A stretch of 64,000 bases of DNA from Mobula hypostoma. Its lineage: Eukaryota. Shown in pieces: positions 1-64,000 of this stretch; position 1 is the first letter of the stretch, and the number at the start of each line of letters is the position of its first letter. Below the pieces are notes generated by a model that had not been told where the DNA came from, searched no databases, and worked only from the letters and a program-made list of their open reading frames with translations. The stretch spans positions 150,166,001 to 150,230,000 of the forward strand of contig NC_086097.1 in assembly GCF_963921235.1 (NCBI RefSeq). The letters run 5' to 3'. The position numbers were made by a program, and so were the translations under genes.

Positions 1-5
1 TAAAA

Positions 6-1701
6 ACAAACACGAGGAAATCTGCAGGTGCTGGAAATTCAAGCAACACACACAAAATGCTGGTGAATGCAGCAGGCGAGGCAGCACCTATTGGAAGAGG
101 TACAGTCAACGCTTCGGGCTGAGACCCTTCATCAGGACTAACAAAGAAGAGATAGTAAGAGATTTGAAAGTGGGAGGGGAGGGATGGAGCTAAGAACTGG
201 AAAGTTGATTGGCAAAAGGGATACAAGGCTGGAGAAGGGAGAGGATCATGGGATGGGAGGAGAGGAACACCAGAGGAAGATGGAGAGCAGGCAAGGAGTT
301 GTAGTGAGAGGGACAGAGGGAGAAAAATAAGAAATAGGAAAAAAATAATAAAGAAGGAATGGGGTAAGAAGGGGAGGAGGGGCATTAACAAGTCAATGTT
401 CATGCCATCAGGTTGGAAGCTACCCAGACAGAATACAAGGTGTTGTTCCTCCAACCTGGGTGTGGCTTCATCTTGACAGTAGAGGAGGCCATGGATAGAC
501 GTATCAGAAAGGGAATGGGACGTGTGACCACTGGGAGATCCTGCTTTCTCTGGTGGACAGAGCGTAGGTGTTCAGCAAAACGGTCTCCCAGTCTGCGTCG
601 GGTCTCGTCAATATACTGAAGGCCGCACTGGGAGCACCGGACGCAGTATATCACCCCAGCCGACTCCCGACTCACAGGTGAAGTGTCGCCTCACTTGGAA
701 GGACTGTCTGGGGCCCTGATTGGTGGTGAGGGAGGAAGTGTAAGGGCATGTGTAGCACTTGTTCTGCTTACAAGGATAAGTGCTGAGAGGGAGATCGGTG
801 GAAAGGGATGTGGGGGGGGGGGGAATTCGCTGAACACCTACGCTCTGTCCACCAGACTTTCATCTCTCTTCCCCCCCCCCATCCCTTCCCACCGATCTCC
901 CGCCCAGCACTTATCCTTGTAAGCAGAACAAGTGCTACACATGCCCTTATACTTCCTCCCTCACCACCATTCAGGGTCCCAGACAGTCCTTCCAGGTGAG
1001 GCGACACTTCACCTGTGAGTCGGCTGGCATGATGTACTGCGTCTGGTGCTCCCGGTGCGACCTTCGATATATTGGCAAGACCTGAAGCAGACTGGGAGAC
1101 TGTTTCGCTGAACACCTACCTTCTGTTCACCAGAGAAAGCAGGATCTCCCAGTGGCCACACATTTTAATTCCACATCCCATTCCCATTCTGACATGTCTA
1201 TCCACGGCCTCCTCTACTGTCAAGATGAAGCCACACTCAGGTTAGAGGAACAACACCTTATATTCTGTCTGGGTAGCCTCCAACCTGATGGCATGAACAT
1301 TGACTTCTCTAACTTCTGCTAATGCCCTTCCTCCCCTTCTTGCCCTATCTCTTATTTATTTTCCCTTTTTCTCTTTTTTTCTCCTGTCCCCCTCTCACTA
1401 ACTCCTTGACTGCTCTCCATCTTCCTCTGGTGTTCCTCTCCTCCTATCCCATGATCCTCTCCCTTCTCCAGCCTTGTATCCCTTTTGCCAATCAACTTTC
1501 CAGCTCTTAGCTTCATCCCTCCCCCTCCTGTCTTCTCCTATCATTTCGGATCTCCCTCTCCCCCTCCCCCTTTCAAATCTCTTACTATCTCTTCTTTCAG
1601 TTAGTCCTGACAAAGGGTCTCGCCCCAAAACGTCGACTGTGCCTCTTCCTATAGATGCTGCCTGACCTCTTGCGTTCCACCAGCATTTTGTGTGTGTTGC
1701 T
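6..1701. mobile_element. Penelope-like element (PLE), tail-out inverted pair of 3' fragments (GIY-YIG end plus terminus)
   Basis: Minus arm 6-~822 encodes CESAGVIYCVRCSQCGLQYI..ETRRRLGDRFAEHLRSV (GIY-YIG endonuclease). Plus arm ~826-1701 is its reverse complement. Confidence 0.9.
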
Positions 1702-1839
1702 TTATTTATCTTTACTTTGTCATTGTTACCATCTTCAGTTGCTTTCTTAAGAGATTTTCCAAATTTAGCATAGGGTTTGCAACTGTAATTTTGTAGCTCA
1801 TTAAAATGTATGAACAGTAGATAGAAGCTTTTACTGGAT

Positions 1840-1990
1840 AGTGAAGCTTCCTTCACTATGCTATCAGAAATTGGAACAGCCTTCCAGATGTTGTGATTGG
1901 AAACATCTGTGACGATGGGGTCCAAGCCTTCAAGAGTCAAGTGCACAAACACCTATCATCTCTGGGAGGGAAGTCGCATGCCTCTTCATA
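1840..1990 (+). mobile_element. Decayed 3' end of an L2/CR1-group LINE
   Basis: Translates SFLHYAIRNWNSLPDVVI..VQAFKSQVHKHL, resembling the WNxLP..FK C-terminus of CR1/L2-group ORF2. Confidence 0.5.
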
Positions 1991-3229
1991 AGCTATCGTG
2001 AAGGGGAACAGGTTGGCAATGCTTGGTTGTTGGCAGGTAAGGTTAATACCTGATGTTCAAGAGCACTTGTGAGTTATGTTCTGGCTGGACTTGGTCCTTA
2101 AACTGCTGGAGAACAGTGCGGAAAGAACAGGTGCTGTTTTCTCCTGGAAGGGATTAATTTTTTGTTCCAAGTGATCCAGCCACGTTTTGACACCCTGCAA
2201 CCTTGTCCTTCAATCTCTTTGAATTATAGAGGACAGCATATGTATGAATGTCTCTCTCCAGCGGACTTCATGATCATCATGACTCCAGTATTTCTATTAT
2301 TTTTTAATGCTGCTTAATTGTACCTATCATTTTTTTGTGTTCTATCTCTGAGCAGCAGTGACCCATTTGATTGGCCTATCGGTTCTGTTTGGGAACTAGT
2401 TGACTTGATCAGTATTTCTGATCTGGCTATTGTTCATGATTGCACTGAATAAAACAGTAATAAAATAGACAGCTCCATTTTATTCTTCAATCTGATTATC
2501 TAGTGGCTTATCTGCATCTTAACCTCTAACTCTTGGTATCCATCTCCAAGCTAAAACAAAAATCTGAAGGGTCTCAGCCTGAAACATTAACTGTTTATTC
2601 ATTTCCACAGATGCTGCCTGACTTGCTGAGATCCCCTAGCTGTGTGTGTGCGTACTGGTTTGGGTTTCCAGCATCTGCAGACCATCTTGTGTTTTTAAAT
2701 ATCTGCCTTGGTTTTGACATAATCAATTGAGCTAGTTCATAGCTTTTAGTGTGTTGTTTGGGGGGGGTGGGGTAGAGCTGAAAATGGTGGGACTTGGTAT
2801 GAATATGCATGCTTAATTGTAGAACTTAAATGCAGGCTGCAAAGTTCACATGGGGGAAAATCATACATAAGATCTTGAACACCACAGCTCCTCTTTATTC
2901 TTAACTTCTGTCTGATTTAAATCATTTATCTCCATTCATCTACTTAAAAACCAACTGCGTGGGAATCCTAAAAGCACATTCTGCAGAAATTTCCATCGCA
3001 TTGACAGATATTTATGGTCTCTAATTTGAAGGAAGTGTAAATTACTTGTCAAAAGCTGTCCACAATTCATCTATTCTGGAGATGGCAACCTAGTGTAAAA
3101 TACCTCGCCTGCGTTGTACAGTGATACTAATCATCAAGACAAAGGGAATGATTTTGTCGTTAACTATTGCCACATTCTACTTGATATATGAATTCCAAAT
3201 AAATTCACTGATGCCAAAAAAAACAAATT

Positions 3230-4730
3230 TCATAAGACCATAAGACAAAGGAGCAGAAGTAGGCCATTCGGCCCATTGAGTCTGCTCTGCCATTTTAATC
3301 ATGAGCTGATCCATTCTCCCATTTAGTCCCACTCCCCTGCCTTCTCACCATAACCTTTGATGCCCTGGCTACTCAGATACCTATCAGTCTCTGCCTTAAA
3401 TACACCCAATGACTTGGCCTCCACTGCTGCCCATGGCAACAAATTCCATAGATTCACCACCCTCTGACTAAAAAAATTTCTTCATTTCTGTTCTGAATGG
3501 GCGCCCTTCAATCCTTAAGTCATGCCCTCTCATACTAGACTCCCCCATCATGGGAAACAACTTTGCCACATCCACTCTGTCCATGCCTTTCAACATTCAA
3601 AATGTTTCTGAGGTCTCCCCTCATTCTTCTAAACTCCAAGGAATACAGTCCAAGAGCGGACAAACGTTCCTCATATGTTAACCCTCTCATTCCTGGAATC
3701 ATTCTAGTGAATCTTCTCTGTACCCTCTCCAACGTCAGCACATCTTTTCTTAAATAAGGAGACCAAAACTGCCCACAGTACTCCAAGTGAGGTCTCACCA
3801 GCGCCTTATAGAGCCTCAACATCACATCCCTGCCCCTATACTCTATTCCTCTAGAAATGAATGCCAACATTGCATTCGCCTTCTTCACTACTGACTCAAC
3901 CTGGAGGTTAACTTTAAGGGTATCCTATATGAGGACTCCCAAGTCCCGTTGCATCTCAGAACTTTGAATTCTTTCCCCATTTAAATAATAGTCTGCCTGT
4001 TTATTTTTTCTGCCAAAGTGCATAACCATACACTTTCCAACATTGTACTTAATTGCCACTTCTCTGCCCATTCTTCCAATCTATCCAAGTCTCTCTGCAG
4101 ACTCTGTTTCCTCAGCACTACCAGCCCCTCCACCTATCTTCATATCATCTGCAAACTTAGACACAAAGCCATCTATTCCATAATCCAAATCGTTGATGTA
4201 CAATGTAAAAAGAAGCGGCCCCAACATGGACCCCTGTGGAACACCACTGGTAACCGGCAGCCAACCAGAATAGGATCCCTTTATTCCCACTCTCTGTTTC
4301 CTGCCAATCAGCCAACGCTCTATCCACGTATGTAACTTTCCTGTAATTCCATGGGCTCTTATCTTGTTAAGTAGCCTCGTGTTGCACCTTGTCAAAGGCC
4401 TCTGAAAATCCAAATATACAACATCCACTGCATCTCCCTTGTCTAGCCTACTGGTAATTTCCTCAAAAAAATTGTAATAGATTGTCAGGCAGGATGTTCC
4501 TTTAAGAAATCCATGCTGAGTTCTGCCTATCTTGTCATATGCCTCCAGGTACTCTCACCTCATCCTTGACAATCGACTCCAACAACTTCCCAACCACCGA
4601 TGTCAAGCTAGCAGGTCTATAAATTCTTTTTTGCTTCCTTGCTCCCTTCTTAAATAGTGGAGTGACATTTGCAATCTTCCAGTCCTCCGGAACCATGCCA
4701 GAATCTATCGACTTTTGAAAAATCATCGCT
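3230..4730 (-). mobile_element. CR1 (HER1-like) LINE, 5'-truncated
   Basis: RT motifs DVVYLDFQ, SGVPQGSMLGPLLF, YINDL, KFADD; C-terminal LYKALVRPHLEYC; hairpin plus (CTTATGGT)-type tail at the left end. Confidence 0.93.
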
Positions 4731-5116
4731 CATGACCTCTGTGGGTGTTGATAAATAAATGCAATCTTGTCTTGGGGTTTGGAGGCTTTCATGCCTCAGG
4801 CTACGGCCACACTAGATCAGATAAATCTGTAACCGAAGCTTTCTCTCTTCGTTTTGACCCTCCGTCCACACTGGAACGGTGTTTTTCTCCCCCAAAAACA
4901 GAGCTTTTCTAAAACATTCTTCAGAGTGTTTAAATCTGAAAATGCTGGTTGGGCGTTGTAGTGTATATGGGGTATCCGGCTAATTTTAAAACCGCTGTCA
5001 TGACGAGCCGGAATAAATGGTGGCAGCAGCACGGCATTTCATTGTTTTCTTGAATGCAACCTCCAGCACCACCACAATATCTGACAATAGATGTGTAACA
5101 GCCTAATGTAACATTG

Positions 5117-8100
5117 CAAACACGAGGAATTCTGCAGATGCTGGAGATTCAAGCAACACACATCAAAGTTGCTGGTGAACACAGCAGGACACGCAGCATC
5201 TCCAGGAAGAGGTACAGTCGATGTTTCAGGTGGAGGCCCTTCGTCAAGACTAACTGAAGAAAGAGCTAGTAAGATTTAAAAGTGTGAGGCGGATGGGGAG
5301 ACCCAAAATGATTGGAGAAGACAGGAGGGGGAGGGATGGAGCCAAGAGCTGGACAGGTGATGGGCAAAAGGGGATACGAGAGGATCATGGGACAGGAGGC
5401 CCAGGGAGAAAGAAAAGGGGGAGGGGGGGAACCCAGAGGATGGGCAAGGGGTATAGTTAGAGAGACAGAGGGACAAAAAGGAGAGTGAGAGAAAGAATGT
5501 GTGTATATATAAATAACAGATGGGGTATGAGGGGGAGGTGGGGAATTAGTGGAAGTTAGAGAAGTCATTGTTCATGCCATCAGGTTGGAGGCTACCCAGA
5601 TGGAATATAAGATGTTGTTCCTCCAACCTGAGTGTGGCTTCATCTTTACAGTAGAGGAGGCTGTGGATAGACATATCAGAATGGGATGTGGAATTGAAAT
5701 GTGTGGCCACTGGGAGATCCTGCTTTCTCTGGCGGACAGAGTGTAGGTGTTCAGCAAAGCCGTCTCCCAGTCTGCGTTGGGTCTCGCCAATATATAAAAG
5801 GCCACATCAGGAGCACCAGACGCAGTTTATCACCCCAGCCAACTCACAGGTGAAGTTTCGCCTCACCTGGAAGGACTGTCTGGGGCCCTGAATGGTGGTG
5901 AGGGAGGAAGTGTAAGGGCATGTGTAGCACTTGTTCTGCTTACAAGGATAAGTGCCAGGAGGGAGATCAGTGGGGAGGGATGGGGGGTGGGGGCGGACGA
6001 ATGGACAAGGGAGTTGCGAAGGGAGCGATCCTTGCGGAAAGTGGGGGGGGGGGGAGTGAAGAGATGTGCTTAGTGGTGGGATCCTGTTGGAGGTGGCGGA
6101 AGTTACGGAGAATAATATGTTGGACCCGGAGGCTGGTGGGGTGGTAGGTGAGGACCAGGGGAACCCTATTCCAGTGGGGTGACAGGAGGAGGGAGTGAGA
6201 GCAGAAGTGTGTGAAATGGGGGAGATGCGTTTGAGAGCAGGGTTGATGGTGGAGGAAGGGAAGCCCGTTTCTTTAAAAAAAGGAGGACATCTCCCTCGTC
6301 CTGGAATGAAAAGCCTCATCCTGAGAGCAGATGCGGCGGAGACGGAGGAATTGCGAGAAGGGGATGGCATTTTTGCAAAAGACAGGGTGAGAAGAGGAAT
6401 AGTCCAGATAGCTGTGAGAGTCAGTAGGCTCATAGGAGACATCGGTAGATAAGCTGTCTCCAGAGATAGAGAGAAAAAGATGTAGAAAGGGGAGGGAGGT
6501 GTCGGAAATGGACCAGGTAAACTTGAGGGCAGGGTGAAAGTTGGAGGCAAAGTTAATGAAGTCAACGAGCTCAGCATGCGTGCAGGAAGCAGCGCCAATG
6601 CTGCCGTCGATGTAGCGAAGGAAAAATGGGGGACAGATACCAGAATACGTGTGGAACATAGATTGTTCCACAAAGCCAACAAAAAGACAGGCATAGCTTG
6701 GACCCATACGGGTGCCCATAGCTACACCTTTAGTTTGGAGGAAGTGGGAAGAGCCAAAGGGGAAATAATTATTGGCGCTGCTTCCTGCACGCATGCTGAC
6801 TTTATTAACTTTGCCTCCAACTTTCACCCTGCCCTCAAGTTTACCTGGTCCATTTCCGACACCTCCCTCCCCTTTCTACATCTTTCTGTCTATCTCTGGA
6901 GACAGCTTATCTACTGATGTCTACTATAAGCCTACTAACTCTCACAGCTATCTGGACTATTCCCCTGCTAACCCTGTCTCTTGCAAAAACGCCATCCCCT
7001 TCTTGCAATTCCTCCGTCTCCACAGCATCTGCTCTCAGGATGAGGCTTTTCATTCCAGGACGAGGGAGATGTCCTTTTTTTTTTAAAGAAAGGGGCTTCC
7101 CTTCCTTCACCATCAACCCTGCTCTCAAACACATCTCCCCATTTCACACACTTCTGCTCTCACTCCATCCTCCTGTCACCCCACTAGGAATAGGGTTCCC
7201 CTGGTCCTCACCTACCACCCCATCAGCCTCCGGGTCCAACATATTATTCTCGGTAACTTCCGCCACCTCCAACGGGATCCCACCACTAAGCACATCTTTC
7301 CCTCCCCACCCCCGCCCCCCCACTTTCCACAAGGATTGCTCCCTACGTGACTCCCTTGTCCATTCGTTTCCCCATCCCTCCCCACTGATCTCCCTCCTGG
7401 CACTTATCCATGTAAGCGGAACAAGTGCTACACATGCCCTTACACTTCCTCCCTTACCACCATTCAGGGCCCCAGACAGTTCTTCCAGGTGAGGTGACAC
7501 TTCCTGTGAGTCGGCTGGGGTGATGTACCGCGTCCAGTGCTCCCAATGTGGCCTTCAATATACTGACGAGACCTGACGCAGACTGGGAGATCATTTTGCT
7601 GAACCCCTATGCTCTGTTCGCCAGAGAAAACAGGATCTCCCAGTGGCACGCATTTTAATTCCACATCCATTCCCATTCTGATATGTCTATCCACGGCCTC
7701 TTCTACTGTAAAGATGAAACCACACTCGGGTTGGAGGAACAACGCCTTGTATTCCGTCTGGGCAGCCTCCAACCTGATGGCATGAACATTGACTTCTCTA
7801 ACTTCTGCTAATGCCCCACCTCCCCCTTGTACCCCATCTGTTATTTATTTATATACACATATTCTTTCTCTCACTCTCCTTTTTCTCCCTCTGTCCCTCT
7901 GACTATACCTTGCCCATCCTCTTGGTTGCCCCCCCCTTCCTTCTCCCTGGGCCTCCTGTCCCATGATCCTCTCATATCCCCTTTGCCAATCACCTGTCCA
8001 GCTCTTGGCTCCATCCCTCCCCCTCCTGTCTTCTCCTATCATTTTGGATCTCCCCCTCTGCCTCCCACTTTCAAATCTCTTACTAACTCTTCTTTCAGTT

Positions 8101-8200
8101 AGTCCTGATGAAGGGTCTCGGCTTGAAACGTTGACTGTACCTCTTCCTAGAAATGCTGCCTGGTCTGCTGCCTTCACCGGCAACTTTGATGTGTGTTCCT
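5117..8200. mobile_element. PLE, tail-out inverted insertion with RT and GIY-YIG remnants
   Basis: PLE RT motifs FLQTKGVAMGTRMGPSYACLF, FLRYIDG (decayed YIDD), FHPALKFT..SLPFL. Arms 5117-6599 (-) and 6771-8197 (+). TSD TAATGTAACATTG at 5104-5116 and 8201-8213. Confidence 0.93.
8101..8136 (+). ncRNA. Minimal type-I hammerhead ribozyme motif (PLE terminus)
   Basis: AGTC-CTGATGA-AGGGTCTCGGCTT-GAAA-CG-TT-GACT: stem I AGTC/GACT, CUGANGA and GAAA cores, GUU cleavage triplet. Confidence 0.75.
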
Positions 8201-8412
8201 TAATGTAACATTGTATGGAAATACAAGATAACACTGATGCAGACATGTTTTATACATTTAACAAGGTGCTTTATTAATGTATTGCTTGTGCAAACATTCA
8301 ATAGATGCAATTGTCACTTTTACCCAGTAACTTGTTTTATTGCACATGTTAAATACAGCAAAATAATACACAAAGACATGGCAAAAGTAAAGACAAACAA
8401 ATGAAGTAACAG

Positions 8413-9539
8413 TAAACAACAAGAATTCTGCAGATGCTGGAAGTTCAAGCAACACACATCAAAGTTGCTGGTGAACGCAGCAGGCCAGGCAGCATATCTA
8501 GGAAGAGGTACAGTCGACGTTTCAGGCCGAGACCCTTCGTCAAGACTAACTGAAGGAAGAGTGAGTAAGGGATTTGAAAGCTGGAGGGGGAGGGGGAGAT
8601 GCAAAATGATAGGAGAAGACAGGAGGGGGAGGGATAGAGCCGAGAGCTGGACAGGTGATAGGCAAAAGGGGATACGAGAGGATCATGGGACAGGAGGTCC
8701 GGGAAGAAAGACGGGGGGGGAGGTGACCCAGAGGATGGGCAAGAGGTATATTCAGAGGGACAGAGGGAGAAAAAGGAGAGTGAGAGAAAGAATGTGTGTA
8801 TAAAAATGAGTAACAGATGGGGTACGAGGGGGAGGTGGGGCCTTAGTGGAAGTTAGAGAAGTCGATGTTCATGCCATCAGGTTGGAGGCTACCCAGACGG
8901 AATATAAGGTGTTGTTCCTCCAACCTGAGTGTGGCTTCATCTCTGTCCGCCAGAGAAAGCAGGATCTCCCAGTGGCCACACATTTAATTCCACATCCCAT
9001 TCCCATTCTGACATGTCTATCCACGGCCTCCTCTACTGTAAAGATGAAGCCACACTCAGCTTGGAGGAACAACACCTTGTATTCCGTCTGGGTAGCCTCC
9101 AACCTGATGGCATGAACATCGACTTCTCTAACTTCCGCTAAGGCCCCACCTCCCCCTCGTACCCCATCTGTTACTTATTTTTATGCACACATTCTTTCTC
9201 TCACTCTCCTTTTTCTCCCTCTGTCCCTCTGAATATACCTCTTGCCCATCCTCTGGGTCTCTTCCCGCCCCCCCGTCTTTCTTCCCGGACCTCCTGTCCC
9301 ATGATCCCCTCGTATCCCCTTTTGCCTATCATCTGTCCAGCTCTTGGCTCTATCCCTCCCCCCTCCTGTCTTCTCCTATCATTTTGGATCTCCCCCTCCC
9401 CCTCCAACTTTCAAATCCTTACTCACTCTTCCTTCAGTTAGTCCTGACGAAGGGTCTCGGCCTGAAACGTCAACTGCACCTCTTCCTACAGATGCTGCCT
9501 GGCCTGCTGCGTTCACCAGCAACTTTGATGTGTGTTGCT
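8413..9539. mobile_element. PLE, tail-out inverted insertion (~1.1 kb)
   Basis: Arms ~8413-8941 (-) and ~8942-9539 (+). TSD TGAAGTAACAG at 8402-8412 and 9540-9550. Confidence 0.92.
9440..9475 (+). ncRNA. Minimal type-I hammerhead ribozyme motif (PLE terminus)
   Basis: AGTC-CTGACGA-AGGGTCTCGGCCT-GAAA-CG-TC-AACT; intact core, one stem-I mismatch. Confidence 0.7.
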
Positions 9540-9727
9540 TGAAGTAACAGCAAATTTCACTTTTGCCCAGTAATAAGCCTTATTGCATTTAGTTGTAGCT
9601 GTCATCCCTTTCATCAGTGAAGAGACTATGGCTGTAGGAGATGTTTCTGGACAAACACACACCAAGTATACAGTTTCCTCTTTACTTGTTTTCTGTGTGT
9701 CCTGCACATGCCCAGTAGGAGGAGATT

Positions 9728-11573
9728 AGCAAACTTGCTGATGACACAAAGCTGGGTGGCAGTGTGAAATGTGAGGAGGATGTTATGAGAATGCAGGGTG
9801 ACTTGGACAGGCTGGGTGAGTGGGCAGATGCAGTTTAATGTGGATAAATGTGAGGGAAGGCAGGTTATTACTTAAATGGAGTCAAGTTAGGAAAAGGGGA
9901 AGCACAATGAGATCTAGGTGTTCCTGTACATCAGTCACTGAAAGCAAGCATGCAAGTACAGCAGGCAGTGAAAAAAGCTAATAGCATGCTGGCCTTCATG
10001 ACAAGGGGAATTGAGTATAAGAGCAAAGAGGTCCTTCTGCAGCTGTACAGGGCCCTGGTGAGACCACACCTGGAGTACTGTGTGCAGTTTTGGTCTCCAA
10101 ATTTGAGGAAGGAATTCTTGTTATTGAGGGAGTGCAGTGTAGGTTCATAAGGTTAATTTCGGGGATGGCGGGACTGTCATATGTCGAAAGATTGGAGTGA
10201 CTGGGCTTGTATACTCTGGAATTTAGAAGGCTGAGAGGGGATCTTGTTGAAACATACAAGATTATTAAGGGATTGAACGCGCTGGAGGCAGGAAGCATGT
10301 TCCCGCTGATGGGTGAGTCCAGAACCAGAGGCCACAGTTTAAGAATTGGGGGTAGGCCATTTAGAATGGAGTTGAGGGAAAAACTTTTTCACCCAGAGAG
10401 TGGTGGATATACCGAATGCTTTGCCCCAGAAGGCTGTGGAGGGCAAGTCTCTGGATGCTTTCAAAAAAGAGATGAATAGAGCTCTTAAAGATAGCGGAAT
10501 CAAAGGGTATGGGGATAACCTTTAAAATACAGGTTGTATCCGGCCGGTTGTGCATGCAGCCTGTTACAGCCGTTCCAGACTAGTATTCTTACTTTTTTCT
10601 TCTTACCTTGTAACTTGCGTTATGTTTTATATTTTCTCTTTGCACGGTAACACGTCGAAGCTGCACCCTTGGGTTTTTAGTGCTGGAAATAGTTACATTC
10701 CAACACGTCTCATTAGCGGGACAGAAGCATGGTAGCATTGTGTATTCCAGAGACCAGCTGATTGAGCTTATGCTGGCCGGTTTAGCGAGCAGAGCGGCGG
10801 ACATCCCTGCTGAAATCTGGAGGAAAACACAGAGGATGCAGAGGGGGATCACAAAGTCGAGGAAAGAGGACTGGGTCGAGACAACAGAGACTTATGGAGA
10901 AAAGGAGTGCGGTGGGTAATAAAATGGACGAGTTCACGGCGCTAGCCAGGCGTCAGAGAACATTTCGGGAGTGCAGTGTTATGTGTTTCACTGGAACGGG
11001 GCTGCACAAGGACATACCCGATCAAAACTTCTCCATGGATGGCTTCCAGACCATTCAGGCTGACCAGAAGTGCACTGAGAGCGGTAAGCGTAAAGGAGTT
11101 GGGTGCTTACTGTTCTGGTTAATAACAGATGGTGCAATCCGGGTCATATTACGATCGAGGAACGTGTTTGTAGACCAGATATTGAACTTTTTGCTGTTGG
11201 ACTTCGGCCATATTCCACCGAGATACAACACTGGGCAGCCCGGGAGGTTGTTCCTGCCTGTGGCTATTGAACTTGCAGCTCCTCCTGTGGAGGGTCAGAC
11301 ACCCTGAGCCAATAGGCTGGTCCTGGACTTATTTTCCATCTGGCATAGTTTGCATTTTGTTTGATTGTTTGAGGTTTTTGTATTGCTATATTTATGCTCT
11401 ATTCTTGGTTGGTGCGGCTGTAACGAAACCCAATTTCCCTCTGGATCAATAAAGTATATCCATCTATCTATAAGGCAGGAACTGGATACTGATTGTGGAT
11501 GATCAGCCATGATCACAGTGAATGGCGGTGCTGGCTCGAAGGGCCGAATGGCCTACTCCACCTATTGTCTATT
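9728..11573 (+). mobile_element. CR1 LINE 3' fragment, interrupted by a Rex1-type element
   Basis: ANSMLAFMTRGIEYKSKEVLLQLYRALVRPHLEYC. The 3' UTR resumes at ~11471 with GGGCCGAATGGCCT and a CTATTGT tail. GAGATT occurs on both flanks. Confidence 0.9.
10519..11470 (+). mobile_element. Internally deleted Rex1/Babar-type LINE (5' end fused to 3' end)
   Basis: Endonuclease N-terminus NKMDEFTAL..FRECSVMCFT..GFQTIQADQ joins at ~11212 directly to a 3' end shared with 19840-20060 (CCCTGAGCCAATAGGCTGGTCC..GATCAATAAAGT). Confidence 0.8.
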
Positions 11574-12129
11574 GAGATTCGCCCAAATACCTGTTTTAAT
11601 GTGGACAGAGGTATTTTCAAAAACGTCAGGTGTGGATGCCTATCGTTTTTACGCGAAACTGGTGTTTTCAAAATTATCTGGTCTAGTATGGACGTAGCCC
11701 CAGTTATGTGGAGAACTATGTTGGCTGGAGTCGGCCTCGTGCTCTGGCTCTTGGTAAGGTCATCCATACTAAACAGGCCAATGGTGGATTCTAGACCAGG
11801 AGTGGTCCACCAGTGCTGCAGGTTTAGGGATTCAGCTCAGAGGGACCAATCCTGACTGGTCAAAATCCAATTGTTAGGGAAATGGCAACAAAGAATCCCT
11901 CTATACAGACAGGGATGGAGGACGTGCATTGTTGCCCTAAACAGCAGTGGCGTAAGTAAGCACTGTGAATTCCTAAGTGAGATTTAAGATTATATGGGAA
12001 TAGCTATACTTTCCGATGTGTATTGTCAACTTTATACCCTTTTCCAGTGACTGGGGGAAATCCAGCTTTTCTTCTCATTGGCAATTTAACTGTAAATTTG
12101 TTTTTAATTTGTATTTTCAATCTGAAGAT

Positions 12130-12358
12130 GCAGTATGGAATAAGCCCTTCTGGCCCTTTGACCTGTGCTGCCCAATAATTTAACCCTTACCTAATCACAG
12201 GACAAACTGCAACGACCAATTAACCTACCAATTGGTACATCTTTAGACTGGGGGAGGAAGCCAGAGCTTTCTTGCAGGGGATGCTGGAACTGAACTCTGA
12301 ACTCCACCCTGAGCTGTAATAGTGTCGCATGAGCTGCAACACTACCACGACGCTCACC
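12130..12358 (-). mobile_element. HE1/V-SINE-like SINE (decayed)
   Basis: Contains ACCAATTAACCTACC..TCTTTAGACTG, the reverse complement of the core at 32800-32835, with a CR1-like tail. Confidence 0.65.
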
Positions 12359-13159
12359 ATTTGGTCACCTGCCTACAGGAAAGAACAGATTATGAGGACA
12401 CTCAGTCCTCGTTTATTGTCATTTAGAAATGCAAGCATCAAGAAATGATACAACGTTCATTCAGGATGTAAATAAGATTGAGAGGGTGTGGAGAAATTTT
12501 AAATGATGTTGCTGGGACTTGAGGACAAGAGTTATAGGTAAAGATTGAATAGGTTAGGATTTTATTCCCTAGAACGCAGGGAGTTCTGATAAAGGTATGG
12601 AAAATTGAGGGGTATAGAGGGCACATGCCTACAGGCTTGAGATTGGATGAGACTACAATTAGAGATCATTGGTTAAGAATGAAAGGTGAAATGTTTCAGG
12701 GGAACATGAGAGGGAACTTCTTCACTAAGGGTGGCGAGAGTGCCAGTGAATATGGGGTTGATTTCAATAGAGTATATATTTAGATAGCTAGGGTGCCTAA
12801 GATTTTACAGTACCATAGTAATTTTATTTATTCCACTTCATTGCTTTTGCAAAAAAAAACACCATTTCTTGACCTATGTGGGGGGTGATATACTTAATTC
12901 TGATGTGGGGCTACATGGACTGAGTTGGAAGGAAATGGGGAGAAGGGAATCATAGTTGGGGGGGGGGAGAAAAGGGAAAGGAGAAGCGAGGGACATTTGG
13001 TTATGTTTACGGATCCCGCAACCCTCCTGGGTCGAAGGGGCGCTGCACCAGCTGCCTCCATCTCATGGTTGTGGGTGAGTGCCTGGATTGCAGCAAAGTT
13101 CTCTCCAGCCCACTCTGCAATGTTGTCAGCCTCTTTCTCTGCCTCTTTTTCTTTTCCCC

Positions 13160-16100
13160 TGCACCATTCCCTGAGGAATGGTCTTTGAGAATCCCTATCT
13201 TAGTTTCCTATTCTTTACTGTGGACAGTAGATCTCTGTAGTGTCTCATGTGCTGGGTGATGGTTCCTTGTACTTTGAGGCATGGTCTGTATAGGAGGTGC
13301 CAAGGAGCCTTCTGAAGCACCTCATCTCTGCTGCCTGGATCTTTTGCAGTTCTGCTGCCAAACGTCCATGATTCGGATGTGTACAAGAAGATGGAGAGCG
13401 CAAGTGCATGCAGGAGTTTCAACTTGGATCTGGGCATGTGATTATCTCTCCAGATTAGTTTTAGTTTAGCCAGTGTTGCTGTTTGCACTGTCCTCAAGTC
13501 TTTAATCCTTCTTAGTTGATGATGGCGCCAAGATACTGATTGACAGTCTCTAGTTCTTGCCCACTAGCAGTGATTTTTAGAACCATAGAACATTACAGCA
13601 CAGAAACAGGCCTTTTGGCCCTTCTTGGCTGTGCCGAACCATTTTTCTGCCTAGCCCCATTGACCTGCACCTGGACCATATCCCTCCATACACCTCTCAT
13701 CCATGTACCTGTCCAAGTTTTTAAATGTTAAAAGTGAGCCCACATTGACCACTTCATCTGGCAGCTCATTCCACACTCCCACCACTCTGTGTGAAGAAGC
13801 ACCCCGCCCATGTTCCCTTTAAATTTTCCCCTTCACCCTTAACCTATGTCCTCTTTTTTTCCCTCCCCTAGCCTCAGTGGAAAAAGCCTGCTTGCATTCA
13901 CTCTATCTATACCCATCATAATTTTATATACCTCTATCAAATCTCCGCTCATTCTTCTATGCTCCAGGGAATAAAGTCCTAACCTATTCAACCTTTCTCT
14001 GTAACTGAGTTTCTCAAGTCCCGGCAACATCCTTGTAAACCTTCTCTTCACTCTTTCAACCTTATTAATATCCTTCCTGTAATTTGGTGACCAAAACTGT
14101 ACACCATACTCCCAAATTTGGCCTCACCAATACCTTATACAACCTCACCATAACATTCCAACTCTTATACTCAATACTTTGATTTATAAAGGCCAATGTA
14201 CCAAAAGCTCTTTTTATGACCCTATCTACCTGTGACGCCACCTTTAGGGAATTTTGTATCTGTATTCCCAGATCCCTCTGTTCTACTGCACTCCTCAGTG
14301 CCCTACCATTTACCTTGTATGTTCTACCTTGGTTTGTCTTTCCAAAGTGCAATACCTCACACTTGTCTGTGTTAAACTCCATCTGCCTTTTTTCAGCCCA
14401 TTTTTCCAGCTGGTCGAAATCCCTCTGCAAGCTTTGAAAACCTTCCTCACTGTTCACTACACCTCCAATCTTTGTATTATCAGCAAATTTGCTGATCCAA
14501 TTTACCACATTTTTGTGGTGATTGGCTCCTCACAGTTTCTCATTAGCTTGGTTTTCTCTGCGCTGGTCTCCATGCCATTATCTGGTAGATGTATCATCCA
14601 GGCAGTTCACAAGGCAGGCCAATTCATCATCACTTCCTGCTATTCCATCAATGTCATCGGTGAACCGGAGGTTGGAAGAAGTTGTATCTCCTAGTAGCCA
14701 CCCAGTTTAATTCCACTTCCTATTCCTGTTCTGATATGTCAATCCATGGCCTCCACTGCTGTCGTGAGGAGACCACACTTGGGGTTGGAGAATCAATACC
14801 TTGTATTCTGTCTGAATAGCCTCCAGCCTGATGGCATGAACATAGATTTCTTGAACTTCCAGTAATGTACCCCCCCCCCACCATTCACCATTCCCTTTTA
14901 TCTCCTTGCCTGTCCATCACCTCCCTCTGGTGCCCCCCCCCTCCACTTTTCTTTCTTCTGTGGCCTTCAGTGTTCCCTGTTCTCCAGCTCTGTATCTCTT
15001 TCACCTATCAACTTCCTAGCTCTTTACTTCATCCCTCCCCCTTCAGGTTTCACCTACACTTCGTGTCTCTCTGTGCTTCCCACTCCTCCACTCCTCCCAC
15101 CCCTCCCACCTTTTAAATCTACTCCATTTTTTTTCTCCTGGCCTACTGATTTCCTCCAGCATTTTGTCCGTGTCCTTTTTGGACTCCAGCTGATGTGTGG
15201 AACCACTCTCCAACTGTACAAGTACTGCATTGCTAGCTTTTGTGTAGAGCTGCTTGATAGTTTTGAATCTCTTCATTTTGGCCTGGAGGCCACACCCTAT
15301 CGAATGCTGCATTGAAGTCTATGAACACCTGGAAGATGTCCTGTTGTTGGTTGTATCTCTTGCACAGTACTTGGAGGCTGAATATCTGTTCTGTTGTACA
15401 TCTTCCACTTCTGAATCCAGCCTGCTCTTCAGCAATTATTTCTTCTGCTTGTGGTTTTGGTCTATTCAAGATGGCCTTTAACATCACTTTGCTTACATGG
15501 CTGATAAGACTTGTGGTTCTATAATTCTGGCACTGCTGTAAGTCGCCTTTCTTGGGGGGAGTGATGAGTGGTTTTTATCCAGGGTGTTGGCCATTCCCCA
15601 GTCTGCCAGATTTTGTTGCAGATTTTGGTGGGGATGTCTCTCACTACCTCCATGTTTTATTAGCTCAGCCAGAATGTTGTCTATTCCTGCAGCTTTCCCA
15701 TTCTTCAGCAATCTTGTGGCTACTTCTACTTTTTCATGCAGAATTGGACGAGTCCTGGCTTGCGAGTACACTGTGGTCTCCTTGATGGTTGTAAAGTTCT
15801 GAACAACACTCAGTCCAGCTGTTGAGAATGTCTTCATCTTCTGTGAGGCAGTTTCCTCCTTTGCCTTGAATGGTCTCTGCTTAGTGAGATCCTTCACGAT
15901 TCGAAAAGCTGTAAATTATTATACAATCTGAAGGACTCCTCCATTGCCAAATCCTTCGAAGCTCTAGCTGCTGGAAAATTTGCACCACTGCTGATGCTTG
16001 TCAAAGATGCTGAAACGTTGACAGCTAAGTTCAATTAAGTGATGGCAGAAACAGCCAATGAGATTCTTGGGGAAGCACCACGGGAAAACTCAATCCTGGG

Positions 16101-16200
16101 TAACACGAGATCCTGGAAATGTGTGACATTAGAGACCTGAAGAAAACTAAGAACACAACAGCAGGAACTGTAACATACAGAAAGATCAGGGCCAAGGAAG
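13160..16200 (-). mobile_element. Fragmented RTE-clade LINE with nested CR1 and PLE pieces
   Basis: LKNGKAAGIDNILAELIK, IAEEQAGFRSGRCTTEQIF..VFIDF..AFDRVW, KLKLLHALALSIFLYTSESWT. Confidence 0.85.
13581..14495 (-). mobile_element. CR1 LINE 3' fragment nested in the RTE element
   Basis: SKFADNTKIGGVV..QRDFDQLEKWAEKRQMEFN..CEVLHFG; (TTCTA) tail near 13581. Confidence 0.9.
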
Positions 16201-16396
16201 AATGGATTGAGAGAGAGCCTGAATAAGAACAGCTGGTGAGACATTCTGTAATGATTGATAAACCAATTGTTTGGAATCAGTCGACCTTGACCCCCCCCCC
16301 CCCGATCCCTGGCACTCTTCTGCCTCCTGCCCCACACCCCTCCTGCGGTGCTCCACGTTGATAAATACAGTTCCGTGCAAAAGTCTTGAGCACCCT

Positions 16397-17104
16397 AGCT
16401 CTGATTTATACTTGTGCATACTAGCTTTTGCCACAGCCTACGCCAGTGACCTACGCTGTTGTGAGCATTTATACTTGCGCTTTGGTGTGTCTGCGTCGCT
16501 CTGCAATTCACCGCCAAAACATTAGTTGGTGGTGGGGTTTCTATGTCACTGAGTTTCGACACCAAGAAACTCAAACTTCAAGCAATGGTGACTGAAACTG
16601 AAGGAGGGTGAATTTTCTGTGTTTGTTTGGCCACTGAGAGACATGGACGAGGAAATGCATCTCAAATATTTTCAGATGTCTGCAGGTAGATTTGACGATT
16701 TGGTTCATCGTCTCCAACCATTTATTTCGCATCTGTGTACGCACAGTATACTCGGAGACTGGCAATCACCATTCGAGTTTTAGCTTCAGGTGGAAGTCAA
16801 CAGGCTGTAGCAGCTAGCTACAAACTGGCATCAAGCACAGGGTCCTCCATAATTTCGGAGGTCTGTAAAGCTTTATGGAGAGCACTGCAGCCAGAGTTCC
16901 TTCCCTGCCCTTCAGTCGCCCAATGGGAAGCTATTGAAGCATAGGAGGAAATGCGATGTTACCAAGCGGACCAGTCACAGTTGTTGCGGTCTGCGTTGCC
17001 ACAATGTGCAGTTACATTTTTGGGGAGGTGCGTGTCAGGCTACGGTGTAGGGTACGCAGCTATGCCGTACCTACGGCATCGATTTGACAAGTATAAATTG
17101 GCCT
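16397..17104 (+). mobile_element. Internally deleted PIF/Harbinger transposon (transposase fragment), inside a small Tc1-like MITE (~16367-17125)
   Basis: [20 protein letters not shown] and [34 protein letters not shown] (HARBI1/ALP1-like). Ends ATTTATACTTGT / ACAAGTATAAAT. Outer ends resemble CAGT..GTGCAAAAGTCTT / AAGACTTGCACAG. Confidence 0.8.
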
Positions 17105-17261
17105 TAAGACTTGCACAGTCCTGTACAGTTTGGGAAAAGAAATATATACCCTCGTTATACCCACCCTACCTCAAGTCATGTGCATAAATGACTTGACTCT
17201 CCCCTCCTACCCCTCCTCACAGTCCCCCACCTTGTTCTCATGACTATATGCCTTCCATAGC

Positions 17262-20063
17262 GATAGCCATACTTTATTGATCCCGGGGGCAAACTGGTTT
17301 TCGTTACTATTTATTATTTATGGTGAAACTGTAATAGAACCATAGATAGTTAAATAGTAGTATGTAAATTATGCCAGTAAATTATGAAATAAGTCCAGGA
17401 CCAGCCTATTGGCTCAGGCTGTTTGACCCTCCAAGGGAGGAGTTGTAAAGTTTGATGGCCACAGGCAGGAATGACTTCCTATGACGCTCTGTGTTGCATC
17501 TCGGTGGAATGAGTCTCTGGCTGAATGTACTCCTGTGCCCACCCAGTACATTATGTAGTGGATGGGAGACATTGTCCAAGATGGCATGCAACTTGGACAG
17601 CATCCTCTTTTCAGACACCATCAGAGAGTCCAGTTCCATCCCCACAACATCACTGGCCTTACGAATGAGTTTGTTGATTCTGTTGGTGTCTGCTACCCTC
17701 AGCCTGCTGCCCCAGCACGCAACAGCAAACATGATAGCACTGGCCACCACAGACTCGTAGAACATCCTCAGCATCATCCAGCAGATGTTAAAGGACCTCA
17801 GTCTCCTCAGGAAATAGAGATGGCTCTGACCCTTGTAGACAGCCTCAGTGTTCTTTGACCAGTCCAGTTTATTGTCAATTCGTATCCCCAGGTATTTGTA
17901 ATCCTCCACCATGTCCACACTGACACCCAGGGGTCACTGGTACCTTAGCTCTCCTCAGGTCTACCACCAGCTCCTTATTCTTTTTCACATTAAGCTGCAG
18001 ATAATTCTGCTCACACCATGTGACAAGTTTCCTACCGTAGCCCTGTACTCAACCTCATCTCCCTTGCTGATGCATCCAACTATGGCAGAGTCATCAGAAA
18101 ACTTCTGAAGATGGTAAGACTCTGTGCAGTAGTTGAAGTCCGAGGTGTAAATGGTGAAGAGAAAGGGAGACAAGACAGTCCCCTGTGGAGCCCCAGTGCT
18201 GCTGATCACTCTGTCGGACACACAGTGTTGCAAGCACACGTACTGTGGTCTGCCAGTCAGGTAATCAAGAATCCATGACACCAGGAGAGCATCCATCTGC
18301 ATCGCTGTCAGCTTCTCCCCCAGCAGAGCAGGGCGGATGGTGTTGAACGCACTGGAGAAGTCAAAAAAACATGACCCTCACAGTGCTCGCTGGCTTGTCC
18401 ATGTGGGCGTAGACACGGTTCAGCAGGTAGATGATGGCATTCTCAACTCCTAGTCGGGGCTGGTAGGCGAACTGGAGGGGATCCAAGTGTGGCCTGACCA
18501 TAGGCCGGAGCAGCTCCAGAACAAGTCTCTCACACACGAAACCACCACGGTGGGCTTCACAGCTGAACAAGTGAGAAGACAGTTGAAACATCTCAACCCA
18601 AGCAAGGCTGCAGGCCTGGATGGTTTCAGTACCAGGGTGCTCAAAGCCTGTGCCCCTCAGCTATGTGGAGTACTTCGACATGTCTTCAACCTGAGCCTGA
18701 GTCTCCAGAGGGTTTCTGTGCTGTGAAAGACGTCCTGCCTCGTCCCTGTGCCGAAGACGCCGGGCCCCAGTGGCCTCAATGACTACAGACCAGTGGCATT
18801 GACCTCCCACATCATGAAGACCCTGGAGGTACTCGTTCTGGAGCTACTCCAGCCTATGGTTAGGCCACACTTAGATCCCCTCCAGTAGGCCTACCAGCCC
18901 CGACTAGGAGTTGAGGATGCCATCGTCTACCTGCTGAACCGTGTCTACGCCCACCTGGACAAGCCAGCAAGAACTGTGAGGGTCATGTTTTTTGACTTCT
19001 CCAGTGCGTTCAACACCATCCACCCTGCTCTGCTGGGGGAGAAGCTGACAGCGATGCAGGTGGATGCTTCCCTGGTGTCATGCATTCTTGATTACTTGAC
19101 TGGCAGACCACAGTACGTGTGCTGGCAACACCGTGTGTCCGACAGAGTGATCAGCAGCACAGGGGACTGTCTTGTCTCCCATTCTATTCACCATTTATAC
19201 CTCTGACTTCAACTACTGCACAGTCTTGTCATCTTCAGAAGTTTTCTGATGACTCTGCCATAGTTGGATGCATCAGCAAGGGAGATGAGGCTGAGTACAG
19301 GGCTACAGTAGGAAACTTTGTCACATGGTGTGAGCAGAATTATCTGCAGCTTAATGTGAAAAAGAATAAGGAGCTAGTGATGGACCTGAGGAGGGCTAAG
19401 GCACCGGTGACCCCTGTTTCCATTCAGGGAGTCAGTGTGGACATGGTGGAGGATTACAAATACCTGGGGATACGAACTGACAATAAACTGGACTGGTCAA
19501 AGAACACAGGCTGTCTACAAGAAGAGTCAGAGCCGTCTCTATTTCCTGAGGAGACTGAGGTCCTTTAATATCTGTCGGATGATGCTGAGGATGTTCCACG
19601 AGTCTGTGGTGGCCAGTGCTATCATGTTTGCTCTTGTGTGCTGGGGCAGCATGCTGAGGGTAGCAGACACCAACAGAATCAACAAACTCATTTGTTAGGC
19701 CAGTGATGTTGTGGGGATGGAACTGGACTCTCTGACAGTGGTGTCTGAAAAGAGGATGCTGTCCAAGTTGCATGCCATCTTGGACAATGTCTCCCATCCA
19801 CTATATAATAGATACAGGAGTACATTCAGCCAGAGACTCATTCCACCGAGATGCAACACTGAGCGACATAGGAAGTCATTCCTGCCTGTTGCCATCAAAC
19901 TTTACAACTCCTCCCTTGGAGAGTCAAACACCCTGAGCCAATAGGCTGGTCCTGGACTTATTTCCTGGCATAATTTACATATTATTTATGGTTTTATCAC
20001 TATTTATTTATGGTGCAACTGTAACGAAAACCAATTTCCCTCGGGATCAATAAAGTATGACTA
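17262..20063. mobile_element. Rex1/Babar LINE 3' halves in tail-out inverted arrangement
   Basis: RT motifs DPLQFAYQ, MFFDFSSAFNT, GAPQGTVLSPFLF, QKFSDD on both strands. Arms ~17271-18527 (-) and ~18830-20056 (+), each ending in the same 3' tail. Confidence 0.9.
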
Positions 20064-20849
20064 AGAAATAAGCTTTTATAAAGGAATTTATTATTGCGGT
20101 AGAAATTGTGATGGCAGGTGACTAGTGTACAGATGAAGAACATATAACTTGCCTTTCCGTTGCACTACATGTGACTCTTAAAAACCACATAATTTAAAAC
20201 TTAAGAGGAATTATTTGCCTCTCAGTGCAGATATTAACCTTTAGAAATGGTCATTATTAAAACCCGACCACTTTACTCTGGTAATGCATAAACTGTGGAA
20301 CTCAGCAAGTTAGGCAGTATCTATAGAGGGGAATAAATAGTTAAGCATTTTGTGTGTATTGTTCAAGTGTTCTGCAGAATTGATTGTGTTTACACCCTAC
20401 TCTGGCAAAGTGCCCTGATGAATTCCAAACCTGGAGGCAAGAGTTCAACTGGCTGGCAGCTGAAAGACAATGTTAAGATTGCCTCTGGTGAAATTTACTA
20501 ATGGGATATGTGTAGAAGAATTTCTTGAAGAGGTTTTATGGAGAGATTAGTCAAAGTTCATGGGGAAGATGTAGAAGACAACCCGAATGTATTGTAGATG
20601 TTTTTTTTGATAAAGATTGAGTTGCTTGTTGATCATAAATAGCTACAAAAGGCTATAGATTTGCTCCCTTCTGTTATATGGTCTCTGGAGCTTTTGAGCT
20701 TTATTCGGATCCCGGTCATGGTAAACACAAGATAGAGATGGAAAACTGAGATGCCTGGTGTTCTTCCTAGTAGTACTAAACCTTTGCCTACAGTGAATAT
20801 ACTGAGGCTTTATTTCATTTGGGGTTTCGAGGAGATTTAGTTTACCAAA

Positions 20850-21230
20850 GAAGCTTGCAAACTTCTACAGGTGTACTGTGGAGAGCATTCTAACAGGCTA
20901 CATCACCATCTGGTATGGTGGGGCTACTGCACAGGATCGAAATAGGTTGAAGAGAGTTGTGCATTTAGTCAGCTTCATCATGAGCTCTATCCTTCGTGGT
21001 ATCCAGGGCATCTTCCAGGAATGGATGCTTCAAAAATGTGGTGTCCTTCATTAAGGAGCCCAATACCCAGGTTATGCCTTGTTCTCATTCCTACCATCAG
21101 GATGGAAGTACAGAAACCTGAAGGCACCCACTCAACAATCTGGCAATGGCTTCTTCCCCTCTGCCATCTGATTTCTGAATGGACATTGAACCCATGAACA
21201 CTACCTCATACTTATTTATTTTTGCACTCA
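20850..21230 (+). mobile_element. Rex1-type LINE 3' fragment
   Basis: NFYRCTVESILTGYITIWYG..LLPSG..FFPSAI C-terminus. Confidence 0.75.
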
Positions 21231-22283
21231 TTTGATACTTCACTTTTATTTATACAGATAGATGATATGAGCTTGATATAATGACTTGCTTTAGCCAGAT
21301 AAGTGGTATGGCATAGGTTGCTTCTTGCTTACCTTTGTGAAATTTTTCCCAAATGAGATGCTTCAAAAGTCATGTGCACACCAGAAAACATTTTTTTTTG
21401 TGATAGGAGATTACAAGTTCCTGTGGCGTGATGAATGATTTGGAATAAATGGCCTCACTTGTTTGTACTTTGGAGATGTAAAGGAATTTTTGCTAGGAGA
21501 GGAGCTTTGAAAATCCCTCAGTATTCACTCCAGGAGGGAGTAATGTTATTCATTGGGAACTAGCTGAGACTAATTAAGAGTGATGGATTACCATCTTGGT
21601 GACAATTCTCTGACAACAGCAGCAACTGTTAAGGGATGAAAAGGAAAGCAACAGTTGGCATTTTATCAAACTGTCAGTCATACTGATTTCCTTTCTGTTG
21701 TGCAGATTCATCACTGAACTTTCCAATCCAATGGAAGAAGGATCTAAAACATGAAACCAAGTGAAAATGCAGGAAAAATTCAATTCGGACAGTATCTCTA
21801 AAAGGAAATGGGAATAACATTTCAGAACTGATTATGTGCTAAGAATTAGTGGAACTCGTTTCCATCGCAGCTATTCAGCCTGGTTCACCAATTGATTATA
21901 ATGTCTGATATTAACCTAGGTTTTATATTCTTGTCCAACAGTGAAATTTCAACTGTTCAAGTTAATCAATCTATGTTGGTCTTGATATATTTAAAAAATC
22001 TATCGAAAGACTTGCTAGAGAGAATTTAACCTCGAGTGTATGAATCTGAGCATTTTAATTAATGATCCCCTATGTTTAAATTCACTAAAAGGAGACATCT
22101 CTATTTTGAAATCCTTCAAAAGGAGATCCACTTGATGGAGACTCCTGAGGATCTTGTCATCAACCTAACTTTTTAGCCTGTCACAAATGTTTCCTCATTC
22201 TTGCTCTTAAGATCTTGCTCTTATCTTGTTGTTTTTCAACAGTGCACATTGTACATGTACTAACTGGTAGTCTGGGGTCATAA

Positions 22284-22593
22284 AAGGCATCTGTTAGTCA
22301 GTCTTGCGAGACCATGGATCTGCGCCTGGAAAGTCTTCACTCTCCAGGGCACAGGCCTGGGCAAGGTTATATGGAAGTCCAGCAGTTGCCCATACTGCAA
22401 GTCTCCCTTCTCCACGACACCAATGTTGTCCAAGGGAAGGGCACTAGGACCCATACAGCTTGGCACCAGTGCCGTCGCAGAGCAATGTATGATTAAGTGC
22501 CTTGCTCAAGGACACAACACGTTGCCTCGGCTGGGGCTTGAACTCACGACCTTCAGGTCGCTAGTCCAATGCCTTAACCACTTGGCCACATGC
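22284..22593 (-). mobile_element. tRNA-derived SINE
   Basis: Minus strand: TGGCCAAGTGG (A box), GAGTTCAAGCC (B box), then GTGTCCTTGAGCAAGGCACTTAA (CORE-like). Confidence 0.8.
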
Positions 22594-23378
22594 TCTCAAT
22601 GTCTGGCGTCAAATAATCCATAAATCACTGGCGTGTTAACTGATTTTGTATTATAGAAATACCTTGATTCTAGCAAAGGATGTAAGGGTCTGAAATACTG
22701 TTTCTCTCTCCACGTTTGCTACTTGGGCTGCTGTATTTCTGACATCTTCCATTTTCATTTTAGATTTCTTGTATCTACAGTTTTGAGTGTTATTCACTGG
22801 TTTTCTGGAGGGTGTAGAGGCATTGCAATAGGCTTCAATATCTGGGTTCAAAAATGGGGGCCGTCAGCTGATGGCAATTTAGTCAAGATTCTTCGATAAG
22901 CTAATCATTCTTTAATGATTAGCCCTGATGAAGGGTCTTGGCCTGAAACTTCAACTGTTTACTCTTTTCCATAGATGCTGCCTGGTTGCTGCATCCAGCA
23001 TTGTGTGTTGCTTGGATTTCCAGTATCTGCTAATTTTCTTGTTTGTGATTTCTTAATGCTGTTTAAGTGTGCATAGATAAATATTGCATAAAATTCGAAT
23101 GAAGCTTGTCTGTGGAGCCTTAACTGTAAGCCTATATACAATTTCCTGACAGAATGAATGACTGGCTATTAAGAAAGAAAAGCTGGAGGTTATGGGCTGT
23201 GCAGGAGGGTTGGGTGAGATTGATCATGGAGTAATTTTATAAAGGTCAGCAGAGTGTTGTAGGCTGAAGGACCTGTATTGTGTTGTACTCTATGAATTAT
23301 TTGATTGCTAATGCTATACTTGAAATTTGTGCTCTTGGTCAGTGATTTTTTAGAATATTATTTTGTTTTTTGTTTTAG

Positions 23379-24434
23379 GTTTTGAATGATCCTAAAAGGC
23401 CACAAGGAAAAGGAAACTACTGGACAGTTGATGTTACTCGCATCCCACCTGAAGCATTAAAAAGGCAAAACACCTCTGTCTCGAGGCAGGATGGGAATAG
23501 CTTTGCAGCTAATTCTACTGCATATATCCAGGGTGGGATTTTGGGTCTTGCATCTTCTGAAGAAAGCAGCAAATTGGAACAAGTGTTGGAAGCTGCTGGC
23601 CCTTCAACTGCATTTCCACGACATGGTGACAGCAGGCTAGAGAATTCCTTCTCCATTGAAACATTGTGGAACAGTTTGGAAGCTTCTGCGTCTGAAAAGG
23701 ACAAGAGCTACTCTGGGCCCTCTGGATACTGCACAGAAAAGTCCTCAAATGAAGATCCTACCCAACAGAGATTGGAATTGAACTCCTGGCATCGTCAACC
23801 AGTCACGTCTGAGAATGCTCAGTGCTCCTCATCACTCTCTTCCTCACCAAGGGCTAATCATGGTGTTCAGTTTCACTCACCCTTAAGCACTTCGACTTCC
23901 AGTCCTTCCTCCATTGAGGATGACTCCAATATTTCCCAACAAGAATCCCCAAGTAGACCAGAGTCAAAGCGCCCAAGATTATCTGTGGAGTATGGCATAT
24001 CCGCTCCTGTTTCCATCTGGGACAATCATTGCTCCAGCTATCCAGAGCCAGCGCTTTCAGTAAGGCCCTACATGCACTGGGAGTTACCAACTTCCTACAC
24101 TAAATATACCCCTCCAAATGTAACACTGCCACCCACCATGAGCTTGCCGTATTCCACATTCTTCCCGTACAATAATCCATCAGGCTTGTTGCTGTATCCA
24201 TACAGGCCAACCCAATTCTTAAGCAGGCCGAACTGGCCTTTTCACCCTGATCCATGTTCTGTGCCATCGTTGCGACCATCACCTGTGCTGGATTTGGACA
24301 GAATGTTTCAAGTTGTCCCACCAAATAAAAGTGTCTTTGATGTCATGTTCTGCCCTGCTGGTGCTATTGGCTCTGCAGTGCCACCTGGTGCCACCAGTCT
24401 AATGAGAGCTCGATACATGCCATTTGATTACTGA
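23379..24434 (+). CDS. foxh1: Forkhead box protein H1 (FAST1), terminal coding exon
   Basis: Acceptor TTTTTGTTTTAG|GTT (phase 0). [38 protein letters not shown] is the FoxH1 forkhead C-terminus. Also FSIETLW (EH1-like), [13 protein letters not shown] (FM) and [17 protein letters not shown] (SIM). Uninterrupted frame to TGA at 24432-24434. Confidence 0.97.
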
Positions 24435-24720
24435 GAACCTTGTCTGTATTGAGGGCAAGTTGTATGGAAACTTTTATATTTAAAAAAAAAATCAAGTTTT
24501 AAGTGTTTTTATGAAATTCTTGCACATATGGAGCATTGACTCTAATGTTGCTGTTAAAACTTTTAAAATAAAATTATGTGAATTCTTGGAAAATTACTGG
24601 AAATCTTTTGGAATTGGAGATTAGGAATGCAAGTTGTAAGATTTTTATGTCCTCCAACTCTGTCAGAAAGCTGCCATTGTATAGGCACGTTGAATAAAAT
24701 GTTTGCATTTACTTGTACCC
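24435..24720 (+). promoter_or_regulatory. foxh1 3' UTR with two AATAAA signals and CPE-like elements
   Basis: AATAAA at 24567-24572 and 24693-24698; TTTT(T)AT at 24472, 24506 and 24642. Confidence 0.65.
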
Positions 24721-26869
24721 TACCTGGTATTACTCTTGCCCTTGGGAAGATCTGCTGATCAGATGATGCACCCTGGGCAATGACGTGCTACATTCATCCC
24801 CTGAACTCTGCTTGTGGCTGAGGCTGGAGGAAACATTAAAGGGTGGAACATGCCTGTTATGCTGTAACTAAATGGCATCCCATAATCATTATTAGTGTTT
24901 TTGTGTGAATGATGATCACACTGGGACTGGAGGACATCTATTGACCAATGATACACGTAACTGAAGCCTAGCAATACTATAGCATACAGATCAATATTGG
25001 AAGGATAATTCATTTGACTGGATTAAAGCGCTGATGCTACCCTTGGAAAATGAGTGTCAATTCTTATTGGCATCAGTAGATGTGAGGGTCAAATTACTCT
25101 GTGACAGATGGGCACAGAACTTAAGTTTTTGCTTGTGGAAAACTTGCTTAAAAATACATCAGCACTATACTATGCTGGTTTCCTGTTCACTCAGCTGTGA
25201 TCTGAAGGCAATTTTCAGTCAAGAGCCAACACCCAAAATCCCATGATTTCCTTGAATACACTTGTTCTCCCATTAGTACAAAAATAACCTCAATCTCTTT
25301 CAATTTAAGATCAAATCAACACAAAACTAAAGAGATTATCTCCCTCTCACCTTAAGGGAATACAAGCTAAGTTTCTGCAACTTTTTGCATTTCTGTTTGC
25401 AACTTCTATGCATGACATTTAGTATTCTGGTAAATTCACTAAGACTCTTTAAGGTGTTGTTTACAACTAATACAATGCTACTCAAGGATTTTCCTTGAAT
25501 CTGAAGCAATGGGGCCAGGAACACTATGGAACTTGCACGTTTCTCTGTCTGGGTAGGTTTCTTCTGAGTATGCTCTAATTTTTGTTTTCCCCAACCCTCA
25601 CTCAGCCCCATGTATCAAGTACCTACCTACTAGTTGGTAGGATAATGACAGTATGTAAAGGGGAGAGGAGATTGGATTGGTGCTGGATATATGAAAGGAA
25701 AAGTAGAATTGGTTTGGAATTGGGAGAACAGGATTACTCAAAGTTGGCATTGACTTATCCAAATAATTGTCTGTCATAAGAAATACGAATATAAACTTTA
25801 TAGCAGGAATACTGCATGTTTGACATCCAAATCAAAAGCTGGGTACAGGAATCACGAAGGGAGGTGTGCAAAGATTGCATTAAGATCACAGGTGTTTTAA
25901 GTTGCAAATGTAGGGGGAGGAGGGAAAAGGGAAATGTATATATGTGGTAAACAAAATTTATCAAGAGAACATTTAATTTTGTTTTAAATGGCTGTTAAGA
26001 GAATAGAGATAGAAGAGAAAAAATTGAAATCAAAAGGAGCCATGTCTGTGGAGAGGCACAAAAGGGTAGTTACTTGAGATGTTGAGTGTTGTAATAATCA
26101 CAGATAAGAGATGGAAGCTGTTCCTCGAAGTTTTGTTAGGTGTCCTAAGGGAAGTAAAGATGGAGAGATCAAAGTGGGAATAGATTTAGAGAATTAAAGT
26201 AAGTGGCTGGAAGCTTAGTCACTAGTCACCAATGCAAACTGAACTGAAGATGTTTAGCAAAGCAGTTGGCCAATCTGTTTGGTCCTTCCATGTAATGGGA
26301 ACCACATTGAACATCAGCCTCAAAGCATTATATTGAAAGTGCAAATGAATGTTTGCTTCATTCTAGAAGGGCTGTTTCTGCCTCTGTGTGGTGTCTGATT
26401 TCCAATTTGGATTTCTCACACTATTACTACTTTTGTGTGAAACTGAAAGGTTGCTCATGAGAAATTCTCAATAACAGTGTAATATATTTAATAATTCATG
26501 TTTACACTTGGGTTTTTATTAATAAATGCTGTTGGTTTGGATGCTACAACCCAATAAAGGTAAATGCATTAAAATTGATATAATTTGTATTTATTTCAAT
26601 CTGACCAACCAAGTTACTGATCTGTGTAGTCTGTTCCCAGTTCTTCATGGATGTATGTATCAGTGGCCTCAATATGATATAACAGACGAATTCAGTCCAT
26701 TAGAATTGGCATATAGGTTAGATGTAAATCCAACTTTAAATGCAGCAACTTTTTGAGAAAGTAGAGAAAATTTGTCCGAGCTGTAATATTGGGTGTCAAA
26801 GCGATCGATGTAGCACAAAAACAGACAATTTGGTAAATAAAGAATTGAAATGGGATTAGTGAAAATGAG

Positions 26870-27700
26870 TATACTGTTTATATGATCATTTGCCTTTTGA
26901 TTCTTGTTACCAAAGTGCATGAGTTCATATTTGCCCACATTTGACTTCATTTGCCATGATTTTTGCCCAGTCATTTAATCTATCTATATCCTGTTGCAGA
27001 TTCACCAAGTCCTTCCATATATTTTCATATCACTGAAAAACTTCAAAACCTTTCATTTTGTTTCCTCTTTCTAGTTTTTAGTGTAAATAGGAAAGAGTTG
27101 GGCAAGAACAACCCCTGGGGTAGGGTACCCCACTAGTTAGAAACCTTCCAGCCTGAAAATTACCCATTATTCCAGCTCCTATTTTCTATGAGAGAGCTAA
27201 TTTCCACTTCAATACATTTAGGCATTAATTCAAGAGGCAACCTCTGTCACACCCTGTCAAATGTCTTTTGGAAATCCAACTACATTATGTCTCCCCACTC
27301 TCAAATCTTCCTAACAAACATATGTGAAACATGATTTATCTTTCACAAAACCATGTTGACTAGGTTTATATGCAGCTCTCCTTAATGACTAATTATTCAT
27401 TCTTGGATCAATGTGACTGACACATTGCCAACAATTAACATTAAATTTAGCTGACCTTGGCTTCTTTTTGAAGTAGAGAGTCACTCTGGCTGTTTCCCAA
27501 TCTTTTGGCATCCACCTGGAATCTCATCTATAGTTTGCAACCACTCTTTAAACTCCTTGTGTATAGGCTATCATCCTAATGATTTATCTGCCTTTAGCCC
27601 CAATGAGTTTCTCTAATACTGTATACCTTGCAATTACGATTTTTACAAGTGCGCCACTGTTATTTTAAATTTGCCCATCTGTTATCTTAAGGAAATCTGC
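26870..27700 (-). mobile_element. Highly decayed CR1 fragment
   Basis: WQMKSNVGKYELMHFGNKNQKA and remnants of the LDFQK(A)FD motif. Confidence 0.65.
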
Positions 27701-28064
27701 AGTCTCCAACATTGTGAAAACTTAATTTAACGATTGACTTATCAAATCTGCCTTTTTTTTTCTTAGTTAATAATTCTTAAGCCTTGACATCATCAGAGAA
27801 CATTATAGTGGGTGGTGCTCCAAAATAAGTTTGAGGAATTTGGAAGAGAGCCATTTCAGGAAACTCTTTTCACTCAAAGCGATAGTGGAGATGAGGAACT
27901 TTCACCTCCTAGAAGCTGTTAAATCAACTGAAACTTTCTAAACTGAGACCTTGGGCAGTGACTTCCAATAGCAAATTCATTATATGCAGATGACAATTCA
28001 GACAAGTCTACAGAATCAGGAAATATTGAATACTGAACTGAAGCCCAGGAACAGCATTCTAACA

Positions 28065-29320
28065 TCAGACCACACTTGGAGTACTGTCAACAATTTTAGG
28101 CCCCATATCTCAGAATGAATGTTTTGTCATAGGAGAGAGTCCAGAAGAGGTTCACGAGGATCATTCTGGGAATGAAGGGGTTAATATATGAGGAGTGTTT
28201 GGCAGCTTTAGGGCTGTACTCACTGGAATTTAGAAGAATGCGTGGGGATCTCACTGAAACCTACTGAATGCTGAAAGAACTAGATAAGGTGGATGTGGGG
28301 AGAATGTTACCTATGGACAGGGTAGCCAGAACTAGAGGGCACAGCCTCAAAACTGAGGAGCAAACATTTAGAAAGCAGGTAATGAGGAATTTTTTTTAGC
28401 CAGAGAGTGAATTTGTGTGTAAGGGGTTTCTTCTTTTATGTTACTACGTAGGCTAATCAAAATGGCTTCTTTGTTATGTTAACTGCTGAGAAAGTTCTCT
28501 CTCTAGCAGCTTGTTTGGGTTATAAAGAGAATTGTATTCATTTGCTAACCAATTGGGATAGATGTTATTCTTTCTTGTGTGTCTGTAAGCTATTGTGTTG
28601 AGCGGGCTTTGGCGGAGAAGGTGTGATGGGGACAGAGGGAGAAGACGCGATGCTGTAAGATGGCCAACGGGACGGACCCCAAGCGGGAGTCCGAGGCCCA
28701 GGGTCTTCAGCGAGGAGAGGAGACGAAGACAGATTCGTGTGGAGCATCTGGTCGACCACCGTGGTTGGTCCCAGGTGGCGGGTTGAGGTGGTCGGAGGGG
28801 ATCGAATGGTGGAAAGAGGACCCCGTTAATTGAGCTCCAACTGTTGTGCATGAAGTGGTTGAACTCTGATAAGTTTGGTGCCTTTTACTTTCTGTTTATA
28901 TTGTATCTCTATTAATTACATAGTTCCAGTAATATCTATAAATTGTAATCATTTAATCGCATATGGTGTATTGTCTTATCTGGCGGGGTGGGGTACATCA
29001 CACAGCATCCACACAAACTTGATTACCCAGTTTGGTGGGGCCGAAGCCTGCTTCCCCTAGACAAAAGCGAGTTGAGCGAGCCTGAGGCTTACCAGGGGGC
29101 TACATGTGGAATACTCTGCCACAGACTGCGGTGGAGGCCAAGTCCGTGGGTATACTTAAGGCAGAAGTTGATCGTTTCCTGATTGGTCAGGGCATCAAAG
29201 GATATAGCGAGATGGCAGATATATGGGATTGAGGTGGGATCTGGGATCAGCCGTGATGGAATGGCGGAGCAGACTTGATGGGCTGAATGACCTAATTCTG
29301 GTCCTATGTCTTATGGTTTT
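28065..29320 (+). mobile_element. CR1 3' fragment split by a solo LTR
   Basis: RPHLEYC..LEFRRMRGDL; the sequence resumes after 29104 and ends in a CTTATGG-type tail. Confidence 0.88.
28418..29104. mobile_element. Solo LTR (687 bp), Gypsy-type
   Basis: TGTAAGGGG...GGGGCTACA; 4-bp TSD TGTG at 28414-28417 and 29105-29108, inside CR1. Confidence 0.85.
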
Positions 29321-29329
29321 AAGGTCCTC

Positions 29330-30790
29330 ACCTTGTCACTTGTAAGGATGTAATTCCCTTTCCTCAATCGTCTGTCTCCACTGTATCTGATCTCATGATG
29401 AGGTTGTTCACTCCAGGACATCTAAAATGTCCTTTTCATTTCAGAAAGTAGGATTTCTCCCTCACTGATATCAACAGAACTCTCACCTGCAGCTCTTCTA
29501 CTTCCTGCAGGACAGGGATAGGTTTTGTCTTACCTAGTCCTTGCCTACCAGCTCACAAGTCTATGTATGCATCAAATTATGTATGCGGATTATCGGCACC
29601 CATTGAGAACATCTACCGTAAACGCTGCCTGGGCAGGGCGAACACCGTTATCAGGGATGCATCTCACCCTAACCATGGACTTTTTACCCTCTTCACATTC
29701 GGTAGGCGCTACAGGAGCCTCCGCTCCTGCATCAGCAGGCACAGGAAGAGCTTCTTCCCTGAGGCTGTGATCCTGCTGTACCTCACATCACAGCGATAAG
29801 CAGTATTGCATCTATATTGTACTATCTCAGTACTTTTATATTTGTGTGCTGTAGCACTTTTTTTCTTTGTAGTTATTTTGTAAATAACAATATTCTTTGC
29901 ATTTCTGGTCAGATGCTAAATGCATTTCATTGGCTTTGTATCTGTACTTGGCACAATGACAATAAAGTTGAATCTAATCTCATCTAATCTAATCTAAACC
30001 TCCGCTCTCTCCAACAGCATTTCATCATCAGGCACAACAGGATCATTGTCTCCACAACTCCCTTGTCCACTCCTCCCTTGCCACCGGTCCCACTCCAGGT
30101 ACTTATCCCTGCAACCATGCTAAGTGTTACGCATGCCTCCACCACCACCTCCCTCTTTAGCATTCAGAGTCCTAAACAGCCCTTCACATTGGTGTCATTT
30201 GTTGCCTCCAGTGATTCTGGTGTGGCCTCCTTCATCGGTGAGATCTGACGCAGAATAGGGTAGTGCTTTGTTGAGCACCTTTGCTCTACCTGCTGTACTA
30301 GCCTGGATCTCTCAATGGTCAGCCATGTTAATTCCATTCCCACACCTACATGTGTGTCGATGCCTTTTTCTGCTGCTAAATTGAGGCAGGATACAGATTA
30401 AAAGAACAGCACTTCATATTCTATCTTGCTGTGCTCTTACGCCATGAACAACACTTTCTCCAGTAACCACTCTCCTTTCTCTCTTTCTTCTTTTACTTAT
30501 TCCAATTATCCCTGTAACTTTTTCCCATTCTCAATCTCCCCATTCTTCCCACTGGATCCCTTCACCACCTCCTCCCTTTATTCCACGGTCCAACTTCCTC
30601 TCCTGTCAGATTCCATCTTCAGTCCTTTGTCACTTCCACCTATCTCTGCCCCAGCTTCTTACGTTATTCCCACTTCTCCTCCCCCCAACTATCACCCCCT
30701 CACCTGAATCCACCGATTACCTCCCCTCACCATTTTATACTGACTATATCCCCTCTCTGTTCATTTCCCACCATAAATGCTGCCTGACCC
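29330..30790 (+). mobile_element. Old PLE remnant with nested Rex1-type 3' fragment (~29575-29997)
   Basis: Decayed match to PLE 7000-7800. The nested piece reads IYRKRCLGRANTVIRDASHPNHGLF..SFFPEAV with a (AATCT)n tail. Confidence 0.7.
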
Positions 30791-31082
30791 CCCTGGTTTA
30801 TATGATGTGTTATTTTGCGATATAAAGGGGAAAAAAGTGGATTGTTATTTAAATCTGTCGGTGACAGAGCTCAAAGTAAATTTTTTAAATACATATATGT
30901 CACCGTATACAACCCTGTGATTCATTTTCTTGTGGGCATACTCAATAAATTCAATAACCATAATACAAGCAATGAAACACCGCACCAACTAGGTGGACGA
31001 CCAGTGTGCAAAAGACAATGTATTGTGCAAATACAAAAAGAAAGAAAAAATAATAACAATAATAAATATGCAATAAATATCA

Positions 31083-31600
31083 AGAGGTTTCTGTTGTGGC
31101 ACCACTCAGCCAGATTTTCAATCTCCCTCCTATATGCTGATTTGTCACCACCTTTGATTCTGCCAATGACGGTGGTGTTGTCAGCAAACCTGAATATAGC
31201 ATTGGAGCTGTTCTTAGCCACACAGCCGTAAGTGTAAAGTGAGTAGAGTAGAGGGCAGAGCACACAGCCTTCTGGTGCAGCTGTGCTGATGGGAGATTGT
31301 GGAGGAGATATTGTTGCCAATCAGAACTAACTGGGGCCTGTAAGAAAGGAAATCGAGGATCCAATTACGTAAGGAGGTGTTGAATCTAGATCATGAAGTT
31401 TATTGATCAGTCTTGAGGGGGGGCCGAGCTGAAGTTGATAAACAGCATCCTGATGTTTGCGCCTTTGCTGTCCAGATGTTCCAGGGTTGAGTGAAGAGCC
31501 GGTGAGTGGCATCTGCCGTGGTCCTGTTGTGCCATGTAGGCAAATTGGAGCAGGTCCAAGTCGCATCTCAGGCAGCAGTTGATCTGTTTCATCAACAGCC
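31083..31600 (-). mobile_element. Rex1-type RT fragment
   Basis: [43 protein letters not shown]. Confidence 0.8.
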
Positions 31601-32689
31601 ATGTGAAAATAGTGTGGCCTGATAATAGATGTTGCCTTCTTTAGACAATAAATACCTACTCACGGTTTGCAGCTGACACAGGCAAAACATGGTCCCTGCC
31701 CTACTTTATGACTGTGTAATCCCCTAAACGAGCCGAGTCTGCTGTACTCCCAGTGTTCAGCTTTAAATCAGTATGTCATTGTTGAACTAAACTCTTAGTA
31801 ACTGTTCTTTTATCTAGAGATTTACTCTCTAATCCCATCAAAAGATTCTATAAATCACATTGCTGCCTCAGTTTTCTGGTCCAAAGGGCATTCATCAGCT
31901 GAAGGTATTCAAACAAAAATACTGAGATTCCTTTTATTGGAGTTGCGTGTCTTTGCTGGTTTAGAATGACTGCCACATTTAGTCATATGAGAACTTCCGG
32001 TAATTATCTCGCCTCGACCCCTCTCCTTCACCATTCCCCATTCCTGTTTCCCTATCTCCTTACCTGCCCATCACCTCCCTCGAGTGTTCCTCTTCCTTCC
32101 CTTTCTTCTATGGTCTCCAGACTGTAAGACAGGAACAGAATTAGGCCATTCAGCCCATTGAATATGGGGTATTTGACATGGATAACGTCCTACTAGAGGG
32201 AGAACAGGCAGCATGTAATGGTGGAAGTATCAATGGAGATTGAGCAGATATTATGTAGCAACACCTCATATACTGTCTGGGTAGTCTCCGGCCCCTTGGT
32301 ATGAACATAGAATTCTCCAACTTCCAGTAATTCCCTCCCTCTCCCTTCCTCTATCCCTATGTCACTCTGCCCCCTCCCCCGGCTGCCTATCACCTCCCTC
32401 ATGGTTCCGCCTCCTTCTACTACCGATTGTGTTTTCCCCGATTCCTTCTTCACCTTTCCTGCCTATCACCTCCCTGCCTCCCCTCCGCCACCCCTTTATC
32501 TTTCCCCTTACTGGTTTTTCACCTGGAACCTACCAGCCTTCTCCTTCCCACCCTCCCCCCACTTTCTTTATATGGCCTCTGCCCCTTCCCTCTTCAGTTA
32601 AAGGGTTCCAGCCCGAAATGTTGACTGATCGTTTCCACGGATGCTGCCCGACCTGCTGAGTTCCTCCAGCATGTTGTGAGTGTTATTAT

Positions 32690-32944
32690 GGAGCATAGTC
32701 GTTAGCACAATGCTTTACAGCACAGGTGACTTGGGTTCGATTCTTGCCACTGTAAGGAGTTTGTACATTCTCCCCCTTGACCGTGTAGGTCTCCCGCAGT
32801 CCAAAGACATACCAGTCAGTAGGTTAATTGGTCATTATAAATTATCTCGTGATTAGGCTAGGACTAATTTGGGGGATTGCTGGGCAGTGTGGCTCGAAGT
32901 GCCAGAAAGACCTACTCTACACTGTGTCTCAATAAAATAAAATA
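32690..32944 (+). mobile_element. HE1/V-SINE-like tRNA-derived SINE
   Basis: B box GGTTCGATTC; core TCCAAAGAC..GTAGGTTAATTGGTCATT; CR1-like 3' end with (AATAA)n tail. Confidence 0.8.
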
Positions 32945-33155
32945 CCCATAGTTTGTAGTATCCACTGTCAATAGATTGTGAATATATTGCCTATTTCTGG
33001 GGAATGTGAGAATTTGATTGTGCAGATATTATTTGTATATGAAGCTGTGTAGGATTTTCCTATCATACGGAAGCAGAGATAAAAAATAAAATTTTCTAGA
33101 GAGAAAGTAAGAATGGACTAGGGGTTGGACATTATGTCAACATCATGTAGGGATT

Positions 33156-33357
33156 GCCAGTTGGTGGTGTAGTGGCATCCACGTCGGACTTCAAAGCAAA
33201 TGGTGCAGGGTTCAAATCCTCACACGCTTCACATCCATGCTGTGTTGAGCATTAAGCTAGCAACTCAACCTCGTAAAAACAAAACAGAAAAGTGCTAAAG
33301 AAGTGGCAAAGATAGCTGCCTGATGTGCCACAAGGTGCGGAAAGGAACAACAACAAT
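33156..33357 (+). mobile_element. tRNA-derived SINE with (CAA)n tail
   Basis: A box TGGTGTAGTGG at 33165-33175, B box GGTTCAAATCC at 33209-33219, ends AACAACAACAA. Confidence 0.75.
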
Positions 33358-34860
33358 GTAGGACATTGTGTAAACTTTAGAATTTTGCCCAAATTAACAA
33401 CTGGGCCTTGTTTGTTTTTCCTCTCTTTTTCCGTTACAAAGGCAGAATCCCCAAAAGTCAGCCCACAGGCTGTGTAGTTAGTTCAGTGCTGAGGCAAGTG
33501 GAGCCATCCATGCCAGTCCAGGAACTTAATGTTCCTGAATCTAGTGGCACAACTCCTAGCCTCCTGCACCTTCGCTCGGGATCAGTAAAGTATATCTATC
33601 TATCTATCTTCCACCCGATGTAGAACTCATAACTGATATTCCTAATAATGATTTTTGACCATTTGATTTCTCATACCAACAAAAAGCTCTTAAACTGTTT
33701 AACTCAGCTCCAATGAATTAAACAAACTCTTGCTTAGCTGAAAAAAGGAATTGAACTGCTGCTGGGTGGATGGAGCCGGTGGCCAAAGCTCGATTAACAT
33801 GTCTGAGCGCTCTCCATCCTCTTCTTTCCCTGATGATCTCTGCAAACAAAAGGGCCTACCTACTGAGTGTGAACACAGACTGAGCAGCTGCTGATGTTCA
33901 TACATTTTTACTATATGGGAGCTAAACTGATGCAGAATTAGTGGGGTGGGGAAAAATACATTTTACACATAGTGTTGCAACATCCTTCTCCCAGAGTTTC
34001 TCAGTTTTGTTAACCAACATTAATAATTTTTTATTTGTTTAAAAATAAATTCTAGCTTCAAAAATACTGTATATCAGTTAGAGGGAAGTTGATTTGTAAT
34101 TAAGTAGTTGCTAAAATGTTCAACCACCTTTGTTAATCTGAGGGAGACACTGGCATCCTTGTAGCTCTTATTTAAATAAGGCAGGCCCATGGAATTCACT
34201 CAGGTCAAGCTGGTTAACTCGCAGAGAATAGCTGAATGAACTTCCGTTGTGTTACCTCAAACCTCTAAAATGAAGGAGTGACCTCACTAAGAAGTTTAAA
34301 ATGTTTTAAATTGATAGAGTAGAGAAAGACAAACTGTTTCCCGGTACATGGAAATTAAGATTACAAGTCTCAGTCACCTACAGTACATCAGACTATTGTT
34401 TACTGACCACAGCTCTGCCTTCACCACTTATTACTTAAAGAAAGCTCATCACCAAACTCTGGACCTCAGAGTCAAGGCCTCCCTCTGCAACTGAATCACT
34501 GATTTCATGACCTACTGTCCACAATCAGAAAGGATAGGCAGCAACGACTGTGCCATGATTATTGTAAGCACTGGTGCTCCACACTGTAGTTCCTCATCTC
34601 CCTACTCTAATTCCTGTAGCTCTCTACGGTCGATGGTGTGCCTTCTACATGATTGTATTACTATGTTGGGCCCAGATAGATTATGAAATGTTGACACCCA
34701 GGATCTTGGAAGCTGCTCACCCTTTCCAATGCTGACCCTTGATAAGTGGTGTGTGTTCCTTCAATGTTACCTTTCTGAAGTCCACAATCAGTTCCTTGGT
34801 CTCACTGATGTTAAGTGCAAGTTCGTTGTTGTGACACGACACAACCAGGTGATCTATCAG

Positions 34861-36592
34861 ATGAATTTCATAAGAACTTTGCATCAGTCTTCACTGTGGA
34901 AGACATTAGCAGTGTGCCAGAGGTCCGTGAGTGTCAGGGAGCAGGAGTAAGTGCCATTGGAAAAGGAAAGTGCCAAAGGAAAAATGCTAGGCAAACTCAA
35001 CGATCTTAAGGTGGATAAGTCACCTGGACCAGATGGATTACATCCCAGGGCTCTGAAGGTGGTGGCTGAAGAGATAGTAGATGCAATGGTCATGATCATT
35101 CATGAATCTCTTGATTCTGACATGGTCCTGGAGGACTGTAAGATTATGTCACTCCACTCTTTAAGAAGAGAAGAAGGTGAAAGAAAGGAAATTATAGGCC
35201 AGTTAGCCTAATCTCAGTGGACTGGAAAGTGTTGGAGTCCATTATTAAGGACAAGGTTTCAGGGTACTTGGAGACTAATGATAATAAGTCAAAGTCAGCA
35301 TGGTTTCTGTAAAGGGAAATCTTGCCTGACAAATCTGTTATTGTTCTTCGAGGAAGGAACAAGCGGGTGGACAAAGGAGAGGCAGTGGATGTCATTTACT
35401 TGGATTTTTAGAAGGCATTTGATAAGGTGCCACACATGAGGCTGCTTAACAAGATAAAATCCCCTGGTATTACAGGAAAGATACTGGCATGGCTGACAGG
35501 CAGGAAGCAGTGAGTGGGAATAAATGTAGCCTTTTCTGGTTGGCTGCCAGTGACTAGTGGTGTTGTTCAGGGGTCACTATTGGGACCACTACTTTTCACA
35601 TTGTTTGTCAATGATTTAGATAATGGAATTGTTGGCTTTGTGGACAAAATTAGCAAATGAGATGAAGCTAGATGGAGGGGTAGGTAGTGCTGAGGAAGCA
35701 ATACGATTGCAGAAGGACTTAGACAAATTGGGAGAATGGGCAAAAAAGTAGCAAATGGAATACAGTATTGGAAAATGTATGATAATGCATTTGGGTAAAA
35801 GGAACAAAACTGCAAAGTATCATCTAAATGGGGATAAAGTTCAAACATCTGAGATGCAAAGGGACGTAGGAGTACTTGTGCAAGGCTCCCAGTAGGTTAG
35901 TTTACAGGTTGAGTCTGTGGTATAGAAGCAAATGCAACGTTGGCATTCAGTTCAAGGAGAATAGAATATAAAACCAAGGAGATAATGCTGAGGCTTTATA
36001 AGACACTAGTCAGGCTGCACTTGGAGAATTGTCAACAGATTTGGGCCCTATATTTCAGAAAGGATGTGCTGTCATCGGAGAGAGTCCAGGGGAGGTTCAT
36101 GAGGATGATTCTTGGAATGAAGGGGTTGATTCTCAGAATGAAGGGGTTAACATATGAGTAGCATTTGACAGCTTTGTGCCTGTACTCACTGGAATTTAGA
36201 AGAATGTGTGGGGATCTCATTGAAACCTACTGAATGCTGAAAGAACTAGATAAGATGGATGTGGAGAGGATGTTTCCTATGGTGGGGCTGTCCAGAACTA
36301 GAGGGCACAGCCTAAAAATTGAGGGACGACCCTTTAGAACAGAGATAAGGAGGATTGTTTTAGCCAGTGCTTAGTGAATCTGTGGAATGATCTGCCGTAG
36401 ACAACAGTGTAGGCCATGACGGTTGGTATATTCAAAGTGAAAACTGATAGTTTCCTGATTGGTCAGGGCATCAAAGGTTATGGTGAGAAGGCAGGTGTAT
36501 GGGGTTGAGTGGGATATAGGATCAGCCATGATGGAATGGCAGAGCAGACTTCATGGGCTGATGGGCTTATTCTGCTCCTATGTTTTATGTCT
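34861..36592 (+). mobile_element. CR1 LINE (RT region to 3' end), flanked by Rex1-type remnants (~34375-34860 and ~36595-37376)
   Basis: LKVDKSPGPDGLHPRALK, KSCLTNL, LYKTLVRLHLE; tail near 36590. Confidence 0.9.
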
Positions 36593-37376
36593 AAATCTCA
36601 CTCCTGTAAGCCTCTTGATCACCCTCTGATATTCTGCCAACAATAATTGTGTCATTGGTCAATTAATAGATAGCATTGAGCAGTGCCTAGCCACATATTC
36701 ATGAGTGTAGAGAGAGAGGACAGCAATGGGTTAAGCATGCATCCTTCAGGTGTGCCTGTGTTGATTCTCAGTGAGGTGGAGATACTAACTCCATCCTGAC
36801 GAGGAGGTCAAAGAATTTAGTTGCAGGGGAGACACAGAGGCTTATGCTTTGAAGCTTGTTGATTAGTACTAAGGGATGCTGAGTTCAACATTGAGCTGCA
36901 ATCAACAAACAGCTGCCTGAGATAGGTAAACAACAGCAGTGTTTACAACAATCATGGCACAGTCATTGCTACCTATCCTTTCTGATTGTGGACTGTTGGT
37001 TATGAAATCAAAGATTCAACTGCAGAAGATGGAGCGCCTAGTAACATGATGTCATGACAACAACCTTTCTCTCAATGTCAACAAAATAAAAGAGCTGGTT
37101 ATTGACTACATGAAGGATGGGTCATGAACATGCTTTTGTCCACATCAATGATGTTGAGATTGAGAAGGTTGAAAGCTTTAGATTCCTACAGCGATCATCA
37201 CCAATAGCCTGTCTTTGTCTGATCACATTGATGCCATTATCAAGAATGCTCACCAACACATCTCTTTCCTCTGGAGGCTAAAAAATTATGCATGTCTCCA
37301 CTAAAAATTACCAGTTTTGATTGACACACCACAGAAAGCAACTTCTCGAGACACATAATAGCTTGGTATGGCAACT

Positions 37377-39156
37377 TGTAACACCTGTGTAGTTGCTTGT
37401 CATATTTCGTGTGGCTGGTCATTGCACTCTTTATAAGAAAATCAGATTACGTAATACTACACTAGGTGCTGGCGGGCCATCAGAAGCTCTTGGTATTGGG
37501 GGGAGGCAGTGAATAGAAAACACATTACTTCTAGAGGTAAGTTTGTTGATAAAAATAGCAATATATATAAAATATTTACATGAGTAAGAACAATTCAAAA
37601 TTTCAACATTCTGTCTTAGGTTCAAGACTCAGATATCAACAAAAAACAAATTCTTTTTTAGTTAGAATCAGTGAGATTCATTAGAATAACCTTTGTTCCA
37701 GGTCAGCATGTCTACAAATTCAAATTCAATGCCAAATATATATATATAGACATAGACATAGAATAGTACAGCACAGTTCAGGCCCTTCGGCCCACAATGT
37801 TGTGCCAACCTTCAAACCCCTGCCTCCCATATAACACCCACCTTAAATTCCTCCATATACCTGTCTAGCAGTCTCTTAAATTTCACTAGTGTATCTGCCT
37901 CCACCACTGATGCAGGCAGGGTATTCCACGCACCAACCACTCTCTGAGTGAAAAACCTTCCTCTAATATCCCTCTAGAACTTCCCACCCCTTACCTTAAA
38001 GCCATGTCCCCTTGTATTGAGCAGTGGTGCCCTGGGGAAGAGGCACTGGCTGTCCACTCTATCTATTCCTCTTAATAGCTTGTATACCTCTATCATGTCT
38101 TCTCTCATCCTCCTTCTCTCCAAAGAGTAAAGCCCTAGCTCCCTTAATCTCTGATCATAATGCATACTCTCTAAACTAGACAGCATCCTGGTAAATCTCC
38201 TCTGTACCCTTTCCAATGCTTCCACTTCCTTACCATAGTGAGGTGATCAGAACTGGATACAGTACTCCAAGTGTGGCCTAACCAGAGTTTTATAGAGATG
38301 CATCATTATCTCATGACTCTTAAACTTTATCCCTCGACTTATGAAAGCTAACACCCCATAAGCTATCTTAACTACCCTATCCACCTGTGAGGCAACTTTC
38401 AGGGATCTGTGGACATGTACCCCCAAATCCCTCTGCTCCTCCACACTACCAAGTATCCTGCCATTTACTTTGTACTCTGCCTTGGAGTTTGTCCTTCCAA
38501 AGTGTACCACCTCACACTTCTCCAGGTTGAACTCCATCTGCCACTTCTCAGCCCACTTCTGCATCCTATCAATGTCTCTCTGCAATCTTCGACAATCCTC
38601 CACACTATCTACAACACCACCAGCCTTAGTGTTGTCTGCAGACTTGCCAACCCACCCTTCTACCCCCACATCCAGGTCGTTAATAAAAATATATACATAG
38701 CTTAACTTTTTACACCAGAATTCTCCAACATCACAACTTTTAAACAAAGAAAATCTCATTCAGTCACTTATCAAAGTCTTTGCAAAAATAATCAGTTATT
38801 CCAGAAAATCAAATTCAGATCCTTTCAATGAGAAATGAACTTATACATCTAACCGTATTAAATCCTCTTTGTCTTGAACATTCTGTTCCCGTGCTGGTTC
38901 TTTGATATTGGGTGGCTCACCATCTTATTTTCTTCTTCATTGGATGAAATGGTGGATCATCTATGGGAAGTCGATTCACAAAACTTACACAAAAAAACCT
39001 GACCTGTATACAACAGGATTACAATCCATAAATTCTTATAAGCATTCTATTTTCTCTTTCAAAATAACTTGCACAAATTATACACTTGGAACAGTAAAAG
39101 TGATTTAACTCACCAAATCCCTTAGTATGACTTAACAGAACTAATTCCTGGTTACA
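37377..39156 (-). repeat. 3' LTR of the Gypsy element (CR1 inserted ~37748-38690)
   Basis: TGTAAC at 37377 and probable GTTACA end at 39156. Colinear with 45753-45946, 46660-46728, 47125-47166 and 47876-48050. Confidence 0.75.
37748..38690 (-). mobile_element. CR1 3' fragment nested in the 3' LTR
   Basis: FINDLDVGVEGWVGKSAD..LYKTLVRPHLEYC; (TCTATG) tail. Confidence 0.9.
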
Positions 39157-39559
39157 TGGTAGGGATCTTGGACACTTCTCTCTGCAGCTGGTGCTCGTTA
39201 TAGCCGTAGCTTCAATAAATCTTTTATCGATATCATTTCTCCTCCAGGGGTTTCATCCTGAGGATTTCTGATAAGTAGGGTAGAGATACTAACTACTAGT
39301 TCCATTTTTAAGAGTTTATATCTTTAGTTAGATTCTATAGTTTGCTGTTTCTGTTGCTTATCCATGCCATTCATCCGCCACGTCTTGTTCTCTCACAGCT
39401 CTTTTTTCAAGTGCTTACTGGTAAAGCTTTCAAACATAGATTTCTTGACTCTTAGAAGGTTCATCTACAATGTCAAATCTTGGTCGCAGGTAATAAATCT
39501 CATCCTTGTCCACTTCAGAATCAATTGGATTTTCTTCCTCTTCAACCGACTGTTTATTA

Positions 39560-41165
39560 ACATAAGAACATAAGAAATTGGAGCAGGAGTAGACCACCTG
39601 GCCCATTGAGCCTGCTCTGCCATTCAATGAGATCATGGCTGATCTGGCCATGGACTCATCTCCACCTATTTGCCTTTTCCCCATAACTCTTAATTCCCCT
39701 ACTATGCAAACATCTTTACAACTTTCTCTTAAGTATGTGTACTGAGGTAGCCTCCACTGCTTCATTGGGCAGAGAATTCCACAGATTCACCACTGTCTGG
39801 GAAAGGCAGTACCTCCTCATCTCCATCCTAAAATTACTCCCCCAAGTCTTGAGGCTATGTCTCCTAGTTCTAGCCCCCACCTACCAGTGGAAACAATTTT
39901 CTTCCCTCTATCTTATCTATCCATTTTGTAATTTTATATGTTTCTATAAGATTTCCTCTTCTTTTGAATTCCAGCAAGTACATTCCCAGATGACTCAATC
40001 TCTCCTTATAGTCTACCCCTCATCTCTGGAATCAAACTAGTATATCCCTCCTCAGTAAGGAGACCAGAGCTGAATGCTGTACTCCAGATATCGTCCCACC
40101 AGTACCCTGTGCAGTTGCAGCATATCTCTGCTCTTAAATTCAATCCCTTTAGTGATGGCCAACATTCTATTTACTTCCTTGATGGCCTGCTGCACCTGCA
40201 AGCCAACCTTTTGTGATTCATGCACAAGCACTCCCAAGTCCAGCTGCACAGTAGCATGCTGTAGACTCTCCGTATCTTCTGCACAATTTCCTTTTCCACT
40301 CAATTTAGTATCATCAGCAAACTTAGATACACTACACTTGGCCCCCTCTTCCAGATTGTTAATGTATGTCGTGAACATTTGCAGGTCCAGCCCCGACCCC
40401 TGCAGCACACCACTCACCACTGATTGTCAACCAGAGTAACATCCATGTCTTCCAACTCTCTGCTTTCTATTGGTTAACCAATTCTCTATCTGTGCTAATG
40501 CGTCACCCCCAACTCTATGCATCCTTATCTTATGGACAAGTCTTTTATGCAGAACCTTATCAAACGCCTTCTGGAAATCCAAGTAAGTAACGTCTATCTG
40601 TTCCCCTCTATTCACTGCACTCATTATATCCTCAAAGAACTCCAGTAAGTTTGTCAAACAGGACCTGCCTTTGTTAAATCTATGCTGCGTCTGCCTGGTG
40701 GATCCATTTCTTTCCCGATGCCACACTATTTCTTCTTTAATGATAGCTTCAAGCATTTTCTGAACTACAGATGTTAAACTGCTGACTTATAGTTACCTGC
40801 CTTTTGCCTACATCCTTTTTTGAATAGTGACGTGACATTAACCGTCTTCTAATCCACCAGGACCTGTCCTCCAGAGTCTAGAGGATTTTGGTAAATCATC
40901 ACCAAAGCCTCTACTATAATTTCTGCCATTTCTTTCAGTATCCTGGGGTGTATTCCATCAGGACCAGGGGATATATCTATCTTCAGGGCCACAGGTTTGC
41001 TCAGCACTACCTTAATAGTAGACATGAGGAACTCTGCAGATCCTGGACGAAGGGTCTCGGCCTGAAACGTCGACTGTACCTCTTCCTAGAGATGCTGCCT
41101 GGCCTGCTGCATTCACCAGCAAATTTGATGTGTGTTACCATAATAGTAGTGATAGCTATTATATC
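39560..41165 (-). mobile_element. CR1 fragment nested in the Gypsy internal region
   Basis: RSCLTNLLEFFED, YLDFQKAFDKV, SKFADDTK. Confidence 0.9.
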
Positions 41166-41169
41166 GAGG

Positions 41170-42110
41170 TCCTCGATATAATAATTCATGCAGACTAATG
41201 CCAGTCATCTCATTCCTCATACAATTATAAGCATGGTCTAGGGGTTTCACAAATACTTGCCAACAACTTTTACTTTTCACCTCCAGGGTTCCTAGCATAT
41301 TTAAGAAGGTCCTGATAACCTTCTCGTCAGGGTTTCCTTTAGGATGATATGGTGTAGTTCTGGCTTTTTGAATTCCAGCTAGCTCACACAGTTCTTTAAT
41401 CAAGTGGGAGTCAAAGTCAGGCCCTCTGTCACTGTGTGGACACTCAGCATAACCATAAAGTGAGATGAAGTGCCTCCGTAGGCACTTTGCAACCGTTTTG
41501 GCCTTCTGGTTAGGTGTAGGAATAGCCAAAGCATATTTAGTAAAATGATCAGTCATTACTCGCGCACTTATTATGTTACTTTGATTGGGTTCTAATGTAA
41601 GAAAGCCCATGCAGACCCCTGCAAGGATCTAGTAGTAATAGTGTTCACTAATGGAGCAGCTTTGCCAGGCAAGGTCTTTCTTCTTAAGCATCAACCACAT
41701 GTTTTAATCTTGTGTTCCACATCAGCAGCCTTCTTGGGCCAATAGAATTGCCTTCTGACTAAATCCAGAGTACGATCAATACCCATGTGACCAAAGTCAT
41801 CGTGAAGACTCTTTAAGTACCTCAGTTTGAAACTTTTCAGGTAAAACAAGCTGCTTCGTTGTTTTATCTCCAGTTAATCTTCTCCTGTAGAGAATTCCAT
41901 CTTTTAGCTCCAGATGATCTCATTCTCTGAGAAGGTAGGGTAGTCTAGCAATTGTGATTCTCACTGAAGGGGATGGTTTTTCTCCAGTTTCTATCTGCAT
42001 GACAACTTCCCTAATACAAGCAGCAGCTAAATGGGAGTTTGTAATCTCAGCATCAGAGAGATGAGAAATGACTGGTTTTCCTATGCATAACTGTCAGGTA
42101 GAGCACTTGA
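41170..42110 (-). pseudogene. Gypsy integrase remnant
   Basis: HHCC finger LHDDFGHMGIDRT..FYWP..KTCG*C; core TDHFTKYA, HSDRGPDF, TTPYHPKGN. Confidence 0.9.
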
Positions 42111-42199
42111 ACACATGCCATCAGGTTGGAGGCTACCCAGACGGAATATAAGGTGTCGTTCCTCCAACCTGAGTGTGGTGTCATTTCCCTCTGTAGTCT

Positions 42200-42640
42200 G
42201 AAATTGTCACATTTGTAAAACTTCCAGGACTAGCTTACAGCCAAACTTAGAAGGGAATTTCTGGCTACTTTGCAGTTTGGAGTATTCATGCCAACTAACA
42301 GAACAGGCTGTGAACATAAAGAGATATCTGGAACAATCAATGCTAGGGTAGGCACTTCTACATCCACTCCTATAAAGTCTTTTGGGAATGTAACATTGAC
42401 CTCTACATATCCCAGGAATGGGACAGCTTGTCCATTAGCACACTAAACTTCCATCAAGTTGGTGACAGAATGAACTGGTAGGTCTGACAAGTCGTGATCA
42501 TAGTGGATTTAGAGATGGTAGTAACCTGCAATCCTCTATGTAATAAACAAATGGATTTTCTTCCAGCTAGGCCTATTTGAGCAGTGCACGTTGTGCCAAC
42601 TAATCCCTTAGGTAGGTTAACAGTCTGTTTTCTGGACTTT
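42200..42640 (-). pseudogene. Gypsy aspartic protease remnant
   Basis: LPKGLVG..CLLHRGLQVTT (decayed LLDTGSQVTT) and ANGQAVPFLGYVEVNVTFP..LLVGMN. Confidence 0.8.
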
Positions 42641-43309
42641 GTTTCACCAAGAAAGGTCTCGGAACTTTTGGAACATGCTTTGCCAACATCAGTCCTCATT
42701 TGTCCTGCCACAGGATCTGCTCCTAGTTTAAAAGAGGCTTTTGAGTACCATAACGTGACTCCCACTCACTCCGTCTCTTTTCGAGGTGTCTTCTCTTTTC
42801 TGCTACTAATGCCGGATTAGGTTCATAGCAGCAAAAGCCGGTTATGCGCCCATCTTCACCACATTTAAAATAGTACCAAGGTTTTAACTTTGACACTTGG
42901 CTGTTTGTCAGTGGTTGTGGTCTCTTGCTTATCTTTTGTGTCAGCCTTTTCTTTTAGTGGCTTATCATTTGCTGTCTCGGAGCTCGCTTTTTCCTTCTGC
43001 TGTTTTGTAGCTTGTAGAGTAGCTAGTGGACTTTGATGCTCAGCAATTTGTTTAGTCAGTTGAGAAGTAACTGAAGTTAGCTGTGTTAGCTCAGGCACCT
43101 GTGGTCTGTGGCTGTTTAATGGCACATTATTTGACTGTTCCTAAACGCTGTTTCATACGTGCGGTTCTGGAAGCATGCTTATTTTCCTCAGTGCATAGAA
43201 ATGGCAATTGTTCAGTAAACAATAAACAACAGGAATTCTGCAGATGCTGAAAATTCAAGCAACATACATCAAAGTTGCTGGTGAACGCAGCATCTGTAGG
43301 AAGAGGTGC

Positions 43310-43345
43310 AGTCGACGTTTCAGGCCGAGACCCTTCGTCAGGACT
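43310..43345 (-). ncRNA. Minimal type-I hammerhead ribozyme motif
   Basis: Exact reverse complement of 44454-44489. Confidence 0.8.
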
Positions 43346-44453
43346 AACTGAAGAAAGAGTGAGTAAGGGATTTGAAAGTTGGAGGGGGAGGGGGAGATCC
43401 AAAATGATAGGAGAAGACAGGAGAGGGAGGGATAGAGCCGAGAGCTGGACAGGTGATAGGCAAAAGGGGATACGAGAGGATCATGGGACAGGAGGTCCGG
43501 GAAGAAAGACAAGGATGGGGGGACCCAGAGGATGGGCAAGGGGTATATTCAGAGGGACAGAGGGAGATGTACGTGAAATGGGGGAGATGCGTTTAAGAGC
43601 AGAGTTGATAGTGGAGGAAGGGAAGCCCCTTTCTTTAAAAAAGGAAGACATCTCCCTCGTCCTAGAATGAAAAGCCTCATCCTGAGAGCAGATGCAGCGG
43701 AGACGGAGGTCATCCCCTTCTCGCAATTCCTCCGTCTCGACCGCATCTGTTCTCAGGATGAGGCTTTTCATTCTAGGACGAAATTTAAAGAAAGGGGCTT
43801 CCCTTCCTCATTTCACGTGCATCTGCTCTCACTCCATCCTCCCGCCACCCCACTAGGAATAGGGTTCCCCTGGTCCTCACCTACCACCCCACCAGCCTCC
43901 GGGTCCAACATATTATTCTCCGTAACTTCCACCATCTCCAACGGGATTCCACCACTAAGCACATCTTTCCCTCCCCCCCCTCTCTGCATTCCGCAGGGAT
44001 CGCTCCCTACGCAACTCCCTTGTCCATTCGTTCCCCCCATCCCTCCCCACTGATCTCCCTCCTGGCACTTATCCGTGTAAGCAGAACAAGTGCTACACAT
44101 GCCCTTACACTTCCTCCCTTACCACCATTTGTTCTTTCTAGTAATATCCATTTTAACTATTTTTTTAAACCATTAATTTCAGTCAAGGCCTTTTTAACAT
44201 GGAAAACTAAGGGAATAATAACTTTTTCTCCCTCTGTTCCTCTGAATATACCCCTTGCCCATCCTCTGGGTCCCCCCCCCACCTCCTTGTCTTTCTTCCC
44301 GGACCTCCTGTCCCATGATCCTCTCGTATCCCCTTTTGCCTATCACCTGTCCAGCTCTCGGCTCTATCCCTCCCCCTCCTGTCTTCTCCTATCATTTTGG
44401 ATCTCCCCCTCCCCCTCCAACTTTCAAATCCCTTACTCACTCTTCCTTCAGTT

Positions 44454-44489
44454 AGTCCTGACGAAGGGTCTCGGCCTGAAACGTCGACT
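44454..44489 (+). ncRNA. Minimal type-I hammerhead ribozyme motif
   Basis: AGTC-CTGACGA-AGGGTCTCGGCCT-GAAA-CG-TC-GACT; predicted cleavage after GUC (44485). Confidence 0.8.
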
Positions 44490-45752
44490 GCACCTCTTCC
44501 TACAGATGCTGCTTGGCCTGCTGCGTTCACCAGCAACTTTGATGTATGTTGTTCAGTAAACAATGGTGGGTTTTGTTTTCTCTGTTCCAGTTAGCTTCAG
44601 TTTCAGCAACTTCGCCTCACTTTACGGTCAGAGTCAATGCTACCTGTAGCCGCTGTGGGTAGGCAGATGGCTTTTCACCCTTGTTCTGTACTGTGTTCAT
44701 GAATTTAGTGAATAATTCATCACCATCTTCCATAGTGGCAAAAGCTGAATCTAGGAGTTGCATGGATTTAGCAGGTGAAGTTCCAGGTCTTATTGACTTG
44801 ATGATGTCAGAAGCTGGTGGAAGAATACTTCCACCTATTTTCCATGCTCTATGAAGATCAGGCACACTTGGGTCGTGCAAGAACAGTTCAACATGGGCAC
44901 ACCAAGTCTCTTAATCCATCTCATCAAGTGGACAAGGAATTCTGCCAGAAAAAGTTCGGAGCCTTACTGGTGGTTTGCCATGAGCCATCAAGTCATTACT
45001 GTGCACAATGTGCTCCACTACAACTTTTGAATACCTGGAGGGTTAAGGTCACTGGGAGAGAGGGATGGGTTCACTGCAACTCCATTAGTTTGTATTACAG
45101 GGACTGAGTTACTCTGCAGAGCAGCTAGAGCTGTGTCTGACTGGTTAGTATCAGAGGAGCCTGCTCTGGTATGAGCAGATGTGGTTTTGTGATGTACATC
45201 CTCATCAATTTCAACAGTGACTGTTTCCCTACTCTCGATAGTAAGGGTTTCATTGATCTGTGTTGCCATCTGAGAATCAGGTTTATTATCACTGGCATGT
45301 GACATGGAATTTGTTACCTCTCTCAGGATTTTGTCATAATCTTTCCCACTGCGGTAAGCTTGAGTGGTGTCAGAGTGTAAACACTGGCTAAAGTAATAAC
45401 AAGGTTGGAATCTTCTTGGTCACCGTTTGCTTGTTGCATGTACAGTAACAAGGGATGGAGATCTTGCATTGCAGAGCCAACATTGTATTCTACTGTGAGG
45501 TACTAGGGAGATTCTGCACCGGAGTCAGTTAGAGGAATAACTGTGGCAACTGAAACATACTCTTTTAGAAAGTCTAGTATTTCCTCATCTTTTCCTGTCC
45601 CTGTTATACCACTGACTAAAACAGCGTTTGGGATTTTGACACACTTTTCTTTCACTGTAGATTTTAACTGAATGAAAGTGAGTTTGAACAATAAGAATTG
45701 GTGCTGTGTATACTAAACAGTGTGTTTAGTGTTTATCTAATAAACTGCCTCC

Positions 45753-48050
45753 TGTAACGCCTGTGTAGTGCTGGCCTTTTCGTGTGATTGGTCGCTTCAC
45801 TCCTTATGGGAAAATCAAATTACATAGGACTACACTAGGTACTGAAAGATCATCAGAAGCTCTAGGTATCGAAAGGAGGCAGTGAATAGAAGATACACTC
45901 CTCTAGTGGTAAGTTTGTTTATAAAAATAGCAATATATACAAAATAAGACCATAAGACATTGGAGCAGGGTTAGGACATCGGTCCATTGAGTCTGTTCTT
46001 CCATTCGATCATGGCTGATCGTGTTTCCCCTCCTCAGCCCCACTCCCCGGCCTTCTCCCGGTAACCTTTGATGTTGTGGCCAATCAATCTATCAGGCTCT
46101 GCATTAAATACACCCAATGACCTGACCTCCACAGCTGCATGTGGTAACAAATTCCACAAATTTACCACCTCTGACTAAAGAAATTTCTCCACATCTCTGT
46201 TTTAAATGGATACCCCTCTCCATCTTGAGGCTGTGCCCTCTTGTCCTAGACTACCCCACCGTGGAAAACATCATCATAAGTTCCCTAATCACCCCCAGTT
46301 CATTACATAACACCCAATCCAGTATAGCTGATCTCTTAGTAGGCTCAATGACAAGCTGCTCTAAAAAGACATCCTGTAGTCAGTCAATAAATTCACTCTC
46401 CTGAGATCCATTACAAGCCTGATTTACCTGCATGTTAAACTCTCTCATGACTATCATAACATTGCTCTTTTGGCACGCCTTTTCTATTTCCTATTGTAAT
46501 TTGTAGTCCGCATCCCAGCTACTGTTTGGAGGCTTGTATATAATAGCCATCAGGGATCTTTTACCCCTGCAGTTTCTTAACAAGGATTCAACATCTTCTA
46601 ACCCTATGTCACATCTTTCTAATCATCGAATGTCATTCTTTACCAGCAGAGCCATTATCTACATGAGTAAGAACATTTCAAAATTCCATCATTCTGTTTC
46701 AGATATCAATAAAAACCAAATTCCTTTTAAGAACATAAGAAATAGGAGCAGGAGTAGGCTATCTGGCTCATTGAGCCTGCTTTACCGTTCAAAAAGATCA
46801 TGGCTGATCCAGCCATAGACTCATCTCCACCGACCCGCATTTCCACATAAGCCTTAATTACCCTACAATGCAAAAATCTCTTCAACCTTATCTTAAACAT
46901 ACTTACTGAGGAAGCCTCCACTGCTTCATTGGGCAGAGAATTCCACAGATTCACCACTCTCTGGAAAAAGCAGTTCCTCCTCATCTCTGTCCTAAATCTT
47001 CTCCCTTGAATCTTAAGGCTATGTCCCCTAGTTCTAGTCCCACCTACTAGTGAAAACAACATTCCTGCCTCTATCTTATCTATTCCTTTCATAATTTTAT
47101 ATGTTTCTGTAAGATCTCCTCTACTCTTTTTAGTTAGAATCAGTGAGATTCATTAAAATAAACTTTATTATTTCAATTTCTCTTACTAATGGCAAGATGA
47201 AGTTTTGCTGCTCAAAGACAGTTAGAAAACATGAATTTGAGAATAAGTATTGAACAAGATCACAATGAACAGCAGGCATTCCAAGAACAAATTCTTCAGC
47301 AAGTGCAGCTTTTGACAAGGACGTAAGTTTCAAGTAAAAAGAGAAGGCTTCAGTCATGAGAAATGACTCACAGTGGTCTTGGGCAATCTTTACACTGTTT
47401 GCTTTTAGGTTCAGCTAATTCCAAGAAGAAATAATTGTCATTTGTTATGCACATATTGTATCTCACTGAAAGAATATTCTAATCGGACAATGATTGCTTA
47501 TTGCTAGTAAATGCACTATTCCAGAAACTGGGCTATTTATTTCTTTCTGTTATCAGCATTGTTTTGGCCTTTGTTTTACTACTTTGTCTAATTGTCTTAT
47601 TACTAATAAATACAAGATCTACTCAAAAAAAAAGTAGACAGGTATATGGAGGAATTTAAGGTGGGGAGTTATATGGGAGGCAGGGTTGAAGGGTCGGCAC
47701 AACATTGTGGGCCGAAGGGCCTGTACTGTGCTGTACTATTCTATGTTCTATGTTCTATAATGTTATTCTCTATTTAAAGGTTTACAGAATAACGTTTGCC
47801 TTTCTATTTATCCTTAGTTAGTTAGGAAACTAATTGTATTCCTATTTTTATGCAATATGGTTTGTCTCAGTTTCAGTTCCCGGTCAGTATGTCTACAAAT
47901 TCACATTCAACACCAAAAAAAAGAATATATATATACAGCTAAATTCTTCTCATGACAGTTCTCCAACATTACAACTTTTAAATAAAGAAAATCACATTCA
48001 GTCACTTATCAAATTCTTTGCAAAAATAATCAGTTCCTCTGGAGAATCAA
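45753..48050 (-). repeat. 5' LTR of the Gypsy element, broken by CR1 pieces (45947-46650, 46728-47120) and an unexplained insert (47167-47875); outer end not found
   Basis: Segment-by-segment similarity to 37377-38815. Confidence 0.75.
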
Positions 48051-48054
48051 ATGA

Positions 48055-49735
48055 AATGGTCAACACGAGGGGGCATAGTTTTAAGCTACTTACGACATAG
48101 AGGGCACATCAGGGGTAAGTTTTTCACAGAGAGAGTGGTGGGTGCGTGGAATGTCACTGCTGGCGGCGGTGGTGGAAGTGGATTCAATAGGGTCTTTTAA
48201 GAGCCTCTTAGATAGGTACACGGAGCTTAGAAAAATGGAGGGCTATGCGCTAGGGAAATTCTAGGTGGTTTCTAGAGTAGGTTACATGGTCGGTGTTACA
48301 CTGTGGGCCGAAGGGCCCGTAATGTGCTGTAGGTTTCTATGTCTATATTATTTCACCTTTCACTCTTAACCCAGTTGTAGTGTCACCCAACTTCTGTAAT
48401 AAAGGCCTGCTTACATTTCCCCTATCGTACACCTCTATCAAATCTCCTCGCAGTCTTCTAGGGAATGAAGTCCTAACCTCTTCAACCTTTCCATATAACT
48501 CAGGTCCTCAAGTCCCAGCAACATACTTGTAAACTTTCTCTGCACTCTTTCAATCTTATTTACATCTTTTCTGCAGGTAGGTCACTAAAGCTGCACACAG
48601 TACTGCAAATTAGGCCCCACCAGTGTCTTATACAATTTCAACTTAACATCCCAACTCCTGTAAGCGATATATTGATTTATAAAGGCCAATGCGCCCAAAG
48701 TTTATTTTACAACTCTATCAATCTATGATGCCACTTTCAAGGAATTAGCGATCTGCATTCCCAGAACCTCTGTTCCATTGCATTCCGCAGTGCCTTACCT
48801 CTCATCATATAAGACCTATCCTAGTTGGTGCCCTAAATTGCAACACCTCATATTTGTCTGCATTATTCCATTTTCCCAGCTGGTCCAGATCCAACTGCAA
48901 GTTTGAAAGTCTTCCTAGATATCCACTGTATCCCCAATCTTGATGTCGTCAATAAGTTTACTGATCCAGTTATCATCCACCTCATCGATATAGATGACAA
49001 ACAACAATGGACCCAGCACCAATCCCTGCAGTACACCACTAGTCACAGGTCTCCAGTTAGAAAGGCAACCATCTACAACTACTCTCTGACTTCTATGAAG
49101 CCAATATCTAATCCAATTTACTACCTCATCTTGAATGCCAAGCAACTGAACCTTCTTGACCAACCTCCAATGTGGGACCCTGTCAATGTCTTGCTCAAGT
49201 CCATGTAGAGAACATCCATTGACTTGCCTTCATCAACTTTCCTGGTAAATTCCTTAAAGAACTCATGACCTACCACACACAAAGCCATGTTGACTCTCTC
49301 GAGTCGGTCCCTGTCTATTCAAATAATTTTATGTCCAATCACAAACAAGAGAAAATCTGCAGATGCTGGAAATCCAAGCAACACATACAAAATGCTACCT
49401 GGCCTGCAGACTTTCTCCAGCATTTTGTGTGTGATACTTTTATGTCCAGTCCCTTAGAATACCTTCCAATAACTTTCCCACTACTGATATCAGGCTCACT
49501 GACCTATAATTTCCTAGTTTATTCTTCAAGCCTTTCTTAAACAGCAGAATAACATTAGCTATCCTCCAGTCCTCTGGCTCCTCATGTGTAGCTAAGAATG
49601 TTTTATTTATCTCTGCTAGAGCACCTGCAATTTCTGCACTAACCTCCCACAGGGTCCAAGGGAACACTTTGTCAGTCCCCGGGGATCTACCCATTCTAAT
49701 TTTCCTCAAAACAGCAAACACCTCCTCCCCCAGTC
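48055..49735. mobile_element. CR1 fragments (+ 48055-48345; - 48350-49735)
   Basis: TRGHSFKL; SGVLQGLVLGPLLFVIYI; EDWRIANVILLFKKG. Confidence 0.85.
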
Positions 49736-49879
49736 TTTTGGAATTCATTGTGTCTAATTTTAGGAAGCATCTACATTAGATCCAGATATCTGGAGCTGAT
49801 ACTTAATATTTGTGTTAGGATATCATTTAGGATTACAGGTTGACACTAATAGCCAATTGTAACCTGTCTTCTCCCTGTC

Positions 49880-50450
49880 ACAACCATTGCTGGCAGAATT
49901 TCATATGGTGATGAGAAGGCATACGGGAGAGAAATTGATCAACTGATTGAGCAGTGTCATCTGAACAACATCAGTAAAACCAAATAATCGATCGTGAACT
50001 TCAGAAAGGATAATACAAGGGAGCATACACCAGTCTCATCGAGGGATTGGAAGTGGGAAGGGTGAGTAATTTCAAGTTCCTGGGTGTCAGCATCTCTGAG
50101 GATCTATCCTGGGCCCAACATATTGATGTAGTTACAAAGAAGACACAACAGTGGCTATATTTCATTAGGAATTTGAGGAGATTTGGTATGTCACCAAAGA
50201 CACTCACAAATTTCTACAGATGTACCATAGAGGGCCTTCTAACTGGTTGCATCACTATCTGGAATGAGGGAGGCCTCTGCACAGGTTCAAAATAAGCTGC
50301 AGAAAGTTGTAAATTCAGCTAGCTCCATCATGGCACTATATATATACTTCTTACTGCAATTTAGTTTTTATTATGATGTATTGCAATGTCTGCTGCTGCA
50401 TAACAACAAATTTCATGACAGATGCCAGTGTTACTTAACCTGATTCTGGC
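49880..50450 (+). mobile_element. Rex1-type LINE 3' fragment
   Basis: VSNFKFLGVSISEDLSWAQHI..LTNFYRCTIEGLLTGCITIW. Confidence 0.85.
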
Positions 50451-50499
50451 AAGCTGCATACATTTCTTACAAGGAATTATTATTCCCTAGAAATAAGAT

Positions 50500-52060
50500 T
50501 GTATTCATTTTTGACATGCTAAAATATGGCTCTGTTTAACTCTGATGCCCAGCTGTGTGTCAACACAGAAGACAGCTGAAATTGGTTGAAGTCCAACTTG
50601 GAAATGGATTCTTACAGAAGCAACTGATAAAATAGGACTTGGCCCTCAACCAGTTTCACTGCATCATTACTTTCACAGAAGAGTATCTCTCAAAGGTACT
50701 ATTTCCACAACAGCCATCAATAATGAAACATACCTGGAAGAGAGGTTGATCTGAAAAGAAATCTCCCATTCACTCAAAAGGATAGTTTGAGAAATCTACA
50801 CAAGTGAGCAATTCTGAATTACATTTTAATACCTCACTCAGTGATCTGTACACCTTACATCTGAGGGAGACCTGGATTACCTATGGCAAGCATCTCAAGG
50901 AACTGAAAAAATACCACCACTGTTGTCTTCACTAAAGTTTCCAAACTCACTGGAGGATAAGTGATAAATGTTACAAGCTTCAAGTGAAATTGTCATTCAG
51001 CCATACACACAAATGCAGTCAAATGCAGTCAAATGCATTCCTCTGGGGCCAAGGTACAAAATATAGTATCAACAGTCACACACAGCACAAAGCACATATA
51101 GTTATGAGAGCTGAAAAACATGCAGCCACAAGGAAAAAATAATCTAGCCCCAGCTCCTCAGTAGCATGGCCTGTAGATTGATGGTGCATGGGATGATGTA
51201 CTGAAGCCATGTTTCTGCAAGGACAAGCATGCAGCAGTTCCTCATCACACACTTGTGCTTCCACATATGAACACAATCCAGTTTGTCTTCCATTGAGCGA
51301 ACACTGGAGAGCAGCACCAATGGGAGGGATCAGCCCCTAAATCAGCACGGACTCCGGCACGTCTGCTGTGCCTCTGCTATCACATCCGGTGTCTCCTCCC
51401 CTGGGCAGCTGCAACAGGCAATGCCACGGCAAGAGGGCCTGGTCCGTGCAACAACTGAGGCAACATAGCTCCCCGCTGTCAGTCTAGCTAATTAGCTAGT
51501 GAACCAGACTTGCACTATTCTACATTGACAATGTTCTACAGGGTCTTGCAATCAGAAAGGAAAATGTCCAAGATAATCACTTGCACTATTTGTTGGACCA
51601 CACCTCTGCACACCACCTCTGACACCTTTTTCCCTGGGTGGTTGTAGCAGGCAACAAGTCCAATTACATTACTATCCAGCAACTTGCTAGCGGGGTAGAC
51701 TGGGAGTACTTGATGTTCTTCATAACCAGCAGTGTCTTGTGACTGTAAAAAAGACATAAAGGATTATACCATTGGTTGGACCAGAAAGGCCAACACCATG
51801 TTATCGGTGGAACAAATCTATGATCATTTAAAATGGAGAAGGAAACATTAAGTGGGCTTTGAGAGCCTCCAATCCAGAAATCAGCTGGATACGCAAGCAA
51901 TGAAAGAAATGTACCAACTTGAAAACAACGCATCCTGACTGTCCTGTCTACAACCGTTGCCCCACTTATGGAAGAGTCTTTGATTCCCTTATTGGCTTCA
52001 TTTTAGTCACTGGAAAACCTATGAAATGGGAATTGAAGCAAAATATCCTCGATCCCAAAA
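50500..52060 (+). mobile_element. Very decayed RTE-clade LINE remnants with other inserts
   Basis: ETWITYGKHLKELKKYH and C-terminal CPTYGRVFDSLIGF zinc-finger remnant. Confidence 0.55.
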
Positions 52061-54129
52061 ACACATCCAGACTGGATATCCTCCAGGGAAATGTGGAAGT
52101 GAAAGTCCTGAGTTCTGCAAGGCAGGTACCATACATCAGACATCCAGATATTGTAGAAGGATAGTAAAGAAATGAGATCAGAGTTTTGTGCTCAGTGCAT
52201 GCATGTCTGGACTACCATCTCTGCTAGAGACATCTTCTCCTGCCTCATGGCAATTCCTCAACCAAGAGCATTCAGGAACAAAGCAGAAAATCAAGTTCAG
52301 GAACAGCTACTTTCCTATAACTTCTAGGCTCTTGAACTGACCTGTTAACCCTAACCCTAACTTAGCAATGGAACTTGTCCCAGATTGTGTCCATATTTTT
52401 TGCACTAAGATCTTGTTTTTCCAGGGATTTGTTTTTCTCTCCCTCCGTTCTCTGGTCTAAGTTATATTCTGTGTGTTGTTTGTATCCGCTCCCTTGTCGT
52501 GCTGCTGACATTGTGCCTCACGCGGCCCTGTCTACCGGCACAGACGGACTGAGTCTATGCTGGTGCAGTTGAAGCATTGCGGGAGAAAAACGAATATTGG
52601 ATCAGCTGTCGGAGGTGCCGTACTCAGCAAATTGAGTGCTCTCTCTCTCGTTGGTAGAGGAGAGTTTGTTGCGGATTCTCGGGTCAGAGAACTCAGAATA
52701 AAAAAGTTACACGTCAGATTTTATCATTGAAAAGCAGTGCATTGTTTTGTTGTGAAAGGGGACACCTTGTTTCCCTTCATTAGGGAGAGAGAGAGCCTGT
52801 GGCATGTTGAATTGTGGGGTGAACGATTAGTTTTTGTTGCACTGCAGATCACGGTCTTTATTGTGGGCTTTGCTATTGCATGCTCAGTGGGTGGAGGGTG
52901 CTGATGCTTTTTTGCTAAGCGAATATGGGTGGGGAGGGTTGTTGCTTTGCCACTGCTTGCGCATGGGAGGAGTAGGGGGGCTTTGGGGTTCTAACATTTT
53001 TGCTTTCCTCCATTCTTTGAGGCACTCTTCTGTTTTTGTGGAGGTCTACAAAGAACAAGAATTGCAGGATGCATATTGTGTACATTTCTCTGATATTAAA
53101 TGGAACTATTGAGCTGTACTTGTGCATGTTGCAATAAACTCCACTTGAGAACAATACATTTATCACTTTGCTCTCTCTCTGCTGGGAATACATGAAGCCC
53201 AAGTGTAAGCACCTAGAATCTGACCAATCTCTGCCTAGCATTTATATCTGGATCTTACATCAGTCACTTCACGATCCACAAAACTCTAGAAGCAAATAAA
53301 AGCAGAAAAATGGTAGAAACACTTGGTATTTCAGGCAGCATTTATGGAAAGAAATAAAAGGAACTTCTTTTGACACTACTGTGCTACTATGACGTCGACT
53401 GTACCTCTTCCTAGAGATGCTGCCTGGCCTGCTACATTCACCAGCAACTTTGATGTGTGTTGCTTCTTTTGACATTTTCAGGTCAAAGACCCTTCATCAG
53501 ACCCGAATTTCAATCAACTCTCTTTTTGTGTTACCAATACCAAAAAAAATCTGCTGATTGTTTTCAGCATTTTCTGTTTTCTTTCTCTCTTTATTTTGAG
53601 TGTAAAAAAATCATCCTCCACTCCAAGAACCTGAGAGAACAAATCTGTTTCTGTCTTGAGTTTGCATTTGAATGCCATAAACATAGGAGACCCCTGAGGT
53701 GATGGGTTTGCAGAGACAGGTAAGCCTTTCTTTACTAGACATGTGGAGCCAGCCTGTTAAGATCTTCTCCTCCTTGTTTATTGCTTATTTATCAGTGTAT
53801 CAGGTGCAAAATCTCGCTGTCATACATTTTAAAATACAATGGCTGCTTCCCTGTTAAATACTTGGCAGAACTGATTCAATTGTTTAACACTTTAAAGATA
53901 AAGAGGGAAAAATAAAGAAAGCTAAAGTGGATCTGTAGAAGTTAACAATGAGAATTACAAAAGGTTGTTATTCACTAAGGAACATGTTACATTATCAGTG
54001 GGGGAGAAAATACAAACAGACCCTAATTCATTGTCCTTTTTTTGATTGTGCCCAGAATGTTCTAATATGATATCAGTAGGGTGTTTCTTGCCTGAAACGG
54101 GGTAAAACAAGTGATAAGCGAATTAAATT

Positions 54130-54226
54130 TCACATTTGTAGCACTAGACTGCCGGCACTTTGCAAAACCACATTTGCTTTGAACTTCACACTGTAATCAG
54201 CACAGGTTTCTAATATGCGCACGTAT
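54130..54226 (-). CDS. Candidate terminal exon of an unidentified minus-strand gene
   Basis: CTAAC branch-like site and TCTTATCTTTCCTTTGAAAAG acceptor; (R)YVRILETCADYSVKFKANVVLQSAGSLVLQM*; phase matches 55866-55912. Confidence 0.35.
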
Positions 54227-54644
54227 CTTTTCAAAGGAAAGATAAGACATGTTAGCTGAGTTTCATAAGACAAGCCCCTATCACTGCTCAGTTTAGGTGT
54301 CATTGTGCTTCTTTGACAAATGTGAAAGTACTGGCTGCAGGAACTATGTTGCAGGTCAAAACAATACAATTTTTCCTAAAATAACAAAAAATGGTAAATT
54401 CAAAAGATCAAATTTATTTACAGATTCAGTGCAAAATAGTGCACTTTTTTGCACTATTCAGTGCATTTTTTGGCCTTCGAACTGCACCGCAGGCAATGCA
54501 CAGAGTTAACTCCAGCTTAATCACGGGACAATTTAACATGACCAATTAGCCTACTGACCAGTACACCTTTGGACTCTGGGAGCAAAGCCAAGCACCCAGA
54601 GGAAACCTACACATTCATGGGGAGACGTACAAAGTCCTTACATA

Positions 54645-55560
54645 GAAAATTGAAATCTACAGCACATTACAGGCCCTTCAGCCCACAATGTTGTGCCGAC
54701 CATGTAACCTACTCTAGAGACTGCCTAGAATTTCCCTAGCGCATAGCCCTCTATTTTTCTAAGCTCCGTGTACCTAGCTAAGAGTCTCTTAAAAGACCCT
54801 ATTGTATCCACCTCTACTACCATTCCACGCACCCACCACTCTGCGCAAAAAGCTTACCTATGACATCCCCTTGTACCTACTTCCAAGCACCTTAAAACTG
54901 TGCCCTCTCATGTTAGCCATTTCAGCCCTGGGAAAAAGCTTCTAGCTATCCACGTGATCAATGCCTCTCATCATCTTATACACCTTCGTATCCCTTCTGA
55001 CAACCAACTTTCTAGCTCTTAGCTCCATCCATCACCCTCCTGTCTTCTCCTATCATTTTGGATCTCCCCCTCCTCCTCCCACTTTCAAATCTCTTACTAT
55101 CTCTTCTTTTAGTTAGTTCTGAAGAAGGATCTTGGCCCGAAGTGTTGACTGTACCTCTTCCTATAGATGCTGCCTGGCCTGCTGCGTTCACCAGCATTTT
55201 TTGTGTGTGTTGCCTAGAAAAAGCCTCTAGCTATCCACATGATCAATGCCTCTCATCATCTTATACACCTCTATCAGGTCAACTCTCATCTTCCATCACT
55301 CCAAGGAGAAAAGGCCAAGTTCATTCAACCTATTCTCATAAGGCATGGTCTCCAATCCAGGTAACATCATTGTAGGTCTCTTCTGCACTATCTCTATAGT
55401 ATCCACATCCTTCCTGTAGTGAAGTGACCAGAACTGAACACATTACTCAAAGTGGGGTCTAACTAAGGTCTAAAATAGCTTTAACATTACTTCACGGCTC
55501 TTGATCTCATTTCCACAGTTGGTGAAGGTCATCACACCATACACCTTCTTAACAACATCA
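54645..55560 (-). mobile_element. CR1 3' fragment with nested PLE terminus (~54986-55213)
   Basis: EIKSREVMLKLF and a CR1 tail. The PLE piece is flanked by a ~55-bp duplication of CR1 sequence. Confidence 0.8.
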
Positions 55561-55865
55561 AAATTGATGTGGAATTGAACTCCGAACTCCAACTGTAACA
55601 GTGTTGTGCGAGCATTTACGCTACCGTGGCATCCCAGATGTACTTTAAAACTCTTGAAAATGACATCTAGAACAAATATTTTTCTACTGGCATGCATAAT
55701 GGAATGAAAAAGTAAAGAAAAGTTGTTTTGAATACTGAATCTCTTTCAGAACTATGAGAAAATATTTTCATTATTTCAGTAGTTATTTGGGAAGAGAAGA
55801 TCTCATCAAAGTACTGCAAAGATTCAATGAGACATTTAACACCCTGTGTCTCAGCCAAAACTTAC

Positions 55866-55912
55866 CTTTTAAATGAGACTATGAAGTAGTCCAAACCTGC
55901 ATATAGTAAGAC
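55866..55912 (-). CDS. Candidate 47-bp internal exon of an unidentified minus-strand gene
   Basis: TTGTCTAG|GTC...AAAAG|GTAAGT; only one frame is open: VLLYAGLDYFIVSFK(R). Confidence 0.4.
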
Positions 55913-55929
55913 CTAGACAACATATAAAT

Positions 55930-58900
55930 GACAATAGACAATAGACAATAGGTGCAGGAGTAGGCCATTCGGCCCCCCGAGCCAGCACCGCCATTTACTG
56001 TGATCATGGCTGCAATACCAGTATCCAGTTCCTGCCTTATCCCCATGACCTTTGATTCCGCTATCTTTAAGAGCTCTATCCATCTCTTTCTTGAAAGCAT
56101 CCAGAGACTTGGCCTCCACAGCCTTCTGGGGCAGAGCATTCCATATATCCACCACTCTCTGGGTGAAAAAGTTTTTCGTCAACTCCGTTCTAAATGGCCT
56201 ACCCCTTATTCTTAAACTGTGGCCTCTGGGTCTGGACTCACCCATCAGCGGGAACATGCTTCCTGCCTCCAGCGTGTCCAATTCCTTAATAATCTTATAT
56301 GTTTCAATCAGATCCCCTCTCATCCTTCTAAATTCCAGAGTACACAAGCCCAGTCGCTCCAATCTTTCGACATATGACAGTCCCGCCATCCCGGGAATTA
56401 ACCTTGTGAACCTATGCTGCACTCCCTCAATAGCAAGAATGTCCTTCCTCAAATTTGGAGACCAAAACTGCACACAGTACTCCAGGGGTGCTCTCACCAG
56501 GGCCCTGTACAGCTGCAGAAGGACCTCTTTGCTCTTATACTCAATTCCCCTTGTTATGAAGGCCAGAATGCCATTAGTTTTTTTCACTGCCTGCTGTACT
56601 TGCATGATTGTGACTGATGTACAAGAACACCCAGATCTCGTTGTGCTTCCCATTTTCCTAACTTGACTCCATTTAGATAATAATCTGCCTTCCTGTTCTT
56701 ACACCACAGTGGATAACCTCACATTTATCCACATTAAACTGCATCTGCCATGCATCTACCCACTCACTCAGCCTGTCCAAATCACCCTGCGTTCTCATAA
56801 CATCCTCCTCACACCCAGCTGCCACCCAGCTTTGTGTCATTGGCAAATTTGCTACTGTTACTTTTAATTCCCTCATCTAAATCATTAATATATATTGTAA
56901 ACAGCTGCAGTCCCAGCACTGAACCCTGCGGCACCCATTGGTTACCGCCTGCCATTCCGAAAGGGACCCGTTAATCGCTACTCTTTGTTTTCTGCCAGCC
57001 AGCCAATTTCCAATCCATGTCAGTACTCTGCCCCCAATACTATGTGCCCTAATTTTGCCCACTAATCTCCTATGTGGGACTTTATCAAAAGCTTTCTGAA
57101 AGTCCAGGTACACTACATCCACTGGCTCTCCCTTGTCCATTTTCATAGTTACATCCTCAAAAAATTCCAGAAGATTAGTCAAGCACGATTTCTCCTTCGT
57201 AAATCCATGCTGACTCAGACTGATCCTGTTACTGCTATCCAGATGTGTCGTAATTTCATCTTTTATAATTGACTCCAGCATCTTTCCCACCACCAACTTC
57301 AGGCTAGCCGGTCTATAATTCCCTGTTTTCTCTCTTCCTCCCTTGTTGAAGAGAGGGACAACATTAGCCACCCTCCAATCCACAGGAACTGATCCTGAAT
57401 CTATAGAACATTGGAAAATGATTACCAATGCGTCCATGATTTCTAACACCACCTCCTTAAATACACTGGGATGCAGACCATCAGGTCCCAGGGACTTATC
57501 AGCCTTCAGACCCAACAGCACATTTCCTGCCTAATATAAATTTCCTTCAATTCATCCATTACCCTAGGTCCTTTGGCCACTATTACATCTGGGAGGTTGT
57601 TTGTGTCTTCCCTAGTGAAGACAGATCCAAAGCACCTGTTCAACTCATCTGCCATTTCCTTGTTCCCCATAATAAATTCACCCGCTTCTGTCTTCAAGGG
57701 CTCAATTTTGGTCTTAACTATTTTTTTCTTTTTCACATACCTAAAGAAGCTTTTACTATCCTCCTTTATATTCTCGGCTAGTTTACCTTCGTACCTCATT
57801 TTTTCTCCACGTATTGCCTTTTTAGTTACCTTCTGTTGCTCTTTAAAAGTTTCCAAATCCTCCGGCTTCTCATTCATCTTTGCTGTGTAATACTTCTTCT
57901 CTTTTATTTTTATACTGTCCATTACTTCACTTGTCTGCCACGGCCTCCCCTTACTCCCCTTAGGATCATTCTTCCTCTTTGGAATGAACTGATCCTGCAC
58001 CTTCTGCATTATTCCCAGAAACACTTGCTATTGCTGTTCCACTGTCATCCCTGCTAGGGCATTGTTCCAGTGAACTTTGGCCAGCTCCTCCCTCATAGCT
58101 CCGTGGTTCCCTTTGTTCAACTGTAATACTGACACTTCCGAGTTTCCCTTCTCCCTCACAAATTGTAGATTAAAACTTATCATATTATGGTCACTACCTC
58201 CTAATGGCTCCTTTACCTCAAGGTCCCTGATCGAATCTGGTTCATTGCACAACACTAAATCTAGAATTGCGTTCTCTCTGGTAGGCTCCAGTACAAGCTG
58301 TTCTAAGAATCCATCTCGGAGGGACTCCACAAACTCCCTTTCTTGGGGTCCAGTATCAACCTGGTTCCTCCAGTCTACCTGTATGTTGAAGTCCCTCATA
58401 ACAACTGTAGCATTACCTTTGCGACATGTCAATCTTAACTCTTGATTCAACTTACACCCTACATCCAGACTACTGTTTGGGAGCCTGTAGATAACTTCCA
58501 TTAGGTCTTTCTGCCCTTAGAATTTCTCAGTTCTATCCATACTGACTCCTGATCCTATGCCCACCTCGCAAGGGACTGAATATCATTCCTCACCAACAGA
58601 GACACCCCACCCCCTCTGCCCATCAGTCTGTCCTTTCGATGGGACGTATATGCTTGAATATTCATTTCCCAGGCCCTGTCCATTTGAAGCCGTGTCTCTA
58701 ATATTCCCACAACATCATACTTACCAATTTCCAACTTTGCCTCAAGCTCATCCACTTTATTTCTTATACTCCGTGCATTCATATACAATACTTTTAATTC
58801 ATTACTCCCCTCACCTCCCACATCAATTCCTATTTCACTTGGCCATACTGTACGATCCCTTCTTGAGCTTTCTGCTCTGTTGATTCTGTTGTCACTCTTA

Positions 58901-59510
58901 ACTTTTCTTATTCTCACTTTCCCTTTATCTCCATCCTTATGTTTCCAGTTCGTCTCCCCCCACCCCTCACTACTGAGTTTAAACACACCCGTGTTGCAGA
59001 GGCAAACCTGCCTGCCAGAATGCTGGTGCCCCGCTTATCAAGATGCAACCCGTCCCTTTTGTACACTTCATCCTTACCCTGAAACATACCCCAGTGGTCC
59101 AAGAATGTAAATCCTTGCTTCCTGCACCAGTTCCTCAGCCACACGTTCAGATCCATTATCTCCCTGTTCTTGACCACTCCAGCACAGGGAACTGGAAGCA
59201 AACCGGAGATAACCACCCTGGAAGTCCTGCTTTTCAGCCTTCTTCCAAGTTCTCTGAAGTCGCGCTGTAGAATGTCGTTCCTCTTCTTCCCCATGTCATT
59301 TGTGCTGACGTGCACCACCACTTCCGGATGTTCACCTTCACTCTTGAGGATTCCCTGCAATCGATCCATGACATCCTGGATCCTGACACCAGGGAGGCAA
59401 CACACCATCCTTAAATCTCGCCTGTTGCTACAGAAATCCCTTTCTGTACCTCTCACTATGGAGTCCCCTACTACCACGGCTCTGCCTGACGTCTGTCTCC
59501 TCGGCTTACG
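55930..59510 (-). mobile_element. Near full-length CR1 LINE (ORF1 SGNH esterase; ORF2 APE endonuclease and RT), frameshifted
   Basis: ORF1 VVVGDSIVRG..VVVHVSTND..DGLHL. ORF2 LYMNARSIRNK, LDLVLCN..LGGSDHNMI, YLDFQKAFDKVPH, LYRALVR. (CTATTGT)n tail. Confidence 0.95.
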
Positions 59511-60019
59511 AATAGCAAAGGACAGACTTGCAACAGCCATCTTCAACAGTAAACAGTCTATTGCTTATACGGTTTTGTGAAAGTTCAACGTAAATATTAT
59601 CAAATACATATTCGTCACCATGTACAGCCATGAGATTCATTTTCTTGCAGGCAATCACAATAAACAGAAGAAAGACAATACAATCAATGAAAGATCTCAC
59701 CCAGCAACACACACAAAGTGCTGGAGGAATGCAGCAGGCCAGGCAGCATCTATGGAAAAGAGTACAGTCGACGTTTCAGGCTGACGGTACTCTTTTCCTA
59801 GATGATGCCTGGCCTGCTGAGTTCCTCCAGCACTTTGAATTGAATTGACTTTACTACTTACATCCTTCACATATTTTATATTTTGTATGCTGTAGTACTT
59901 CCTTTTTATTCGCAGTTGTTTTGTAAATAATACTATTCTTTTGCACTTCTAGTCAGATGCTCGTTGCATTTCATTGGCTTTGTATCTGTACTCAGCACAA
60001 TGACAATAAAGTTGAATCT

Positions 60020-63000
60020 AATCATCTCTACGGATCAAACAGGCTTTATTAAAGGCTGTTACTCTTTCTCCAATGTTCGGAGATTGATGAACGTTATATA
60101 CTTATCCCTATCCAAGATACCCAATGTGTTATTTTTCTTGACGCAGAAAAGGCATTTGATAGAGTTGAATGGACATATCTGTTTAATATATTAGACAAAT
60201 TTGGCTTTGGTAATAATTTTAATAAGTGGATTCAAATGATCTATAAGAATCTTATTGCTACTTATTTTTTATATAATTTAATTTTTGTAATTTCGGGTCT
60301 TTTTTTTGATGATTAACAGACACTTATTGGTAGGTCTTTTTTTCACTCTCACGAGGTACTGGACAGGGATGTCCATTAAGTCCTTTATTATTTAATCTTT
60401 AACATTATTTAATCTTGGCTATAATACTCCGTGAAGCTAAAAATATTCATGGTATCTCTATAAATGGGACCACACATAAGATATCTCTTCATTCAGATGA
60501 TCTTTTGGTTTATATTTCGAACCCTGAAGAATCTATTCCTAAACTTTTGGAAATATTAAATGATTTTGGAAAATTTTCAGGATATAAACTTAACTTAAAT
60601 AAAAGTGAATTGTTCCCATTAAATGCTCCTGTTTTTATGTATGATGATATTCCATTTAGAATTGTGAATTCTTTTAAATATTAAGGTATTATCATTACTA
60701 AAAAATATAAAGATCTTTATAAAGCTAATGTAGTTCCTTTAATGGACTCTATGAAACAATTACTTTCTGTGTGGAACCCACTTAGGTCATATTCATGCCG
60801 TGAAAATGATGATTTTACCTAGATTTTTATATATTTTTCAAAATATACCTATCTTTTTAACTAAAAAACTTTTTGATCAAATTGATTCCATTATTTTGTC
60901 CTTTATTTGGAATAATAAAAAACCAAGAATTAATAAGTATCATTTACAAAAATCTAAAAAAGATGGTGGACTTGTACTACCTAATTTAAGATTGTATTAT
61001 TGGGCTGTTAATATTCAACAATTACGTTTTTGGCTATATTGGCTTGATAAGAGCCAAAATCCAGCTTGGACTGATTTGGAATTAAAAGCTATCAAACAAT
61101 TTCATTTAACCTTAATATTAGGAGCTCCATTACCTTTACAACTTGCTAAAATTCCATATTTAAATCTTTACTCTGTTATTAAACAGTCCTTACAGATTTG
61201 GTTTCAGTTTCGCAACTCTTTTAACTTTAAACAATTTAAACTGTCTAGCTCTTTATATCGAAATTTTCTATTTAAACCTTCAATAACCGATCCCATTTTT
61301 CTCTTATGGAGAAATAAGGAGATCTGTTTTTTTGCAGATTTATTTTGTGATGGTCGATTGATGACTTTTGAAGAGTTACTTAGCAAATATTCTCTCTCTC
61401 AGACACACTTCCTGCAATATCTTCAGGTTAGACACTTTTTACAAAAAATCTAAGTTTCCATATATGCAAGAATCTGATTTGTTGCATACTATTTTGAATA
61501 TGAATCCTTTTGTGAGAAGTTCCATTGGTAGAATTTATAATTTATTTTTACTACAAAAAGATAACCTCTCACTAAAGATTAAACAAGATTGGAAGAGAGA
61601 ACTTAATACATATGACCTTTGTTAATGAAGATTGGTTGCGAGTTCTGAAAATGGTCAATTCTTCTTCGATATGTGCCAATCACTGTTTAATTCAATTTAA
61701 AATTGTTCATCGTTATTATTTAACAAAGGAAAGACTATCCAAAATATTTCCTAACATAGACAACCATTGTGATAGGTGTAAAACTGAAGTAGCCACTTTG
61801 TCACATATGTTCTGGTCATGTTCTTCATTAAAATCTTTTTGGAAATCTTTATTTTCTACAATTTCTAAAGCTCTGAAAATTAACTTACAACCTAATACAT
61901 TGACTGTTCTATTTGGAATAGTTCCGCATCATATTCAGGGTATTTCATCTTCAGACTAACATGTAATTGCATTTGTCATATTGTTGGCAAGAAGGGCTAT
62001 TTTATTGAAATGGAAAGATACCTCCTCTGTCCTTACATTAATTCAATGGTTTTCTAAAGCAATGTTATGTCTTAGCTTGGGAAAAATTAGAAGTAGTATT
62101 CTTGATCCTCGATTCGATTTTGAGAGAAGATAGGGCTCTTTTGCCAAATATTATCATTTAGTTTGAATTAATTTATATGGTTTCCTTCCAATCTTATTTT
62201 ATATAAATGTGAATTGGCAGTTGATGATTTTTCTTCTTCATATTGTTACGAGAATACACATAAAATTAAGATGTTTGCTGGCCTGGGTTAGCATCAGTGA
62301 CATCAGTAGTTGGTCTGCCACCTGCCCTCAGGGGAAGGAGAGATAAGGAACAATGGAGCAGCGTCTGGAGATGTGTAATGAAGGAATGTGGGAGAGAGAG
62401 CTGTCTGGAGCGGCTCCCCTCTTTGAACCTTGAACTGTTTGAAGTGATGGACAGGTGATACCCCAGCAGGGGGATAAAAAGGGACCGGTTCGCTAAGGCA
62501 GGACACACACGCCACCCGAGGTAACGAGACCCTGGAAGCGGTGCGCCTCTCACGAGTGGGTGAGAAGTATCAGACAACGACCAGGGTGGAAAGGTACGAT
62601 CAGCGGGAACCCGGTGTGTGTCTGCCCTTGCCTGGGTGCCGGGTTCACTGCAGAGGATCGACCGCATCTGGAGGAGGGGTCACAGTCGGTGACCTCAGGT
62701 GACATCACCAAGGACCCGCCCAAAAAGTTGCTTGTGAGCCATCCCGCCGGTCTGTGAGTGAAGCAGTGTTCTGTTCTGAATGATCAGTTGTTCCTGTTCT
62801 TTCCCCCACCTTGTCCATCGCCATGGCAACGATTACTGCGAACTGAACTTTGAATCTCTTTGAAATTTGGTCATTTACCCCTAGACAACGATAGAGCTTG
62901 ATTGATGCTGTTATCTTAATTCTGTGCACATGTGTGGTTAACATTGCTGAACTGTTGCATTTATTATCCTTTCGATTACTGTGTTGCTTGTTTCTTTAAT

Positions 63001-63383
63001 AAAACTTTCTTAGTTCTAGTAATCCAGACTCCAACTGAGTGATCCATTTCTGCTGGTTTGGCAACCCAGTTACGGGGTACGTAACAATATATATAGATGA
63101 TTGTAAGACGTATTGCTCTGGGAGTTGGTGCCTAATGTGTTTTTTTTCTTCTTTTTTCTTTTTCTTTCTCTTGTAGTTAGAGGGTTTTTTCCTTTTAGTT
63201 AGATGGGGTTCTCTTTTTCCCTTCTTTATGAAAAATATATATTTTTTCATTATACATTATTCTTTTTTGATAAGTTTTTTCAGCTTTATTAACTGTATAT
63301 ATATCAATTTGTTGAAGTCTTGTATCATTTTATAACTGTAGAAGATTATGCATCAATAAAAAGATTTTAAAAATGAAATGAAA
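60020..63383 (+). mobile_element. L1-clade LINE, 5'-truncated ORF2 and 3' UTR, split by a solo LTR
   Basis: DQTGFIKG, DAEKAFDRVEW, GT.QGCPLSP, SLHSDDLL, FSGYKLN, C-terminal CDRC..HMFWSC; AATAAA near 63355. Confidence 0.92.
62244..63086. mobile_element. Solo LTR (843 bp)
   Basis: TGTTACG...CGTAACA inverted termini; 4-bp TSD ATAT at 62240-62243 and 63087-63090; AATAAA near 62998. Confidence 0.9.
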
Positions 63384-63399
63384 CATTATGTCTCTAAAT

Positions 63400-64000
63400 G
63401 TGCAATGTGCAATTTATAAGCATTTATAATAAATAGTATGTATTTATTATACTATTATAATAAATAATAGTATATTAAATATAACAGTCAATATAACATA
63501 GAAATACAATTGTATCAGCGTGAATTAATCAGTCTGATGGCCCGGTGGAAGAAGCTTTCCCAGAGCTTGTTGGTTCTGGCTTTTATGCTGTGGTACCGTT
63601 TCCTGGATGGTAGCAGCTGGAGTAGATCGTGGTTGCAGTGACTCGGGTCCCCAGTGATCCTTCGAGCCTCTTTTACCCACCTATCTTTGTAAATGTCCAG
63701 AATAGTGGGAAGTTCACATCTACAGATGTGCTGGGCTGTCCGCACCACTCTCTGCAGAGTCCTGTGATTAAGGGAGGTACAGTTCCCATACCAGACAGTG
63801 ATGTAGCCAGTCAGGATGCTCTCAATTGTGTCCCTGTTTGAAAGTTCTTGGGATTTGGGGGCCCATACCAAACTTCTTCAACCATCCGAGGTTGAAGAGG
63901 AACTGTTGTGGTTTTTTTAACACACAATTTGTATGTACAGACCACGTGAGATCCTTGGTGATGTGTATACTGAGGAACTTAAAGCCATTCACTCTCTCAA
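63400..64000 (-). mobile_element. Rex1-type LINE 3' part (continues beyond the window)
   Basis: IESILTGYITVWYGNC..LQRVVRTAQHI..DPSH..LLPS..SFFHRAIRLIN. Confidence 0.88.

Follow-up and report, generated by a model that had tools for sequence, protein, structure and literature searches.

Abundant minimal hammerhead ribozyme motifs in a Neptune-type Penelope-like element of the ray Mobula hypostoma, and a possible capped RNA start at their first base

Penelope-like insertions and hammerhead motifs in the window

The window analysed in this study is a stretch of 64,000 nucleotides of the Mobula hypostoma genome (contig NC_086097.1, positions 150,166,001 to 150,230,000 of the forward strand). It contains inverted insertions of a Penelope-like element (PLE), the remnants of which have their nearest protein relatives in rays, together with dispersed copies of a 36-base motif (Table 1). 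Positions are numbered from the predicted cleavage bond (-1/+1, i.e. 44485/44486), so that the motif extends from -32 to +4. In the insertion at 43224-44551 the two arms are 93.5% identical over 325 bp and carry perfect motifs facing outward in opposite ways; the minus arm reaches the second of two 3'-end sites (~+102) described below.

Table 1. Coordinates of the hammerhead motifs and PLE insertions in the window
Feature	Position	Strand	Basis
Decayed motif copy, GAAA broken	104-139	-	ungapped scan
Decayed motif copy, both core halves broken	1603-1638	+	ungapped scan
Truncated motif copy, older family	2557-2592	+	ungapped scan
Second inverted PLE insertion: RT C-terminal part, Cys linker, GIY-YIG, pLTR, two motifs	5117-8210	.	
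Motif in second insertion, core broken	5216-5251	-	
Cys linker and GIY-YIG endonuclease remnant, one in-frame stop	5549-5986	-	
Motif in second insertion, features intact	8101-8136	+	
Third inverted PLE insertion	8406-9552	.	
Motif in third insertion, C3->U	8512-8547	-	
Motif in third insertion, stem I closing pair lost	9440-9475	+	
Decayed motif copy, older family	22921-22956	+	ungapped scan
Decayed motif copy, another family	32591-32626	+	ungapped scan
Short copy, start near motif front edge, end at first 3'-end site	41040-41136	+	ungapped scan
13-bp target site duplication, left copy	43211-43223	+	
5'-truncated inverted PLE insertion	43224-44551	.	arm comparison
Minus arm: pLTR part, motif, long tail	43224-43567	-	
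Identical motif, inverted arm of same insertion	43310-43345	-	exact match
ORF scraps of the insertion	43552-44130		
Plus arm	44222-44551	+	
Branch-point-like word, pyrimidine tract, AG ending inside stem I 5' arm	44432-44455	+	sequence
Minimal type I hammerhead motif	44454-44489	+	descriptor match and PMC4209133 Fig. S3 consensus
Position -32, putative RNA start	44454	+	
Stem I 5' arm	44454-44457	+	
CUGACGA	44458-44464	+	
Unpaired A	44465	+	
Stem II, G.U at 10.1-11.1, loop CUCG	44466-44469/44474-44477	+	
GAAA, followed by C15.2-G16.2	44478-44481	+	
UC	44484-44485	+	
Predicted cut	44485/44486	+	
Stem I 3' arm	44486-44489	+	
5' UTR segment up to first 3'-end site (~+66)	44486-44551	+	
13-bp target site duplication, right copy	44552-44564	+	
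Decayed motif copy, GAAA broken	55115-55150	+	ungapped scan

An ungapped scan revealed 13 copies of the motif in the window, as well as partial arms at 53392 and 59705-59838. Five copies have at most three mismatches, while 100 shuffles gave 0 such copies. The two copies predicted to be perfect (44454 and 43310) are exact, and all the predicted decayed copies were recovered (104, 1603, 2557, 5216, 22921, 32591, 41040 and 55115). The copies at 8101, 8512 and 9440, described as near-intact, indeed differ by only 2, 1 and 1 mismatches, respectively; however, the change at 8512 hits the core and the one at 9440 removes the stem I pair beside the cut site. The core, UH, palindrome and both stems are retained in only three of the 13 copies (43310, 44454 and 8101).

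Several further observations concern PLE sequence and its surroundings. The inverted junction of two PLE linker pieces at 726-964 constitutes a long hairpin, on which spurious plant and animal miRNA matches, below the Rfam gathering scores, were obtained. PLE RT/endonuclease sequence is also present inside the ray gene models P0004, P0005, P0012, P0017 and P0018, which bear host names (mucin-2, kinase-domain, chitinase-domain, receptor, phosphatase); this would reflect either exonisation or annotation error. A 351-codon open frame at 23379-24431 (+), which we take to be FoxH1-like, carries a forkhead-like C-terminal motif at its start and has no Pfam match; the decayed sense motif copy 22921 lies ~420 bp upstream of it.

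The motif belongs to a known class of minimal hammerhead ribozymes

The CUGANGA, GAAA and UH core elements are present in this order, and a reversed control gave 0 matches. Helix I comprises 4-5 bp and helix II 4 bp, with one unpaired A between positions 9 and 10.1. In the best reading of stem II, this A is followed by GGGU/GCC(U/C), closing the CUCG loop. The palindrome ACGU (15.1-16.1), without loop 3, occurs in the majority sequences of all four families of the motif (see below), and GAAA is followed by C-G-U-C, as in many rows of the published alignment (PMC4209133).

The consensus given there for minimal hammerhead ribozymes (min-HHRs) of metazoan PLEs consists of helix I (2-6 bp), CUGANGAH, a G...C helix II with G10.1-C11.1 at >80%, GAAA, the palindrome and UH (Cervera and De la Pena 2014, PMC4209133). 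As the ray motif fits this consensus, we assign it by sequence to the known minimal hammerhead class of PLEs. The sole departure is seen in the dominant subfamily, where 10.1-11.1 is a G.U pair: position 11.1 is U in 65 of the 90 family-A copies, including the one at 44454, with G-C in 23 of the 90 and in the other three families. Such a G.U has precedents in the Clonorchis, cichlid and Xenopus rows of the alignment (PMC4209133). In contigs of one related organism C predominates at 11.1 (~3/4 by summed depth), while those of another have mostly U, and the G.U form therefore looks lineage-specific.

The Rfam covariance models gave no hammerhead match at E up to 5 or 10, and the isolated 36-mer folds no better than its shuffles (MFE z -0.37, an uninformative value); the identification thus rests on the descriptor and the published alignment. 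On this basis, what had been predicted as a known minimal type I PLE hammerhead with an ACGU palindrome stands with respect to class, palindrome, location in PLE termini and density; the cleavage activity also envisaged is considered separately below.

Two other readings of the motif were rejected. An alternative hammerhead register with the cut at -32 fails on sequence, as stem I would not pair. Conserved coding sequence was discarded because only one of the two families compared has an open frame here: in the second family (L188:3103-3400) it stays open through the motif and on into the ORF, which is not the case in family A. Another min-HHR, unrelated to this one and with a 6-bp helix II, was detected once in 1.44 Mb of sampled loci (L011:5155-5200, +). 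Compared by eye, it shares 38 of 42 positions with the Clonorchis sinensis (1) Cercyon-PLE row of PMC4209133 Fig. S3, for which PLE exchange between flukes and rays or a conserved clade are possible explanations.

The carrier is a Penelope-like element with a Neptune-type linker

Judging from its linker, the carrier of the motif is an endonuclease-positive PLE of the Neptune type. An 887-residue frame at genome locus L186 matched RVT_1 (E 3e-9), GIY-YIG matches just under the Pfam cut-off were obtained for five of the six scanned relatives, and the linker between the RT and EN reads C-X4-C-X2-C. A CX2-5CxxC linker defines the Neptune-type EN+ PLEs, a linker motif being given for Nematis too (PMC8557442). 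The ray element further displays pLTRs, inverted truncated copies and a one-sided tail of 30-40 bp. The motif is located in the pLTR/5' UTR, with the ATG at +142, i.e. 142 nt past the predicted cut site, and flanks the ORF on both sides in two of 20 long loci (L201 and L188, with units of 3,511 and 3,552 nt).

Abundance and conservation of the motif

A 35-base pattern of the motif has 41,475 exact matches in the 3.48-Gb genome (control: 0), and a 17-mer located just downstream has 121,071. In a 394-kb sample chosen without regard to the motif (the window and 33 other stretches), 46 copies with up to 7 mismatches were found, 18 of them with an intact core. This amounts to ~1 core-intact copy per 22 kb.

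Clustering of 309 arms, with the family-A fold-back clusters set aside, yielded four families with at least 16 members, and 79 arms fell into small clusters. The motif is 89-97% identical between the family majorities, its differences being confined to loop II, N7, 11.1 and H17, and every catalytic position is invariant. Between the same majorities, the identity is 39-69% in the 36 nt upstream and 25-80% in the 20 nt downstream, although conservation is also fair from +25 to +101 (62-91%). For a pair of individual full-length copies identified via their RT, the identity is 76% over RT-EN, 40% over the pLTR and 81% over the motif. As had been anticipated, the core is better conserved than its flanks, which argues that it is under constraint in the source elements. 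No compensatory stem changes were found among the four families, the stems being invariant and variation confined to loop II. Mismatch rates within families were not counted as evidence of selection, because many loci had been picked by their match to the motif.

Copy ends

The 3' ends fall into two bins, +60 to +72 (123 arms) and +95 to +112 (112 arms), which together hold 235 of the 279 arms from the sampled loci. By analogy, these sites would correspond to the two internal RT starts and tail described for the Poseidon_Ac element (PAc) of Anolis carolinensis (PMC11167929).

For the 5' ends, genome patterns were used that demanded a match downstream and mismatches upstream of the junction. 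They gave 17,754 matches for the 16 positions -41 to -26, a count that includes other families (21 of 73 rows so classed by script), against 2,639 for -6 to +7 and 2,918 for -59 to -47 (13 positions each). In a matched one-site test, position -32 had 439 junctions, from several families, and position -53 had 12, from family A. Approximately 60% of the family-A junctions (31/52) are fold-backs, in which microhomology can shift the end; among the remaining 21, 14 lie at -33 to -30 (binomial p 7e-5 to 6e-4), and at several of these the target duplication directly abuts the junction. Minor 5' ends spread out to -37. The fold-backs at L010, L057/L058, L080/L081 and L098 use repeats of the motif itself as microhomology, namely the stem I arms, the GTCGAC palindrome and GAC/GTC.

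In unselected DNA, the end lies between -41 and -26 in four arms out of 25. Since 13 of the 25 extend past -300, and both full-length copies continue upstream of -32, not all templates start at -32 and capped monomers would not be the sole templates. The cut site was rejected as the main 5' end, accounting for at most ~1% of copies: 7 of 26 non-deletion junctions lie at -1/+1, which is about twice the flat share, though confounded by the GTCGAC palindrome.

Among the first 100 matches listed, G precedes -32 in 82 and A in the other 18 (counted by eye, with patterns that allowed only G or A at -33), and G:A is 27:3 in a 30-locus subset; the background G share before this site is 56%, and a control site gave a G:A of 7:5. 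With non-T at -34 the G excess is weaker, ~18 G to 16 A in host-flanked rows counted by eye, against a background of 38%. Sixty loci were checked, 40 of which were classed as host-flanked and 15 had a duplication of at least 8 bases. Among these 15, seven show no extra base, three exactly one (G in each case) and five a longer addition, four of these ending in G. Untemplated G is accepted as a cap signature for L1 and SVA (PMC4859970). The pile-up and the extra G at -32 suggest that a capped RNA starts at the ribozyme and is copied uncut. Our literature searches, with Repbase, Dfam and Lunse et al. 2017 outside their scope, found no paper describing either the 5'-end pile-up or the extra G.

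Expected activity of the genomic copies

In the predicted fold of the monomer, the core GACG pairs with CGUC, at -11.0 versus -7.0 kcal/mol for the open core, which has a probability of 0.0006. A double hammerhead is predicted at -11.5 kcal/mol, compared to -22.0 for two closed monomers. With C at 11.1 the model double hammerhead reaches -16.7 kcal/mol, i.e. U11.1 weakens the dimer by ~5; all these values come from a nearest-neighbour model that omits tertiary contacts. Min-HHR monomers examined in earlier work showed no cleavage and dimers weak cleavage (PMC4209133), of nine Xenopus dimer elements one was active (bioRxiv 10.64898/2026.07.22.740005), and the Anolis PAc hammerhead needed the PLE protein (PMC11167929).

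Most copies are solo or inverted 5'-truncated insertions. An opposite-strand partner lies within 4.2 kb of 27 of the 46 sampled copies and a same-strand neighbour within that distance of 20. As the perfect copies of the window are opposite arms of one insertion, the motif and its own antisense would likely pair within a read-through RNA. Most genomic copies are likely to be inert, and the fold predictions, the weak or protein-dependent cleavage reported and the opposite-strand partners make widespread cutting of host RNA unlikely. The density of core-intact copies, the same-strand neighbours and the number of exact copies would favour the idea that the dispersed motifs are active self-cleavers at high density, as the original prediction has it, and that they cut host read-through RNAs, but the closed monomer fold, lying far below the double hammerhead when doubled, and the published inactivity of monomers render it improbable.

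The motif could instead be kept as a protein-binding or promoter element whose cleavage was lost in the youngest subfamily. The weakened model dimer of the dominant U11.1 form would fit such a loss, as would the finding that hammerhead mutations had no effect on PAc insertion in vitro (PMC11167929) and that Naiads proliferate without hammerheads (PMC8557442). On the other hand, no catalytic position varies across the family majorities, and the G.U pair also occurs in the published PLE min-HHRs mentioned above; we therefore consider this explanation unlikely.

Origin of the 5'-end pile-up and a proposed mechanism

The pile-up might also reflect a 3' splice site at which the RT is blocked or the RNA end is processed, the true start lying upstream, as in Penelope of Drosophila virilis. 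U2AF or another protein on the pyrimidine tract/AG would stop the RT, or an exonuclease would trim the RNA to a protein-bound stem I. All four families indeed have a pyrimidine tract with AG at -32/-31, to which family A adds a branch-point-like word. Helix I is where the intron of D. virilis ends (PMC4209133), and the minor ends out to -37 could be read in the same way. However, the G excess is specific to -32, no GT..AG joint was found among the best 15 of 42 joints in contigs from putative RNA runs, and the searches for spliced genomic copies from ORF-end donors returned 29 and 10 genome matches that were all different and unrelated, with no recurrent junction. We give this explanation a minor, though not negligible, chance.

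We think it rather probable that the source element produces a capped RNA starting at A-32, that reverse transcription begins at +66/+102, and that slow, dimer- or protein-dependent cleavage acts on the cap or on unit length. The motif resides in the pLTR of a Neptune-type PLE and would travel as passive cargo, mostly within truncated copies. Its place in the source element is likely the very start of the capped RNA, which the RT likely copies uncut; for Anolis PAc, uncut RNA was the dominant RT substrate in vitro (PMC11167929). The RT would start internally at +66/+102, as was shown for the Anolis Poseidon (PMC11167929), and run off at the capped end, giving mini-copies of ~100 and ~135 bp, while longer copies would arise from tandem or circular RNA, with the RT continuing through the pLTR and ORF. 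Slow cleavage after GUC via the ACGU palindrome, dependent on a dimer or on protein, is proposed from published work; its effect would be to release units of ~3.5 kb from tandem RNA or to take off the cap. Selection on the core would be explained by such processing of tandem RNA or cap. The chances appear about even that the capped transcript begins exactly on the first base of the hammerhead, the ribozyme being a built-in decapping or unit-cutting switch and the mini-copies products of run-off to the cap.

Comparison with known systems

Among the metazoan PLE min-HHRs, the nearest row to the ray motif is that of Acropora digitifera Neptune. The ray motif shares with this group CUGANGA-H, a short helix I, a 4-bp helix II with a 4-nt loop, and GAAA-C-G-U-C without a helix III loop; as there, it occurs in each pLTR of full-length elements and stands alone in truncated copies (PMC4209133). 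The alignment rows of that paper that were compared contain no cartilaginous fish. The number of exact ray copies given above compares with ~4,000 copies reported for the coelacanth and ~9,000 for Xenopus (PMC4209133).

PAc resembles the ray element in the two internal RT starts defining a tail, in a hammerhead at the pLTR-ORF junction and in an uncut RNA template, the RT starts and the uncut template being proposed for the ray. Nevertheless, the PAc ORF starts inside the hammerhead, whereas the ray ATG lies well past the cut, Poseidon is devoid of the Cys linker, and PMC11167929, in the sections compared, describes no 5'-end pile-up.

In Penelope of D. virilis as in the ray element, helix I has an AG and a pyrimidine tract at its 5' edge, and an internal pLTR promoter, putative for the ray, is common to the two (PMC2377424, PMC4209133). 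In D. virilis, transcription starts 46 nt ahead of a 75-nt intron (PMC2377424), while the ends of the ray copies point to the first base of the ribozyme, and ORF-end donors gave no spliced copies.

Non-LTR retrozymes also contain type I hammerheads derived from PLE pLTRs, and one chondrichthyan case has been reported (bioRxiv 10.64898/2026.07.22.740005). They form head-to-tail arrays, in contrast to the copies of the window, which are dispersed or are inverted ends of an autonomous element; head-to-tail tandem units each with a hammerhead were not found within the window.

Significance

Both the ribozyme class and the retrotransposon class are already known, and here the motif is very abundant. 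What PLE hammerheads do is unclear according to PMC8557442. Should the transcript begin on the ribozyme and be copied uncut, cleavage would be directed at removal of the cap, or at tandem or circular intermediates, a role that would differ from that in R2, where cleavage creates the template's 5' end. In that case, the tens of thousands of mini-copies in the ray genome would constitute a genome-scale in vivo record of uncut RNA as a mobile template, and would allow the purpose of PLE hammerheads to be tested directly.
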